Positions 1-64,000 of a DNA stretch of 64,000 bases are shown here, piece after piece. This DNA is from an uncultured Gemmatimonadaceae bacterium (GTDB lineage: Bacteria; Gemmatimonadota; Gemmatimonadetes; Gemmatimonadales; Gemmatimonadaceae): contig OY970320.1 of the NCBI GenBank assembly GCA_963716745.1, forward strand, positions 96,001 to 160,000, written 5' to 3'. Below the pieces are notes generated by a model. It made no database searches and was not told the DNA's origin. It was given only the letters and a program-made list of their open reading frames with translations. Both the position numbers and the translations under genes were made by a program. Position 1 is the stretch's first letter. Each line of letters starts with the position of its first letter.

Positions 1-1
1 G

Positions 2-574
2 CCGTTCGTCTTCCTGGGCAACATCGACCCGCGCCTGCAGCTCGACGTCTTGCAACAGGTCGAGAAGCCGCGGCTGGTGGCGTGCGATACGATGAATTTC
101 TGGATCGAGAGCCGGCGCGCCGATCTCATCGCGCTGCTCGCGCACGTGGACATCCTCACCGTGAACGACGCCGAAGCCCGCCAGCTCACCGAGGAAGTGA
201 ACCTCGTGCGAGCCGCGCGCTGGATCATGGCGCGCGGCCCGCGGCATGTCGTGATCAAGAAAGGCGAGAACGGCGCCTTCATGTTCTCCAAGGACAGCGT
301 GTTCTACGCGCCGGCGTATCCGCTCGAGTCGGTATTCGATCCCACCGGCGCCGGCGACTCGTTCGCGGGCGGGTTCATCGGCTATCTCGCGCGCGCCGGC
401 GATCTGAGCGAGGCGAGCCTCCGGCGCGCCATCGTGTACGGGTCGGCGATGGGCTCGTTCGCCGTCGAGAAGTTCTCGGCCGCGCGCATCTTCGAGGTAT
501 CGATGGCGGACATCACTGCGCGCGTGAACGAGATCCACAAACTCGTCGCGTTCGAGCGGGAGGTCGCGGGATGA
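2..574 (+). CDS. PfkB-family carbohydrate/nucleoside kinase (5' truncated by window edge)
   Basis: Frame open from base 2 (PFVFLGNIDP...); PfkB signature DPTGAGDSFAGG, NDAEA, VIKKG. Confidence 0.9.
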   Translation, partial: PFVFLGNIDPRLQLDVLQQVEKPRLVACDTMNFWIESRRADLIALLAHVDILTVNDAEARQLTEEVNLVRAARWIMARGPRHVVIKKGENGAFMFSKDSVFYAPAYPLESVFDPTGAGDSFAGGFIGYLARAGDLSEASLRRAIVYGSAMGSFAVEKFSAARIFEVSMADITARVNEIHKLVAFEREVAG

Positions 575-1608
575 CCGAGCGGCTCGATTACCGTTCCGCC
601 GGTGTGGACATTGATGCCGCCGAGGATTCGAAGCACCGCATCGCGCGGCTCGTGGAGAGCACCTTCACGGCCGGCACGCGCGGGAAGTTCGGCGGCTTCG
701 GCGGACTGTTCCGCGTGCCCGAGGGCGCGAAGGCGCCGCTGCTCGTGGCGAGCGCCGATGGCGTGGGCACCAAGATCAAGATCGCGATCGAGACCGAGCG
801 CCACGATACCGTGGGCCACGATCTCGTGAACCACTGCACCAACGACATCCTCGTACAGGGTGCGGCGCCGCTTTTCTTCCTCGACTACGTCGCGTTCGGC
901 GCGCTGGTGCCGAGCGTGGTCGAAGCCGTCGTGCGCGGCGTGGCCGCCGGCTGTCGCGAGAACGGCTGCGCGCTCCTCGGCGGCGAAACGGCCGAGATGC
1001 CGGGCGTCTACACGCCGCCCGACTACGATCTCGCCGGCTTCATCGTGGGGCTCGTGGAGGAGCCGAACGTCCTCGGCGCGGAGCGCGTGCGCGATGGCGA
1101 CATGCTCGTCGCGCTCGCGAGTTCGGGGCTGCACACGAACGGCTATTCCTTGGCGCGGCGCATCGTCCGCGACCGGATGAAGCTCGGCTGGGACGCGCCA
1201 TTCCCCGACGGCGGCGGTTCGGTGGCGGACGTCCTGCTGGCGGTGCACCGCTCGTATCTCGCGGCGTTGCGCCCGGTGCTCGGGCGGGTTCACGCGATGG
1301 CGCATATCACGGGCGGCGGCCTGCCGGGGAACCTCGACCGTGCGCTGCCGGTATCGTTGGATGCCATCGTCGACACCGCGAGCTGGGAGATCCCTGCGGT
1401 GTTCCGCGCGCTCGAGCGCGCCGGCGCCGTGGACCGCATGGAGATGTTTCGCGCGTTCAACATGGGAGTCGGGATGGTGGTCATCGCGCCGCCGGATGCA
1501 GTGGATGCCGTGCTCGCCGCCGCGGCAAAGGCGGGCGAGCGCGCTTGGGTGTTGGGCCACGTCGCGCCCGGCACAGGCCGGGTGCGGCTCACCTCACAAA
1601 CGGAGTGA
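571..1608 (+). CDS. purM: Phosphoribosylformylglycinamidine cyclo-ligase (AIR synthetase)
   Basis: YRSAGVDI, DGVGTK, GGETAEMPG, SSGLHTNGYSL, HITGGG, FNMGVG motifs; ATG overlaps upstream stop (ATGA). Confidence 0.97.
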   Translation: MTERLDYRSAGVDIDAAEDSKHRIARLVESTFTAGTRGKFGGFGGLFRVPEGAKAPLLVASADGVGTKIKIAIETERHDTVGHDLVNHCTNDILVQGAAPLFFLDYVAFGALVPSVVEAVVRGVAAGCRENGCALLGGETAEMPGVYTPPDYDLAGFIVGLVEEPNVLGAERVRDGDMLVALASSGLHTNGYSLARRIVRDRMKLGWDAPFPDGGGSVADVLLAVHRSYLAALRPVLGRVHAMAHITGGGLPGNLDRALPVSLDAIVDTASWEIPAVFRALERAGAVDRMEMFRAFNMGVGMVVIAPPDAVDAVLAAAAKAGERAWVLGHVAPGTGRVRLTSQTE

Positions 1609-1613
1609 TCCTC

Positions 1614-2609
1614 ATGGCCGCTCGACTCGTCAGTTCGCTCGCCGCGCTCACGCTCCTGGCTGCCGTGGCCGCCGCACAAGGTGGCACCGTGAATCCGGCG
1701 TGCAGCGATCCGGCGTTCGTCGGCCCGATGCAGGAAGGGGGCAACCCCTGTCAGAAGGCGTACGACATGTTCGGCTACAGCACGCAGCAGTACGCGAACG
1801 TGATCGCCGCCGGCAATCCCGAGATCGGGCGCGCCGATGCCGTTGGGGGATTCCCGAAATTCCGCGTCGCGCTGGAACTCAGCTACGCGACCCTCGTGAC
1901 GCCCGCATTGCGCGAGAGCGGAACGATCGACACGGGACCCGCCGTATCCGGGACGATCCCGACATCGAGCGCGGACTACATCGCCGCACAGATCGATGGC
2001 GCGCTCGGCCTCTTCAACGGATTCGATCTCGGGGGGCTGCGCATCGGCGCGCTGGACGCGATCGCGACCATCAATTTCGTGCCGAGCACGACCGGCGGCG
2101 GCTTCACCGTGAGCGCGGACCACAAGGCCTACATCGGCTACGGCGGCCGGTTGGGCGTGCTGCAGGAAGGGAAGGTGATCCCCGCGGTCGGCGTGAGCTA
2201 CATGATCCGCGATCTGCCGAAAATGAATCTCATCGCGGATGATGTGGTCAACAACACCGTCGCCGTGTCGCAGATGAAGATGAATACCTCGGCATGGAGC
2301 GTGACGGTCGGCAAGCACTTCAAGGCGGTGAGCCTCGTGCTGGGCGGCGGTCAGACCAAGTTCGACGCGTCGGGGCTGCTCATGTGGTCGGTGAACGGCG
2401 TGAACCCCACGGTGTCGCCTTCGATCTCCGCGACGAGCATGCAGACGGACATTTACGGCGACTTCGGTGTGGATCTCGGGAGCAACGTGCACGTGATGGT
2501 CGAATACGGTGCGAGCTCCGGCGGTCAGATCAATACGTTCAACACGTTCGACCCGAGCGCGAATTCCATGCATTCCTACCTCACGGCGGCGATCACGTTT
2601 GGGCGGTGA
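1614..2609 (+). CDS. Secreted, probable outer-membrane beta-barrel protein of unknown function
   Basis: Signal peptide (MAARLVSSLAALTLLAAVAAAQ); amphipathic beta-strand pattern; ends YLTAAITFGR. Confidence 0.65.
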   Translation: MAARLVSSLAALTLLAAVAAAQGGTVNPACSDPAFVGPMQEGGNPCQKAYDMFGYSTQQYANVIAAGNPEIGRADAVGGFPKFRVALELSYATLVTPALRESGTIDTGPAVSGTIPTSSADYIAAQIDGALGLFNGFDLGGLRIGALDAIATINFVPSTTGGGFTVSADHKAYIGYGGRLGVLQEGKVIPAVGVSYMIRDLPKMNLIADDVVNNTVAVSQMKMNTSAWSVTVGKHFKAVSLVLGGGQTKFDASGLLMWSVNGVNPTVSPSISATSMQTDIYGDFGVDLGSNVHVMVEYGASSGGQINTFNTFDPSANSMHSYLTAAITFGR

Positions 2610-2619
2610 ACCGCGGAAT

Positions 2620-3717
2620 GTGAAAGACGGCGGGGATGCCGCGCACATGGCGCTCGCGCTCGAAGCCGCGAGTCGCGGCTGGGGGCAGACGGCGCCGAAC
2701 CCGATGGTCGGCGCCGTCATCGTGCAGGAGAGTCGCGTGGTGGCCGTGGGCTGGCACGCGAGATATGGCGAGGCGCACGCCGAAACGATGGCGCTCGATC
2801 TCGCGGGCGAACGAGCGCGCGGGGCAGCGATGTTCGTCACGCTCGAACCCTGCACACATCACGGCAAGACGCCGCCCTGCGCCGCGGCGATCGTGCGCGC
2901 GGGGGTCGCGCGCGTCGTGATCGCGGCGCGCGATCCGAACCCTGAGGCGGCCGGCGGCGCGGCGCATCTTCGCGAAGCGGGGATCACGGTGGACATCGGT
3001 TTGGGCGCATTGCAGGCGAAGGAGCTCAACGCGCCATTCTTCAATTCATTCGCGTCGCGCCGTCCATGGATCACGCTCAAGCTCGCGCTCTCCGCGGACG
3101 CCGCCATCTCGGGCCCCGCGGGCAGTTCCACCTGGATCACTGGACCGTCTGCGCGCGCCGAAGCGCACCGGATGCGCGCCGGCAGCGACGCCGTGGCGGT
3201 CGGCATCGGCACCGTGCTCGCCGACGATCCGAGGCTCACGGTGCGCGACGCTCCGCCGCCGCGCCGGCCTCCGGTGCGAATCGTATTCGATCGCCACGCG
3301 CGGCTGCCGCTCGAGAGCAAGGTCGTGCGATCCGCGCGCGAGGTGCCGGTGATCGTGGTCGCCGAGTCGCCTCCGGCCGTGCGCCGCGAGGCGCTTGAGC
3401 GAGCGGGCGTCGAAGTGTTGCTCGCGCCGTCGCTCGAGGGATCGCTGGTGGCCTTGCGGGAGCGGGGCATTCGCTCGATGCTGGTCGAGGGCGGCGCCAA
3501 GCTCGCCGCGGCGTTCCTGCAGGCCGCACTCGTCGACCGATTGGTTATCTTTCAGGCGCCCACCGAACTCGGCGATGGCGGGCTGCGCCCATTCGACGCG
3601 CTGCCGGCGTCCATGGCACCGAATGCCGCGAACTATCGCGTGGTGACACAGCGCACGTTGGACGAAGATACGATGACCGTTTTCGCCGTGAGGGACCTCC
3701 CGTGTTCACCGGATTGA
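2620..3717 (+). CDS. ribD: Riboflavin biosynthesis deaminase/reductase
   Basis: PNPMVGAV, HAE, TLEPCTHHGKTPPC zinc-deaminase motifs; GIGTVLADDP and VEGG reductase motifs; start GTG 2620 or ATG 2647. Confidence 0.95.
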   Translation: MKDGGDAAHMALALEAASRGWGQTAPNPMVGAVIVQESRVVAVGWHARYGEAHAETMALDLAGERARGAAMFVTLEPCTHHGKTPPCAAAIVRAGVARVVIAARDPNPEAAGGAAHLREAGITVDIGLGALQAKELNAPFFNSFASRRPWITLKLALSADAAISGPAGSSTWITGPSARAEAHRMRAGSDAVAVGIGTVLADDPRLTVRDAPPPRRPPVRIVFDRHARLPLESKVVRSAREVPVIVVAESPPAVRREALERAGVEVLLAPSLEGSLVALRERGIRSMLVEGGAKLAAAFLQAALVDRLVIFQAPTELGDGGLRPFDALPASMAPNAANYRVVTQRTLDEDTMTVFAVRDLPCSPD

Positions 3718-4308
3718 TCGACGATGTCGGACTGATCGAGCGCGTCGCGGCCACGCCGGCCGGCGCCGAACTCACGGTCCGCTGCCGCTACGACGACCTC
3801 GCGCCCGGCGAGAGCATCGCGCTGAACGGCGCGTGCCTCACGGTGCGCGAGTGCGGTCCGCGGTGGTTCACCGTCGCGGCGGTGGTCACGACGGTCGAGC
3901 GCACGAACATCGGCAATTGGAAGCTCGGGCACGCGCGTGAACCTCGAGCGCGCGCTCAAGGCTGGCGACCGCCTCGGCGGCCACATCGTGCAGGGGCACG
4001 TGGACAGTGTTGCCGAGGTCCGGAAGGTCCGCGATGAGGGCGACGCGAGACTTCTCGATCTTTCGTTTCCACTCCCCCTTCTCGATCTGGTCGTGCTCCA
4101 CGGTTCGGTCGCGATCGATGGCGTGAGCCTCACGGTGAACGCGTTGCCGGCACCGGACGTCGTGCAGGTCGCGCTCATCGACTATACGCTTCGCCATACG
4201 ACGCTCGGCGGCCTCGCCGCTGGCGACCGCGTGCATGTCGAGGCGGACGTCGTTGCGAAACATGTGCAGCGTTTGATGGCGCCGTTCAGCGCCGGGATGA
4301 TCTCGTGA
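3702..4308 (+). CDS. ribE: Riboflavin synthase (alpha chain); one frameshift near 3927
   Basis: MFTGLI N-terminus, SIALNGACLTV; second frame VNLERAL...GGHIVQGHVD...GSVAIDGVSLTV; removing one G near 3927 joins the frames. Confidence 0.93.
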
Positions 4309-5519
4309 GCTCGCCCTTCGGCACTGTCGAGCAGGCGATCGCGGACATCCGCGCCGGCAAGCTCATCATCGTGGCCGACGATGAGGACCGCGAGAACGAG
4401 GGCGATCTCATCGGCGCCGCCGAGCTCATGACGCCGGAGATGGTGAACTTCGTGACCAAGCGCGGCAGCGGGCTGCTGTGCCTCGCGTTGCCGTCCGATC
4501 GCTGCGATGCGCTCGGCCTCACCGCCGTCTCCGAGAATAACGTGGACGCGTATCGCACCGCGTACACGGTGAGCATCGATGCGATGCCGCGCCACGGCGT
4601 TACCACCGGGATCAGTGCGAGCGATCGCGCGATCACGATCCGTGTGGCGGCCGATCCGTCGACGACGGCGGCCGACATCCGCCATGGCGGCCACATCCAG
4701 CCGCTCCGCGCGCGGCGCGGCGGCGTGCTCGAGCGCACCGGGCACACCGAGGCGGCGATCGACCTCGCGCGCCTCGCCGGACTTCAGCCCGCCGGCGTCG
4801 TGTGCGAGATCCTGCGCGATGACAACGGCCAGCCGGCGCGCCGCCCCGAACTCGAAGCGTTCGCCGCCGAGCACAAGCTCACGTTCATCACGGTGGCGCA
4901 GCTCGTGGCGCACCGGCTGCAGAACGAGCGCCTCGTGCATCGCGTCGCCGAAGCGCGGCTCCCCACGGAGTGGGGCGAGTGGCGGATCATCGGCTACCGG
5001 AACGACGTCGACGCGCATGAGCACGTGGCGCTCGTATTCGGCGACGTCACCGGCGGCGACGACGTGCTCGCGCGGATGCACTCGCGCTGCCTGACCGGCG
5101 ACGTGTTCGGGTCGCAGCGCTGCGATTGCGGCTGGCAGCTGCACAGCGCCATGCAGATGATCGCGGAGGCGGGCCGCGGTGTGGTGGTATACCTCGACCA
5201 GGAAGGCCGCGGCATCGGTCTGCTCAACAAGCTCCGTGCGTACGCGCTGCAAGATGCCGGTGCGGACACGGTGGAGGCGAACGAGCAGCTCGGCTTCAAG
5301 CCCGATCTTCGCAACTACGGGATCGGCGCGCAGATCCTGCTCGATCTCGGCCTCAAGTCCATTCGGCCGATGACGAACAATCCGCGCAAGATCGTGGGCC
5401 TCGAAGGCTACGGCCTCGGTGTCGGTGAGCGCGTGCCGATCCGCGCGCCGAGCACCGCCGAGAACAGCGGCTATCTCGCGGCGAAACAGAGCAAGCTCGG
5501 CCACCTGTTGGCGCACTGA
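4305..5519 (+). CDS. ribBA: Bifunctional DHBP synthase / GTP cyclohydrolase II
   Basis: DDEDRENEGD, TTGISASDR, GHTEA; RMHSRCLTGDVFGSQRCDCG, QEGRGIGL, TNNPRK. Confidence 0.97.
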   Translation: MSSPFGTVEQAIADIRAGKLIIVADDEDRENEGDLIGAAELMTPEMVNFVTKRGSGLLCLALPSDRCDALGLTAVSENNVDAYRTAYTVSIDAMPRHGVTTGISASDRAITIRVAADPSTTAADIRHGGHIQPLRARRGGVLERTGHTEAAIDLARLAGLQPAGVVCEILRDDNGQPARRPELEAFAAEHKLTFITVAQLVAHRLQNERLVHRVAEARLPTEWGEWRIIGYRNDVDAHEHVALVFGDVTGGDDVLARMHSRCLTGDVFGSQRCDCGWQLHSAMQMIAEAGRGVVVYLDQEGRGIGLLNKLRAYALQDAGADTVEANEQLGFKPDLRNYGIGAQILLDLGLKSIRPMTNNPRKIVGLEGYGLGVGERVPIRAPSTAENSGYLAAKQSKLGHLLAH

Positions 5520-5998
5520 TGGCCGAGTTCAGCGGCACGCCCACCGGCGCAGGGCGTCGCATCGCCGTGGCCGTGAGCCGGTTCAACGAGACGGTCACGC
5601 AGAAGCTGGTGGACGGCGCGCTCGATGCGTTGCTCAAGCACGGCGTGAAGCTCGACGATGTGGACGTGGTGTGGGTGCCCGGCGCATGGGAATTGCCCGC
5701 GGCGGCGCGCGTGCTGCTGGCCACGGAGCGCTACGACGCGCTCGTCGCGCTCGGCGCGGTGATCCGCGGCGAGACGCCGCACTTCGACTACGTCGCCGGC
5801 GAAGGCGCGCGCGGTCTTGCCGACGCCGCCGCCATGGCGAACGTGCCGCTCGGCTTCGGATTGCTCACGTGCGATACGGTGGAGCAGGCGATGGACCGTG
5901 CCGGCGGCGCGCACGGCAACAAGGGGTGGGACGCTGCGATCGCCGCGCTCGAAATGGCCGACCTGTTCGACCAGCTCCAGGCGGGCGATGAAGATTGA
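5519..5998 (+). CDS. ribH: 6,7-dimethyl-8-ribityllumazine synthase
   Basis: SRFN, VPGAWELP, GAVIRGETPHFDYV, GNKG. Confidence 0.97.
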   Translation: MAEFSGTPTGAGRRIAVAVSRFNETVTQKLVDGALDALLKHGVKLDDVDVVWVPGAWELPAAARVLLATERYDALVALGAVIRGETPHFDYVAGEGARGLADAAAMANVPLGFGLLTCDTVEQAMDRAGGAHGNKGWDAAIAALEMADLFDQLQAGDED

Positions 5999-6401
5999 GA
6001 CCCGCGCCCGGGCGCGCGCGGTGCAGGCGGTGTACGCATGGGACGTGACCGGCGCGGAATCGCTCGAGCGCGTTGCCGAGCGCCTCTGGGATGACATCGT
6101 GGTCACCGGCACCGTGCGGCGCCGCGCCGCATCGCTGGTGCGAGCCGTGAGCGAACGATGCACCGCCATCGACGGACTTCTGCGCGACGTCACCGAGAAC
6201 TGGCGCCTCGAACGACTCGGCGCCATCGAGCGCTCGGTGTTGCGCGTGGCGGCGGCCGAGCTCGCGATGGAGGAGACGCCGCCCAAAGTGGTGATCCAGG
6301 AAGCGGTGCGGCTCACCGAACGCTTCGGCAGCGAGGCGAGCGCCCGCTTCGTGAACGGCGTGCTCGACGCGCTCGCGCGGCACATGGGGCGGTTGACGTG
6401 A
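5988..6401 (+). CDS. nusB: Transcription antitermination factor NusB
   Basis: RARARAVQAVY, NWRLERLGAIERSVLR, EAVRL, RFVNGVLD; follows ribH as usual. Confidence 0.93.
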   Translation: MKIETRARARAVQAVYAWDVTGAESLERVAERLWDDIVVTGTVRRRAASLVRAVSERCTAIDGLLRDVTENWRLERLGAIERSVLRVAAAELAMEETPPKVVIQEAVRLTERFGSEASARFVNGVLDALARHMGRLT

Positions 6402-7498
6402 GGATCGTCGTCGTCAACTGGAACGATCGCGAGAATCCACATGCCGGCGGCGCCGAGATCCACCTCCACGAGATCTTCGGCCGCCTCGCGGCGCGGGGCC
6501 ACGCGGTGTCGCTCTTGAGCAGCGGGTGGCCGGGCTGCGCGCCGCGCGCCGAGCTCGACGGCATCGACGTGCACCGCGTCGCCGCGCGCTACACGTTCGA
6601 GTTCCATGCGCGAGCCTACTACCGGCGCGTGCTCGCGCCGTTGAACGCGGATGTCCTCGTGGAGGACATCAACAAGGTGCCGCTGTACACGCCGCGCTGG
6701 GGCGCGCGCCGCACGATGGCGCTGGTGCCGCATCTGTTCGGCAGTACGGCGTTCCAGGAGGTGTCCTGGCCGATGGCGGCCATGGTGTGGACGCTGGAGC
6801 GGCCGCTCGTGCCGCTCTATCGCGGCATCCCGTTCGAGGCCATCAGCGAGAGCACCGCCGACGATCTGGCGGCGCGCGGCCTGCCGCGCGGCGACGTGCG
6901 CGTCATCTATCCCGGCATCGATTCGGCGTTCTACACGCCCGCGCCGGGTGATCGCGCGCCGGAGCCGCTGTTCGTCTACCTCGGCCGGCTCAAGCGATAC
7001 AAGCGCGTGGACTTGATCATCCGCGCGTTCGCCGCAATGCAGCATCCCACCGCGCGGCTGGCCATCGCGGGCACCGGCGGCCATCGCGGGGAGCTCGCGG
7101 CATTGGCGCGCTCGCTTGACCTCGACAGTCGCGTGGAGTTTCTTGGATTCGTGTCGGATACGCAGAAGCTCGCGCTGCTGCGCCGCGCGTGGGCGCTCGT
7201 GTTCACGTCACCCAAGGAAGGGTGGGGGATCACGAATTTCGAGGCGGCGGCGTGCTGTACGCCCGTGATCGCGTCGGATTCGCCGGGGCTGCGCGAGTCG
7301 GTGCGCGATGGCGAGACCGGATTCCTCGTACCGCACGGCGATGTCGCGGCCCTGACCGCATCGATGGCTCGCATCGCGGGCGATCCCGCGCTCGTGGCGT
7401 CGCTGGGCGCCAAGGGTCGGGTGTTCGCCGAACGGTTCTCGTGGGAACGGGCGGCCGATCAGACGGAAGCGCACCTCGCGGCGATCGCGGGCGCGTAG
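6398..7498 (+). CDS. Glycosyltransferase family 4 (GT-B)
   Basis: GGAEIH, YLGRLKRYK, SPKEGWGITNFEAAAC (EX7E), VRDGETGFLV. Confidence 0.9.
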   Translation: MRIVVVNWNDRENPHAGGAEIHLHEIFGRLAARGHAVSLLSSGWPGCAPRAELDGIDVHRVAARYTFEFHARAYYRRVLAPLNADVLVEDINKVPLYTPRWGARRTMALVPHLFGSTAFQEVSWPMAAMVWTLERPLVPLYRGIPFEAISESTADDLAARGLPRGDVRVIYPGIDSAFYTPAPGDRAPEPLFVYLGRLKRYKRVDLIIRAFAAMQHPTARLAIAGTGGHRGELAALARSLDLDSRVEFLGFVSDTQKLALLRRAWALVFTSPKEGWGITNFEAAACCTPVIASDSPGLRESVRDGETGFLVPHGDVAALTASMARIAGDPALVASLGAKGRVFAERFSWERAADQTEAHLAAIAGA

Positions 7499-7516
7499 CT
7501 CAACCGGAGATTCACC

Positions 7517-7828
7517 GTGCGCATCGACTTTCACGCTCACCAAACCCTGATCTCGGATTCTCTCCGTCTGCGTGCGACGCGCGCGATCGCGCGCCTTGCC
7601 GAGCGCACGCCCCATCCGGTGGACGCGGCGGTGCGCGTCGAGCGCGATGGACCGGAGGTACACGTCGAGGTGGAGCTCCACGCCAAGCGCCGGCGGCCGC
7701 TCGTGGGCACCGCCCGCGCCCGTCACGCGGGGCCGGCGTTCACAGCGGCGATCGCGGGGCTCGAGGCGCAGGTGACCAAGGCGCGCACGCGCATCGCGAC
7801 GCGGCGCACCACGAGCGCCCGCGCATGA
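7517..7828 (+). CDS. hpf: HPF/RaiA-family ribosome hibernation factor (short form)
   Basis: ~100 aa with HPF-like pattern (ISDSLR...VEVELH...AFTAAIAGLEAQV); position upstream of hprK typical. Confidence 0.7.
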   Translation: MRIDFHAHQTLISDSLRLRATRAIARLAERTPHPVDAAVRVERDGPEVHVEVELHAKRRRPLVGTARARHAGPAFTAAIAGLEAQVTKARTRIATRRTTSARA

Positions 7829-8796
7829 AGCAGCCGTTCACCGTGGGGCGGCTCTTCGAGATGATGCGCGAGCCGCTGCAGCTCGAACTCATCGGCGACG
7901 ACGCCGGCCTCAAGCGCGAGATCAAGAGCAGCGAGGTATCGAGCCCCGGGCTGGTGCTCGCCGGGTACGTGGAGCGCTTCCCTGCGGACCGCGTGCAAGT
8001 GTTCGGCCAGACGGAGATCACCTATCTCGTCGCGCTGCCGGAGCATGAGCGCCGCCGGCTGCTGGAGCTGTTCTTCTCCTTCGACGTGCCGTGCGTCGTG
8101 GTGACCAAGGGGCAGGCGATCCCCGCCGAGATGCGCGAGCGCGCGTCGCAGCGCGGCGTGCCCATTCTGCGCACCGCGCTCACCACCTCCGACTTCTTCC
8201 AGAAGGTAAAGCCGTTCATCGCCGATGAGTTCGCGCCCACCACCACGCTCCATGGATCGCTCGCCGACATCTACGGCGTCGGCGTGCTCTTCACCGGACA
8301 GAGCGGCATCGGGAAATCCGAGTGCGTGCTCGATCTCGTCGAACGCGGCCATCGCCTGGTCGCGGACGATCTCGTGATCGCCTCGCGCCGCGGCAGCGAC
8401 ATCATCATCGGGCGCGGCCATGAGAATCAGCGCCACCACATGGAGATCCGCGGCGTGGGCGTGATCGACATCCCGTCGATCTTCGGCGTGCGCGCGGTGC
8501 GCCAGCAGAAACGCATCGAGGTCGTGGTGCACCTCGAGGAGTGGGACAAGGCGAAGGGCGCGGACCGCACGGGGCTCGACAGCGCCGTCGCGAACATCCT
8601 GGGCGTGGAACTGCCCAAGGCGGTGATCCCGCTCAATCCCGGCAAGAACATCACCGTGGTCGCCGAGGTCGTCGCGATGAACCACCTGCTCAAGTACAGC
8701 GGCGTGAACGCGGCCGAGGATTTCAACGACAAGCTCATCGCGCGTATGCGCGCCACCGCCGACCTGCGGCGCTACCTCGCGGAAGACGATGAATGA
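7825..8796 (+). CDS. hprK: HPr(Ser) kinase/phosphorylase
   Basis: LHGSL, Walker A GQSGIGKSE, GHRLVADD, HMEIRGVG. Confidence 0.97.
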   Translation: MKQPFTVGRLFEMMREPLQLELIGDDAGLKREIKSSEVSSPGLVLAGYVERFPADRVQVFGQTEITYLVALPEHERRRLLELFFSFDVPCVVVTKGQAIPAEMRERASQRGVPILRTALTTSDFFQKVKPFIADEFAPTTTLHGSLADIYGVGVLFTGQSGIGKSECVLDLVERGHRLVADDLVIASRRGSDIIIGRGHENQRHHMEIRGVGVIDIPSIFGVRAVRQQKRIEVVVHLEEWDKAKGADRTGLDSAVANILGVELPKAVIPLNPGKNITVVAEVVAMNHLLKYSGVNAAEDFNDKLIARMRATADLRRYLAEDDE

Positions 8797-9187
8797 CCGT
8801 CCCGCGGCGATCGTGCTCGCGCACGGTACGCTCGCCGATGGACTCGTGAACGCGGTCGACACGATCAGCGGACGCGGCGGGCGCCTCATGGCCATCTCCA
8901 ACGAGGGGCTGAGCGCCACGGATCTCGCCGCGCGCCTCGTGGCCGCACTCGATGCCACGGGTGCGCACGTGATCTTCACTGATCTGCCCGCCGGCAGCTG
9001 CAACTCGGCGGCCGTGCGCGCCATCCAGGGGCGCCCGGGTGCCGTCGTCGTCATGGGCGCGAACCTCCCCGCGCTGCTCCACTTCGCGATGCACGACGAG
9101 CTGCCACCGGAGTCGGCCGCACGCGAGGCCGCGACGCGGGGACTCGCCGTCTTGAAAGCGTATCCCGGCGCACCCAGTGCCGATTGA
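8789..9187 (+). CDS. PTS mannose/fructose/sorbose-family EIIA
   Basis: IVLAHG phospho-His, TDLPAGSC, GANLPALL. Confidence 0.88.
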   Translation: MNDRPAAIVLAHGTLADGLVNAVDTISGRGGRLMAISNEGLSATDLAARLVAALDATGAHVIFTDLPAGSCNSAAVRAIQGRPGAVVVMGANLPALLHFAMHDELPPESAAREAATRGLAVLKAYPGAPSAD

Positions 9188-9668
9188 GCTCAACCGGGTG
9201 GACGACCGGCTGATCCACGGCCAGGTCGTCGTCGGGTGGGGCCAACCGTTGTCGCTCGCGCGCATCCTGCTCGTGGATGACATGATCGCGGCGAGCGAAT
9301 GGGAACAGGAGCTGTACCGCATGGGTGTGCCGCCCGAGATGGACGTGCAGTTCGCCTCGGTGGCCGAGGCGGCGGCGCAGTGGGTGGCGTGGAACGCCGA
9401 TCCGCGCCCCGCGGTCCTGCTCACCGCGAGCGTTGACGCCATGGTGCGTCTCGCCGCGAGCGTGCCCGCGCTCCGAATGGTGAATCTTGGGGGCGTGCAT
9501 CAGGGCGCAGGCCGCGCGGAATACCTGCGCTATCTGTATCTCACGCCGCAGGAGATACACCAGCTCTCGGCGCTCGCGGAACGCGGCGTGGAGGTCACCG
9601 CGCGTGACGTGCCCACCGCCGGCCCGGTGCCGCTCGCCACGATCCTCGCCGCGCACAACGCTTCGTGA
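9177..9668 (+). CDS. PTS mannose/fructose/sorbose-family EIIB
   Basis: RVDDRLIHGQVVVGW, VNLGG. Confidence 0.93.
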   Translation: MPIELNRVDDRLIHGQVVVGWGQPLSLARILLVDDMIAASEWEQELYRMGVPPEMDVQFASVAEAAAQWVAWNADPRPAVLLTASVDAMVRLAASVPALRMVNLGGVHQGAGRAEYLRYLYLTPQEIHQLSALAERGVEVTARDVPTAGPVPLATILAAHNAS

Positions 9669-10345
9669 CCGAGACCACCGTGCTGCCGCTCGCGCTCTTG
9701 GGCGGGATCGTGGGGCTGGACGTCGTGAGCTTCCCGCAAGCGATGTGGTCGCGGCCGATCGTCGCCGCCACGCTCGGCGGCGCCCTCGCGGGCGATCCGG
9801 CGCGCGGTCTGCTCGCCGGCGTCGTGCTCGAGATGCTGGCGATGGAGATGCTGCCGGTGGGTGCGTCGCGCTATCCGGAGTGGGGCACGGCATTGGTGGT
9901 GGGAGGCGCGATCGCCGCCGCGGCGCCGTTCAGCGCCGGCGAGCTCGTGCTCGGTATCATGACGGCGCTCGCCACCGCCTGGGCCGGCGGATGGTCGATG
10001 CATGTGTTGCGGCGGCTGAACGTGAAATGGAGCACGCGCTCGCGCGCCGCGCTCGAGGCGGGCGATACCCGCGTCGTGAATGCGCTCCAGATCCGCGGCC
10101 TCGTAGCCGATTTCACACGCGGCGCTGCGCTCACCGCGGTCGCCGCGCTGCTGGCGCGCCCGCTCGTCGATGCGCTCGCGACGCGTTGCATTCCATCCGC
10201 CGGCGTCGCACTCGCTACGCTCGCGGCACTCGCCGTCGCCGTCGCTGCCGCCGCCGCCTGGCGCAACGCTCCGCCGTCGCGCGCCGTACGATTGGTGGCC
10301 GCGCTCTCGTTGCTCGCCGGGATCGGCATCGCGGTGCTTCGATGA
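9665..10345 (+). CDS. PTS mannose-family EIIC
   Basis: Hydrophobic; SRPIVAATLGG, GVVLEM, PVGAS. Confidence 0.85.
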   Translation: MTETTVLPLALLGGIVGLDVVSFPQAMWSRPIVAATLGGALAGDPARGLLAGVVLEMLAMEMLPVGASRYPEWGTALVVGGAIAAAAPFSAGELVLGIMTALATAWAGGWSMHVLRRLNVKWSTRSRAALEAGDTRVVNALQIRGLVADFTRGAALTAVAALLARPLVDALATRCIPSAGVALATLAALAVAVAAAAAWRNAPPSRAVRLVAALSLLAGIGIAVLR

Positions 10346-11136
10346 CCGCCGAGGCACGAGGCACGATGCCCGATGCACGCCTCCCTCTCGGCGTCCGCCT
10401 CGCCGTCTTGACCCGTCTCCTCGCCATCCAATCCTCTTGGAACTACGAGACTCTGATCGGCAACGGCATCGCCTTCGCGCTCGAACCCGCGTTGCGCCGC
10501 CTCCCCGGCGGTCCGCAGGGCGACGCATATCGTTCGGCGATGGCGCGGGAGGCGCGCTACTTCAACGCGCACCCGTATCTGGCCGGGCTCGCGGTGGGCG
10601 CGTTGGCTCGTGCCGAACTGGACGCCACGCCGCCGGAAACGATCGAGCGTTTCCGCAACGCGCTCGTCGGACCCCTCGGGAGTGTCGGGGATCAACTGTT
10701 CTGGGCCGGGTGGCTCCCGTGCTGTGCGATGATCGCGCTCCTCGCCTACGGATCGGGCGCATCCACGCTTTTCGTCGTGATGCTCTTCCTCGGAGCGTAC
10801 AACGCGGGCCATATTGCAATGCGCATTTGGGGGCTCGACGCCGGATTCCGATCCGGTCTTCGCGTTGCCGGTGCGCTCGCGCATCCGGTGTTGCGCGAGG
10901 GTCCGCGGCGGATCGCTGCGGCGACGCTGGTGATCGCGGGATTCGCACTGCCGCTCGCGGCGGCGCGGATCATCGGTTCGGGCGCTCCGCTGGGTTCGAC
11001 CGGGTTGCGCTGGCTGATCGCGGCGGGCGCGGCCGTGATGTCCGTCGCACTCGTGCGGCTGCGTGGACGGGTGGAAGGCTGGAAGCTCGCGTTCGGTGTC
11101 CTCGTGCTCCTCGTCATCTACTCCGTGCTGCGATGA
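10342..11136 (+). CDS. PTS mannose-family EIID
   Basis: QSSWNYE, YFNAHPY, GPLGSVGDQLFW. Confidence 0.92.
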   Translation: MTAEARGTMPDARLPLGVRLAVLTRLLAIQSSWNYETLIGNGIAFALEPALRRLPGGPQGDAYRSAMAREARYFNAHPYLAGLAVGALARAELDATPPETIERFRNALVGPLGSVGDQLFWAGWLPCCAMIALLAYGSGASTLFVVMLFLGAYNAGHIAMRIWGLDAGFRSGLRVAGALAHPVLREGPRRIAAATLVIAGFALPLAAARIIGSGAPLGSTGLRWLIAAGAAVMSVALVRLRGRVEGWKLAFGVLVLLVIYSVLR

Positions 11137-11401
11137 CCGCCGAGCGCGTCGTGACGATCGTGAATGAGAATGGCCTCCACGCGCGACCGGCGGCCGAAGT
11201 GGTGAAGGTCGCCGGGAGATTCAAATGCGAGATCACCATGGTCCGTGACGAGCTCGAAGTGAATGCGAAGAGCATCATGGGCGTGATGATGCTCGCGGCC
11301 GAATGCGGCGCGCAGTTGACGATCCGCGCCGACGGACCGGACGCGCAGGAGGCGGTGGATGCGCTCGCCGCGCTCATCGCGAACAAGTTCGGGGAGAGGA
11401 A

Positions 11402-11405
<4 letters not shown>
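11133..11405 (+). CDS. ptsH: Phosphocarrier protein HPr
   Basis: GLHARPA (His15), NAKSIMGVM (Ser46). Confidence 0.97.
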
Positions 11406-14617
<3,212 letters not shown>

Positions 14618-14638
14618 TCGGGCTTGGGAGGCGCGGGT

Positions 14639-15172
14639 ATGGTGGAAGTCACCGTGATGCGACTCGGGCTGGATAGCACGTCCAACTCCTACGTGGTGAT
14701 CCTGCAGGAGAAGGACGGCGAGCGCCTGCTCCCGATCTGGATCGGGCAGCCCGAGGCCGAGTCGATCGGCATGGAGCTGCAGAAGATCAAGCCGCCGCGC
14801 CCGCTCACGCACGATCTGTGCAAGCGCCTCATCACCGGCCTCGGCGCTACGCTGCGCCGCATCCAGATCACGCGCGTCGAGGAGAACACGTACTACGCGG
14901 AGTTGCAGCTGCAGCTGGGTGACCGCATGGTGCAGGTGGACGCGCGGCCGTCCGACAGCATCGCGCTCGCGCTGCGATTCGCGGCGCCGATCTTCGCGCA
15001 GGAGTCGCTCCTCACCGAGGTCGAAGTGGAGGAGAGCGCCGAGGAGCCGGAGGGGCCGAACTTCTCGGTCGAGGGGCCGGCCCTCGGCGAGAGCCGCGAT
15101 CTGTCGGCCGAGGCGCTCAAGGAGTATCTGGAGAAGATGCGGCCGGAGGATTTCGGGAAATTCAAGCTGTGA
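14639..15172 (+). CDS. Bifunctional nuclease family protein (DUF151)
   Basis: LPIWIGQPEA, PRPLTHDL, DARPSDSIALA. Confidence 0.92.
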   Translation: MVEVTVMRLGLDSTSNSYVVILQEKDGERLLPIWIGQPEAESIGMELQKIKPPRPLTHDLCKRLITGLGATLRRIQITRVEENTYYAELQLQLGDRMVQVDARPSDSIALALRFAAPIFAQESLLTEVEVEESAEEPEGPNFSVEGPALGESRDLSAEALKEYLEKMRPEDFGKFKL

Positions 15173-16131
15173 TCGCGGCGCGCATCGCGCCGGCGGCCGC
15201 GCTCGCGCTGTGGTTGGGGCAGGGCGGCGGTGTGAACGAAGCGCGGGTGGTGGAGGGCCGCGTTACGCGCCCCGTCGCCGTGCAGAGCGCCGCGGTCCCT
15301 GTTGCCGGCGCGTGGGTCGTGTTGCATCGCGTGGGATCCGACACGGCGCATCCGCTCGATTCGGTGCGCACTGACGCGAACGGCCGGTACCGGGTCGCCT
15401 ATCGTGCGTTCGGCGTGGCCGACGCGGTGTATTTCGTGGCGGTGCGCCACGACGGCGTCGCGTATTTTTCCGCGCCGCTCGAGGGTGCGCGCGTCACCGG
15501 CGCCGACGCGGCGATCACCGTGTACGACACGTCGTCCGCGGGCGAACCGCTGCACGAGCGCGGGCGCCATGTGGTCGTTTTCGCCCCTGGCGCGGACGGC
15601 ACGCGCAAAGTGGTGGAGGTGTACGAGCTGGAGAATACCGGCATCACCACGCGCGTCGCGGCCGGCTTCGCCGATCCCGTGTGGCGCGCGGCGATCCCCG
15701 AGGCGGCGTCGGGTTTCCAAGCGGGTGAGAGCGACGTGTCGGCGGCATCGATCATCGGCGGAGGCGGGAAGGTGGATGTGTTCGCGCCGGTCGCGCCGGG
15801 ACTCAAACAAGTCACGTTCCAATATTCGCTCCCGTCGGGCGCGTTCCCGCTCACGCTGCCGCCGGCGCGCGACAGTCTGGTGTTCGAGGTCCTGCTCGAA
15901 GAGCCCGGTGCGGTGGCGGCGGGCGCCGGGCTCAAGCGCACTGACAGCGTGACCGTGAACGGTCATCATCTCTCGCGTTGGTTGTCGCCGAATGCGCCGC
16001 GCAATGCGGTCGCGACCATTGGCGGGGTGCCGCATCGCGATCGCATGACGTTCGCGGTGACGGGCCTCGTGATCGCGATGGGCGGTGCAATGCTCGCCGC
16101 GCTCATCATCGGACGCCGCCGCGGCGGTTGA
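15169..16131 (+). CDS. Exported protein with N-terminal carboxypeptidase-regulatory-like domain and C-terminal membrane anchor
   Basis: PVAGAWVVL...RTDANGRY; C-terminal TM helix followed by RRRGG. Confidence 0.65.
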   Translation: MIAARIAPAAALALWLGQGGGVNEARVVEGRVTRPVAVQSAAVPVAGAWVVLHRVGSDTAHPLDSVRTDANGRYRVAYRAFGVADAVYFVAVRHDGVAYFSAPLEGARVTGADAAITVYDTSSAGEPLHERGRHVVVFAPGADGTRKVVEVYELENTGITTRVAAGFADPVWRAAIPEAASGFQAGESDVSAASIIGGGGKVDVFAPVAPGLKQVTFQYSLPSGAFPLTLPPARDSLVFEVLLEEPGAVAAGAGLKRTDSVTVNGHHLSRWLSPNAPRNAVATIGGVPHRDRMTFAVTGLVIAMGGAMLAALIIGRRRGG

Positions 16132-16169
16132 CGCGCGCCGCGAGCCGCGGTAGCTTCGACGCACAATCG

Positions 16170-16312
16170 AATTGCGGATGCGGGTCCCGGAAGCCGGTGT
16201 GAATCCGGCGCGGTCCCGCCACTGTAACGGGCACATGAGTGCGCTCACCACGCCACTGGCCAGACAGGCTGGGAAGGCGGGCGCGCTGCCCGAAGCCAGG
16301 AGACGCCTCGCG
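16170..16312 (+). promoter_or_regulatory. Cobalamin (B12) riboswitch
   Basis: GGAAGCCGGTGTGAATCCGG, CGGTCCCGCCACTGT, GCCACTG...GGGAAGGC and AGCCAGGAGAC B12 box, upstream of a B12 transport operon; ends approximate. Confidence 0.93.
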
Positions 16313-16386
16313 TCCGCGCCACGAACTCAGTCCCTCGGAGAAAGGGCTGGTGGCCGCGCGAGCCGTTCCACTCGCGCGTGCACCCG

Positions 16387-16418
16387 GACACCGCTCCGAA
16401 CTGGAGGGTGTCTTTTTT
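16387..16418 (+). terminator. Riboswitch expression-platform hairpin with U-tract
   Basis: GACACC-G-CTCC/GGAG-GGTGTC followed by TTTTTT. Confidence 0.7.
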
Positions 16419-17301
16419 GTTGCTCCGCCGTGCCGCCGTGCTCGTGCTCTGCGTCGTCGCCGCATGCCGCTCGCATGACGAGGCCGCGCCCAGCGCGCTC
16501 ACTGATGATTTCGGTGCGACGATCGCGCGCGGTTCGGCCGGCCATCCCGCGCGCATCGTCTCGCTGAGCCCCGCCACCACGGAGCTGCTGTTCGCGATCG
16601 GCGCGGGCCCTCGCCTCGTGGGCCGCACCACGTGGGACACGTATCCCGCCGAAGCGCGCGCCGTGCCCGACGTCGGCGCCGGACTCCGGCCGAATGTCGA
16701 AGCGGTGCTCGCGCGCCGGCCGGATCTCGTGGTGTTGTATGCGAGCGCGGATAACCGCGCCGCCGACGCGCAACTGCGCGCGGCGGGCGTTCCCGTGATC
16801 TCGCTCAAGATCGACCGCATCGCGGCCTTCCGCCGCGCCGCGATGCTGCTCGGGCTCGCCACCGGCGACAGCGCGCAGGCGGCGATGGTGGTCGACTCCG
16901 TGCAGCGCACGCTCGATCGCGTGCGCGCGGCCACGAGCGGCCTCGAGCGGCCGACGGTCTTCTGGCACGTCTGGGACGCGCCCATTTACACCATTGGCGC
17001 GGGCAGCTACCTCAATGAACTCCTCAACATCGCCGGCGCGAAGAACGTGTACGCCGACATCCTCGCGCCCTCGCCGCAAGTGTCGCTCGAGGACATCGTG
17101 CGACGCGATCCGCGTTTCATCCTCGCGGGCCCCGAGGGTGCCGCGCATATCCGTGCGAACGAGGAATGGCAGGGCGTGCGCGCTGTGCGCGAGCATCGCG
17201 TGCTGGTCGTCGACACGATGCTCGTCGGCCGCCCCTCGGTGCGCCTGGGCGAGGCGGCGCTGAGTCTCGCCAAGCTGCTCCATCCCGGCGCCATCAAGTG
17301 A
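16417..17301 (+). CDS. btuF: Cobalamin ABC transporter substrate-binding lipoprotein
   Basis: Lipobox VAAC; RIVSLSPATTELLFAIG, PNVEAVL, RPSVR; start TTG 16417 chosen by RBS spacing (GTG 16408 is an alternative). Confidence 0.85.
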   Translation: MLLRRAAVLVLCVVAACRSHDEAAPSALTDDFGATIARGSAGHPARIVSLSPATTELLFAIGAGPRLVGRTTWDTYPAEARAVPDVGAGLRPNVEAVLARRPDLVVLYASADNRAADAQLRAAGVPVISLKIDRIAAFRRAAMLLGLATGDSAQAAMVVDSVQRTLDRVRAATSGLERPTVFWHVWDAPIYTIGAGSYLNELLNIAGAKNVYADILAPSPQVSLEDIVRRDPRFILAGPEGAAHIRANEEWQGVRAVREHRVLVVDTMLVGRPSVRLGEAALSLAKLLHPGAIK

Positions 17302-18275
17302 CGCGCGCCGGCTGGTGGTTCGCGGCCGCGGCCGCGCTCACGCTCCTCGCGCTCGTCGCCATCTCGTACGGATCGGTCGCGCTCCCCCTCGGCGACGTCG
17401 CGCGCGCGCTCGCGGGGCAGGGCAACGCGGAGACGGTGTCGATCGTGCGCGGGCTCAGGCTGCCGCGCGTCGCGCTCGCGCTGCTCGTGGGCGCGGGGCT
17501 GGGCATGGCGGGCGCCGCGCTCCAAGGGTCGCTGCGCAACGCGCTGGCCGAGCCGTATCTCCTCGGTGTTTCGGGTGGCGCTGCGGTGGGCGCGGTGATC
17601 GCGGTGGCGGTCGGCTTCAGCGGCGCGGGTGCGCTCCCCCTCGCCGCGTTCGCCGGCGCCGCGCTCGCGATCGGGGCGGCGTTGCTCGTCTCGCGCGCCG
17701 CGGGTGGCCGTGCCGACGCGCGCGCGCTGCTCATGGCCGGCGTGATCATCGGCGCCTTCGCGAACGCGGCGATCATGGCGCTCCTGGCGAACGCGCCACC
17801 GAACGAGGTGCGCGGCGCGCTCTGGTGGATGATGGGATCGGTGGCCGACGCCGAGTGGCCTCGTGTGCGGTGGCTCGCAGTGTACGTGTTGCTCGCGGGC
17901 GGTGCGCTCATCTGGTTCGCGCGCGACATCGACGTGCTCGCGCTCGGCGAGGAACCGGCTGCCGGCCTCGGCGTGGATGTCGATCGCGCCGGCCGCCGGA
18001 TCTATCTCGTGAGCTCGCTGCTGGCCGCCGCGACCGTGGCCGCGGCGGGCCTCGTCGGATTCGTGGGACTCGTGGTGCCGCATCTCGTGCGCGGCGCGGG
18101 CGTGCGCCGCCACCGTCCGCTCATCGCCGGCGCCGCGCTCGCCGGCGCGGCGCTCGTCGTCGCGGCCGATCTCGCGGCGCGCACCGTGCGCGCGCCCGCC
18201 GAACTGCCGCTCGGCGCCGTCACGGCGCTCATCGGCGTCCCATTCTTCCTCGTGCAGCTGCGGCGGTTCGCATGA
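17298..18275 (+). CDS. btuC: Cobalamin/iron-chelate ABC permease (FecCD/BtuC)
   Basis: LRLPRV, RNALAEPYLLGVSGGA, GFVGLVVPH, ELPLGAVTALIG. Confidence 0.9.
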   Translation: MTRAGWWFAAAAALTLLALVAISYGSVALPLGDVARALAGQGNAETVSIVRGLRLPRVALALLVGAGLGMAGAALQGSLRNALAEPYLLGVSGGAAVGAVIAVAVGFSGAGALPLAAFAGAALAIGAALLVSRAAGGRADARALLMAGVIIGAFANAAIMALLANAPPNEVRGALWWMMGSVADAEWPRVRWLAVYVLLAGGALIWFARDIDVLALGEEPAAGLGVDVDRAGRRIYLVSSLLAAATVAAAGLVGFVGLVVPHLVRGAGVRRHRPLIAGAALAGAALVVAADLAARTVRAPAELPLGAVTALIGVPFFLVQLRRFA

Positions 18276-19063
18276 TCGCCTTCGAGCATGCCGTCATCCG
18301 CTATCCGCATGCGCGCGTGAATGCGGTGGACGACGTCACCTTCCGCGCGCTGCCCGGCACACTCACCGCGGTGTGCGGCCCGAACGGCAGCGGCAAGAGC
18401 ACGCTCATCCGCGCGCTGCTGCGCCTGGAGCCGCTCGCCGGCGGCGGCGTGAACATCGAGGGCGAGCCGCTCGAGCGGTTCGACCGCCGTGCGCTTGCCC
18501 GGCGCGTCGCGATCGTGCCGCAGCGCGAGGCGCTCGTCTTCCCGCTGCCCGTGCGCGAGTATGTCGCTTTCGGGCGCTATCCGCACGAGGGTCCATGGCG
18601 CGCCGCGGCCGCTGAGGATGAGCGCGCGGTCGATCGCGCGCTCTCGCTCGCCGGCGTCTCGGAGTTCGCCGCGCGCAGCACGCTCGAACTGAGTGGCGGG
18701 GAATGGCAGCGCGTGCGCATCGCGCGCGCGCTCGCGCAGGGCGGTCGCGCGCTCGTGCTCGACGAGCCCACCACCTTCCTCGATGTCGCGCATGAGATGG
18801 CGATGTTCGAGCTGTTCGCGCGCCTCGCCCGCGACGGGATGGCCGTGCTGCTCGTGAGCCATCAGCTGAATCTCGTCGCCCGCTTCGCCGACCTCATCGT
18901 GCTGCTGCACGGCGGGCAGGTCGCCGCCGCGGGTGCGCCCGCCGCCGTCATGCGCGGCGATGTCCTGGAACGAGTCTACGACTGGCCGCTCGTCATTACC
19001 CGCGATCCCGCGGTCGGCGCTCCGGCGCTCGTGCCGCTCCGCCGCCCGCCAACGCACTCCTGA
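18272..19063 (+). CDS. btuD: Cobalamin/iron-chelate ABC ATPase
   Basis: GPNGSGKST, LSGGEWQR, LDEPT, SH. Confidence 0.9.
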   Translation: MIAFEHAVIRYPHARVNAVDDVTFRALPGTLTAVCGPNGSGKSTLIRALLRLEPLAGGGVNIEGEPLERFDRRALARRVAIVPQREALVFPLPVREYVAFGRYPHEGPWRAAAAEDERAVDRALSLAGVSEFAARSTLELSGGEWQRVRIARALAQGGRALVLDEPTTFLDVAHEMAMFELFARLARDGMAVLLVSHQLNLVARFADLIVLLHGGQVAAAGAPAAVMRGDVLERVYDWPLVITRDPAVGAPALVPLRRPPTHS

Positions 19064-19078
19064 CCAAGTGAGCATCCT

Positions 19079-21053
19079 GTGATCCGTCGCCTCGCATCGT
19101 GTGTCCTGCTCGCCCTCGCCTCTGCCGCCGGCGCGCTGCGTGCGCAGAACTCGGTCTTCCAGCCGCCTTCGAAGGACACGGCGGTGCTCCGTTCGGTGGT
19201 GGTCACTGCGACGCGCGACTCCGTGACGCAGGTTGCGCCTACCGCATCCACGACCGTCATTTCGGGCGAAGAGTTGCGCGCGGAGGGGATCATTTCGCTC
19301 GCGCAGGCGCTCAGCGTGATCTCGAGCATGACCACCGTGCAGGCCGGTTCCTTCGGCGCCACCACGTCGCTCTTCACGCGCGGCGGCCAGAGCAACTACA
19401 CGCTCATCATGGTGGACGGTTCACCCGTGAACGATCCGGGCGGCTTCGCCGATCTCGCGAACCTCACCACCGACAACATCGACCGCATCGAGATCCTGCG
19501 CGGACCCGGCAGCGTGCTCTATGGCTCCAACGCGATCAGCGGTGTCATCCAGATCTTCACGCGGCGCCGCACCACCGCCGATTTCGCCAACGTCGTGGCG
19601 AGCGGCGGCAGCTACGGCACGCGCGACTACCAGCTCGGCGGCGGGTTCGGCAAGGAGACGATCTCGGCGTCGCTCGAATGCGTCGCGCTCGAACACGAAT
19701 GGGATCTACTCGTTCAACAACGCCGCGAAGAACAATGTGTACAGCGGCGTCATCCATTTCGGGAGCCCGGGGAGCGCGCACCTGGACATCGCCGGCCGGC
19801 AGAATCGCTCCGTGTACAATTTCCCCACCGACTTCACGGGCGCGCAGGTCGACAGCAGCCAGTGGACCACCAGCCGGCTGACCGTCGCCTCCGTCGACGG
19901 CGGCTTCTATATGGGAAAGAAAGTCGAATTCCGCGTGCTGGCGGCCGGCACGCAGAACCAGAGCACGTCGCAAAGGCTCCAGGAGAGCGGCGCCGATACG
20001 GTCGGCGTCTTCTATGTCGACCCCAGCACCACCAAGCAGTGGAGCATCGACGCGCGGCTCGCCATCCACGCGAATGCCTCGACCGCGATCACGCTGGGCG
20101 GCGAGTACGACGATCAGCAGATCAAGAGCTCCGATTCCAGCTTCTCGTCGGACTTCAACGACACCTCGTCGTTCGCGCACTCCCGCACGAACACGGCGTA
20201 CTACGCCAACGCCACGGGCGACATTGGGTCCAAGTTCTCGTACAACGCCGGCATCCGCATCACGAACAGCGATCTCTTCGGCACGAATACGAGCTATCGC
20301 GTGGGCGCCGGCTACGTGTTGCTGCCCAAGACCATCATCCGCGGCTCCATTGGCAGCGCGTTCAACGAGCCGTCGTTCTACGAGCAGTATTCCACGGGCT
20401 TCACGACCGGAAATCCCGATCTCAAGCCCGAGACCGGCATGTCGTGGGAGATCGGATTGCAGCAGTCGATCTCCGATGGCCGCGGCGTGATGGGCGTCAC
20501 GTACTTCTCGCAGAAGTTCACGAACATGATCCAGTACGATCCGGGCGTGCCGTTCGGCGATCCGAACTATTCGAACATCGCGAAGGCCGACGCGAGCGGC
20601 ATCGAGGCCGAGCTGCGGCTGGCAGTGTCGAAGCAGTGGTTCCTCGACTTCGCGTACACGTGGCTCGAGACGAAGGTCGTGGACGCGCTCTCGAGCGGCG
20701 ATCCCGGCGCCACGCTCATCCAGGGCCAGGCGCTGCTGCGCCGGCCGGCGAACGCGGGCAGCGTGAGCCTCAGCTACGACATGGCGAAGAAGCTCTACGT
20801 GAACGTGCAAGGGCAGTACGTCGGCAGCCGCGCGGACGTCGATTTCAGTACCGATGAGCGCGTGACGCTCCCGTCATATTTCCTTCTGAACGCGGGCATG
20901 CTGCTCACCCTCAAGTCCGACGCCGACGGCCGCTTCATCGGCATCACCGCGCGCGCGAATAACATCTTCAACCACGGCTACCAGCAGACTGTCGGCTTCG
21001 CCGCGCCGGGACGCACGCTGCTGATTGGGATCAGACTGGGAGTCGGCTACTAA
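19079..21053 (+). CDS. btuB: TonB-dependent receptor, probable B12 receptor; frameshift near 19680
   Basis: Signal peptide, VVVTATR, plug IEILRGPGSVLYGS; C-half GNPDLKPE, NNIFN...PGRT; riboswitch-controlled operon. Confidence 0.85.
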
Positions 21054-21067
21054 CGCCCCTGTAGTTC

Positions 21068-21155
21068 AAATCCTGTCAATCATGTTAATCCTGTCCAATG
21101 CCGTTCACTGGCCTCAAGAAAGGCTTTGACAGGATTAACACGATTGACATGATTT
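21068..21155. repeat. Intergenic 28-bp inverted repeat built from 9-nt AATCCTGT-like units
   Basis: AAATCCTGTCAATCATGTTAATCCTGTC (21068-21095) vs GACAGGATTAACACGATTGACATGATTT (21128-21155), 2 mismatches. Confidence 0.85.
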
Positions 21156-21189
21156 GGGGACTCATCGCTCCGGCGGTTATCTTGCTCTG

Positions 21190-21954
21190 ATGCCGCTTCT
21201 CGAGACCGACGCGATCGTCCTCCACGCCTTCGACTATTCGGAGACCAGTCGCATCCTCCGGCTCGCGACGCGCGACGCGGGGGTGCAGTCGGTGCTCGCG
21301 CGCGGCGCGCGGCGCTCCAAGAGCCGCTTCGGCAGCGCCGTGGACCTCTTCGCGCAGGGCCACGCCGAGCTGCATCTGCGCGAGGGCCGCGACCTGCAAA
21401 CGCTCAGCGCTTTTGACGTCACTCAGGCGCGCGCGGCGATCGCCAATGACCTCGGTCGCTTCACGGGCGCCAGCGCCATCGCCGAAATTGTGATGCGATT
21501 CGCCGCGGCCGACGACTCGCACGTCTCGCTCTTCGATGCATTAGGCCTCGCGCTCGATCGCGTGGCGAGCGCACCCGCGGAGCAGGCGAGCGAGGCCGCG
21601 CTCGGCGGCGCATGGCGTCTCCTTGCCGAGCTGGGGTTCGCGCCCCAGCTCGCCGAGTGCAGCGCGTGCCACACGCCGCTCGATCCCGCTGCCACCGTCG
21701 CATTCCAGCATGCCCTCGGCGGTGCGCTCTGCGCGTCGTGCGCCGCGCGGAACCCGGGCGGCCGCAGTCTCCCGGCCGCCGACCGCGCGCGCATCGCCGC
21801 GTGGACCGTGGGCAGCAGCACCTCCGCGCTCTCGCCGCGCGAGGCCCAGGCACACCAGCGTCTCCTGCGCGAATTCGTCGAATACCATCTCTCGGACAAT
21901 CGCGCTCTGCGGGCCTTCGCGGCGTGGGAGCATGGACACTGGGACGCTCCGTGA
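21190..21954 (+). CDS. recO: DNA repair protein RecO
   Basis: DAIVL...YSETSRIL, ARGARRSKSRF, LGFAP, CxxC...CxxC zinc finger. Confidence 0.93.
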   Translation: MPLLETDAIVLHAFDYSETSRILRLATRDAGVQSVLARGARRSKSRFGSAVDLFAQGHAELHLREGRDLQTLSAFDVTQARAAIANDLGRFTGASAIAEIVMRFAAADDSHVSLFDALGLALDRVASAPAEQASEAALGGAWRLLAELGFAPQLAECSACHTPLDPAATVAFQHALGGALCASCAARNPGGRSLPAADRARIAAWTVGSSTSALSPREAQAHQRLLREFVEYHLSDNRALRAFAAWEHGHWDAP

Positions 21955-23789
21955 TCCTCGGCACCGCCGGCCACGTCGATCACGGCAAGACCGCACTCGT
22001 GAAAGCGCTCACCGGCGTCGATACCGACCGGCTCGCCGAAGAGAAACGCCGCGGGATCACGATCGAACTGGGCTTCGCGCCACTCGTCATCGACGATCTC
22101 ACGCTCGGCGTGGTGGATGTGCCGGGCCACGAGGCATTCGTGCGCAACATGCTTGCCGGCGCCACCGGCATCGACCTCGCGCTCCTCGTGGTCGCCGCCG
22201 ACGAGGGCGTGATGCCGCAGACGCGCGAGCATCTAGCCATCCTCTCGTTACTCGGAATTCGCGGCGGCGTGATCGCCCTCACGAAGTGCGATCTCGGCGA
22301 CGCCGACTGGCGCGCGCTCGTGGCCGACAATGTGCGTGCCGCGGTGCAGGGAACTCCGCTCGCGAACGCGCCGATCGTCGCCACATCCGTGTCGACTGGC
22401 GAAGGGCTCGACGCGCTGCGTGCCGCCATCGCACACGCCGCCGCCGCGCTTCCCGCGCATGACGCGTCGGACCTCTTCCGTCTCCCGATCGATCGCGCGT
22501 TCACCGTGAAGGGCACCGGCACGGTGGTCACCGGCACCGTGTGGAGCGGCACGCTGGAGCGCGAGGCCGTGGTGAGAGTGCTGCCGCTCGAGAAGGAGGC
22601 GCGCGTGCGCGGCATCGAGTCGCACGGCCGCGCGGCCGAGCGGGCGCTCCCCGGAACGCGTGCCGCGATCGCGCTGTCGGGCGTTGAGGTCGCAGAAGTC
22701 TCGCGCGGCATGACGCTCGTGGCCGGCGCGGCCTGGTCGCCGTCGCGCGTACTGCTCGCCGAGGTCGCGCTGCTCGAGAGCGCTCCGCGCGCGCTCGGCG
22801 CCCGCACCGCCGTGCGATTCCACTTGGGTACGCAGGAGGTCGGCGCGCGTGTGGTCTGTCCGGGCGGCAAGCTCGCGGTGGGCGCCTCGGCACAGGCTCG
22901 CATCATGCTCGATCGGCCCGTGGTCGCGCGCGCCGGCGACAGGTTCGTGCTGCGCGGCGGTTCGCCGCTCACGACGATCGGCGGCGGTGTCGTGAACGAT
23001 CCGGCGCCGCCCGGCCGGCGGGCGCGCCCGTGGCCCGCGAGCACGCTCGCGCCCGCCGCGCGTCTCGCGCACGCCGTGGAGACGGCAGGCGCGCGCGGCG
23101 TGCCGCTCGCGGAGCTTGCATTGCGCACCGGCGTCTCGCCGCCGGAGGCAGCCGCCCTCGCCCAGAGTCTCGATGCCTCGACGCTCGAGGTATCAGGCGC
23201 GATCTATTCCGCGAGTATCCTGGACGATCTCGACCGCCGCCTCATCGCGCTCGTCGACGCCCATCACACGAAGTTCCCGCTCGACGCCGGCGCGCAGCTG
23301 CAATCGATCCGCGCGAAACTCGCAGCCGCGGATGCATTGGTGGACCACGCGCTCACACGCCGCACGCGCGACCGCACGCTCCAGGTGGAAGGCGCGCTCA
23401 TCCGCCGCGCCGGCTTCCGTCCTAAGCTCAATGACAGCCAGTCCAGGCGGCGCAACGAGATCCTCGACGCGCTGCGCGCCGCCGGCCGCGAGCCGCCCAC
23501 GGTCAGCGAACTCGAATCTCGCCTGGGAAAGGGCCTGGCTCCCCTCATGCGCATGCTGGATCGGGAAGGTCTACTCGTGGCCGTCGAGCAAGACCGCTAC
23601 TACGCGAAGGAGGCGCTCGATACGCTCATCGGCCAATTGCGCGCCACCCTCGCGCCGGGTCAGGTTTACCCGCCGAGCGACCTTCGCACCTTGCTGGGTG
23701 TCTCAAGGAAGTACCTGATCCCGCTCCTGGAATACCTCGACCGCACCGGCATGACGCGCCGTCACGCCGACGGCCGCTCGCTCGTGTAG
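21951..23789 (+). CDS. selB: Selenocysteine-specific translation elongation factor
   Basis: GTAGHVDHGKT, EKRRGITIELGF, DVPGHE, TKCD; C-terminal SECIS-binding wing GVSRKYLIPLLEYLD. Confidence 0.96.
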   Translation: MILGTAGHVDHGKTALVKALTGVDTDRLAEEKRRGITIELGFAPLVIDDLTLGVVDVPGHEAFVRNMLAGATGIDLALLVVAADEGVMPQTREHLAILSLLGIRGGVIALTKCDLGDADWRALVADNVRAAVQGTPLANAPIVATSVSTGEGLDALRAAIAHAAAALPAHDASDLFRLPIDRAFTVKGTGTVVTGTVWSGTLEREAVVRVLPLEKEARVRGIESHGRAAERALPGTRAAIALSGVEVAEVSRGMTLVAGAAWSPSRVLLAEVALLESAPRALGARTAVRFHLGTQEVGARVVCPGGKLAVGASAQARIMLDRPVVARAGDRFVLRGGSPLTTIGGGVVNDPAPPGRRARPWPASTLAPAARLAHAVETAGARGVPLAELALRTGVSPPEAAALAQSLDASTLEVSGAIYSASILDDLDRRLIALVDAHHTKFPLDAGAQLQSIRAKLAAADALVDHALTRRTRDRTLQVEGALIRRAGFRPKLNDSQSRRRNEILDALRAAGREPPTVSELESRLGKGLAPLMRMLDREGLLVAVEQDRYYAKEALDTLIGQLRATLAPGQVYPPSDLRTLLGVSRKYLIPLLEYLDRTGMTRRHADGRSLV

Positions 23790-23936
23790 TTGTAGTGGCC
23801 GGCGACAGCCCACAGCCGACAGCCCGTGTCCGATTTTCTTGACGTTTGTACCTCGCCCCCCTATGTTCGCCGCCAAACACACCCTGTATCGCGGAGCAGC
23901 GGAAAGGTCCCTATCCCGTCAGTCCGGAGAAGGCAC

Positions 23937-24413
23937 ATGAAGGTCCGTTGGGCAGCACTGCTGTTCGTGCTCGCCCTCGGTGCGCTCACGCCGGGGACAG
24001 TGAGGGCCCAGGCGACCCCGGTTAATCCGCCGGCACCGCCGGCGCCGCCCGCCCCCCCACGGAGCCCCGGGTTCGAGCTCCAACAGAATAGCCCGAACCC
24101 GTTCACGCAAACGACCATCATCCCGTTCACACTCGGCGATCCGCCCGGCTGCAGCGACGGCGGCCGCGAGTACACGGTGACGCTGCGCATCTTCAACGTG
24201 CTCGCGCAGCTCATGGCGATCCCGGTGCTGCAGACGGGCGAGTTCGCGAACGGGCAGCTCCTGTCGGGACTCGCCCTCCGCTGCGGCAACTACATCGCAT
24301 TCTGGAACGGCAACTTCCTCAACACGACGCAGCCAGTGCCGCCGGGCGTCTACCTGTACCGCATCGAAGTCGACGGTCGCGCGACGGCGAGGAAAATGGT
24401 CGTGGTTCGATAG
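23937..24413 (+). CDS. Small exported protein: Pro-rich linker plus FlgD-Ig / T9SS type-A CTD-like domain
   Basis: Signal peptide; FELQQNSPNPF, LRIFNVL, WNG, GVYLYRI...RKMVVVR. Confidence 0.75.
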   Translation: MKVRWAALLFVLALGALTPGTVRAQATPVNPPAPPAPPAPPRSPGFELQQNSPNPFTQTTIIPFTLGDPPGCSDGGREYTVTLRIFNVLAQLMAIPVLQTGEFANGQLLSGLALRCGNYIAFWNGNFLNTTQPVPPGVYLYRIEVDGRATARKMVVVR

Positions 24414-24440
24414 GGTGTGCATTGCAATGCACGATGCAGG

Positions 24441-24746
24441 CTATTTCTTTCCGACCCCCGCGTCCACCAGCTTCCACAGCGACTCTGCCCGTGCCGGTTG
24501 CGCCGACAGGGCACGCGCAGCGGCGTCGAGCTGCTCGGGCGTGACCTTGTAGCGCCGTAGGATCAGATGGCGCGTGGAGTCGCGCATCAGCGCATCGACC
24601 GTCGTATCTTGAGCATTACGCCTCAGGTCGATCATGCTGTGCACGAACGTCGTATCGCTCATCCCGAGCTGCGCCTTCTTCTCCGCCGGCGGACAAGCAG
24701 CGAGGAAGAACCCGACACCGATGGTCGTTGCGGAGCGTAATTTCAT
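24441..24746 (-). CDS. Small lipoprotein (DUF4296-like)
   Basis: Lipobox LAAC; MSDTTFV..., ILRRYKVTPEQL helical pattern. Confidence 0.6.
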   Translation of the reverse strand: MKLRSATTIGVGFFLAACPPAEKKAQLGMSDTTFVHSMIDLRRNAQDTTVDALMRDSTRHLILRRYKVTPEQLDAAARALSAQPARAESLWKLVDAGVGKK

Positions 24747-24783
24747 TCAACAAGGAGTTAGAGGCGGCGGGTGCAGCGTCATT

Positions 24784-24824
24784 GCATTCTAAGTCTAACG
24801 TCTAAGTCTAACGTCTGCAGTACC
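24784..24824. repeat. TCTAG-family repeat, single arm (copy 1)
   Basis: GCATTCTAAGTCTAACGTCTAAGTCTAACGTCTGCAGTACC; 13-nt period; similar to 54517-54557. Confidence 0.8.
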
Positions 24825-24896
24825 GACGCCAGAACTTACTATGCTATATTGACTTAAAGCCCAGATGATAAACCAGTTTAGGAGATAGAAAGTAGA

Positions 24897-27491
<2,595 letters not shown>

Positions 27492-27495
<4 letters not shown>

Positions 27496-27961
27496 CGCAG
27501 GAGCGCGACGTCGCGTGGATGAAGGAAGCGTTGGTGCTGGCGCGCGAAGCGGCGACGTCACGGCGATGTGCCCGTGGGCGCGATCGTCGTGCGTCGCGAC
27601 GAGGTACTCGCGAAGTCCGCGAACCGCACCGTGCGCGATCAGGATCCCACGGCGCATGCCGAGGTCATCGCCATCCGTGAGGCGTCGCGCGTGCTCGGCA
27701 GCTGGCGGCTGGATGGCTGCTCGCTCTACGTGACGCTCGAGCCCTGCGCGATGTGCGCCGGCGCGATCGTGCTCGCGCGCGTGGATCGCGTGGTCTACGG
27801 CGCCTGGGATGAGAAAGGCGGGCATGGCGGGCAGCGTGGCCGACTTGCTCCGTCATCCGCGTTTGAACCATCGCCCCGAGGTCCTGGCCGGTGTCTGCGA
27901 ACCGTCGAGCGCCGAGTTGCTGAAATCCTTCTTCGCCGATCGCCGAGCGCCGAGCGCCTAG
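27492..27961 (+). CDS. tadA: tRNA adenosine(34) deaminase; frameshifts near 27560 and 27816
   Basis: [26 protein letters not shown]; third frame [14 protein letters not shown]...LLKSFF. Confidence 0.93.
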
Positions 27962-28013
27962 GGCCCGCAGTTGGAGTACGGCCCCCGCGCCGTTAACTTT
28001 GTCCGTCCCCCAA

Positions 28014-28100
28014 GGACGGGTGGCCGAGTGGTTGAAGGCACCGGTCTCGAAAACCGGCATACCGGAAACGGTATCGTGAGTTCGAATCTCACCCCGTCCG
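28014..28100 (+). tRNA. tRNA-Ser (anticodon CGA)
   Basis: GGACGGG/CCCGTCC acceptor, TGGCCGAGTGG D-arm, CCGGT-CTCGAAA-ACCGG, long variable arm, TTCGAATC; no encoded CCA. Confidence 0.96.
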
Positions 28101-28109
28101 TGATGACAG

Positions 28110-28143
28110 AGAGCCCGCGCAGTGATGCGCGGGCTCTTTTTTA
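28110..28143 (+). terminator. Rho-independent terminator
   Basis: AGAGCCCGCGCA-gtga-TGCGCGGGCTCT followed by T-tract. Confidence 0.9.
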
Positions 28144-28161
28144 TCTCGACGGCGGAGGCGG

Positions 28162-29586
28162 TCAGAACGCCATCCACAAGTACAAGTACAACGCACTGTT
28201 GTTCATTGCGGTCCGTGGTGTCGTGCCATCGTACGCGCTCGCCCCGCCGTTGAACTTGGAGTAGAGTGTGTACTGGATCGCGAACCGCGTGTTCTGCCAC
28301 GGATTGTAATCGAACTCGCCGATCCATCCAGCGCTGTTCGGGCTCCCGCTGGCGCTGCCGGTCACGGCCCCCGGTTGGTAGAGCAATGCATCGGCAGTGC
28401 CGCTCGTGCCGAACGCCCCGAGCGTGAAGCCGAGATAAAGCGATGGGTCGTACGACGCGTTGACTTTCCAACTCGAGAGCGTGTTCGCGACTGACGACGC
28501 TTCACCTGATCCGAACGCCGCACCGAGCGACTGCGATTCGTGGATCCAGCTTGCGCGGCCAATGAGCGCGCCATCGGTCAGCTTGCGCTCATACTGCGCG
28601 TCGAGCGCCACGTCGGTATATCGATTCGTCGGGCCCGAGACGCCGGTCGGGCCCAATGAAGTCTCCATCCCGAACGTGCCCACCATCACATAGTCCTTGG
28701 ACCACTGATGTTGCAGCGCAACGCGCCAATATGGAGCGGCCCCGATCGGCAATCCGGTGACTGTCGTGTCGAGCGGATACGCGACACCCTGCGGCGCGCG
28801 CCCATATGCGGTGAACTCAGCATAGACCAGGTTGTTCCAAAGGCCGTACGCTCCGAGCCCCACCACCTGTTGGCCCAGCGCGCCGTCGACGATCGGTGCC
28901 GCGATGGGCGATGGAGCGATCGGCGACGACATGAACGGGAAGCTCCAGGCGGGCACCGTATTCCACGGATCTTGCACGGTGGGATTGTTCTCAAGCGAGA
29001 CGCCGTACACCAAGCTCTTCCCCGCAAACTGTGTGCGGTCGGCGAATCGCAGATCCACGTTGTCGAGTCCGATGGCGCCGTCCGGCGCGGTGTAGGTCAA
29101 CTGGATGAACGCTCCGATTCTTGGCGTCATCTCGCCGGCGTAGAACAGGCTCAATTGATCGGGAAAGAGCACGCCGCCATTCGCGGTGCCCGGGATCGCT
29201 GCGTTCAGGTGCGTCGACGACACCACAAGCATCGCGGCGACCGGCGAGATCGGCGACAGTTTCAGTGTTTCGCGGTCGGCCGAATCCTTCTGCGAGATGT
29301 TGACGAGACCCGTGAGCGTGTAGCCGTTGAGTTTGAAATTCCGGCCGAACGGTGTGAGTTGCGGGAACTGGTAGTGACACGCGCTGCACGCCAAGTGCGT
29401 TTGGCGGGAGAAACTTGGAAGCCGCCGCGCGAGTTGCGCGGCGCCCGCGGGATTCCCGGTGAGCGTGAAGCGCGCGCTCGCCGGCGACTCCCCGGCGGTC
29501 GCCATCGACCGGCGCGGCGCGAAGCCCGCCAGGAGCAGCGCGAGTGACGCAGCGCTCGCGATCTTGAGTGGACGAGAGATGGTCAT
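28162..29586 (-). CDS. Cyc2-like fused monoheme cytochrome c - outer-membrane porin
   Basis: Signal peptide; LPSFSRQTHLACSACHYQFPQLTPFGRNFKLNGY; then beta-strand-rich barrel ending LYLYLWMAF. Confidence 0.85.
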   Translation of the reverse strand: MTISRPLKIASAASLALLLAGFAPRRSMATAGESPASARFTLTGNPAGAAQLARRLPSFSRQTHLACSACHYQFPQLTPFGRNFKLNGYTLTGLVNISQKDSADRETLKLSPISPVAAMLVVSSTHLNAAIPGTANGGVLFPDQLSLFYAGEMTPRIGAFIQLTYTAPDGAIGLDNVDLRFADRTQFAGKSLVYGVSLENNPTVQDPWNTVPAWSFPFMSSPIAPSPIAAPIVDGALGQQVVGLGAYGLWNNLVYAEFTAYGRAPQGVAYPLDTTVTGLPIGAAPYWRVALQHQWSKDYVMVGTFGMETSLGPTGVSGPTNRYTDVALDAQYERKLTDGALIGRASWIHESQSLGAAFGSGEASSVANTLSSWKVNASYDPSLYLGFTLGAFGTSGTADALLYQPGAVTGSASGSPNSAGWIGEFDYNPWQNTRFAIQYTLYSKFNGGASAYDGTTPRTAMNNSALYLYLWMAF

Positions 29587-29633
29587 GTGGATCGACGCTC
29601 CCGGCGTGGAGGAATGGAACTGGGCCGTTCCGA

Positions 29634-30035
29634 TCAGGGCTTCGTTTTGCCGTGGCTCACCGACCACACATAGACCGCCACGTTGACCGCCTGCGCGTCG
29701 GAGATCCCGTTCGGATGGGAGACCATCGCGGTCCCGTCTACGCCGTGCGTGATCACCCGATAGATCTCCGGCAGAGTGCCGTTCGTCGCATCCTTCCATT
29801 TGTGCGCCTGAAGAGCTGGCGCGATGGGCGTGCCCTCGAGGTCCTGTCCATGACAGGCCAGGCAATTGCCGGCGCCATGGAACACCTGGCGGCCTTCAGC
29901 GATCATCGTGGTGGTGATCTGGGCGGTATCGGGGAGCGGTGCCTGCTCGATGCTCGCGCTGCCGGACGTCGACCCGAAAGCCGACGCGAGCACGACCACT
30001 CCGAGTGCAATGGCGATAGCGGAAGATTTGCGCAT
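29634..30035 (-). CDS. Periplasmic monoheme cytochrome c
   Basis: Signal peptide; GRQVF, CLACH, APAL, distal Met in GTAM. Confidence 0.9.
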   Translation of the reverse strand: MRKSSAIAIALGVVVLASAFGSTSGSASIEQAPLPDTAQITTTMIAEGRQVFHGAGNCLACHGQDLEGTPIAPALQAHKWKDATNGTLPEIYRVITHGVDGTAMVSHPNGISDAQAVNVAVYVWSVSHGKTKP

Positions 30036-30138
30036 GCGCGCACGATACGCGGGCTACGGCGTTAGCGCAGTCGGCAGAATCCCGGTTCGGCGTAAGGGTT
30101 TCGCTGAGTACGACCGCTGCGATCGCACCGGTCGACGG

Positions 30139-30828
30139 TCAGGGCCCGGTGGCGCCCCCGTCGGTCAGCAGCCCGAGCTTGAGCGCGAAGGCGACGTAAT
30201 CGGCACGCTTCATTAAGCCGACCTTCTCGTTGATCCGCTGTTTGTACGTATCGACAGTCTTCGGACTGATGACCAGCCGATCGCCGATCTCGGGCGCGGT
30301 GTAGCCTGCCGCTACCAGGCGCAGCACATTGCGCTCGCGCGCAGTCAGCTTCTCATATCGCGCTCGCTCGCCCGCGTGCTCGTCCTTCTTGGTCAGCTCT
30401 TTCGCCAGCACGAGCGCCGCCGTGGGCCGCACGAATATCTCCCCGCGCGCCACGGTTCGCACCGCGTTCACCAACTCGCGGTCCGCGACGCTCTTCATGA
30501 TGTAGCCTGAGGCGCCCGCCTCGAGCAGCGGCACGAGGTACTCCTCCTCCGCGTGCATTGTGAGCACGAGCACGCGCGTCGTACCGCCTTTCGCGGTGAT
30601 CGCCTTCGTGGCGCTCAGGCCATCCATGCCTGCCATTGTCAGGTCCATCACGACGACATCCGGCTGGAGTCGCTCGACGAGCGCGAGCGCCTCCGAGCCA
30701 TTACTGGCCTCGCCCACGACTTCGATGCCTTGCGCGGCGCCGAGGACGGCCTTCAGGCCGGCGCGAACGATCGGGTGATCGTCGGTGAGGATCACGCGGA
30801 TCGTCGTGCCACTGATGCGGTCACTCAT
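30139..30828 (-). CDS. NarL/LuxR-family response regulator
   Basis: REC (TDDH, MDLTM, GYIMK) plus LuxR HTH (LTARE...EIGDRLVISPKTVDTY). Confidence 0.95.
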   Translation of the reverse strand: MSDRISGTTIRVILTDDHPIVRAGLKAVLGAAQGIEVVGEASNGSEALALVERLQPDVVVMDLTMAGMDGLSATKAITAKGGTTRVLVLTMHAEEEYLVPLLEAGASGYIMKSVADRELVNAVRTVARGEIFVRPTAALVLAKELTKKDEHAGERARYEKLTARERNVLRLVAAGYTAPEIGDRLVISPKTVDTYKQRINEKVGLMKRADYVAFALKLGLLTDGGATGP

Positions 30829-31850
30829 CGTGCCAGCGGGATCGAGGTGCGAACGCGAGTTCCGGAGCCCATGGAGCTTTCGATCTCGAGGGATCCCCTC
30901 ACCAGTATCGTGCGCTCGCGCATGGAGAAGAGTCCCATGCCCGGCCGGCGGCGCTCCGCCTCGCGCAGGTCGAAGCCGGAGCCGTCGTCGGAGACTTCCA
31001 GCTGCGCCGCGCCGTCTGTGACGGTCACGCTGATGCGCACGGCGTCGGGGTCAGCATGGCGGACCGCATTTCCGAGCGCCTCCTGCGCGACGCGATAGAG
31101 CACGCTCGCCACGGGCGGCGGCAACTCCGTCACGTCGCCGGAAGCATCGACCGTCACCGGAACGCCGGAAGCGAGTCGCGTGGTACGCGCCAGCCACTCC
31201 AAAGCGGCGACGAGGCCGAGATCGTCCAGCACCCGCGGATGCACAGTGTGCGACAGGTGGCGGACTTCCTCGAGTGCGTCCACCGCCATATTGCGCACTT
31301 CGTCCAGGCGCTGCGCCGATCCCGCATCGCGCTCCTCGCGTACGGCGACGCTCAGATGGAGCAGGAGCGCGGTGAGCGTTTGTGCCACCGAGTCGTGCAG
31401 TTCGCGCGCGATCCGCCCTCGCTCCTCGTCCTGCGCGTTGATCACCTGCGACGCGAGGAGGCGCGACCGCGCACTGTCTGCCGTCAGATCGTCGAGAAGC
31501 GCATTGATGGCGCCGCCGACGCGGAAAAGGTCCGGATCGGCGAGGCGCGACGGCTCCACACGGGCAGCGCGGTCGCCGCGCAGCACGCGCGACGCCGTGA
31601 GCTCCAATTCTCGCAGCGGCCACAGCGCGAGGCGGACGAGTGCGAGGTTCACGATAAGCGCCGCGATCAACAGCCCCGCCATAGCGATCCCGATCTGCGG
31701 CCTCGCCGCCGGAACGAGCCGGTCGAGCACCAGCAGCGCCACCAGCACGATGACCAGGTTCGCGCCGGCGATCTTTGCGCCGAGTGATACGCGAACCACC
31801 CGCTCCCATGCACGGCGGGCCGATGCGTCCCCCTCGGTGGATGTCAGCAC
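30825..31850 (-). CDS. Sensor histidine kinase (2 TM, HAMP-like, HisKA_3, HATPase)
   Basis: ERGRIARELHDSVAQ, QEALGNAVRHA, DDGSGF, GMGLFSMRER; start uncertain. Confidence 0.93.
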   Translation of the reverse strand: MLTSTEGDASARRAWERVVRVSLGAKIAGANLVIVLVALLVLDRLVPAARPQIGIAMAGLLIAALIVNLALVRLALWPLRELELTASRVLRGDRAARVEPSRLADPDLFRVGGAINALLDDLTADSARSRLLASQVINAQDEERGRIARELHDSVAQTLTALLLHLSVAVREERDAGSAQRLDEVRNMAVDALEEVRHLSHTVHPRVLDDLGLVAALEWLARTTRLASGVPVTVDASGDVTELPPPVASVLYRVAQEALGNAVRHADPDAVRISVTVTDGAAQLEVSDDGSGFDLREAERRRPGMGLFSMRERTILVRGSLEIESSMGSGTRVRTSIPLAR

Positions 31851-31859
31851 GTACTGAAT

Positions 31860-33104
31860 CTAGCGCGCACCGCTGGTGCCGGAGTCCGGCGTCCGGATGT
31901 GTTCCGCGCGGAATCCGATCCCGATGACACGCGCCGGGAATGCGCCGCAGCAGCGCGAACTTCTGCAGCAACCAGAGCGGGAAGGGGAGTCTCGAGATCG
32001 GGCCCGTGGACGCGAGTGCGGGGGCGATCACGCGCTTGTGGGCGAGTGCCTGCAGCTGTTGGGTCATGCGCGTGGGGAATGCTCGGCGCGCCTGAACCCG
32101 ATTCAGCGTGTCGAGATCCACAGCGCCGTGCGATAGCGGCTCGGCGAGGATGTTCGCGGCGGCGACGGCGTCCTGGATGGCGAGATTGATGCCCACGCCG
32201 CCCACCGGACTCATCGCGTGCGCCGAGTCGCCGATGCAGAGCAGGCCATCGCGCGCCCACACTCTGAGATGGTCGAGCGCCACGGAGAGGAGCTTGATGT
32301 CGTCCCAGGTCGCGAGCTGCTGCGCGCGGTCCGGCGAAATACGGCGCGACGCGCTCGATGGTCGCGCGGAAGGCGGGCAAGGCCCGCTTTCTTGATGGCG
32401 TCCAAACCTCCCTTCGGAATGATGTACGCGCACTGCCAGTAGTCGCCGCGGTCGAGGGTCACGAGGATGCGACCTTCGCGCACGCGGCCGAGCGTCTGCT
32501 TCGGGTCGGTGGGCGCGTGATCGAGCCGCATCCAGAGCACGTCGATGGGCACGTTGTAGTCGAGGATCTCGAGGCCGGCCTTCTCGCGCACGATGGAGTG
32601 TCGTCCGTCGGCGCCCACGGTGAGATCGGCGCGGATCTCGAAGGCGCCTTCGGGTGATGTGCCGCGCACGCCGGCGACGCGGCCGCTCTCCACGATGAGA
32701 TCCGTGACCTCGTGCTCCATGCGCACCTGGAAGCCCGGATATTTCTTGCCGAGCTGCGCGATGAAGTCCAGGAAGTCCCACTGCGGCATGAGTGCGAGGA
32801 ACTTGCAGTGCGTGTGGAGGTGCCTGAAATCGGCGACGGTAAGCGAGAAGTCGTCGATCTGCGCGCCGATCGTGTGGAATTCCTGGTGCGGGCGCTTGAG
32901 GAATTCGTCGATCGCGCCCAGCTCGTACACCAGTTCGAGCGTGGACGGGTGGATCGTGTCGCCGCGGAAGTCCCGGAAGAAGTCGGCGTGCTTCTCGAGC
33001 ACGATGACATTCACGCCGGCGCGCGCGAGGAGGAGCCCGAGCACCATGCCGGCGGGTCCGCCACCGACGATGCAGCAGCGGGTGGTGGTGGCGGCGGGCG
33101 TCAT
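31860..33104 (-). CDS. FAD-dependent oxidoreductase/monooxygenase; about three frameshifts (near 32372, 32330, 31935)
   Basis: IVGGGPAG, VLEKH.DF.RDFRGD, GADGRHS, IGDSAHAMSPVGGVGINLAIQDA across successive frames. Confidence 0.88.
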
Positions 33105-33194
33105 GGCGGCAATATGTGATCCGCAGCGGCCGCTGTCACCTCGCGGCGATCCGGGTTAACTTTGTGCGCGGCCGCTCACGCGGTCGTTGTTGTT

Positions 33195-33281
33195 GGATGG
33201 GTGGCCGAGTGGTTTAAGGCGCACGCCTGGAAAGCGTGTGGGCTCGAAAGGGTCTCGCGAGTTCGAATCTCGCCCCATCCG
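33195..33281 (+). tRNA. tRNA-Ser (anticodon GGA)
   Basis: GGATGGG/CCCATCC acceptor, CACGC-CTGGAAA-GCGTG, long variable arm, TTCGAATC; no encoded CCA. Confidence 0.96.
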
Positions 33282-33475
33282 TGGAACGTGCGCCGCCGTG
33301 GGGGTACTGTGTGATGCAGGAGTGATCGGTATCACCGCGTGGACTAGTAGGCCGCCCTAGCACGTTTTGGTACTTGCGCGAATAACTAGGCTTGTTAGCA
33401 TTGAACTAAGCACCATCACATAGGCCGCGACGCTGCGGCCGGCTTGACGGGCGAGCTAACGGCTCCGCCAGTCGA

Positions 33476-33520
33476 AGGCGCGAAGATCGGAACCCACGAT
33501 CATCGCGCCTTTCTGTTTTC
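33476..33520 (+). terminator. Terminator-like hairpin in the leader of the downstream lipoprotein gene
   Basis: AGGCGCGA..GATCG/CGATC..TCGCGCCT followed by TTCTGTTTT. Confidence 0.55.
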
Positions 33521-33537
33521 AAGACTGCGAGGTTCCC

Positions 33538-34551
33538 ATGCGCTCATATATCTGCCGGTTGGTCGCGTTCTCGATCGTTTCGCTCTCGCTCGCCGCCTGC
33601 GGCGATCACTCGCCCAGCGCCCCCGTCCCGCCCTCCACGACCACCTTCGGCGGTCACTCGACGGTCGTGGTCGCGAACGTCCCCGGCTTCGCCGCCGATG
33701 CGGTGATCGGCGTGACCGGGCTCCTCCCGACCTTCGGCGGCGCGCTCGAGACATCGCAGCCGTCCGCGCAGATCCCGGGCCTGCTCGCCTCCGGCGATCT
33801 TCACGCATCCGCGATCGGCCAGGGCAACTCGTCATTGTCGGAAGCGTCGGTGTCCGACCTCTCGCTCACGATCGGCGGCCACGTCATTGCCGCGCAGTTC
33901 GTACAGGCGCGCGCTCTGGCGCAATGCATTGCTCGCGTCGCGTTCACGAGGGGTGAGTCCTCGTTCGATGGACTCACGATCGATGGCGTCGGGGTCCTGG
34001 TCACCGGCCTGCCGAACCAGACGATCGCGCTCGCCGGTGGCGGCCAGCTGATCCTCGACGAGCAATCCACGACGCCCGGCGCGATCACGGTCACCGCCAT
34101 CCACATCATCATCCCTGACGCCGGCGACGTTACGGTCGCGAGCACGCACGCCGAAGTCGTCTGCGGCAACACGTGTCCGCCGGCACATGGCGACTTCATC
34201 ACCGGCGGCGGCTGGATCAAGGTCGATGGCGCGAAGGCCACCTTCTCCGTCTCCGGCGGCACGACCTCGAACGGCTTCTGGGGAGATCTCGAGTGGCATG
34301 ATCACGGCTCGGGTCTCACGGTCACCGGCACGGGCGTCACGGGCTACGCGATCATCGATGCCACCACGCGTCGCATTACCGGCAACGCGGACATTGATGG
34401 CGTGCCGGGCACGTACACCGCCACGGTGAGCGACAACGGCGAGCCGGGCCGAAACGACACGATCGACCTCTCGCTCTCGAATGGTTACCACGTGAGCGGT
34501 GCGCTCGGCGGCGGCAATCTGCAATTGCACCTGAAGCCGGAGTGCCCGTGA
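33538..34551 (+). CDS. Surface lipoprotein, choice-of-anchor-P-like plus post-COAP-1-like domain
   Basis: Lipobox LAAC; PNQTI.L.GGG.LILDEQ, ITVTAIHI; C-terminal FITGGGWI...DNGEPG...LGGGNLQLH. Confidence 0.7.
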   Translation: MRSYICRLVAFSIVSLSLAACGDHSPSAPVPPSTTTFGGHSTVVVANVPGFAADAVIGVTGLLPTFGGALETSQPSAQIPGLLASGDLHASAIGQGNSSLSEASVSDLSLTIGGHVIAAQFVQARALAQCIARVAFTRGESSFDGLTIDGVGVLVTGLPNQTIALAGGGQLILDEQSTTPGAITVTAIHIIIPDAGDVTVASTHAEVVCGNTCPPAHGDFITGGGWIKVDGAKATFSVSGGTTSNGFWGDLEWHDHGSGLTVTGTGVTGYAIIDATTRRITGNADIDGVPGTYTATVSDNGEPGRNDTIDLSLSNGYHVSGALGGGNLQLHLKPECP

Positions 34552-35378
34552 GTGCGCGCGTGACGTTCGCCCTCATCACGCTCGCGGCGGCGGTCATCGC
34601 TCTGTCGGCGCCGGTGCCGCACGTCGCGGCGCCGGCCGCCATCGCCGTGAAATTCCCCGAGGGCACCGTGCACGGATTCCTCGAGCTGCGCAGTGAATCG
34701 GGCGCGCTGCTCGCGCACGGCGATCTCACGCAGGTCGTGCGCGATGGCGGGATCGACAGCCGCATGATCTTCCACTTCGCCGATACGTCCACCGTATTCG
34801 ACGAGACCGTGCGCTTCACGCAGGATGGCTCGTTCGCGATGCAGGAGTATCACCTCGTGCAGCGCGGCGACATTTTTCCGTTCGCGCTCGACGCTACGAT
34901 CTCGCGCGACGGGCACTACACCGTGAGAACGACCTCCAAGGCGAAGGACGCCGTCGAACAGAAACTCACGGGCAAGCTCGACCTGCCGTCCGATATCGCG
35001 AACGGTCTGCCGATCACGCTCGCGAAGAACATCGGAACACACGACGCACGCACGGTGCACATCGTGGCGTTCACGCCGGAACCGCGCGTCATCGGCCTCG
35101 AGATCGCACCCGCGGCGGCGAGCTCGGTGATGATCGGCGGCCATGCCGAGTCGGCCACCGAGTACGTGCTGCGGCCGAAACTGGGCGCGGCGCTGCACTT
35201 CTTCGCGTCGCTCGCGGGGAAGGCGCCGCCCGACAGTCATGCGTGGATCATCACGGATGACGTGCCTGCCTTCGTGCGCTTCGAGGGGCCGATGTATTAC
35301 GGACCGGTGTTCCATCTCGCGCTGGCGAGTCCGTCGGCGCCGGAGAACAAGTCGGGCCCGCCAAAGGAGCGCCACTAG
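34548..35378 (+). CDS. Exported hypothetical protein
   Basis: Signal-like N-terminus; FPEGTVHGFL, PAFVRFEGPMY; host-like codon usage; GTGA overlap. Confidence 0.65.
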   Translation: MSARVTFALITLAAAVIALSAPVPHVAAPAAIAVKFPEGTVHGFLELRSESGALLAHGDLTQVVRDGGIDSRMIFHFADTSTVFDETVRFTQDGSFAMQEYHLVQRGDIFPFALDATISRDGHYTVRTTSKAKDAVEQKLTGKLDLPSDIANGLPITLAKNIGTHDARTVHIVAFTPEPRVIGLEIAPAAASSVMIGGHAESATEYVLRPKLGAALHFFASLAGKAPPDSHAWIITDDVPAFVRFEGPMYYGPVFHLALASPSAPENKSGPPKERH

Positions 35379-35455
35379 CGGCACATGGGAATCGTGGGAT
35401 AATGTGACGCGGCGGCGGTCGCCGCCTTCCCCCGGCTCCCTGAGGAACCGCGCCC

Positions 35456-36704
35456 ATGCCCGTGCTCCATCTCGATACCGGCAACACCGGCTTCATGCTC
35501 CTGTGCTCGAGCCTCGTCATGCTCATGACGCCGGGGCTCGCGTTCTTCTACGGCGGACTCGTGGGCCGGAAGAACGTCCTCGCGATCATGATGCAGAGCT
35601 TCGCGAGCATGGGCTGGACGACGGTGCTCTGGTGGGCGTTCGGCTTCTCGATGTGCTTCAGCGGCGATCTCAAGAGCGGCACCGACTTCGCGGGGATCAT
35701 CGGGAATTTTCATTGGGCGTTCTTGAGCGGCGTGTCGCTCGTCACACCGGCGCCCGCGAACGACACCATCCCGCTCTTCGTGTTCTTCGGCTACCAGATG
35801 ATGTTCGCGATCATCACGCCGGCGCTGATCACCGGCGCCTTCGCGAACCGGGTTCGCTTCCCGGCGTACATGATCTTCCTCACGCTCTGGCTGGTGTTCG
35901 TGTATTTCCCGTTCGTGCACATGATCTGGGGCGGCGGACTCATGGCGAGCTGGGGCGTGCTCGACTTCGCGGGCGGCATCGTGGTGCACAACATTGCCGG
36001 CATCGCGGCGCTCGCATCGGTGCTCTATGTGGGCCGGCGCCGCGTGATGGACAGCGGGCCGCACTCCATCCCGTTGGTCGCACTCGGCACGGGTCTCCTC
36101 TGGTTCGGCTGGTACGGATTCAACGCGGGCAGCGAACTGCGCGTGGACACCGTGACCGCCGTCGCATTCATCAACACGGATCTCGCGGCGAGTTTCGCGG
36201 CGGTGACGTGGCTCTTCATTGAGTGGCGTACCACGGGGAAGCCGAAGTTCGTCGGGTTGCTCACCGGATCCGTGGCCGGCCTCGCGACGATCACGCCGGC
36301 GGCGGGCTACGTGTCGCCCACGTCCGCCGTGATCATCGGCGTGCTCTCCGGCATTCGTCTGCTTCTACGCCGTGGCGCTCAAGAACAAATTGCGCTGGGA
36401 CGACGCGCTCGACGTCTGGGGCGTGCATGGCGTCGGCGGCTTCCTCGGCATCCTCTCGTGCGGTGCGTTCGCGAGCCTCGCGTTCAACCCCGCCGGCGCC
36501 GACGGATTGTTCAATGGGAACTCGCATTTCTTCCTCGTGCAGCTCGGCGCCGTGTGTCTCTCGAGTGTGTGGGCGTTCGTGTTCACGTACGGCATGCTGT
36601 GGGTGATCGACCGCATCACGCCGGTGAAGGTCGGCGAGGAAGGGGAGACCGCGGGCCTCGATCAGTCGCTGCACGGCGAGGTGGCCTACATCGAGGCGCT
36701 CTAG
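35456..36704 (+). CDS. amt: Ammonium transporter; frameshift near 36356
   Basis: MTPGLAFFYGG, DFAGGIVVH, LLWFGWYGFNAGS, GLATITPAAG; second frame DDALDVWGVHGVGG, GLD...HGE. Confidence 0.95.
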
Positions 36705-36966
36705 GCGAGATCCAGTTGTTCCCGTTCCGTTGGGACGCCGAGTTCGTTGTAGCGGACAATGGGAAGCCATTTCCGCCCGCGGACATTGTCGTGGGCCGAA
36801 TAGACTCGCTCTTGGCCTATACGGGCCACTACGAGACCTCTCGCGCGCATTCGACGCTTGATTACGCGAGCACTCCATTCCGTCGGGGGTTGCTCTTCAA
36901 CCCGGTCGAGCAAAATCGGGTGCGCCGCGCATTCTGGAACGGCAACTTCCAGAATGTCGCAGGGCT

Positions 36967-37252
36967 CATGGACCGCGGCTCGATCCGCATCACGGATGTC
37001 TCGGGCGGCCTCGAGGTCCACGTGCACTACGATCTCAGGCGCTCTTCCGTGAGCTGGACGATATTCGGCGTCTTCATCTCGTTCGCTCTTTGGAAGTTCG
37101 AGGTTGCGGTCGCGGTCATTGTGGCGTTCATCGCGGTCTGGTGCTCGCTCGCAGTTCTCTTCGCGTGGAGCGGCGTTCGCACGCTCCCTCGTTCGATCCG
37201 CCGGATCGCGAACGGCGATTTCCCCAGAGGGCCGGTCAGCGAGCTTATTTAG
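36967..37252 (+). CDS. Hypothetical membrane protein (start uncertain, may extend to ~36750)
   Basis: Open frame with two hydrophobic segments; stop overlaps convergent gene. Confidence 0.4.
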
Positions 37253-37557
37253 CGGCTGTCGGGCGGTCTGCGCCGAGGCCAGTCAGGGACGACCTTGATC
37301 CTCGAAGTCGGCGCTTCCATGCTGCGCGCGAGTCGGGGTATCAGGGCGTAGAACAGATACAAGAACGCCGCGAGCAGGAGCACGTTCACCACGCCGCGCG
37401 GCGAGGCGAGATCCCGACCGCCGCGTGCGAGCTCGCTGTATGCAACGCCGACGAAGCACGAGAGCCCGACGAGCTGAAGCGTTCTTCCAACCAGTTGTCG
37501 CCTTAGAGAGACGCGGACGGGCGCGGCGGGCTCCGGGGTGCTCTGGAGATCGTTCAC
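37249..37557 (-). CDS. Small membrane protein
   Basis: Two TM segments; TATCAT -10 six nt upstream of GTG. Confidence 0.5.
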   Translation of the reverse strand: MNDLQSTPEPAAPVRVSLRRQLVGRTLQLVGLSCFVGVAYSELARGGRDLASPRGVVNVLLLAAFLYLFYALIPRLARSMEAPTSRIKVVPDWPRRRPPDSR

Positions 37558-37715
37558 ACTAGGATGATACCGCAACCATTGCGATCTGTCCAAGAGCCAC
37601 CGTTTTCTCCTCCGCTTCCCAGGCGTTACTAACATTTGTCAACCCTAACTTGGCCTTATCGGGAACTATTCCGGCCCGGGCCGGTACGTGAGACGTCCCC
37701 TACCAGGAGGGCCGT

Positions 37716-38111
37716 GTGTCCCATTCAAAGACTCTAGCACTGGCCGTGCTCACTGCCGCGATCGCGGCGTGCGGCGGCGGATCCAACGTAACAGGCGGCG
37801 GCGGTGGCGGCGGTGGTGGTGGCGGTGGCGGCGGTGGATGCTCCGGTACGAACGATTCTCCCGCGTTGTGCGACAATCACTACTCGCCTGCGACGATCAC
37901 GGTGAATCACGGCCAGACGCTCACGTTCACGTGGAAGGGGAATAACCAACACAGCGTCACGTCGATCTCGGCGGGGCTGACGATGGACTCCGGGATCAAC
38001 GGCAACGGGCATACCTTCTCTCACACGTTCAATGAAGCGGCGGGCACCTATGACATCGAATGTTCGGTGCACGGCGCCGCGATGACGGGGACTATCACTA
38101 TTAATCCGTGA
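37716..38111 (+). CDS. Cupredoxin (plastocyanin-like, type-1 copper) lipoprotein
   Basis: RBS AGGAGG; lipobox IAAC; poly-Gly linker; YSPATITV, QHSV (His), CSVHGAAM (Cys, His, Met). Confidence 0.88.
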   Translation: MSHSKTLALAVLTAAIAACGGGSNVTGGGGGGGGGGGGGGGCSGTNDSPALCDNHYSPATITVNHGQTLTFTWKGNNQHSVTSISAGLTMDSGINGNGHTFSHTFNEAAGTYDIECSVHGAAMTGTITINP

Positions 38112-38124
38112 ACTGAGACCGCGA

Positions 38125-38148
38125 GCGCGCCGGGAAATCCGGCGCGCC
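38125..38148 (+). terminator. GC-rich hairpin after cupredoxin gene
   Basis: GCGCGCCGG-gaaat-CCGGCGCGC; no clear U-tract. Confidence 0.5.
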
Positions 38149-38187
38149 GCCTCAGTGCGCCCCTGGCGCGTGTGCTAACTTTCCCCC

Positions 38188-39601
38188 GTGCACACGCTCC
38201 GCGTTCTGCTTGCGCTCGGCCCCTTCGCGGTGTCCTTCCTCCGCGACCGCCACCGGTGGGTATGGTGGGGGGCGCCCATTGAGCGCACTGACGCCGATCA
38301 CGCGCGGCGCGCCGACCAACTCGTCGCCACGATCATCCGGCTGGGCCCCACCTTCGTGAAAATGGCGCAGGTGTTCGCCGCGCGCGCCGATCTCATTCCC
38401 GAGCCCTACCTCGGCGAGCTCGGCGCGCCTCATCGACCAAGTGCCCGGCGTACCATTCGCCACGGTCGAGCGCGTGATCGCCGAGAGTTACTCCGGCGCG
38501 CGACGTCGACGCGCTCTTCGAGGAATTCGAACGCATGCCCGTCGCGGCCGCATCGCTCGGCCAGGTGCATCGCGCGCGCTACCACGGTGAGACTGTCGCC
38601 GTGAAAGTGCTGCGGCCGCACGTGGAGCACGCCGTGCGCAGCGATCTCGCCGCCGCGCGCCGGATACTCGGCTGGGTGGAGCGCTGGTGGGACCACCCGC
38701 ACGTGAAGCGCGTGCGCGTGGTGCTCAACGAGTTCGAGCTGCGCATCGGCGAGGAGATGGATTTCCGGCTCGAGGCCGAGTATGCGCACCGAGATCGCGC
38801 GCGAACTTCGCGGGGAACCCGAATGTGATCGTGCCGCGCGTGGTGAGCGAGATGACGCGCCAGCGCGTGCTGGTCATGGAGTTCGTGGAAGGCACGCGCA
38901 TCGACCGGCTCGATGCGTCGCGCGTGGACGTGTCGCGCGTCGTCGCGACGCTCGTGGAACTGTACGTGCAGATGATGCTCGATCGACGGGCTCTTCCACG
39001 CCGACCCGCATCCCGGGAATCTCATGGTGTCCCCCGACGGGCGGATCGTGCTCCTCGATTTCGGCATGACCGTACGCGTGCCGCTCGAGACGCGCCGCGC
39101 GCTGATGCACACGTCGCATCGCCGCGATCCGGCGTGACCCGGCGGCCATCGCGGCGGGCTTCGAAGAGCTCGGACTCATCGCGCCCGGCACCGATCCGGC
39201 CACCGTGCGGTGGCTCGCCGACCTGCTCATCACGAACGCGTACTCGCGCACTACCACGCAGGAGCGCATCGACGCGCTGCTGGCCGACCGCGTGATGAAG
39301 ACGCTGTTCGATTTCCCGGTGATCCTGCCACAGCACCTCGTGTACTTCGGGCGCACGGCGGCGCTCATCGAAGGCGTGGGCACGCGCTACGATCCCTATT
39401 TCCAGGCGATCCCGGTGGCGAGTCCGGTCATCCTCCGCATGCGCTCGCGCATCCTGCGCTCGCTCGGCGAGCCGTCCACGCCGAGCGTCGCCGAAGTGGT
39501 CACGCTCCTTGGCGACGTCGCCGAGCGGCTGGCGCGATGGGTGGGCACGCTGGTATCGTCGTGGAACGGCAATTCACATCAGAACGGGAGATCGGAGATG
39601 A
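38188..39601 (+). CDS. AarF/ABC1/UbiB-family atypical kinase; several frameshifts, 3' end uncertain
   Basis: [58 protein letters not shown] across successive frames. Confidence 0.85.
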
Positions 39602-40212
39602 AGAAGCTCACCGGCCGCGCAATTTTGGTGGTGCTCGCCTCTGCAATGCTGAGCGGCGTCGCGTGGTCGCAGACTGCGGCGGCCTCGCTGCCTACCGTGC
39701 AGCAGCAGATCGCGGCGGCCGTGCTACCGCTCCCCAAGACGATGCGCGATTCCGCGACCGTGATGGGCTATCGCAGCGCGGACAAGCTCGAGGTGATCCG
39801 GAAGGGATCGAACGGCATGACGTGCCTCGCACTCTTCGCCGTGGAGAAGGAATTCCACGCGGCGTGCTACCAGAACGGGATGGAGGCGTTCATGGCACGC
39901 GGGCGGCAGCTGCGAGCGCAGGGCGTGAAGACCACGGCCGGTGTGGACAGCGTGCGCTTCGCCGAAGTGAAGAGCGGCAAGCTCAAAGTTCCCAAGCAGG
40001 CGATGCTGTACCAGATCTTCGGCAGCGACTCGAGCTGGGACCGCGCGACGAACAAGGTGACCGGCGCGCAGATGCTGCTCGTGCTCTACATGCCCTTCGC
40101 GACCGAAGCGAGCACCGGACTCTCGGCCGTGCCATCGGCGACCGGCCCGTGGATCATGTTCCCGGGCACGCCCAAGGCGCATATGATGCTGAGCGGGAGC
40201 ATGAATCCGTAG
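39598..40212 (+). CDS. Exported hypothetical protein
   Basis: GGAG upstream of MKK start, signal peptide to AWS-Q; QIAAAVLPLP, GPWIMFPGTPKAH. Confidence 0.7.
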   Translation: MKKLTGRAILVVLASAMLSGVAWSQTAAASLPTVQQQIAAAVLPLPKTMRDSATVMGYRSADKLEVIRKGSNGMTCLALFAVEKEFHAACYQNGMEAFMARGRQLRAQGVKTTAGVDSVRFAEVKSGKLKVPKQAMLYQIFGSDSSWDRATNKVTGAQMLLVLYMPFATEASTGLSAVPSATGPWIMFPGTPKAHMMLSGSMNP

Positions 40213-40227
40213 CGGATATGCGCTCGC

Positions 40228-40986
40228 TCACGGGACGAAGGTGTTCCCGTCCCAGATCGCGATCGCCAGCCCATAGCCCGCGCCTTTCTGCAGGGAGTAC
40301 GCCCGTGAGGCGAGCAGGCGCTGCGCGTTCGTGAGAGCCGTCGCATTCGCGAAACGGAAGTAACGCGTCGGCTCGTTCACCCAGAATCCGTTGGCCTGCT
40401 GCTGCCAGCCGTGTACGTCGGCCGCTACGGCGATCGCCGTGATCCCCGCGATGCCGGAGAGCTCCTGCACGATGCCGGGACAGAAATCCGCGGTCTCGCG
40501 CGGCGACCCGCAAGTGAGCGCGAATGTGTTCGCCTGGACGCGCATCGTGGAGGCATACCTCAGACTCGCCATCTCCGACGCTCGCACGCGAGTGATGTTG
40601 ATGTGCGCATCGGTCACTTCGACGCGGAACGTGCTCGTGTCGCGATTCACGACGCTGAGCGAATAGCTCCCGTTCGCAAGCGTGACCTCCCTGCGGCCCA
40701 TGGCGGGCGTGACCGTGGGCGGGCAGGGCCCGGACAGCGCGCGCGCGGTGAACGGTCCGAGCACGATCGTCCCTCCGCTAACGCTCAACGTCACGTCGAG
40801 CGTCGCGCACTGATGGATCTCCACGGTTTCATAGACGAAGCGCATTACCGGTGCGCGGCCCGGAGCGCCGCGCATCTCCGATAGCTCGAAGCTCACCGGC
40901 CCCACGGCGTCGGCGGATTGTGCGACTCCCTCTCGCACTCCGATGCCCAGCGCTCCAACAAGTGCAACGATCGCACGAGCGTTCAT
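40228..40986 (-). CDS. Exported hypothetical protein
   Basis: GGAGG RBS; signal peptide MNARAIVALVGALGI; four Cys. Confidence 0.55.
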   Translation of the reverse strand: MNARAIVALVGALGIGVREGVAQSADAVGPVSFELSEMRGAPGRAPVMRFVYETVEIHQCATLDVTLSVSGGTIVLGPFTARALSGPCPPTVTPAMGRREVTLANGSYSLSVVNRDTSTFRVEVTDAHINITRVRASEMASLRYASTMRVQANTFALTCGSPRETADFCPGIVQELSGIAGITAIAVAADVHGWQQQANGFWVNEPTRYFRFANATALTNAQRLLASRAYSLQKGAGYGLAIAIWDGNTFVP

Positions 40987-41073
40987 GCCGATCCTCCATT
41001 TCGCGGCCCGACGGAAGGACGCGCGAAACGCCTCATCTTGCACACGGCATGCCAATAGCCGACGCCGGATGCA

Positions 41074-43104
41074 CTACGGATGGACCGTCGTCGTTCCTCC
41101 GATGTGATCGCGCACCCACTCCACCCATAACCGCGCGCGCTCCTTCGCGTTCACCGGGTCGCCCGATGCGTGCGCGCGCCCCACGAATCCCACGAACTTC
41201 GTCTCCACGCCGTTGTCCTTCATCGCGCGGTAGAGCGCGAAGGCCTGTGACGGCGGCACGCGGAAGTCCTCCATGTTCGACATCACGAGCGTCGGCGCGG
41301 TGATGTTCCTCGCGTACGTGATCGGCGACTGCTCACGGTACGCCTTCTCGCGCCCGCCCGTCCACGGCGAGCCGCCGAACAGGTACCGGATCGCGATGTT
41401 GCCGTCGCCCAGATTGTACATGTCTTCCCAATTGGTGACCGGCGCGCCCGCCATCGCGGCCTTCCATTCGGACGGATAATTGCCCAGCAGCCAACTCGTC
41501 ATGTATCCGCCGTAGCTCCAGCCGGTGACGGCGGTACGCGTCTTGTCCACGTAGGCGCGCTGCCGAAGCATGGCGACGCCGGCCATCACATCCTTCCCGG
41601 GGCCGGACCCGGCGTCGCCGACGATCGCCGCTTGATACGTGTTGCCCAGATTGTCGCTGCCGCGATAGTTCGGCGAGAACACGACCCAGCCTTCGGCCGC
41701 CATCAACTGTGCGAGCGAGCTGAAGCTGAGCTTCGACGCGCTCGTCGGACCACCGTGGATGAGCAGGACGAGCGGATACTTGCCCGACGGCGAGAATCCG
41801 GGTGGCAGCGTGATCGTGCCATCCTCGTCGAATCCGCTCGGCCCTTTCCAGGTGACGCGCTCCATCGCGCCCCACGCGACATCAGAAGCCCATGCGTTGA
41901 AGTCGGTCAAGCGCTTGGGCGTGCCCGCAGCGGAGGTCATGACGTAGAGTTCCGACGGCCGTCCGCCGCTCGTGGCGACGAACACGATCGCGCCGCTCTT
42001 CGCGACGGTCAGCTCGTAACCGAACGCGCCGTTCACGACGAGGTCGCCTAACTCGAGGCGCTTCGCCGGCGAGCCATCCACCGGCTGCACCCACACGCCC
42101 ACGCTCGTGCGGTCGTTCCCCGCGACGACGAGCGCCTTGCTGTCCGCCGTCCATTCTGCGCCGTACAGGTTCCGGTCGATCGCGCGCGTGATGCTCTTGC
42201 CCGTGCCGCCGGTGCTCGCCACCACATGCACTTCGTTCACCCATCCGGCCTCGCCGTTCCCATCGCGCGGCTGCCAGTAGGCGATCATCTTGCCGTCCGG
42301 CGAATACACCGGGTTGTTCTCGAAGCGGCGCGCGCTGGTGAGCGGCGTGATGGTTCCCGTCGCCACATCGAGGATGCGCACGCTCACCGAGTCGAGCTTC
42401 CCGCTCTCGGGCGCGGGCACGTGTGCGAACGCGATGCGCGCACCATCGGGGCTCCAGCTCAGTCCTGACGGCGGGCTGCCGGGCGGGAGCACGAACTCGA
42501 GCGTCCAGGCGCCGCTCGTGAGGCGCTTCGCCTCGCCGCCGATGGTGGGCACGAGCCAAATGTGCTGCGGCGTGAGCGGTTTCGTGAGGAACATGTCCTG
42601 CGCGCCCACCGTGAAGGTCGTGAGGTACTTCGCTTCGCCGGTCCGCTTCGCCGACTCGTCGTCCGCGGCGAAGGCGATCGCGCCGCCGTCGGGACGCCAG
42701 GAGTACATGTTCACGCCCGTCGGCGACGCGGTGAGTTGGCGCGCTTCACCGCCGGCCGCGGGGAGGAGCCAGATCTGGCCGTGCATCGCGGAGTCGGGGG
42801 CGACGAACGCGATCGTCTTTCCGTCCGGGCTCCAGTGCGGATCGTGCGCCGCGTGGCGCGCGGTGAGCGCGCGTGGAGCGCCGCCGGCGATGTCCACCGC
42901 CCAGATATCGGCCTCGTTCTTGTCGGTCGTGAAGTTCGGTCGCGAGACGACGAAGACGACCGTCTTCCCATCGGGCGACACGTCGGGCGAGGCGACGCCG
43001 ACGATCTTCGCGAACTGGTCGAGTGTGAACTTGTTCTGCGCACTCACGGACGACCGGGCGGCCGAAGCGAGCAGCGCAACGGCGAGAACGAGGCGACGCG
43101 ACAT
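41074..43104 (-). CDS. Secreted S9-family peptidase (acylaminoacyl/dipeptidyl aminopeptidase-like)
   Basis: Signal peptide; PD40 repeats (WSPDGK); IHGGP, NYRGS, GWSYGG nucleophile, D.RVP, His. Confidence 0.93.
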   Translation of the reverse strand: MSRRLVLAVALLASAARSSVSAQNKFTLDQFAKIVGVASPDVSPDGKTVVFVVSRPNFTTDKNEADIWAVDIAGGAPRALTARHAAHDPHWSPDGKTIAFVAPDSAMHGQIWLLPAAGGEARQLTASPTGVNMYSWRPDGGAIAFAADDESAKRTGEAKYLTTFTVGAQDMFLTKPLTPQHIWLVPTIGGEAKRLTSGAWTLEFVLPPGSPPSGLSWSPDGARIAFAHVPAPESGKLDSVSVRILDVATGTITPLTSARRFENNPVYSPDGKMIAYWQPRDGNGEAGWVNEVHVVASTGGTGKSITRAIDRNLYGAEWTADSKALVVAGNDRTSVGVWVQPVDGSPAKRLELGDLVVNGAFGYELTVAKSGAIVFVATSGGRPSELYVMTSAAGTPKRLTDFNAWASDVAWGAMERVTWKGPSGFDEDGTITLPPGFSPSGKYPLVLLIHGGPTSASKLSFSSLAQLMAAEGWVVFSPNYRGSDNLGNTYQAAIVGDAGSGPGKDVMAGVAMLRQRAYVDKTRTAVTGWSYGGYMTSWLLGNYPSEWKAAMAGAPVTNWEDMYNLGDGNIAIRYLFGGSPWTGGREKAYREQSPITYARNITAPTLVMSNMEDFRVPPSQAFALYRAMKDNGVETKFVGFVGRAHASGDPVNAKERARLWVEWVRDHIGGTTTVHP

Positions 43105-43219
43105 GGGCGGATCTCCGATCGGGTGAAGCCGCCGGCCGGCGGCGCTCCAACGTTACGCCAAGTCGCTGCCGCCGGCGAGGAGCGCTAGATTGGTCCCACA
43201 CTTCTTCCGGGATCTCCGC

Positions 43220-45301
43220 ATGCGCCTGTACCGCTTCGCCATCGTCTCTGTCGCTCTTGCCGCCGCATCCGTCGCGCGCGCGCAGACCCCCGCGCCCGCC
43301 GATTCGTTCGCTTGGCTCTCCGACGTGCGCGGCGCGAAGCCCATGGCGTGGGTCGAGGCGCAGAACAAGACGACGCTCGCCGCGCTGCAGGCAGCCCCGG
43401 TGTACGACTCGCTCTACCGCCGCATCCTCCAGGTGCTCAGCTCGAACAAGCGCATCGCCTATCCTGATCAGATGGGCAAGTATCTCTACAATTTCTGGCA
43501 GGACAGCACGCACCCACGCGGCATTTGGCGGCGCACCACGCCGGCCTCGTACGCCGCCGCTGCTCCCGCGTGGGAGACGATCATCGATGTCGATGCGCTC
43601 TCGAAGAGCGAGAACGCCACGTGGGCCTGGAAGGGCGCGAACTGCCTGCCGCCCGAATACCGGCATTGCCTCGTGAGTCTCTCGCGCGGCGGCGGCGACG
43701 CCGTGGAAGTGCGCGAATTCGACGCGAACACGCGCCGTTTCGTGGCCGGCGGCTTCCATCTGCCCGAGGGGAAGAGTTCCACCGCGTGGCAGGATCAGAA
43801 CACGCTCCTCGTCTCCACCGATTTCGGTGACAGCAGCATGACGACGTCCGGCTATCCTCGCATCGCAAAGCTCTGGAAGCGCGGCACGCCACTCAGCGCC
43901 GCGACCACGCTCTTCGAGGGGAAGACCACGGACGTATGGGTGTTCGTGGGCGCGAATTACGCCGGCGGGCATACGATCCCCGTCGTCAACAACGGGATCA
44001 CCTTCTTCACGACCGTGAACCGCGTGCTCCGCGACGGCAAGCTGGTGCTGCTCGAGATCCCGCAGGACGCGGACTACGGTTTCGTGGGCGACCGCCTCAT
44101 TGTCTACCTCCGCACGCCGTGGACGGTGAGCGGCAGCACATACGCCGAGGGCGCATTGCTGAGCATCGGCGCGAACGACTTCTTCGCCGGCAAGCGCGAC
44201 TTCACGACCATCCTTGCGCCCACCGACAAGATCGCGATCGACGGCTTCTCCACCACGAAGGACTACGTGCTGGTGTCGCTGCTCAACAACGTGAATGCCG
44301 AGCTGCACCGCTACGCGTTCCACGATGGCAAGTGGACCGGCTCGCGGCTTCCCGCGCCATCGTTCGGCAACGTGTCGGTGCGCAGCACCGATCCCGTGAG
44401 CGACGAGTTCTATTTCAGCTACGACTCCTTCCTGAGCCCTACGACGCTCTACGCTGTGTCGCCGGCGGGGAAGAGCACGATGGTGAAGCAGCTGCCGGCT
44501 CTGTTCAACGCCAATGGCCTCGAGACGACGCAGCTCGAAGCGACGAGCGCCGACGGCACGCAGGTGCCGTATTTCATCGTGATGAAGAAGGGACTCGCGA
44601 GGGACGGGAACAATCCCACGCTGCTGCGGGCGTACGGAGGTTTCCAGGTGTCGTCGCTGCCGAACTACAGCGCCACGACCGGTGCCGCATGGCTCGAGCG
44701 CGGCGGCGTGCTCGTGCTCGCCAACATTCGTGGCGGCGGCGAGTTCGGCCCCGCGTGGCATCGCGCCGCGCTCAAGGAGAACCGCCAGCGCGCGTACGAT
44801 GACTTCCTCGCGGTCGCGCAGGATCTCATCACGCGCAAGATCACCTCGCCCGCGCACCTGGGCATCAACGGCGGCAGCAACGGCGGCCTGTTGGTTGGTG
44901 TCGCGCTCACCGAAAAGCCGGAGCTGTTCGGCGCGGTGGTCTCCGCGGTGCCGCTGCTCGACATGTACGGTTACACCAAACTCCAGGCCGGGGCGAGCTG
45001 GATCGGCGAATACGGCGATCCGCAGATCCCCGAGCAGTGGGCATACATCTCCAAGTATTCGCCCTATCAGAACGTGTCGGCCACGAAGCAGTACCCGCCC
45101 GTGCTATTCACCACGACCACCGCCGACGATCGCGTGGGTCCGGTGCACGCGCGGAAGATGGCGGCGCTCATGGAATCGCAGGGGCACAAGGTGCTCTTCT
45201 TCGAGAACACCGAGGGCGGGCATGGCGCGGGCGACACGCCGGAGCAGCAGGCCACCTTCTGGGCGGTGACCTACACGTTCCTGGTCACCACGCTGCGGTA
45301 G
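43220..45301 (+). CDS. Secreted prolyl oligopeptidase (S9A)
   Basis: Signal peptide; YGGF, NIRGGGEFG..WH, GGSNGGLL, DDRV, GGHG. Confidence 0.95.
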   Translation: MRLYRFAIVSVALAAASVARAQTPAPADSFAWLSDVRGAKPMAWVEAQNKTTLAALQAAPVYDSLYRRILQVLSSNKRIAYPDQMGKYLYNFWQDSTHPRGIWRRTTPASYAAAAPAWETIIDVDALSKSENATWAWKGANCLPPEYRHCLVSLSRGGGDAVEVREFDANTRRFVAGGFHLPEGKSSTAWQDQNTLLVSTDFGDSSMTTSGYPRIAKLWKRGTPLSAATTLFEGKTTDVWVFVGANYAGGHTIPVVNNGITFFTTVNRVLRDGKLVLLEIPQDADYGFVGDRLIVYLRTPWTVSGSTYAEGALLSIGANDFFAGKRDFTTILAPTDKIAIDGFSTTKDYVLVSLLNNVNAELHRYAFHDGKWTGSRLPAPSFGNVSVRSTDPVSDEFYFSYDSFLSPTTLYAVSPAGKSTMVKQLPALFNANGLETTQLEATSADGTQVPYFIVMKKGLARDGNNPTLLRAYGGFQVSSLPNYSATTGAAWLERGGVLVLANIRGGGEFGPAWHRAALKENRQRAYDDFLAVAQDLITRKITSPAHLGINGGSNGGLLVGVALTEKPELFGAVVSAVPLLDMYGYTKLQAGASWIGEYGDPQIPEQWAYISKYSPYQNVSATKQYPPVLFTTTTADDRVGPVHARKMAALMESQGHKVLFFENTEGGHGAGDTPEQQATFWAVTYTFLVTTLR

Positions 45302-45304
45302 CGG

Positions 45305-46799
45305 TCAGTACTTCGCTTTCGCCAGCGCGGCGTCCACCCACCCGATCGCGTCGGGCGTGCGCGACCAGTCCACGTGCACGTCCGGCGGGATGCCGGTGCC
45401 GCGCATGCCCATGTACGGGAGGTCGGGCCGCGCGGTGATCACGGGGTAGCCGAGGTACCAGCGTTTGCCCGTGTCGCCCACGCGCACGATCGTCACGCTC
45501 ATGTAGTCGAGCGCGCCGGCGGTGTTCTGCCCGTACACGATCACGCGCATGCTGCGCCGCGCTTCGCGGAGGAAGACTTCTGCCGCGCTCACGGTGCCGC
45601 CGTCGATGAGCACGGCGACGCGCGCGGGTCCTCGCTCCACGGTGTCCACCCACATGCTGTCGGGCTTGATGCGGCTCACCGAATCCGTGGAGTCGCGCAG
45701 GCGGTCGAGATCATCGCTGAGCGGCACGAGCCCGCCGGGGCTCTCCGCAAGACGCGAGAGCACCCGCACGATCGACGCCGAATCGCTCGAGATGTTCTCG
45801 GAACGCTGTTCGACGTACTTGATGTTGTCGGGAGACGAGAGCATCTGCGGTTCGTCCGGCGGAACGTGCGCCGGCCTTTTCTCCGTGCTCATGATGAGCG
45901 GCAGCACCGTGTCCGTCACCCACGATGATCCGCCCTCGTTGCCGCGGATGTCGATGATCATCCGCGGCGCGCGGAGTATCGCGTCGCGATTCTTGTCCAC
46001 GATCGAGAAGAGCGCTTGGCGGTACGTGGGGTCGTTGGACGGGATCGAGAGTACCGCCGTGTTGCCGCGCCAGGTCAGCGTCGCGACCTCGGGCTGCTCG
46101 AGCGACACGAGTCCGGAGTCCGCAGCGGCCACCGGGAATTCCTTGGCCCACATTCCGGGATCGAAACGCAGCAATGTGTTCTTGTGGATGTGCGCGGTGG
46201 TGAACCGCTTCGATAGGTTCGCGCTCCACAGCGTGCCATCGTATTTGCCGTCGCTTCGGCGCGCGAATCGCGCCCGTACATCGCCCGCGTGCCACGTTGC
46301 GCTGTCCGGCGTGAGCACCACCGCCACGAAACGGCCGTCGCCGCCCGACGGAGCACGGACCACCGCGACGCGCAGTGCACCGTCCTTCCAGAATGCCCTC
46401 CACCGGATCGAGATGCTTCGCGTTCTTCGCGAGATATCGGCGCAGCGTATCCTCGGATACGGGCAGCCGCTCGAGGAACCCCGCCGTCGCCGCGCGCTTC
46501 GCGATCTCGAGCGTGTCGAGATACGTCTGCTGGAAGACGAACACATGCGGATCGTGGAACTGCTCGGCGTACGCGTTCAGCACGAAGTAACAATCGTCGC
46601 CCTGCGCGGCCGCCGCGCGAACGCGCAGCGCCGAGAGCGTGGAGTCGTACTGCGGGCGCCGCCGCGACCGTTTCACCTCGAGCACGAACCCCGCGTAGTT
46701 CGCCTCCGCCTTCGCCGCCATCCCGTCGAGCACCATGGAACACGAGGGCAGGGAATCAGAGCGGGCAGTGACAGCGAGCAGAAGAAGCGTCCCGAGCAC
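45305..46799 (-). CDS. Secreted S41-family peptidase; frameshift near 46398
   Basis: N-terminal EANYAGF, DPVEGIW; IIDIRGNEGG, TVSAAE, GQNTAG, GIPPD. Confidence 0.85.
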
Positions 46800-46865
46800 G
46801 GTGTCGTTCTCCGAGTGATTCGCGATGAGTACTACGTGGGAACCGCGAGGCGGATTCAGGGTGCA

Positions 46866-46897
46866 GTCTAGGTCTAACGTCTCAGTCTAGCGTCTGC
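46866..46897. repeat. TCTAG-family repeat, degenerate single arm (copy 2)
   Basis: GTCTAGGTCTAACGTCTCAGTCTAGCGTCTGC. Confidence 0.75.
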
Positions 46898-46956
46898 TCT
46901 TGCAGTTGTTAGTAAGCGCCCCCACATTCGCCCCGTTCCTCAATCGGAGGCCGTCG

Positions 46957-47376
46957 ATGGGCAAGATCAACGTGGGACGTGTCATAATCGGCGGTCTCGC
47001 CGCCGGGCTCGTGCTCAACATCAGTGAGACCATTCTCAACACGGTGGTCCTCGGCGCGGATCTCGCGTCGCAGCTCGCCAGGATGGGGCTGCCACCCGTC
47101 GGCGGTTCGGCGATCGGCGTGTTCGTCTTCCTCTGCTTCATGCTCGGTATCGTCACCGTATGGTTGTACGCCGCAATCCGCCCGCGGTTCGGCCCCGGCC
47201 CCAAGACGGCGTCGCTCGCGGGCGCCGCGGTGTTCTTCTTCGCGTACCTCTACGGCGCGCTGGGGATGCTCGTCATGGGCTTCTTCTCGTCGCGCGTGTT
47301 GATGATCTCGCTCCCGTGGGGCTTCGTCGAAGTCATGCTCGCGGCCAACGTGGGCGCGTACCTGTACAAGGAATAG
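46957..47376 (+). CDS. Four-TM membrane protein of unknown function
   Basis: GGAGG RBS; INVGRVIIGGLAAG, WLYAAIRPRFGPGPKTA. Confidence 0.8.
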   Translation: MGKINVGRVIIGGLAAGLVLNISETILNTVVLGADLASQLARMGLPPVGGSAIGVFVFLCFMLGIVTVWLYAAIRPRFGPGPKTASLAGAAVFFFAYLYGALGMLVMGFFSSRVLMISLPWGFVEVMLAANVGAYLYKE

Positions 47377-47487
47377 GCCTTTTGGCGTACAGCGCTGCGG
47401 CTGTTTGGGCTCCGCCCCTACGTCCTCGTCGCGCGCTGGTTGCCTGGCTCAGCTGTGTTACGTAGTGTACTGAAGTACCGTCAGATA

Positions 47488-47544
47488 GGTATATATATAC
47501 TTGATAATGGTAGTAATATACCATACCTTAGGTATCCATATACC
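47488..47544 (+). promoter_or_regulatory. Sigma70-like promoter overlapped by three GGTA-N6-TACY operator-like boxes
   Basis: TTGATA (47501-47506) - 17 nt - TACCTT (47524-47529); boxes at 47488, 47509, 47531. Confidence 0.7.
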
Positions 47545-47553
47545 CACAATCAA

Positions 47554-48555
47554 ATGCCTGCTACTGCGAGACCATCGTCGGCGATTCGAACCCCTCTTGA
47601 TACGCTATTTGGCAGCGTAGCGACGGTGCGTGTTGTCCGCGCTCTTGCCCGCGATAGTCTGCCAATAAGTCAAGCAGAGTTGGCGAGGCGCGCGCAGATC
47701 AACTTGCGCGGGCTCTCAAGCATTCTAGTCAAACTTGATCAGGGTGGGTTGCTTGAATTTGTTGGGCGTGGGCGGAGTCGTCAGTTGCGCCTGCGAGACC
47801 GTTCTCCGTTGGCGCCGGCGATCCGACAGCTATTTCAAGCGGAGGCAATTCGTGCGGAGGGCCTGCCGCACCGGCTGACCGAACTTGGAAATGAGTTTGC
47901 GTCCGACGTTCAATCCGTGTGGCTAAGAAGCGGCGGAGCCGAGGGCGTGGGGAGCGGAGACATGTTCATTGAGGTCGGGCTCCTTTGGACAGGAGTACCT
48001 TCGCTTAAGACGCGAGAGAAGGTTCAGCAGCGGCTGAACGACATCCAGTCGCGGTGTGATGTCTTACTCGAGCTTCACTCGTTCACGTCCGCAGACTTGA
48101 AGATTGCTGACACGTCAGAGCTTCTCGCATTCGACAATGCAGAGCCAGTCTTCGGGCCGTCTCCAGCCGACTTGATTCGCTCGTGGAAATCGAATCCCCG
48201 ACAGTCAGAACCTGGCGAGCCGAGAGAAAGGGGGCCGATAGCGCACGAGCTTCACGACCGGAGATCCATGCGCGTTGCCATGGCTATTGCGGAGAAACTG
48301 ACGCGCGATCCGTCGATCGTAGAAAAGGCGCGGAAGTACCTTGACCGTCGCGACGCGATTGCTGGAGATGCGGAGAGAGTGACCCTCAGCGAGTGGCGTG
48401 GGATTCTCGACACGCTGTCAGTTCGCCAGTTGCGAGCGTTCCTCGTGTCGACAAGCGAACGGGCTGCTCGTTTGCGGCAAAGCTCACCGTTTCTCGGCGT
48501 ACTTTCGGCCGACGAGCGTGAAATTATCTATCGGGCGAAGACACCGAGAGCATGA
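47554..48555 (+). CDS. Winged-HTH / degenerate nucleotidyltransferase / antitoxin-like fusion protein
   Basis: LFGS..TVRVV, ISQAELARRAQI (wHTH); VQSVWL middle domain; C-terminal EWRGIL...RLRQSSPFLGVLS; atypical codon usage. Confidence 0.7.
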   Translation: MPATARPSSAIRTPLDTLFGSVATVRVVRALARDSLPISQAELARRAQINLRGLSSILVKLDQGGLLEFVGRGRSRQLRLRDRSPLAPAIRQLFQAEAIRAEGLPHRLTELGNEFASDVQSVWLRSGGAEGVGSGDMFIEVGLLWTGVPSLKTREKVQQRLNDIQSRCDVLLELHSFTSADLKIADTSELLAFDNAEPVFGPSPADLIRSWKSNPRQSEPGEPRERGPIAHELHDRRSMRVAMAIAEKLTRDPSIVEKARKYLDRRDAIAGDAERVTLSEWRGILDTLSVRQLRAFLVSTSERAARLRQSSPFLGVLSADEREIIYRAKTPRA

Positions 48556-49097
48556 CCCGCGACCAACTGGAGCAAGCGGTTAGAGCGGCCTGCGAGATTT
48601 CGGGCGACAACGTCGTGATCGTGTTCGGCTCTCAGGCGATCCTGGGACAATACGAGGATGCGGCACCAACGCTGAGGCAGTCCGTCGAAGTGGATCTGAT
48701 GCCCGATACGCTCCGCGAGAATGTCGACAAGATTGACGGCTCTCTTGGTGAGGATTCGCGCTTTCACCAGACTCACGGTTTTTATGTTCACGGAGTCGAC
48801 ATCGAAACCGCCAAGCTTCCTCCGGACTGGAGGACGCGCGCGATTGAGCTTGTTCCGGCGGGCTCCCCACATCTTAAGGCGCTCTGCATAGAGGCGCACG
48901 ACCTGGCGGCAAGTAAGCTCGCGGCATTTCGAGACAAGGACAAGGAGTTTGTGTCCACGATGCTGACTGAGAGATACGTCAAGACGCAAAAGCTTCACGC
49001 TCGGATTCGATCACTACCAGTCGATGAGCAGCTCCGGTCGAAGCTCACGGGCTGGTTGCGGGAGACAGCGAAGCTTGTGGCACTCTCACGCGAGTAG
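48552..49097 (+). CDS. DUF6036-like nucleotidyltransferase-family protein
   Basis: MTRDQLE, VIVFGSQAILG, SVEVD, LGE.S.FH.THGFY..GV, LP.DW..R, HDLAASKLAAFRDKD; ATGA overlap with upstream gene. Confidence 0.75.
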   Translation: MTRDQLEQAVRAACEISGDNVVIVFGSQAILGQYEDAAPTLRQSVEVDLMPDTLRENVDKIDGSLGEDSRFHQTHGFYVHGVDIETAKLPPDWRTRAIELVPAGSPHLKALCIEAHDLAASKLAAFRDKDKEFVSTMLTERYVKTQKLHARIRSLPVDEQLRSKLTGWLRETAKLVALSRE

Positions 49098-49159
49098 TGG
49101 TGGTGATGATGATCATGATGATCAGGCTTAGGCCGAGCGATGCCTCTTGTGCGCGCAGC

Positions 49160-50923
49160 ATGCGGGCGAGCCGAATCGCTGCCGCTGCATCCTTGTGTCT
49201 AGTCTCACTCGCGGCGCCCGCCGGCGCGCAGCGCGATGGCGACTGGACCATGCCCGCGCGCGACTATGCGTCGACGCGCTTCAGCGAGCTCGCGCAGATC
49301 ACGCCCGCCAACGTCAAGAAACTCCAGAACGTCTGGACCTTCTCCACCGGCGTGCTCGGCGGGCACGAGGGACAGCCGCTCGTCGTGAACAACACGATGT
49401 ATGTGGTCACGCCGTGGCCGAACGTGCTCTATGCGTTCGACCTCACGCAGGAAGGGTATCCGCTCAAATGGAAATACCGGCCGGCGGTGTCACCCAACGC
49501 GATCGGCATCGCGTGCTGCGACGCCGTGAACCGCGGCGCCTTTTACGCGGATCACAAGATCATCTACAACCTGCTCGATGGGCACACCGTGGCCATCGAC
49601 GCGGAGAGCGGCAAGGAGCTCTGGAACACGCAGGTCGCGGATCTCGCGCACGGTGAGACCACGCCCATGGCGCCCTTCGTCGTGGGCGACCGAGTGATCG
49701 TCGGCCCTTCGGGCGGCGAGTTCGGCATCCACGGCTGGCTGAAGGGGCTCGATCTCGCCAGCGGTAAGCTCATGTGGACCGCGTACAACATGGGACCCGA
49801 CAGCATCATGCTCTCCAAGGCCGGCTCCGCCAAATTCTTCTACGACAAGGGCGCCGAACTTGGAACCAGCACGTGGGGTTCCGATTCGTGGATGCACGGC
49901 GGCGCGCCGGTGTGGGGCTGGTTCTCGTTCGATGCGCAGCTCGATCTCGTGTACTACGGCGTTGGCAATCCCGCGCCGTACAATCCGGAGCAGCGGCCCG
50001 GCGACAATAAGTGGACCGCGAGCGTGATCGCGCGCCGCCCCGCCGACGGATCCATCGCGTGGGCCTACCAGTTCACACCGCACGACAGTTGGGACTTCGA
50101 CGCGACCGCCGAGCTCGTGCTCGTGGACCTCGAGATCAACGGCAAGCTCCGCCACACGCTCGTGCAGTTCAACAAGAACGGATTCGCGTACACGCTCGAT
50201 CGCGCGACCGGCGAAGTGCTCGTCGCCCAACCGTTCGTCGAAACGAACTGGGCGAAGCGCATCGATCTTGCGACGGGCCGTCCGGTGCTCGATTCGACGA
50301 AACTCACCGGCGCGAGTCGCGGCAACGTGAAGCACATCTGTCCCACGCTCGAGGGCGGGAAGACGCCGGCGGCGCCGGTGGCGTACTCGCCGCTCACGAA
50401 ACTCTTCTACGTGAGCACGAACAACATGTGCATGGATTACGCGGCCACGCCGGTCACGCACATCGCCGGCACGCCGTACATCGGCGCGAATTCGCCGTAC
50501 TACGCGGGCGCGGGCGGCCACATGGGCGCGTTCATCGCGTGGGATGCGGCCACCGGGAAGAAAGTGTGGGAGATCAAGGAGCGGTATCCGGTGTGGAGCG
50601 GCGTGGTGGCGACGGGCGGCGGCGTGGTGTTCTACGGCACGCTCGATGGTTGGTTCAAAGCGGTGGACGCGCGCAGCGGCGCGGTGCTCTGGAAATTCAA
50701 GGTCGGCTCCGGGATCGTCGGCAATCCGATCACGTACCGCGGCCCCGACGGAAGACAATATGTCGCCGTGTACGCGGGCATCGGCGGCGACTGGTTCCTG
50801 CTCTCGGGCGACGTACGGAGCGACGATCCCGCCGACGTGCGCGACGCGGCGCCGTTCGTGAAGGATCTCGCGCGCCGCACGAGCCAGGGCGGCATCGTGT
50901 ACCTTTTCGCGCTCCAGCCGTGA
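49160..50923 (+). CDS. PQQ-dependent dehydrogenase, methanol/ethanol family (XoxF/ExaF-like)
   Basis: Signal peptide; WTFSTG, vicinal CCDAVNRG, GGEFG, GNPAPY..RPGDNKW, TPHDSWDFD, FYGTLDG, GIVGNPITY. Confidence 0.93.
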   Translation: MRASRIAAAASLCLVSLAAPAGAQRDGDWTMPARDYASTRFSELAQITPANVKKLQNVWTFSTGVLGGHEGQPLVVNNTMYVVTPWPNVLYAFDLTQEGYPLKWKYRPAVSPNAIGIACCDAVNRGAFYADHKIIYNLLDGHTVAIDAESGKELWNTQVADLAHGETTPMAPFVVGDRVIVGPSGGEFGIHGWLKGLDLASGKLMWTAYNMGPDSIMLSKAGSAKFFYDKGAELGTSTWGSDSWMHGGAPVWGWFSFDAQLDLVYYGVGNPAPYNPEQRPGDNKWTASVIARRPADGSIAWAYQFTPHDSWDFDATAELVLVDLEINGKLRHTLVQFNKNGFAYTLDRATGEVLVAQPFVETNWAKRIDLATGRPVLDSTKLTGASRGNVKHICPTLEGGKTPAAPVAYSPLTKLFYVSTNNMCMDYAATPVTHIAGTPYIGANSPYYAGAGGHMGAFIAWDAATGKKVWEIKERYPVWSGVVATGGGVVFYGTLDGWFKAVDARSGAVLWKFKVGSGIVGNPITYRGPDGRQYVAVYAGIGGDWFLLSGDVRSDDPADVRDAAPFVKDLARRTSQGGIVYLFALQP

Positions 50924-51367
50924 AGAACGCCATCGTCGCGATGGCGCTCTCTCGGCGCCGCTGTCGCGTGCGCGAAGAAGGATGCGGCCGCGCCGCATGC
51001 GTCTACCGGCGACGTGCTGCAGACCGACCGCATTTACGCCGGCGGCGTGAAGCCGCCCGACCTGCCGTTCCCGTTCCCGCGCCCGACGTCGACGCCCACC
51101 GCCGCGAGCGGCGCGAAATTGTTCACCGCCATGAACTGCGACGGCTGTCACGGCGGCGGCGCGACGGGCTGGGTGGGGCCGAGCCTCATCGATGGCCGCT
51201 GGCGCTACGGCGGCACCGATGCCGAGGTGTTCGCATCGATCTATTTCGGGCGTCCCAAAGGCATGCCGGCGTTCGGCGGCACGCTCGCACCCGACGCGAT
51301 CTGGGACATTGTCGCGTATCTCCGATCGCTCCCGCCGCCCGAGGACGTACCGACGCAGCGATTCTAG
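50920..51367 (+). CDS. Monoheme cytochrome c lipoprotein (XoxG/cytochrome cL-like partner); frameshift near 50950
   Basis: GTGA overlap with dehydrogenase; repaired N-terminus gives lipobox AVAC; NCDGCHG, GPSL.D..W.YG, GMPAF. Confidence 0.85.
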
Positions 51368-51663
51368 GGCGCGGCCTCGCGCTCCGAGAGATCGATCGCG
51401 CCCAGTTCCCACAGCTCGGCCACGAACGATTTCGCGTCGGCCAGCGCGCGCTCGTCGGTCACGTCGAACTCCACGGTGATCTCGTGCGCGATCGACGCGA
51501 GCGACCGCGTGCCATCGGCCAGCTCCCAGAGCCGCGCGCCCACCGCGTTCACGCGCACCACTTCGCGGTCGCTCACGCGCAGCAGCGCCTCCTCACGATC
51601 GATCGCTTTCCAGCTGACCGATGGTGTGCGCCGCGGGAAGACGTTCGTGGAGCGCTCCGACAT
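51364..51663 (-). CDS. PqqD-family (RiPP recognition element) protein
   Basis: ~99 aa; NAVGARLWELADGTRS...IAHEI..EFDV. Confidence 0.85.
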   Translation of the reverse strand: MSERSTNVFPRRTPSVSWKAIDREEALLRVSDREVVRVNAVGARLWELADGTRSLASIAHEITVEFDVTDERALADAKSFVAELWELGAIDLSEREAAP

Positions 51664-52631
51664 CAGGGCGTGACCGCCATGTCGCCGACCTTCGGCGCAC
51701 CGTTCGTGCCCGGCGTGAGCGTCACCGTCGCGGACGTCTCGTCCACCTCGGTCACCTTCGCCATGCCGATCTTCTCCGTGACCGTCTTGATCACGGCGCC
51801 CGTCGCGGGATCCTTCACCGTGCGCACCGCGCGGCTGATCACCAATTCGTCGCCCACCTTCACGCCGGCCGTGCTGCCCACGTTCAAGATGAGCGTGTTG
51901 CCGCTGACATCGGCCACTATCGCATTGATCTTTACAGCATGCACCGGCAGCGATGCGGCCTTCGTATCCAGCTGCAGGCCCACTTGATTCACCGCCTTGT
52001 GCGTCGCGTCGCCCAGCAGTGAGCTCGTGAAGTCCGAGCCCGTCATGTCGAGCGTGCCGCCGCCCGCCTTGCTGTTCGACGTACCCTGCAGGCTCACGCC
52101 GCCCGAGTGCGAGCTCTCTCCTTTGCCGGTCGCCGCGGCCACGATCTCCTCGTTCGACACGTCGATCATGCGTGCCGTGATCTCCACCACCGCCTTGGAA
52201 TTCGTGCTCGAAACGCCGCCGATCCCGAATCCCTTGACGCTCAGATTGCTCCCGCCGCCCAGCGTGGTCTGATTCGTTTCGGCGCCGAATTGGTTCACGC
52301 TCCCGATGATGATGAAGTCCACGTTCAGCAGCCGCCCGATCTTCGCGGCCGCGTCCGGATCCGTGAGCTGCCCCTGCGTGAGATTCTGCTCGGCGCCAAC
52401 CTTCTCCAGTGCGGCGCGCTCGACGACCGAGTACTTCCCGTCCTCCACGAGCTTCTGGATGAGGAGGTCGGCGATCCCGGTGCCCACATCCTGGTTCGAT
52501 CCGCCCATCGCCTGCACGGCCTGCTGCACGGATGCGTCATTGAACCGGAGCACGGCGACCTTCTTCTTTTGCGCGACGGCCGGCGCGGCCGCAACGAGCA
52601 GCCCGAGCGCGCCGAGGATGTACTTGTGCAT
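51663..52631 (-). CDS. CsgG/HfaB-family exported protein with FlgT-like C-terminal domain
   Basis: Signal peptide; VAVLRF, YSVVERAAL, AAKIGRLL..DFIIIGSV; ILNVGS.AGVKVGD. Confidence 0.85.
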   Translation of the reverse strand: MHKYILGALGLLVAAAPAVAQKKKVAVLRFNDASVQQAVQAMGGSNQDVGTGIADLLIQKLVEDGKYSVVERAALEKVGAEQNLTQGQLTDPDAAAKIGRLLNVDFIIIGSVNQFGAETNQTTLGGGSNLSVKGFGIGGVSSTNSKAVVEITARMIDVSNEEIVAAATGKGESSHSGGVSLQGTSNSKAGGGTLDMTGSDFTSSLLGDATHKAVNQVGLQLDTKAASLPVHAVKINAIVADVSGNTLILNVGSTAGVKVGDELVISRAVRTVKDPATGAVIKTVTEKIGMAKVTEVDETSATVTLTPGTNGAPKVGDMAVTP

Positions 52632-52705
52632 GGCTCTGCCTCACCGAGTGCGGGGATCGACGGTCTAGAAATACGGATGTCGGGCAGGGCCGTCAACTAC
52701 AGAGC

Positions 52706-52780
52706 CAGACGTTAGACCTAGACGCTAGAATGCATCCGTACTTGCTTCCTAGCGTCTAGGTCTAGCGTCTAGGTCTGCAG
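52706..52780. repeat. TCTAG-family palindromic element (copy 3), overlapping the sigma-factor stop codon
   Basis: CAGACGTTAGACCTAGACGCTAGAA ... TCCTAGCGTCTAGGTCTAGCGTCTAGGTCTGCAG. Confidence 0.88.
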
Positions 52781-54029
52781 TTCCCTGAGCCGCCGCTCAA
52801 GGAATCGCCGCTGCGGTTCCTGATATGTGAGCTCGAGCGCCCGCGCGTATGACTGCCGCGCCTGTGCGTTCTCGCCGAGGCGCCGGCAGAGGTCCGCGCG
52901 CGCCGAGTGAGCCGGCTGGTAATCGGCGAGTTCGCCTTTCGCGAACAGATCGTCGATGATGCGCAGACCGGCCAGCGGGCCGTCGCGCATCGCGATCGCG
53001 GCGGCGCGGTTCAGCGCGATCACCGGAGATGGATCGGCGCGCAACAAGAGATCGTACAGCACCACGATGCGCGTCCAATCGGTCTCCTCCGCCTTCGTCG
53101 CGCTCGCATGCACGGCCGCGATGGCCGCCTGCAGGGCGTAGGGTCCCACGGCCCGTGTCGAAAGCGCGAGGTCGGCGAGTCGCGAACCCTCCGCGATCTG
53201 ATCGCGGTCCCACAGCGAGCGATCCTGTTCGGTGAGCAGCACGAGTTCGCCCGAGTCTGTGGCGCGCGCGGCCCGCCGCGATTCCTGGAGCAGCATGAGG
53301 GCCAGAAGACCTTGGGCCTCGGGCTCGGGCAGGAGCTCCACGAGTAGCGTGCCCAGGCGGATCGCCTCGCGCGAGAGATCGTGCCGCGTGAGCGAGGGCC
53401 CCGAATGTCGCCGCGTAGCCCTCGTTGTACACGAGATAGATGACGTGCAGCACGCTCTCGAGCCGTTCGGGGAGGTCAGCTCGCGCCGGGATCTGATAGG
53501 GGATGTGCGCATCGCGGATCTTGCTCTTCGCGCGCACAATGCGCTGGGCCAGCGTGGGCGCGCCGGTCAGGAACGCGTGCGCGATCTCTTCCGTCGTGAG
53601 GCCGCAGACTTCGCGCAACGTGAGCGCGATCTGCGCGTCGGGTGCGAGCGCGGGATGGCAGCAGGTGAAGATGAGCCGCAGGCGGTCGTCGGCGACATCA
53701 TCATCATCGCCGGCGGCGTTGTTCGCGCCGGCATCCAATGCCAGGCGCGCGGCGATCTCGTCGGCGCGCTCGTCGAAGCGCGCGCGGCGCCGCAGCGCGT
53801 CGATCGCCTTGTGGCGTCCGGTGGACACCAGCCATGCGCGGGGGTTCGCCGGTGTTCCCGTGCGTGGCCACTGCTCGATCGCCGCGCTGAACGCATCGTG
53901 CATGGCCTCCTCGGCGGCATCGAAGTCGCCGAGGAGGCGGATGAGCGTCGCGAGCACCCGCCGCGAATCGGAGCGGTAGATCGCCTCGACCGCGTGGTGG
54001 TGCGTCGCGTCCGCGTCATCCGTCAGCAC
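52769..54029 (-). CDS. ECF sigma factor with TPR-like C-terminal extension (ECF42-like); frameshift near 53403
   Basis: DFDAAEEA, PANPRAWL, DDRLRLIFTCCHP, LAQRIVRAK; QDRSLWD, GPYALQAAIAAVH; downstream of DGPF gene. Confidence 0.9.
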
Positions 54030-54030
54030 G

Positions 54031-54387
54031 TTACGTCCTCGTGATCTGCCGGATCGGGCGCACCTCGATGCTCCCCGTGCGTGCGGACGGGATCCGGCCA
54101 GCCAACTGGATCGCCTCGTTCAGATCGCGCGCCTCGATCATGTAGAAGCCGCCGAGCTGCTCCTTCGTCTCGGCGAACGGCCCATCCGTCGTGGAGGCCT
54201 TGCCGTTCTTGACGCGCACCGTGGTGGCGGTCTGCACCGGCTCGAGCGCCTCACCCGCGATGTAGTTGCCGCTCTTCTTGATCGCTTCGGTGAAGGCATG
54301 GTAGTCGCCCATGAACGCTTCGCCATCGCTCTTGGTCATCGTGCCCATCTTCTTCTCTTCGTCGTAGATCAGGCAGAGATACTTCAT
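54031..54387 (-). CDS. YciI/DGPF-family protein
   Basis: MKYLCLIY, TDGPFAETKEQLGGFY, IEVRP. Confidence 0.95.
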   Translation of the reverse strand: MKYLCLIYDEEKKMGTMTKSDGEAFMGDYHAFTEAIKKSGNYIAGEALEPVQTATTVRVKNGKASTTDGPFAETKEQLGGFYMIEARDLNEAIQLAGRIPSARTGSIEVRPIRQITRT

Positions 54388-54431
54388 AGCTCCCTCCGGA
54401 TGGTTCGTTCAACAACTGTGGACGGGAGATG

Positions 54432-54458
54432 GTCGATTTGAAGGGCATGAAATCGACA
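54432..54458 (-). promoter_or_regulatory. ECF42-type promoter
   Basis: Minus strand TGTCGA - 17 nt - CGAC, ~45 nt upstream of the DGPF gene. Confidence 0.7.
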
Positions 54459-54471
54459 TCGGCGTCGATAC

Positions 54472-54552
54472 TGCAGACCTAGACGCTAGACCTAGACGCT
54501 AGAATACGGGTGTAGAGTATTCTAGCGTCTAGGTCTAGCGTCTAGGTCTGCA
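54472..54552. repeat. TCTAG-family palindromic element (copy 4), perfect 36-bp stem, 9-nt loop
   Basis: TGCAGACCTAGACGCTAGACCTAGACGCTAGAATAC (54472-54507) is the exact reverse complement of 54517-54552. Confidence 0.95.
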
Positions 54553-54571
54553 CTACCGACTGGATGCAGAA

Positions 54572-54598
54572 CGGGCCCGGCAGAATCTGCCGGGCCCG
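54572..54598 (-). terminator. Hairpin downstream of pilin gene
   Basis: CGGGCCCGGCAG-aat-CTGCCGGGCCCG. Confidence 0.65.
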
Positions 54599-54631
54599 CT
54601 AAGTATTACTGAAGCTACAGCAGCTTCGGAA

Positions 54632-55010
54632 CTACTGGCACTTGATCACGCCATCGCCGACGCCGGCGATCGAGTCCGAACCGAAACCGACTTCACACGT
54701 GATCGCGGTCGCCGGGTGCGACGTGTTCGCCGCCCAACCCGTGCCCTTCGCATCCGTCACGGTCGCGATCACAGCCTGCGACGCCGTGAAGTTCATGTTC
54801 GCGAGCACCGTGGTGTACGTCTGGTTGTCCGCGAAGTACGCTCTCCTGCGCGGTCGCCATGTTACGAAGGTCGGACTTCATCGACGCGACGTAGGCCTTC
54901 TCCTTCGTGTTGGCGAACTTCGGAATCGCGATCGCGGCCAGAATGCCGATGATGACCACGACGATCAGAAGCTCGATCAGCGTAAAGCCCTTCTTGGCGG
55001 TGGAGCGCAT
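54632..55010 (-). CDS. pilA: Type IV major pilin; frameshift near 54843
   Basis: Prepilin site KKG/FTLIELLIVVVIIGILAAIAIP; repaired frame continues QE.YFADNQTY...C...VIKCQ. Confidence 0.85.
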
Positions 55011-55089
55011 GGTGACTTTCTCCTGAGAGGTAGTGAACCGCGACGAGCGCGGCAGTGAGTTCCAACGGAACGCGTTGGCCTTACATATG

Positions 55090-55104
55090 GCAGGAAGGAG
55101 GCCA
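55090..55104 (-). promoter_or_regulatory. Putative sigma54 (-24/-12) promoter of pilin
   Basis: Minus strand TGGCCTCCTTCCTGC (GG-N10-GC); upstream inverted repeat CATTTTG/CAAAATG at 55206-55225. Confidence 0.6.
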
Positions 55105-55319
55105 GCGCTCCGTGGATCGCCTAAGTCCTTTACGGGAAGGCACTTCGCCGCGTTGCCGTCGCGCGGGCCAGTGTGTTCGCATATGGCATGCCGCCATTCG
55201 TCGGGCATTTTGCGATTCCAAAATGTGACCAGAATCGGCCTGGGCGTGATAGTTGACATCATTCCAACGCTCCAGGAGCTATTCGCCGCAATTCTTGGTG
55301 ATAGAGGGCGGGCGCGTTC

Positions 55320-56075
55320 TTACCGACCGAGTACGGCGATAGCCGCCAGGAGAGGCGCCTGCGAGATCTGGATGAATCCGGCGAATGGGGAGTACATCTC
55401 CAGGATCAGCAGCAGCGCACCCGCCACGCTTAGTGCGGAAACGAAGAAGCTGCCGACGACCGTGAAATTGCGCGGCGCGAACAGTCCGAAGCTGATGAAA
55501 ATGAGTGTGAGCCACACGATGAGCATGACGACGAGCGGCATTGATACTCCCGTCACGCTCTGCTCGTACATCAGAAACCGCGTGCGACCCACGTCGAGCA
55601 TGATGCCGGACGCCTGCGACTTCAGTGTCCGCTGGGTGTCATCCTTCGGTTGCAGCGCCTCGATCTGGTCGAAGAGCTCATCGCCCTTGCTCGAGGGCGC
55701 GCTGTTCGCCGACGCCTTCGCGCCCCGGGGGGCCCAGAGGCGCTGCCGGAACGTCTCCGCCGCGTCGCGCAGCGTTGCGCGCGCCGGCCCGCTCTCCGGG
55801 CCGTAGTGCACGAGCACGCGATCGAGCAGAACCATGTTCGCCGAGATCTGCGTGAGCTCGTTCCCTTGGGTGTCGTACGAGCTTTTGGCCGATGCGACCA
55901 GCAGGCCGAGCACGAGTGCGACCATCGTGCCGACGAACCCCATCCCGACTTTGATCGAATCGCGCGAGTCGCTCTGCAGATGATCGCCCGGCAGCGCTGC
56001 GCGCACGAACATGCCGGCCACTGCACCGCCGAAGATGCAGGCGAACATCGCGAGGCTGATCTCGACGGGACCCAT
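55320..56075 (-). CDS. DUF4239-like membrane protein
   Basis: VALVLGLLVASAKSSYD, LDRVL..YGPE, LILEMYSPF.G.I.IS. Confidence 0.8.
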   Translation of the reverse strand: MGPVEISLAMFACIFGGAVAGMFVRAALPGDHLQSDSRDSIKVGMGFVGTMVALVLGLLVASAKSSYDTQGNELTQISANMVLLDRVLVHYGPESGPARATLRDAAETFRQRLWAPRGAKASANSAPSSKGDELFDQIEALQPKDDTQRTLKSQASGIMLDVGRTRFLMYEQSVTGVSMPLVVMLIVWLTLIFISFGLFAPRNFTVVGSFFVSALSVAGALLLILEMYSPFAGFIQISQAPLLAAIAVLGR

Positions 56076-56196
56076 TGCGTTCCTCTCGCGTGAGGTGTGC
56101 GACGACAGCAATCATACGTCATGATGGGGGCGGTCACCACCCGCGACCTCGGCGAACTGGTCGAAACCTCGCGTCCGGAGTTATCGTTCCCATATC

Positions 56197-56688
56197 GTGA
56201 CCAATCCTCCATCGCACGTGCCGGCCGCGCTCGCGGGACCGGTGATGATCCCCGACGATTACATCCCGGAGCGCTCGGGCGTCACGTCAGTCATGTCCAG
56301 CGTCGGCCGCAGCGGCGAGTGGGTACTGCCGCGGCTGTTCCGCGTCGTGGCGGTGATGGGCGAGGCGGTGCTGGACCTGTCCCACGTGCAATTGGGCGCG
56401 GGCGCGTCGGACATCGAGGTCGTGGCGGTCATGGGGCAGGTGACGATCCTCGTGCCGCACAATCTGCGCGTGCAGGTCGAGGGCCACCCGGTGATGGGCG
56501 AGTTCAAGCTCAAGTCCAAGGTGCCGTCGGCGGCGCTGGTCGATGCGCCGATGATCCGCGTGCGCGGCACCGCGTTCATGTCGGGCGTGATCGTGAAGGT
56601 GGTGGACCCTCTCGCGCTGGGTTGGCGCGACCGGATGCGCCAACGCAAGCTCGCGCGGTTGGCCGAGGACGGAGAACTGGACGTCTAG
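56197..56688 (+). CDS. LiaF/DUF2154-like envelope-stress protein
   Basis: RSGEWVLP, MGEAVLDL, MGQVTILVP, IRVRG.AFM.GV. Confidence 0.75.
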   Translation: MTNPPSHVPAALAGPVMIPDDYIPERSGVTSVMSSVGRSGEWVLPRLFRVVAVMGEAVLDLSHVQLGAGASDIEVVAVMGQVTILVPHNLRVQVEGHPVMGEFKLKSKVPSAALVDAPMIRVRGTAFMSGVIVKVVDPLALGWRDRMRQRKLARLAEDGELDV

Positions 56689-57920
56689 CTGCGCGGCCGT
56701 TCGGCGCTGCGCAGCCCTGCGATCGCCATCGCGCCGATGCCCGTGACTGCCACGAGCATTGCGATCCAGAGCACCGCGGCGTGACGCTCGGTCCACGGGC
56801 GCTCGTCGCCGCGTCCCGTGTAGGCCGCGTTCGCCGACGGCGGGCCCAGTGAAGCGAGCGCCGCACCCGTGTCCTCGTGGAAGAAGTTCGCGAAGTCGTA
56901 GCGCGGCAGCATCAATCGCGCGTCTCCATAGTAGAGCTTGACGCCGGCGCGCGCGGGCGGATCGAAGTACACTCGGCGCTGCAAGACTTGCGGCTGCGCG
57001 TGCGCGATCAGGAGTGGGGGGTCGTCGCCGTTGTCGATCGTGAGGGTGAGGCGCCCGGTCGAGTCGTTCGTGGCGCTCACCGCCAATTGCTCGGAGATCG
57101 CGGTCTGGCCGCCGCGCGTCATGCGCACGCGGGTGATCGCGGCCGCGCCGAGTGCCGCGCCGCTGTCCATGCCGATGGTCACCAGGCGCCGGAAGTTCAC
57201 CTGCGGCAGCGGCACCGTGAACAGCACGCGGTCGACCGGCGCCCGAATCGGAACCACGCACTTGATGATCGACGTCCGCCCACGGCGCTCCGGCGCGCCG
57301 CACTCTCCCGCGTCGGTCCACTTGGCGTCGCGCTCCTGCACCAGCGACACGGTCGCGCCGCGAACCTGGTCGGGCCGGATCCCGGGCGTGAGCCGCACGT
57401 GCACGTACCGGAACGTCCATGGGGGCACGGCGATCGTGAAATTGTCGCCGAGATGCTCGCGCGAGAAGTCGAACAGCGTGGACGGCGCCGGCCACGTCGC
57501 GCCCGCCGCCCGCGCGCCCGGCGCATCGCCCGCGGTGGCGTACGCCGAGGCGGCGAAGTCCTTCGCCGAGAGCAAGAGCGTGATGCGATTGTACTCGGGG
57601 ACTTTGGCGAGATCGAGATCGAACTCCGTGTGATCGCCGCGGCTCGACACGTTGAGCACTTTCACCGGCGATTCCACCTGCAGGGCGCCGCCGCGCGCTT
57701 CCACGAGCGCGTACGGCACCTGATCCTCACCGTTGTACAGCCGCACGTCGGCAAGATCGGGGCGGGCGTTCGCCCACATGTCGGCGTCCACGATCAGGTA
57801 ATTCTGCACGTCGGGCGTGGCGATGACCACGTCGCGCATGCGCGTGAAGAAGGCGATCTTCGGCTCGGGATCGAGCGCCGCGATCGTCGCGAAGAGCAGC
57901 AACCAAATGGCTCGTCTCAC
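56685..57920 (-). CDS. DUF3999-like exported protein with C-terminal TM
   Basis: Signal peptide; DLADVRL, IDNGDDPPL, LYYGD...PRYD; follows DUF2339 gene. Confidence 0.75.
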   Translation of the reverse strand: MRRAIWLLLFATIAALDPEPKIAFFTRMRDVVIATPDVQNYLIVDADMWANARPDLADVRLYNGEDQVPYALVEARGGALQVESPVKVLNVSSRGDHTEFDLDLAKVPEYNRITLLLSAKDFAASAYATAGDAPGARAAGATWPAPSTLFDFSREHLGDNFTIAVPPWTFRYVHVRLTPGIRPDQVRGATVSLVQERDAKWTDAGECGAPERRGRTSIIKCVVPIRAPVDRVLFTVPLPQVNFRRLVTIGMDSGAALGAAAITRVRMTRGGQTAISEQLAVSATNDSTGRLTLTIDNGDDPPLLIAHAQPQVLQRRVYFDPPARAGVKLYYGDARLMLPRYDFANFFHEDTGAALASLGPPSANAAYTGRGDERPWTERHAAVLWIAMLVAVTGIGAMAIAGLRSAERPRS

Positions 57921-57929
57921 GGATGGGCC

Positions 57930-59803
57930 TCACTCTCGTCGTGCGGCATCTCGGATCCAGCCGCGCTGGTACATGAACGAGACGCCGAGCAGCAGCGCGC
58001 CGAGCACGATGAAGCTCACGACGCGGTAGCCGCGGTCCAGCTCGGAGATGTCGAAGGCGAACACCTTCACGATGGTGATGGCGATAAGGATGAGCGCCAT
58101 CCAGCGGAGATCGGCGTTGCGCTTCATGAACCCGGCGGTCATGAGGCCGGCGCCGTACAGCATCCAGAGTCCGGAATACGTGAAGCCTTCTTGCATGCGC
58201 AGGCTCGCGTCGAACGTGGCGTGCGACCGCTCGAACGCGAAGTGATCGCTCACCTCTCGCGACAGGGCGAGGATCGCGAGGAAATTCATGACCACCACGG
58301 CGAGGCGCGCGCCGTTGCGGCTGTTGTCGTCGCTGCGCCGCGCGCCGTAGTGCGCGAACACGGCGAGGATCGCGATCACCACGGCGTTCGCAGCAAGGCG
58401 CGCATTGAGGAACTGCGTCTCCATGCGGACGTCGTCCACGGCGATCAGCCGGCCCACGCTGAGCGCGAGCGCCGCCGCACCGAGGCCGGCAATGAGATCG
58501 GAGCGCATCCGCGTGCCCACCCCGAGCAGGACGGCCGCTTCCACTGCCCAGCCAATGGTGATCCAGTGGCCGTCGAGCCGGATCGGGATCGCGATGGTCA
58601 CGAAGCCCACCGCGAGCGCGAGATGCACCATTGGCAGCTGGGCGCGCACGGGCGCGCTCGCGCGCGATGCGGCGGGCGTGCGTGAGAGCGCGACGTAGAA
58701 TGCCGCGAGCGCGAGCGCGACCCACGCGGCGGCCTGCGGGTATGGCTCCTGGAGCATCACGTAGATCTGCGCGAAATAGAGGATCGCGCTGCCGAGCGTG
58801 AGCAGCACCGGGAACGCCGGCAGGTCCGTCTGGTCGTCGCCCGGCGCACGTGCCAGGATCGGCGCCGCCGCGAACACCAGGAAGAAGACCGTCGCGAACG
58901 CCGCCGTCGGCAGGATCTGTGTGACGTCGTAGAACTCCGAGTACCAGCCCGTATAGAAGAAGAGTGTTCCGATGAAGCTGAGCGCGAGCAGCCGGCGCCA
59001 GGGGCGCTGCGCCGCGAGCACCACGCTCGCGATGTCGAGCAGCATTACGTAGGAGAAGAGCTGCAGCTCTCGGTTCTCTCCGGTGGAGAGAAGCAACGGC
59101 GTGGCGAAGCCACCAACCAACGCGAGGGCCGCCAGGATCTCCTCGTTCTGCGCGAGCGCCATCGCGATGCCGGAGCCCGTCACGATCATCATCGCGACCG
59201 ACGCGGCCGATCCCGGGATGAGATGGTAGAGCTGGAACGCGGCCCAGAGCGACAGGTAGAGCGTGCCGATGCCCACGGCTTTGAGCGCGATCGAGAAGTA
59301 CTGGTAGCCCCGCGTGCGGAAGCGCTCGCTCCACACCAGCACCGCGATCCCCGCGAGCAGGCCAATGGCGATGCGGCCCGCCGGCCCGATCCATCCGTTC
59401 GTGAACACGAGCTTGAGGAAATAGGCCACGCCCACGAGCATGGCCGCAATGCCGATGCGATTCAGCCAGTGCGCGCCGATCCGGGATTCCATCTGCGAAG
59501 TCTCGCGCGCGAAGCGGGCGACGCTCGGCGGCATCGCAGCGGGTGCAACGGGCGCAGCGGGCGCAGCGGGTGCAGCGGGCTGCAGCGGGTGCAGCGGACG
59601 CGGTCCCGCCGGCGGCGCGCGAGCGGCGCACCGCCTCCTCCCACATCTCGCCCGGGGTGGGCCCCAATGTAGTAGTCGCGGCTGGGGGCGCCGCGGCCGT
59701 GCTGCTTCTATTTGCTAGTGATCGTTCGAGGCGATCCAACCGGTCGGCCAAAGCGCGCAACGCCGCGCGGATCTCTTTGATCTCAGAATGGTGCGTCGGC
59801 CAC
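57930..59803 (-). CDS. DUF2339-family polytopic membrane protein; frameshifts near 59790 and 59585
   Basis: GGAGGAG RBS + GTG 59803; ESRIGAHWLNRIG, GGFATPLLLSTG, KVF.FD...RVVSFI.LG. Confidence 0.85.
59537..59600. repeat. 9-bp tandem repeat (GCAGCGGGY) encoding a Pro-Ala-Ala linker
   Basis: gcagcgggt gcaacgggc gcagcgggc gcagcgggt gcagcgggc ... Confidence 0.75.
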
Positions 59804-59914
59804 GAACTCCTCCCGGCAGTGGGTGGTCGCACATTTCGATTGTATCGCCCGAAGCCTGGGCGCGCTAGCTTAGCGGAGCCGATCCGCTGGCCCACCTCTT
59901 GCTATCGAGTCGCC

Positions 59915-60355
59915 ATGAACAAACGTCCATTCCTCGCCGCTCTCGCCCTGCTCGCCGCGTGCATGTCGCACCCCACCGCCACGTACGTGAAGTCGCCCGG
60001 GCCTGCCGCGCGCCCGTTCTCCGCCGCGGTCATCGTGAACGGGATGGTCTACCTCTCGGGACAGATCGGCGTCGACAGCACCGGCACAAAGCCGGTGGCC
60101 GGCGGCATCGGGCCGGAGACGAAGGCCGCGATGGAGCAGATCAAGGCGCTGCTCGAGGCGAACGGCTCATCGATGAACAACGTCGTGAAATGCACGGTCA
60201 TGCTGGCCGACATCGGCGAATGGGCGCAGATGAATGCGGTGTACGTCACCTTCTTTCCCGACAACAAGCCGGCGCGCAGCGCCTTCGGCACCTCCGGCCT
60301 CGCGATCGGCGCGCGCGTGGAGATCGAGTGCGTCGGCGCGGTGATCGCGAAATGA
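59915..60355 (+). CDS. RidA/YjgF-family protein with lipoprotein signal
   Basis: Lipobox LAAC; PFS.A, YLSGQIG, MNAVY..FF, KPARS, VEIEC. Confidence 0.9.
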   Translation: MNKRPFLAALALLAACMSHPTATYVKSPGPAARPFSAAVIVNGMVYLSGQIGVDSTGTKPVAGGIGPETKAAMEQIKALLEANGSSMNNVVKCTVMLADIGEWAQMNAVYVTFFPDNKPARSAFGTSGLAIGARVEIECVGAVIAK

Positions 60356-60813
60356 ACGCCGCGCGCTCGGCCCGCGCATCGTCGATCCTGATGTGGACCG
60401 GCCACGCGGCCGCCTTCATCGGCTTCGCGCTGGGCTACAATGAGATCAATCCGGTGCGCGGATTGCGCTGGGTGGCGCTGCTCAGTGTGGGCGTGTTCGG
60501 CGTGTGCATCTTCGCGAGCGAAATGCTCCAGCGGCGAAGCGACGCCGGCATCGAGGTGGGGCTCGCGCATCTCGCGTGGGGCGCGGTCGCGATCGCGACC
60601 GTCGTGCGGCTCTCGACCGTCTCGGCGCAGGTCGCAGTGTGCGTCGTGGACGCGGCGTTCCTCGCGATGCTCGCGGTGATGCACGTCGTGGTGATGTTCA
60701 AGCCGGTGGACCGCCCGGAGCGCAGCGCGATGGTCGCGCCGATCCTGGAAGCCGTGATGTCGTCGGCGATCTTCTGGTTCGCGCTCACCGCGCTGCGCGC
60801 GACGGTGCGGTAG
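60352..60813 (+). CDS. Hypothetical membrane protein
   Basis: ATGA overlap; five hydrophobic segments. Confidence 0.6.
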   Translation: MNAARSARASSILMWTGHAAAFIGFALGYNEINPVRGLRWVALLSVGVFGVCIFASEMLQRRSDAGIEVGLAHLAWGAVAIATVVRLSTVSAQVAVCVVDAAFLAMLAVMHVVVMFKPVDRPERSAMVAPILEAVMSSAIFWFALTALRATVR

Positions 60814-60820
60814 CGCCGAG

Positions 60821-61912
60821 CTACTGCGCGAGCGGCTTCGCGAACGCGGAATCCCACGACGCCAGCGCCGGTTTCGGCTGCAAGTCGGGACTCACGAGCC
60901 CGATCGTGATGAAGAGCGGCAGGATCGACGAGGGCGGAATGTGCAGTCCCGTGGTGTCGAGGTCCGCGAACTCCAGCTGGAACACACCGATCGCGCGCGC
61001 GTTCGCGAGCAGCGTCTGCTGCCGCGTGATGTAGCGCGCCTGTTTCGCGGGGTCGCTCGTGACGCCCGTGACCGACGCGGAACTCCAGCCTCCTTCTACG
61101 ACCATCAGCGGCAGACTGTGTCCCGACGCGATCCGTGAGTAGTAGTCATCGGGAATGTCGGCGGGATCGGTGTAGCTCGCGAGATACGGGTACGACGAAA
61201 GTCCGATCGCGGCCATGAACGGAAAGTCGGTGAAGTCCTGCGCCACGCCAATGTACGTGCCCGCGCTTCCGGTCAGGCGACCCCACGCGGCATCCACCTG
61301 CAGGCTCACATACAGCGGCCTCGTCGCATCGCGCGAATGGATGTCCGCCGCCGCGTCGTTCGTCATCGTCACCACGGCAGCGTACACGTTCGCCGGCGCC
61401 GCGAGCCGAATGAGATTCGTCTCCGCCGCGAGGCCGAGATAGTCGGGACCGAGGATGCTATCGATCGCGATCGCGTACTTGCGATACATCAGCTGCACGG
61501 CCGGCTCGGTGATGCTGCGCCCCGCCGCGACCAGTTCCGGCGCCTCGGCCGTGCGGTCCAGGCCATCCGTCACGTCCAGCGTGATCCACACTTTGAAGCC
61601 CCGCGAGCGGTACAGCGCGACCTTCCACGCCTGGTCGGCGAGCACGATCGAATCGGCGTTCGCGCCCGCCAGCAGCGCCGTCCACGGTGGCGCGAGGTGC
61701 ATGATCGCGCCGTCCGCCCGCTGCATCCACATATTGAGCGTGTTCACATAACTAGCCGAATCTCCGCGCGGCGACTGGTCGTTGAACCCCATTCGATACG
61801 TGCGCGCGGCGGTCGCGTTGTTGCTCGCACTCGAGCACGCTATTCCGACTGCGGCCAGGACTGTCAACCGGCTGGCGACAGTCGACAGCCGACAGCCACG
61901 CTTCACAGGCAT
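60821..61912 (-). CDS. Glycoside hydrolase-like lipoprotein (clan GH-A TIM barrel, GH53-like)
   Basis: Lipobox GIAC; YLGLAAETN, IGLSSYP, PLMVVEGGW, PKPALASW; start uncertain. Confidence 0.65.
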   Translation of the reverse strand: MPVKRGCRLSTVASRLTVLAAVGIACSSASNNATAARTYRMGFNDQSPRGDSASYVNTLNMWMQRADGAIMHLAPPWTALLAGANADSIVLADQAWKVALYRSRGFKVWITLDVTDGLDRTAEAPELVAAGRSITEPAVQLMYRKYAIAIDSILGPDYLGLAAETNLIRLAAPANVYAAVVTMTNDAAADIHSRDATRPLYVSLQVDAAWGRLTGSAGTYIGVAQDFTDFPFMAAIGLSSYPYLASYTDPADIPDDYYSRIASGHSLPLMVVEGGWSSASVTGVTSDPAKQARYITRQQTLLANARAIGVFQLEFADLDTTGLHIPPSSILPLFITIGLVSPDLQPKPALASWDSAFAKPLAQ

Positions 61913-62850
61913 CTCCGCGTCACCAGCTCCGTCGCGTCCTTCTGCATGAGCACCAGCGAGCGCCGCAGCTTGATCGCGTTCTCGGGCGCGACGATGGAAT
62001 TCTGCGCGAGATACCGGTCCGACTTCATGATCGCGTCCGACGCGAGCAGCACGACGCTGCAATTGTGGATCTCCCACGCGGCCAGCAGCGCGTGCTCGCC
62101 GATCTGATACGTGATCAATCCCATGACGAACTTCGACTCGGGCGATGGGTGCAGACTGTCGGCGAAGGCGATGAAGCGGAGCGCGTCGATATACTCATCG
62201 GCATCGTCCGAGAGCGCGGCATGATTCAACTGTGCGATGCCCGCATCGAGCGCGATCTTCGAGGCATGCTGCTCGAACGGCGGCGGCTCGGCCACCGCCT
62301 GGAGCGCGTCGAGCAGACTGTCGGTCGCGTGCCGGCGCCGCGCGACGGAGAGGCTGTCGCGCGAGCGCTTGTGCGGTTTCAGTTCCTCGCGCGCCTTCAA
62401 CGCGTCCCACACATATCGCACGCTCCCAGCCGACGTGAACGCCGCCTGCCGCAGGTCGATCGACGACAAGCTGTCCGGTAATGCGACGAATTCCGCGCCC
62501 GGTTGTTCAGGCGGGATCGTCGCATTGCAGAGCGCGATCCCCTTGTCGCTCGGTGCGGTGCAGGGGCTGCCCGCGGGCTGGCGGGGCAATTCACCGCACC
62601 GGCCGGCGTTGGCCGCGAGACTCATCGCCATGCACGACTCGTACGCCGCCATGGCGGCGTAGTAATCGTGCCAGGCGCCAGTCACCCGCATGGCGGCAGC
62701 GGTGTAGGCGCTCGCGCTCGTGCGGAAGCGGCAGGCGGTGCAGGCGAACGTCGTGTCGCGTGAGCGCGGTTGCGGAGCCTGTGCCGCCATGGTGGAGGCG
62801 CACACAATCGTGGCCCCGGTCGCCCATGCGCGCAGCGTGCGCCAGCGCAT
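61903..62850 (-). CDS. Exported hypothetical protein with Cys-rich N-terminal region
   Basis: Signal peptide; several Cys; helical C-terminus; coupled to dedA stop. Confidence 0.5.
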   Translation of the reverse strand: MRWRTLRAWATGATIVCASTMAAQAPQPRSRDTTFACTACRFRTSASAYTAAAMRVTGAWHDYYAAMAAYESCMAMSLAANAGRCGELPRQPAGSPCTAPSDKGIALCNATIPPEQPGAEFVALPDSLSSIDLRQAAFTSAGSVRYVWDALKAREELKPHKRSRDSLSVARRRHATDSLLDALQAVAEPPPFEQHASKIALDAGIAQLNHAALSDDADEYIDALRFIAFADSLHPSPESKFVMGLITYQIGEHALLAAWEIHNCSVVLLASDAIMKSDRYLAQNSIVAPENAIKLRRSLVLMQKDATELVTRRCL

Positions 62851-63452
62851 CAGGGCGCCGTCTCCACACGCCGCCGGTGCCGCGCGTACAACAGCGCGCC
62901 GAGAAGGATCACCGCGAGCAGGATGATGAGTGATGTGCGCCCCAGCACATGCTGCAGCCATGGCAGGTTGCTGCCGAAGACGAAGCCCAGAGTGCCGTAC
63001 ACGCCGGTCCAGATGAGTGCGCCGATGGAGCTGAAGAGCATGAACTGGCCGAACGGCATGCGGCTCGCGCCCGCGAGCAATGCCACGATCATCCGCAACA
63101 GGGTGACGAATCGCCCGAGGATGGCGGTGCGCGCGCCGTGCTCCCGGAAGGTGGCCTGGGCGCGCTCGAGGCGCGCGGGTGCCACGCCGAAGCGCGACGC
63201 CCACCGGTGCAGCCGCGCATCGCTGAGCGAGGCGCCGAGCCAGTACCCGGCGGCCGCGCCGCCGATCGCGCCGGCGGCCGCCGCGATCATCACGCCGGTG
63301 AGCGTGAGCCGCCCGGTGGTCGCCGCGAGCGCCGACCCGATGATCAGCGCGGCCTCGCCGGGCAGCGGCAATCCGACCCCTTCCGCCAGGATGAGCAGCG
63401 CCACGATCGCGTATCCGAACTGTTCGATGAGATGAAGGACCGTATCGGACAT
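62850..63452 (-). CDS. DedA-family membrane protein
   Basis: [30 protein letters not shown]. Confidence 0.92.
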
Positions 63453-63510
63453 GCCTCTTGGCCTCGCGCCCTTTTGTCTCGGCGTCGCCCGCGGGATATA
63501 TTGCGGCGCG

Positions 63511-64000
63511 ATGCCAAACTCGACCACGACCGTTCTCGACGCCAAGGCGCTGGACCGCACCCTCCGCCGCATGGCGGACGAGATCATCGAGCTGAACGAT
63601 GGTTCGGATAATCTAGTGATCGTGGGCATCCAGCGAAGGGGCGTACAGCTCGCGGCCAGGCTCGGCGCTCTCATTGGCGAGAGCGAGAAAGCGGACGTGC
63701 CGCGCGGCTCACTCGACATCACGCTGTACCGCGACGACCTGCAGACCGTGGGGCCGCGGCCGGTCGTGGGACCCACCGATCTGCCGTGGGACCTGGAAGG
63801 GAAGTGTGTAGTCATCGTCGATGACGTGTTGTACACCGGACGCACCGTTCGAGCCGCGCTCGACGAACTCGCCGACTTCGGCCGCCCGGCGCGCATCGCG
63901 CTCGCGGTGCTCGTGGATCGCGGCGGCCGGGAACTCCCCATCCACGCCGACGTGGTGGGCAAGAAACTCACGGTGGACGCGGGCGATCGCGTGGACGTGA
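63511..64000 (+). CDS. pyrR: Pyrimidine operon regulator / uracil phosphoribosyltransferase (3' truncated)
   Basis: Read by hand (absent from ORF track): [47 protein letters not shown]. Confidence 0.95.

Follow-up and report, generated by a model that had tools for sequence, protein, structure and literature searches.

In a 64,000-nucleotide stretch of the genome of an uncultured Gemmatimonadaceae bacterium (here, the window), we found a two-gene unit that very probably forms a heme-porin conduit, made of a Cyc2-type fused monoheme cytochrome c/16-strand porin and a soluble partner cytochrome c. The unit is genuine and specific to its lineage, a variant of a known system to which it adds a few new details. 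The Cyc2 architecture itself is ordinary, and neither cyc2 in Gemmatimonadota nor the adjacency of cyc2 and cytochrome c genes is new. The initial annotation presented cyc2 in this phylum as a surprise; however, it has already been published from Gemmatimonadota MAGs (PMC9769843, PMC10367259, PMC11316326, and PMC9671151), in one case from a single MAG of the class Glassbacteria (PMC9769843) and in another as a cluster 3 gene (PMC9671151), and cyc2 adjoining a mono- or diheme cytochrome c gene is also on record (PMC10715153). New here are the fixed small-carrier partner, the swap of that carrier, an N-terminal extension, a likely control site, and the accessory placement of the unit behind a tRNA-Ser gene. 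Full-text searches of the openly accessible literature, covering listings and selected passages, turned up no account of the cytochrome subfamily or its exchange for another carrier, and none of the extension or the operator.

The cytochrome-porin and its relatives

The cyc2 open reading frame (28162..29586, - strand) starts with ATG and encodes 474 amino acids ending in LYLWMAF. The N terminus of the product is basic, with a hydrophobic peak at residues 9 to 19 (Kyte-Doolittle value of 2.3), and the hydropathy and sequence pattern predict a signal peptide. This is followed by an extension of about 30 residues, the heme domain, and a barrel (residues 116 to 473) that ends in the terminal Phe. 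The protein has exactly one CxxCH (C67, C70, and H71), within LPSFSRQTHLACSACHYQFPQLTPFGRNFKLNGY, which holds its only two cysteines and is invariant in the 120 rows of the alignment; P75-Q-L77 provides the PxL that follows the heme motif at a distance of four residues in Cyc2 proteins, and the length exceeds the minimum for the family (>365 amino acids). AlphaFold2, run with the 120-row alignment, predicted 16 strands over residues 116 to 473 (mean pLDDT of 83.2), with the N-terminal extension at low pLDDT and a helix at residues 46 to 55. The top structural matches of the model were 16-strand porins, among them OprP (2O4V; Z score of 21.0, rmsd of 3.5, 306 aligned residues), which ties with other porins of this type and is the template named for Cyc2 by Keffer et al. 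(PMC8406198). The architecture first read from the sequence (one heme, beta region, terminal Phe, and 474 amino acids) was borne out by the reading frame and the model, with hydropathy in keeping with the signal peptide, and so was the expected barrel of about 16 strands; the single CxxCH, the PxL, the OprP-like fold, and full-length homology likewise uphold the identification as a Cyc2-like cytochrome-porin.

The protein had no Pfam or NCBIfam match and no meaningful match to PDB sequences by protein or profile search, and at least 2,094 homologs were found at an E value of ≤1e-10 among 8,000 candidates scored. Met119 is invariant in an alignment of 120 close homologs and is not kept in the Acidiphilium JF-5, Polymorphobacter, and cluster-1-like rows; it may be the sixth heme ligand, for which it is only a lead. 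A complex prediction of Cyc2 (residues 30 to 474) with two hemes and the partner scored 0.01 and neither supports nor opposes their interaction.

Cyc2 is defined by the motif AXPXFAR[Q/K][T/Y] upstream and PXL downstream of the heme motif (PMC8406198). The upstream motif of the window protein, RLPSFSRQT, matches five of the seven fixed consensus positions, and we class it as a variant because the exact consensus is unmatched. The exact upstream motif is found in none of the 48 named Gemmatimonadota sequences versus 17 of the 33 other relatives. The loss of the first motif alanine appears to have a structural cause, namely, the extension of about 30 residues, which would replace the canonical cleavage site. 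Between the end of the hydrophobic peak and the motif Pro there are 37 residues in the window Cyc2 versus a median of 8 in the 33 relatives from outside the phylum, so that the spacer of about 25 amino acids previously noticed before the heme domain is real and amounts to some 29 extra residues. At least 20 residues separate the peak from the motif in 46 of the 48 named Gemmatimonadota sequences (median, 40), in 1 of the 33 other relatives (median, 8), and in none of seven sister-family sequences. We considered the extension as a docking site for the partner cytochrome and rejected the idea, since a copper protein, too, is a partner of extended Cyc2s, and cluster-1-like Cyc2s that lack the extension are likewise found with the cytochrome.

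The initial annotation named the Cyc2 of Acidithiobacillus, Gallionellaceae, and Zetaproteobacteria as its reference; the window protein is not of the Gallionellaceae/Zetaproteobacteria type (cluster 1), in which Fe(II) oxidation at neutral pH has its best validation. The window Cyc2 is only 24 to 29% identical, mostly in the heme domain, to the protein of Sideroxyarcus (Gallionellaceae), versus 35% full-length identity to Acidocella/Acidiphilium (Acetobacteraceae) proteins and 45 to 50% over 419 residues to exact-motif proteins of Bacteroidota, Calditrichota, and Pseudomonadota. A 38-row tree placed it in one clade with proteins of Acetobacteraceae, Burkholderiaceae, and Bacteroidota (SH-aLRT of 98) and outside the separate clade of the Sideroxyarcus protein P0348 (SH-aLRT of 100, branch of 1.73), a cluster 1 anchor that is a MAG protein and not a characterized Cyc2. 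It would thus be cluster-2-like, a placement reached indirectly through Acetobacteraceae and Bacteroidota kin and not through the Acidithiobacillus ferrooxidans sequence itself, because the Acetobacteraceae proteins are treated as homologs of A. ferrooxidans Cyc2B (PMC10715153) and the Bacteroidota Cyc2 is placed in cluster II (PMC9769843). Cluster 2 is the largest Cyc2 group, with 858 of 1,593 sequences (PMC8406198); the cluster definitions and their caveats are those of PMC7029218, PMC11412304, PMC11312239, and PMC13264449.

Like the cluster 2 proteins, which include A. ferrooxidans Cyc2 (PMC8406198, PMC7029218), the window Cyc2 has a predicted signal peptide, a single N-terminal CxxCH, PxFxRQT upstream and PxL downstream of it, an OprP-like 16-strand barrel, and more than 365 amino acids. 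It differs in its additional N-terminal residues, in having R..S where the consensus has two alanines, and in its host, a neutral-soil heterotroph with no adjoining rus or cox genes. The architecture is also that of cluster 1 (Mariprofundus Cyc2PV-1, Ghiorsea Cyc2TAG1, and Gallionellaceae), and two Gemmatimonadaceae genomes have the cytochrome subfamily of the window next to a cluster-1-like Cyc2, but a long, fully supported branch sets the window protein apart. Its relatives at 30 to 40% full-length identity are from Ralstonia, Caballeronia, Methylocystis, and Acidiphilium plasmids, genera that to our knowledge are not known as Fe(II) oxidizers. Other types of Cyc2 occur nearby in the taxonomy. 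Cluster-1-like proteins of Gemmatimonadaceae (L100 [G033:C1:143143-143469], L134 [G176], and L135 [G228]) group with the Sideroxyarcus protein, and more Gemmatimonadota-labeled members exist. A third, very distant Cyc2-like type of the same order, with PAFARKY or PVFARRY starts (L117 [G059] and L120 [G049]), is probably cluster 3; one of its two genes lies about 1 kb from a monoheme cytochrome gene.

The closest named relatives are Gemmatimonadaceae, which supports the presumed origin of the host from Gemmatimonadota, and cyc2 and the cytochrome c gene both have GC3 values of 0.79 to 0.80. Frameshift errors occur elsewhere in the genome, but the reading frames of these two genes are open. Pieces of both are found again in short contigs from soil runs belonging to three studies, with 0 to 5 differing letters each (run X1 may be the source sample), one contig bridges the intergenic gap, and none of the indels listed for these contigs falls inside either gene. 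The holders of the window sequence are soil metagenomes, and no RNA data set is among those listed.

The soluble carrier and its exchange

The gene 47 bp upstream of cyc2 on the same strand (29634..30035, -) encodes a periplasmic class I monoheme cytochrome c of 133 amino acids. It has one CxxCH (residues 58 to 62), matches PF13442 (35 bits; cutoff, 27) and PF00034 (32.4 bits; cutoff, 21.3), and shows the features of this class, including Met104, which is invariant in 29 rows and is likely the sixth heme ligand. We surveyed 201 genomes of the same family that are at least 85% complete, with E values of ≤1e-40 for Cyc2 and ≤1e-28 for the cytochrome subfamily. Cyc2 was present in 45, the cytochrome in 33, and both in 31, within 1 kb of each other in 30 of these, so that the suggestion of a periplasmic cytochrome partnering cyc2 finds support in cooccurrence. 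In the two genomes that have the cytochrome without this Cyc2 (G176 and G228), the cytochrome flanks a distant Cyc2, whose grouping with the Sideroxyarcus protein has an SH-aLRT of 100. A Cyc2-type gene is therefore present in all 33 genomes with the cytochrome, and a single carrier seems to serve two Cyc2 types that are about 25% alike.

Where the cytochrome is missing, another carrier takes its place. A type-1 copper protein with invariant His, Cys, His, and Met is encoded within 0.6 kb of cyc2 in 13 of the 14 Cyc2 genomes without the cytochrome; the profile was built from 7 of these genomes and found the protein in 6 of the 7 others, the miss being near a contig end. Altogether, either the cytochrome (30 genomes) or the blue-copper protein (13 more) lies within 1 kb of cyc2 in 43 of the 45 genomes. 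G012 is the only genome with both carriers beside cyc2; it contributes a single count to the 31, to the 30, and to the regulator tally below. In four genomes, the copper protein occurs although this Cyc2 is absent. The 45 genomes span 23 genera and carrier type tracks genus, so the cooccurrence counts overstate independence. Among ten other Cyc2 genomes checked singly, two had the cytochrome elsewhere, and a mono- or diheme cytochrome c gene adjoins cyc2 in all five plasmid records examined.

In a set of 80 loci from named genomes, the cytochrome was found in 21 (20 of the 47 labeled Gemmatimonadota and 1 of the 33 others), in five arrangements relative to cyc2: upstream, divergent, downstream, convergent, and between tandem cyc2 genes. 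The tandem order cyc2-cytochrome c-cyc2, with paralogs about 45 to 50% alike, was seen at L029, L037, L065, L069, and L147 and in G104, G105, and G241. A cyc2 pair at L151:2128-6738 (G099) stands beside genes for a Crp-family regulator and a cytochrome b/c fusion (bc-type complex). Within the window itself, a PQQ-dependent dehydrogenase gene is followed by its own monoheme cytochrome c gene (49028-51364).

The host genome codes for CcmF/G/H, a caa3 oxidase (heme c on subunit II), alternative complex III, and a bd oxidase, and no oxidase genes adjoin the cyc2 pair. RuBisCO, NiFe hydrogenase, NosZ, and NarG gave no match above cutoff in this 90% complete genome, in which the copper nitrite reductase model had a below-cutoff match only. 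The unit resembles the Cyc2-rusticyanin-Cyc1 chain (PMC13741234), which ends in an aa3 oxidase, and the zetaproteobacterial Cyc2-Cyc1 pair in that a heme-porin and one or more soluble periplasmic carriers would lead to a heme-copper oxidase. However, it consists of two genes with one carrier, which in this family is a monoheme cytochrome or a plastocyanin-like copper protein, whereas the rus chain has a diheme c4 and rusticyanin; moreover, the oxidase genes of the window host are elsewhere and no carbon fixation was found. Two other loci were observed in this host. Beside ccmF/G/H (G000:C1:2666866-2671361; L105:4867-9362) there are a frameshifted NapC/NirT-like multiheme gene, a 16-heme cytochrome gene, and a 545-amino-acid ORF without a Pfam match, possibly a porin, a cluster that could be a second, multiheme envelope conduit. 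A molybdopterin oxidoreductase gene with one in-frame TGA (G000:C1:3110619-3111893) probably encodes a selenocysteine formate dehydrogenase.

The variable slot and the candidate operator

The unit lies in a variable slot (about 28143..31883) bordered on the left by a tRNA-Ser(CGA) gene (28014..28100, +). Both flanks, from tRNA-Ser(CGA) to an FAD monooxygenase gene, are common to three of five same-genus genomes, in which the cargo is unrelated to that of the window (a TonB receptor, secreted proteins, and a phosphatase-like gene). Shared flanks with differing cargo indicate an accessory slot, and the cyc2 unit is patchy within the genus (two of six genomes). A hairpin with a T tail (28108..28139, +) between the convergent tRNA and cyc2 genes is terminator-like by its position, which is the sole argument for it because two such sites were found versus 2.7 expected. 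The window holds a second tRNA-Ser gene 5 kb from the first (33194-33282); among four genomes of the genus, the slot behind the first differs in its cargo, and what follows the second is variable as well. Nearby, a tadA-like deaminase gene (27568-27996), the FAD monooxygenase gene (31864-33104), and clpB (24897-27495) appear frameshifted, and single-base differences from the short contigs at 27820, 31939, and 32328 indicate that at least some of these frameshifts are assembly errors.

Upstream of the pair, the slot encodes a NarL/LuxR-type response regulator with REC and GerE domains (30139..30828, -), near-core in the family, and a membrane-anchored HisKA_3 sensor kinase in which no PAS or GAF domain was detected (30825..31850, -). 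The NarL-type regulator is a candidate for control of the cyc2 pair. A 15-bp imperfect palindrome, TAAGGG-TTT-CGCTGA (30093..30107), 57 bp upstream of the cytochrome c start, is a fair candidate for its operator, judged by recurrence, and would be absent or unrecognized in most loci. The site ranks first of 3.3 million positions, a rank that is partly circular because the pattern was guessed from the window; having been seeded there, it can be tested by other genomes only. Sites of at least 12 bits were found upstream in only 8 of 56 further loci, the window locus included. Without the window, the figure was 7 of 55 versus about 0.5 expected, some of the seven being close kin of the training sites. 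Among loci from outside Gemmatimonadota, the figure was 1 of 28 versus 0.65 expected. The palindrome recurs before the first gene of the cyc2 unit in other genera. The exact pattern occurs at 74 sites in 57 of the 201 genomes (reversed control, 18 sites in 17), with one new site before the partner gene of G229. At least nine sites in seven genomes, window included, are within 10 kb of the regulator gene.

Other searches of upstream regions were negative: there were no strict FNR box matches in 78 regions, unbiased Gibbs sampling returned only coding-sequence patterns, and a sigma-70 scan had no match before the cyc2 pair. The kinase and regulator were rejected as a fixed part of the unit, since 165 of the 201 genomes have the regulator and most of these lack cyc2; among the 37 Cyc2 genomes for which its position was listed, the regulator is within about 10 kb of cyc2 in 8, and in G001 and G003 it sits elsewhere. 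In these two genomes of the same genus (L128:2519-3187 and L129, respectively), the kinase and regulator genes are followed by a gene for a His-rich DsbD_2/HupE-like membrane protein and not by the cyc2 pair.

The neighborhoods of relatives at 60 loci contained genes for Usp (10 loci), BON (5), phosphoketolase (5), CBS (4), and pyridoxamine-oxidase-like proteins (5), which are known from low-oxygen regulons. At least one of six such families is present in 18 of the 60 loci, a count for families chosen after seeing them, with the host's own genome as the only control. VIT1-family genes were found in 6 of the 60 loci, and heavy-metal P-type ATPase genes are nearby too.

Direction of electron flow and physiological donor

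Electron flow through the conduit is probably inward. The Cyc2-type protein would be exported and receive heme through the Ccm system, and the heme domain would plug the periplasmic side of the predicted 16-strand barrel, a sidedness adopted from Cyc2 models in the literature. The heme would be reduced by a small molecule or ion in solution that enters the barrel, most likely Fe(II), free or in organic complexes, and the soluble cytochrome c, with its His/Met heme, would take the electron to the caa3 oxidase, so that a heterotroph would gain supplementary proton motive force without fixing carbon. Both genes are probably read as a single transcript, which the NarL-type regulator may switch at the upstream palindrome, perhaps at low oxygen. 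Both kinds of carrier, blue-copper proteins and His/Met cytochromes c, usually have high potentials and pass electrons to oxidases; a blue-copper protein filling the carrier slot therefore favors inward flow, in a way that mirrors Cyc2-rusticyanin-Cyc1.

As to what is oxidized, we consider the case for dissolved Fe(II) as the physiological donor, serving as an energy supplement in a heterotroph, to be evenly balanced. Fe(II) is proposed because it reduces every Cyc2 tested (PMC8406198, PMC13692758, PMC13741234), and three or four distant Cyc2 proteins oxidize it in vitro (PMC8406198, PMC13692758). The window Cyc2 is far from every characterized one, and function is unverified in much of clusters 2 and 3, according to Keffer et al. 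(PMC8406198), so that Fe(II) oxidation by this protein is put forward conditionally. Direction cannot be read from the family either, given measured potentials of -130 to +560 mV (PMC13692758) and the link of the A. ferrooxidans isoform Cyc2B and its Acetobacteraceae homologs also to Fe(III) reduction (PMC10715153).

An inward conduit might instead take electrons from another soil reductant, such as reduced humic quinones, redox-active metabolites, or Mn(II) or Cu(I) complexes, an unlikely alternative. It fits the prevalence of Cyc2 (45 of 201 genomes) in a heterotrophic soil lineage, the soil metagenomes that hold the window sequence, and a cluster-2-like placement far from the validated neutrophilic oxidases, but all the Cyc2s tested accept electrons from Fe(II), and the partner cytochrome is common to cluster-1-like Cyc2. 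Also improbable is a redox sink in which, under oxygen shortage, the cytochrome and Cyc2 would export electrons to humics or to Fe(III) chelates in solution. The Cyc2B and Acidiphilium link to Fe(III) reduction (PMC10715153) and the one Cyc2 at -130 mV (PMC13692758) are consistent with export. So are the low-oxygen-type neighbors at 18 of the 60 loci, although low-oxygen induction is equally compatible with microaerobic Fe(II) oxidation. A blue-copper protein is an unlikely low-potential donor at neutral pH, and its presence in the carrier slot of 13 genomes argues against export; furthermore, a quinol dehydrogenase is not a conserved neighbor, and the host has the separate multiheme cluster that could serve this purpose. 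A role outside energy conservation, as an Fe(II)-detoxifying ferroxidase, in metal homeostasis at oxic-anoxic switches, or as a redox-sensing input of the two-component system, would accord with the VIT1-family and P-type ATPase genes, with the patchy distribution in the genus, and with a unit lacking oxidase genes, but is decidedly improbable, since the finding that 43 of 45 genomes have a soluble carrier dedicated to Cyc2 points to sustained electron transfer, and a regulator found mostly in genomes without cyc2 does not need Cyc2 as its input.

Inward electron uptake is thus the reading that we carry forward. Extended to the family, it would make about one-fifth of Gemmatimonadaceae species facultative iron mixotrophs, with an extended cluster-2-like Cyc2, a swappable one-electron carrier to the oxidase, and a NarL-type switch at a 15-bp operator, a generalization that we offer as tentative and, taken whole, rather doubtful. 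Were it true, the large portion of the Cyc2 family that belongs to heterotrophs would acquire both a function and a regulator. Cluster 2 has a single tested member, which comes from an acidophile and not from a neutral-soil heterotroph. Cyc2 assays so far have been performed without the native partner (PMC13692758), and the present unit, with just two genes, the natural electron acceptor among their products, and a candidate operator, would lend itself readily to expression and assay. If this Cyc2 oxidizes Fe(II), a common and abundant soil lineage would enter the iron cycle.
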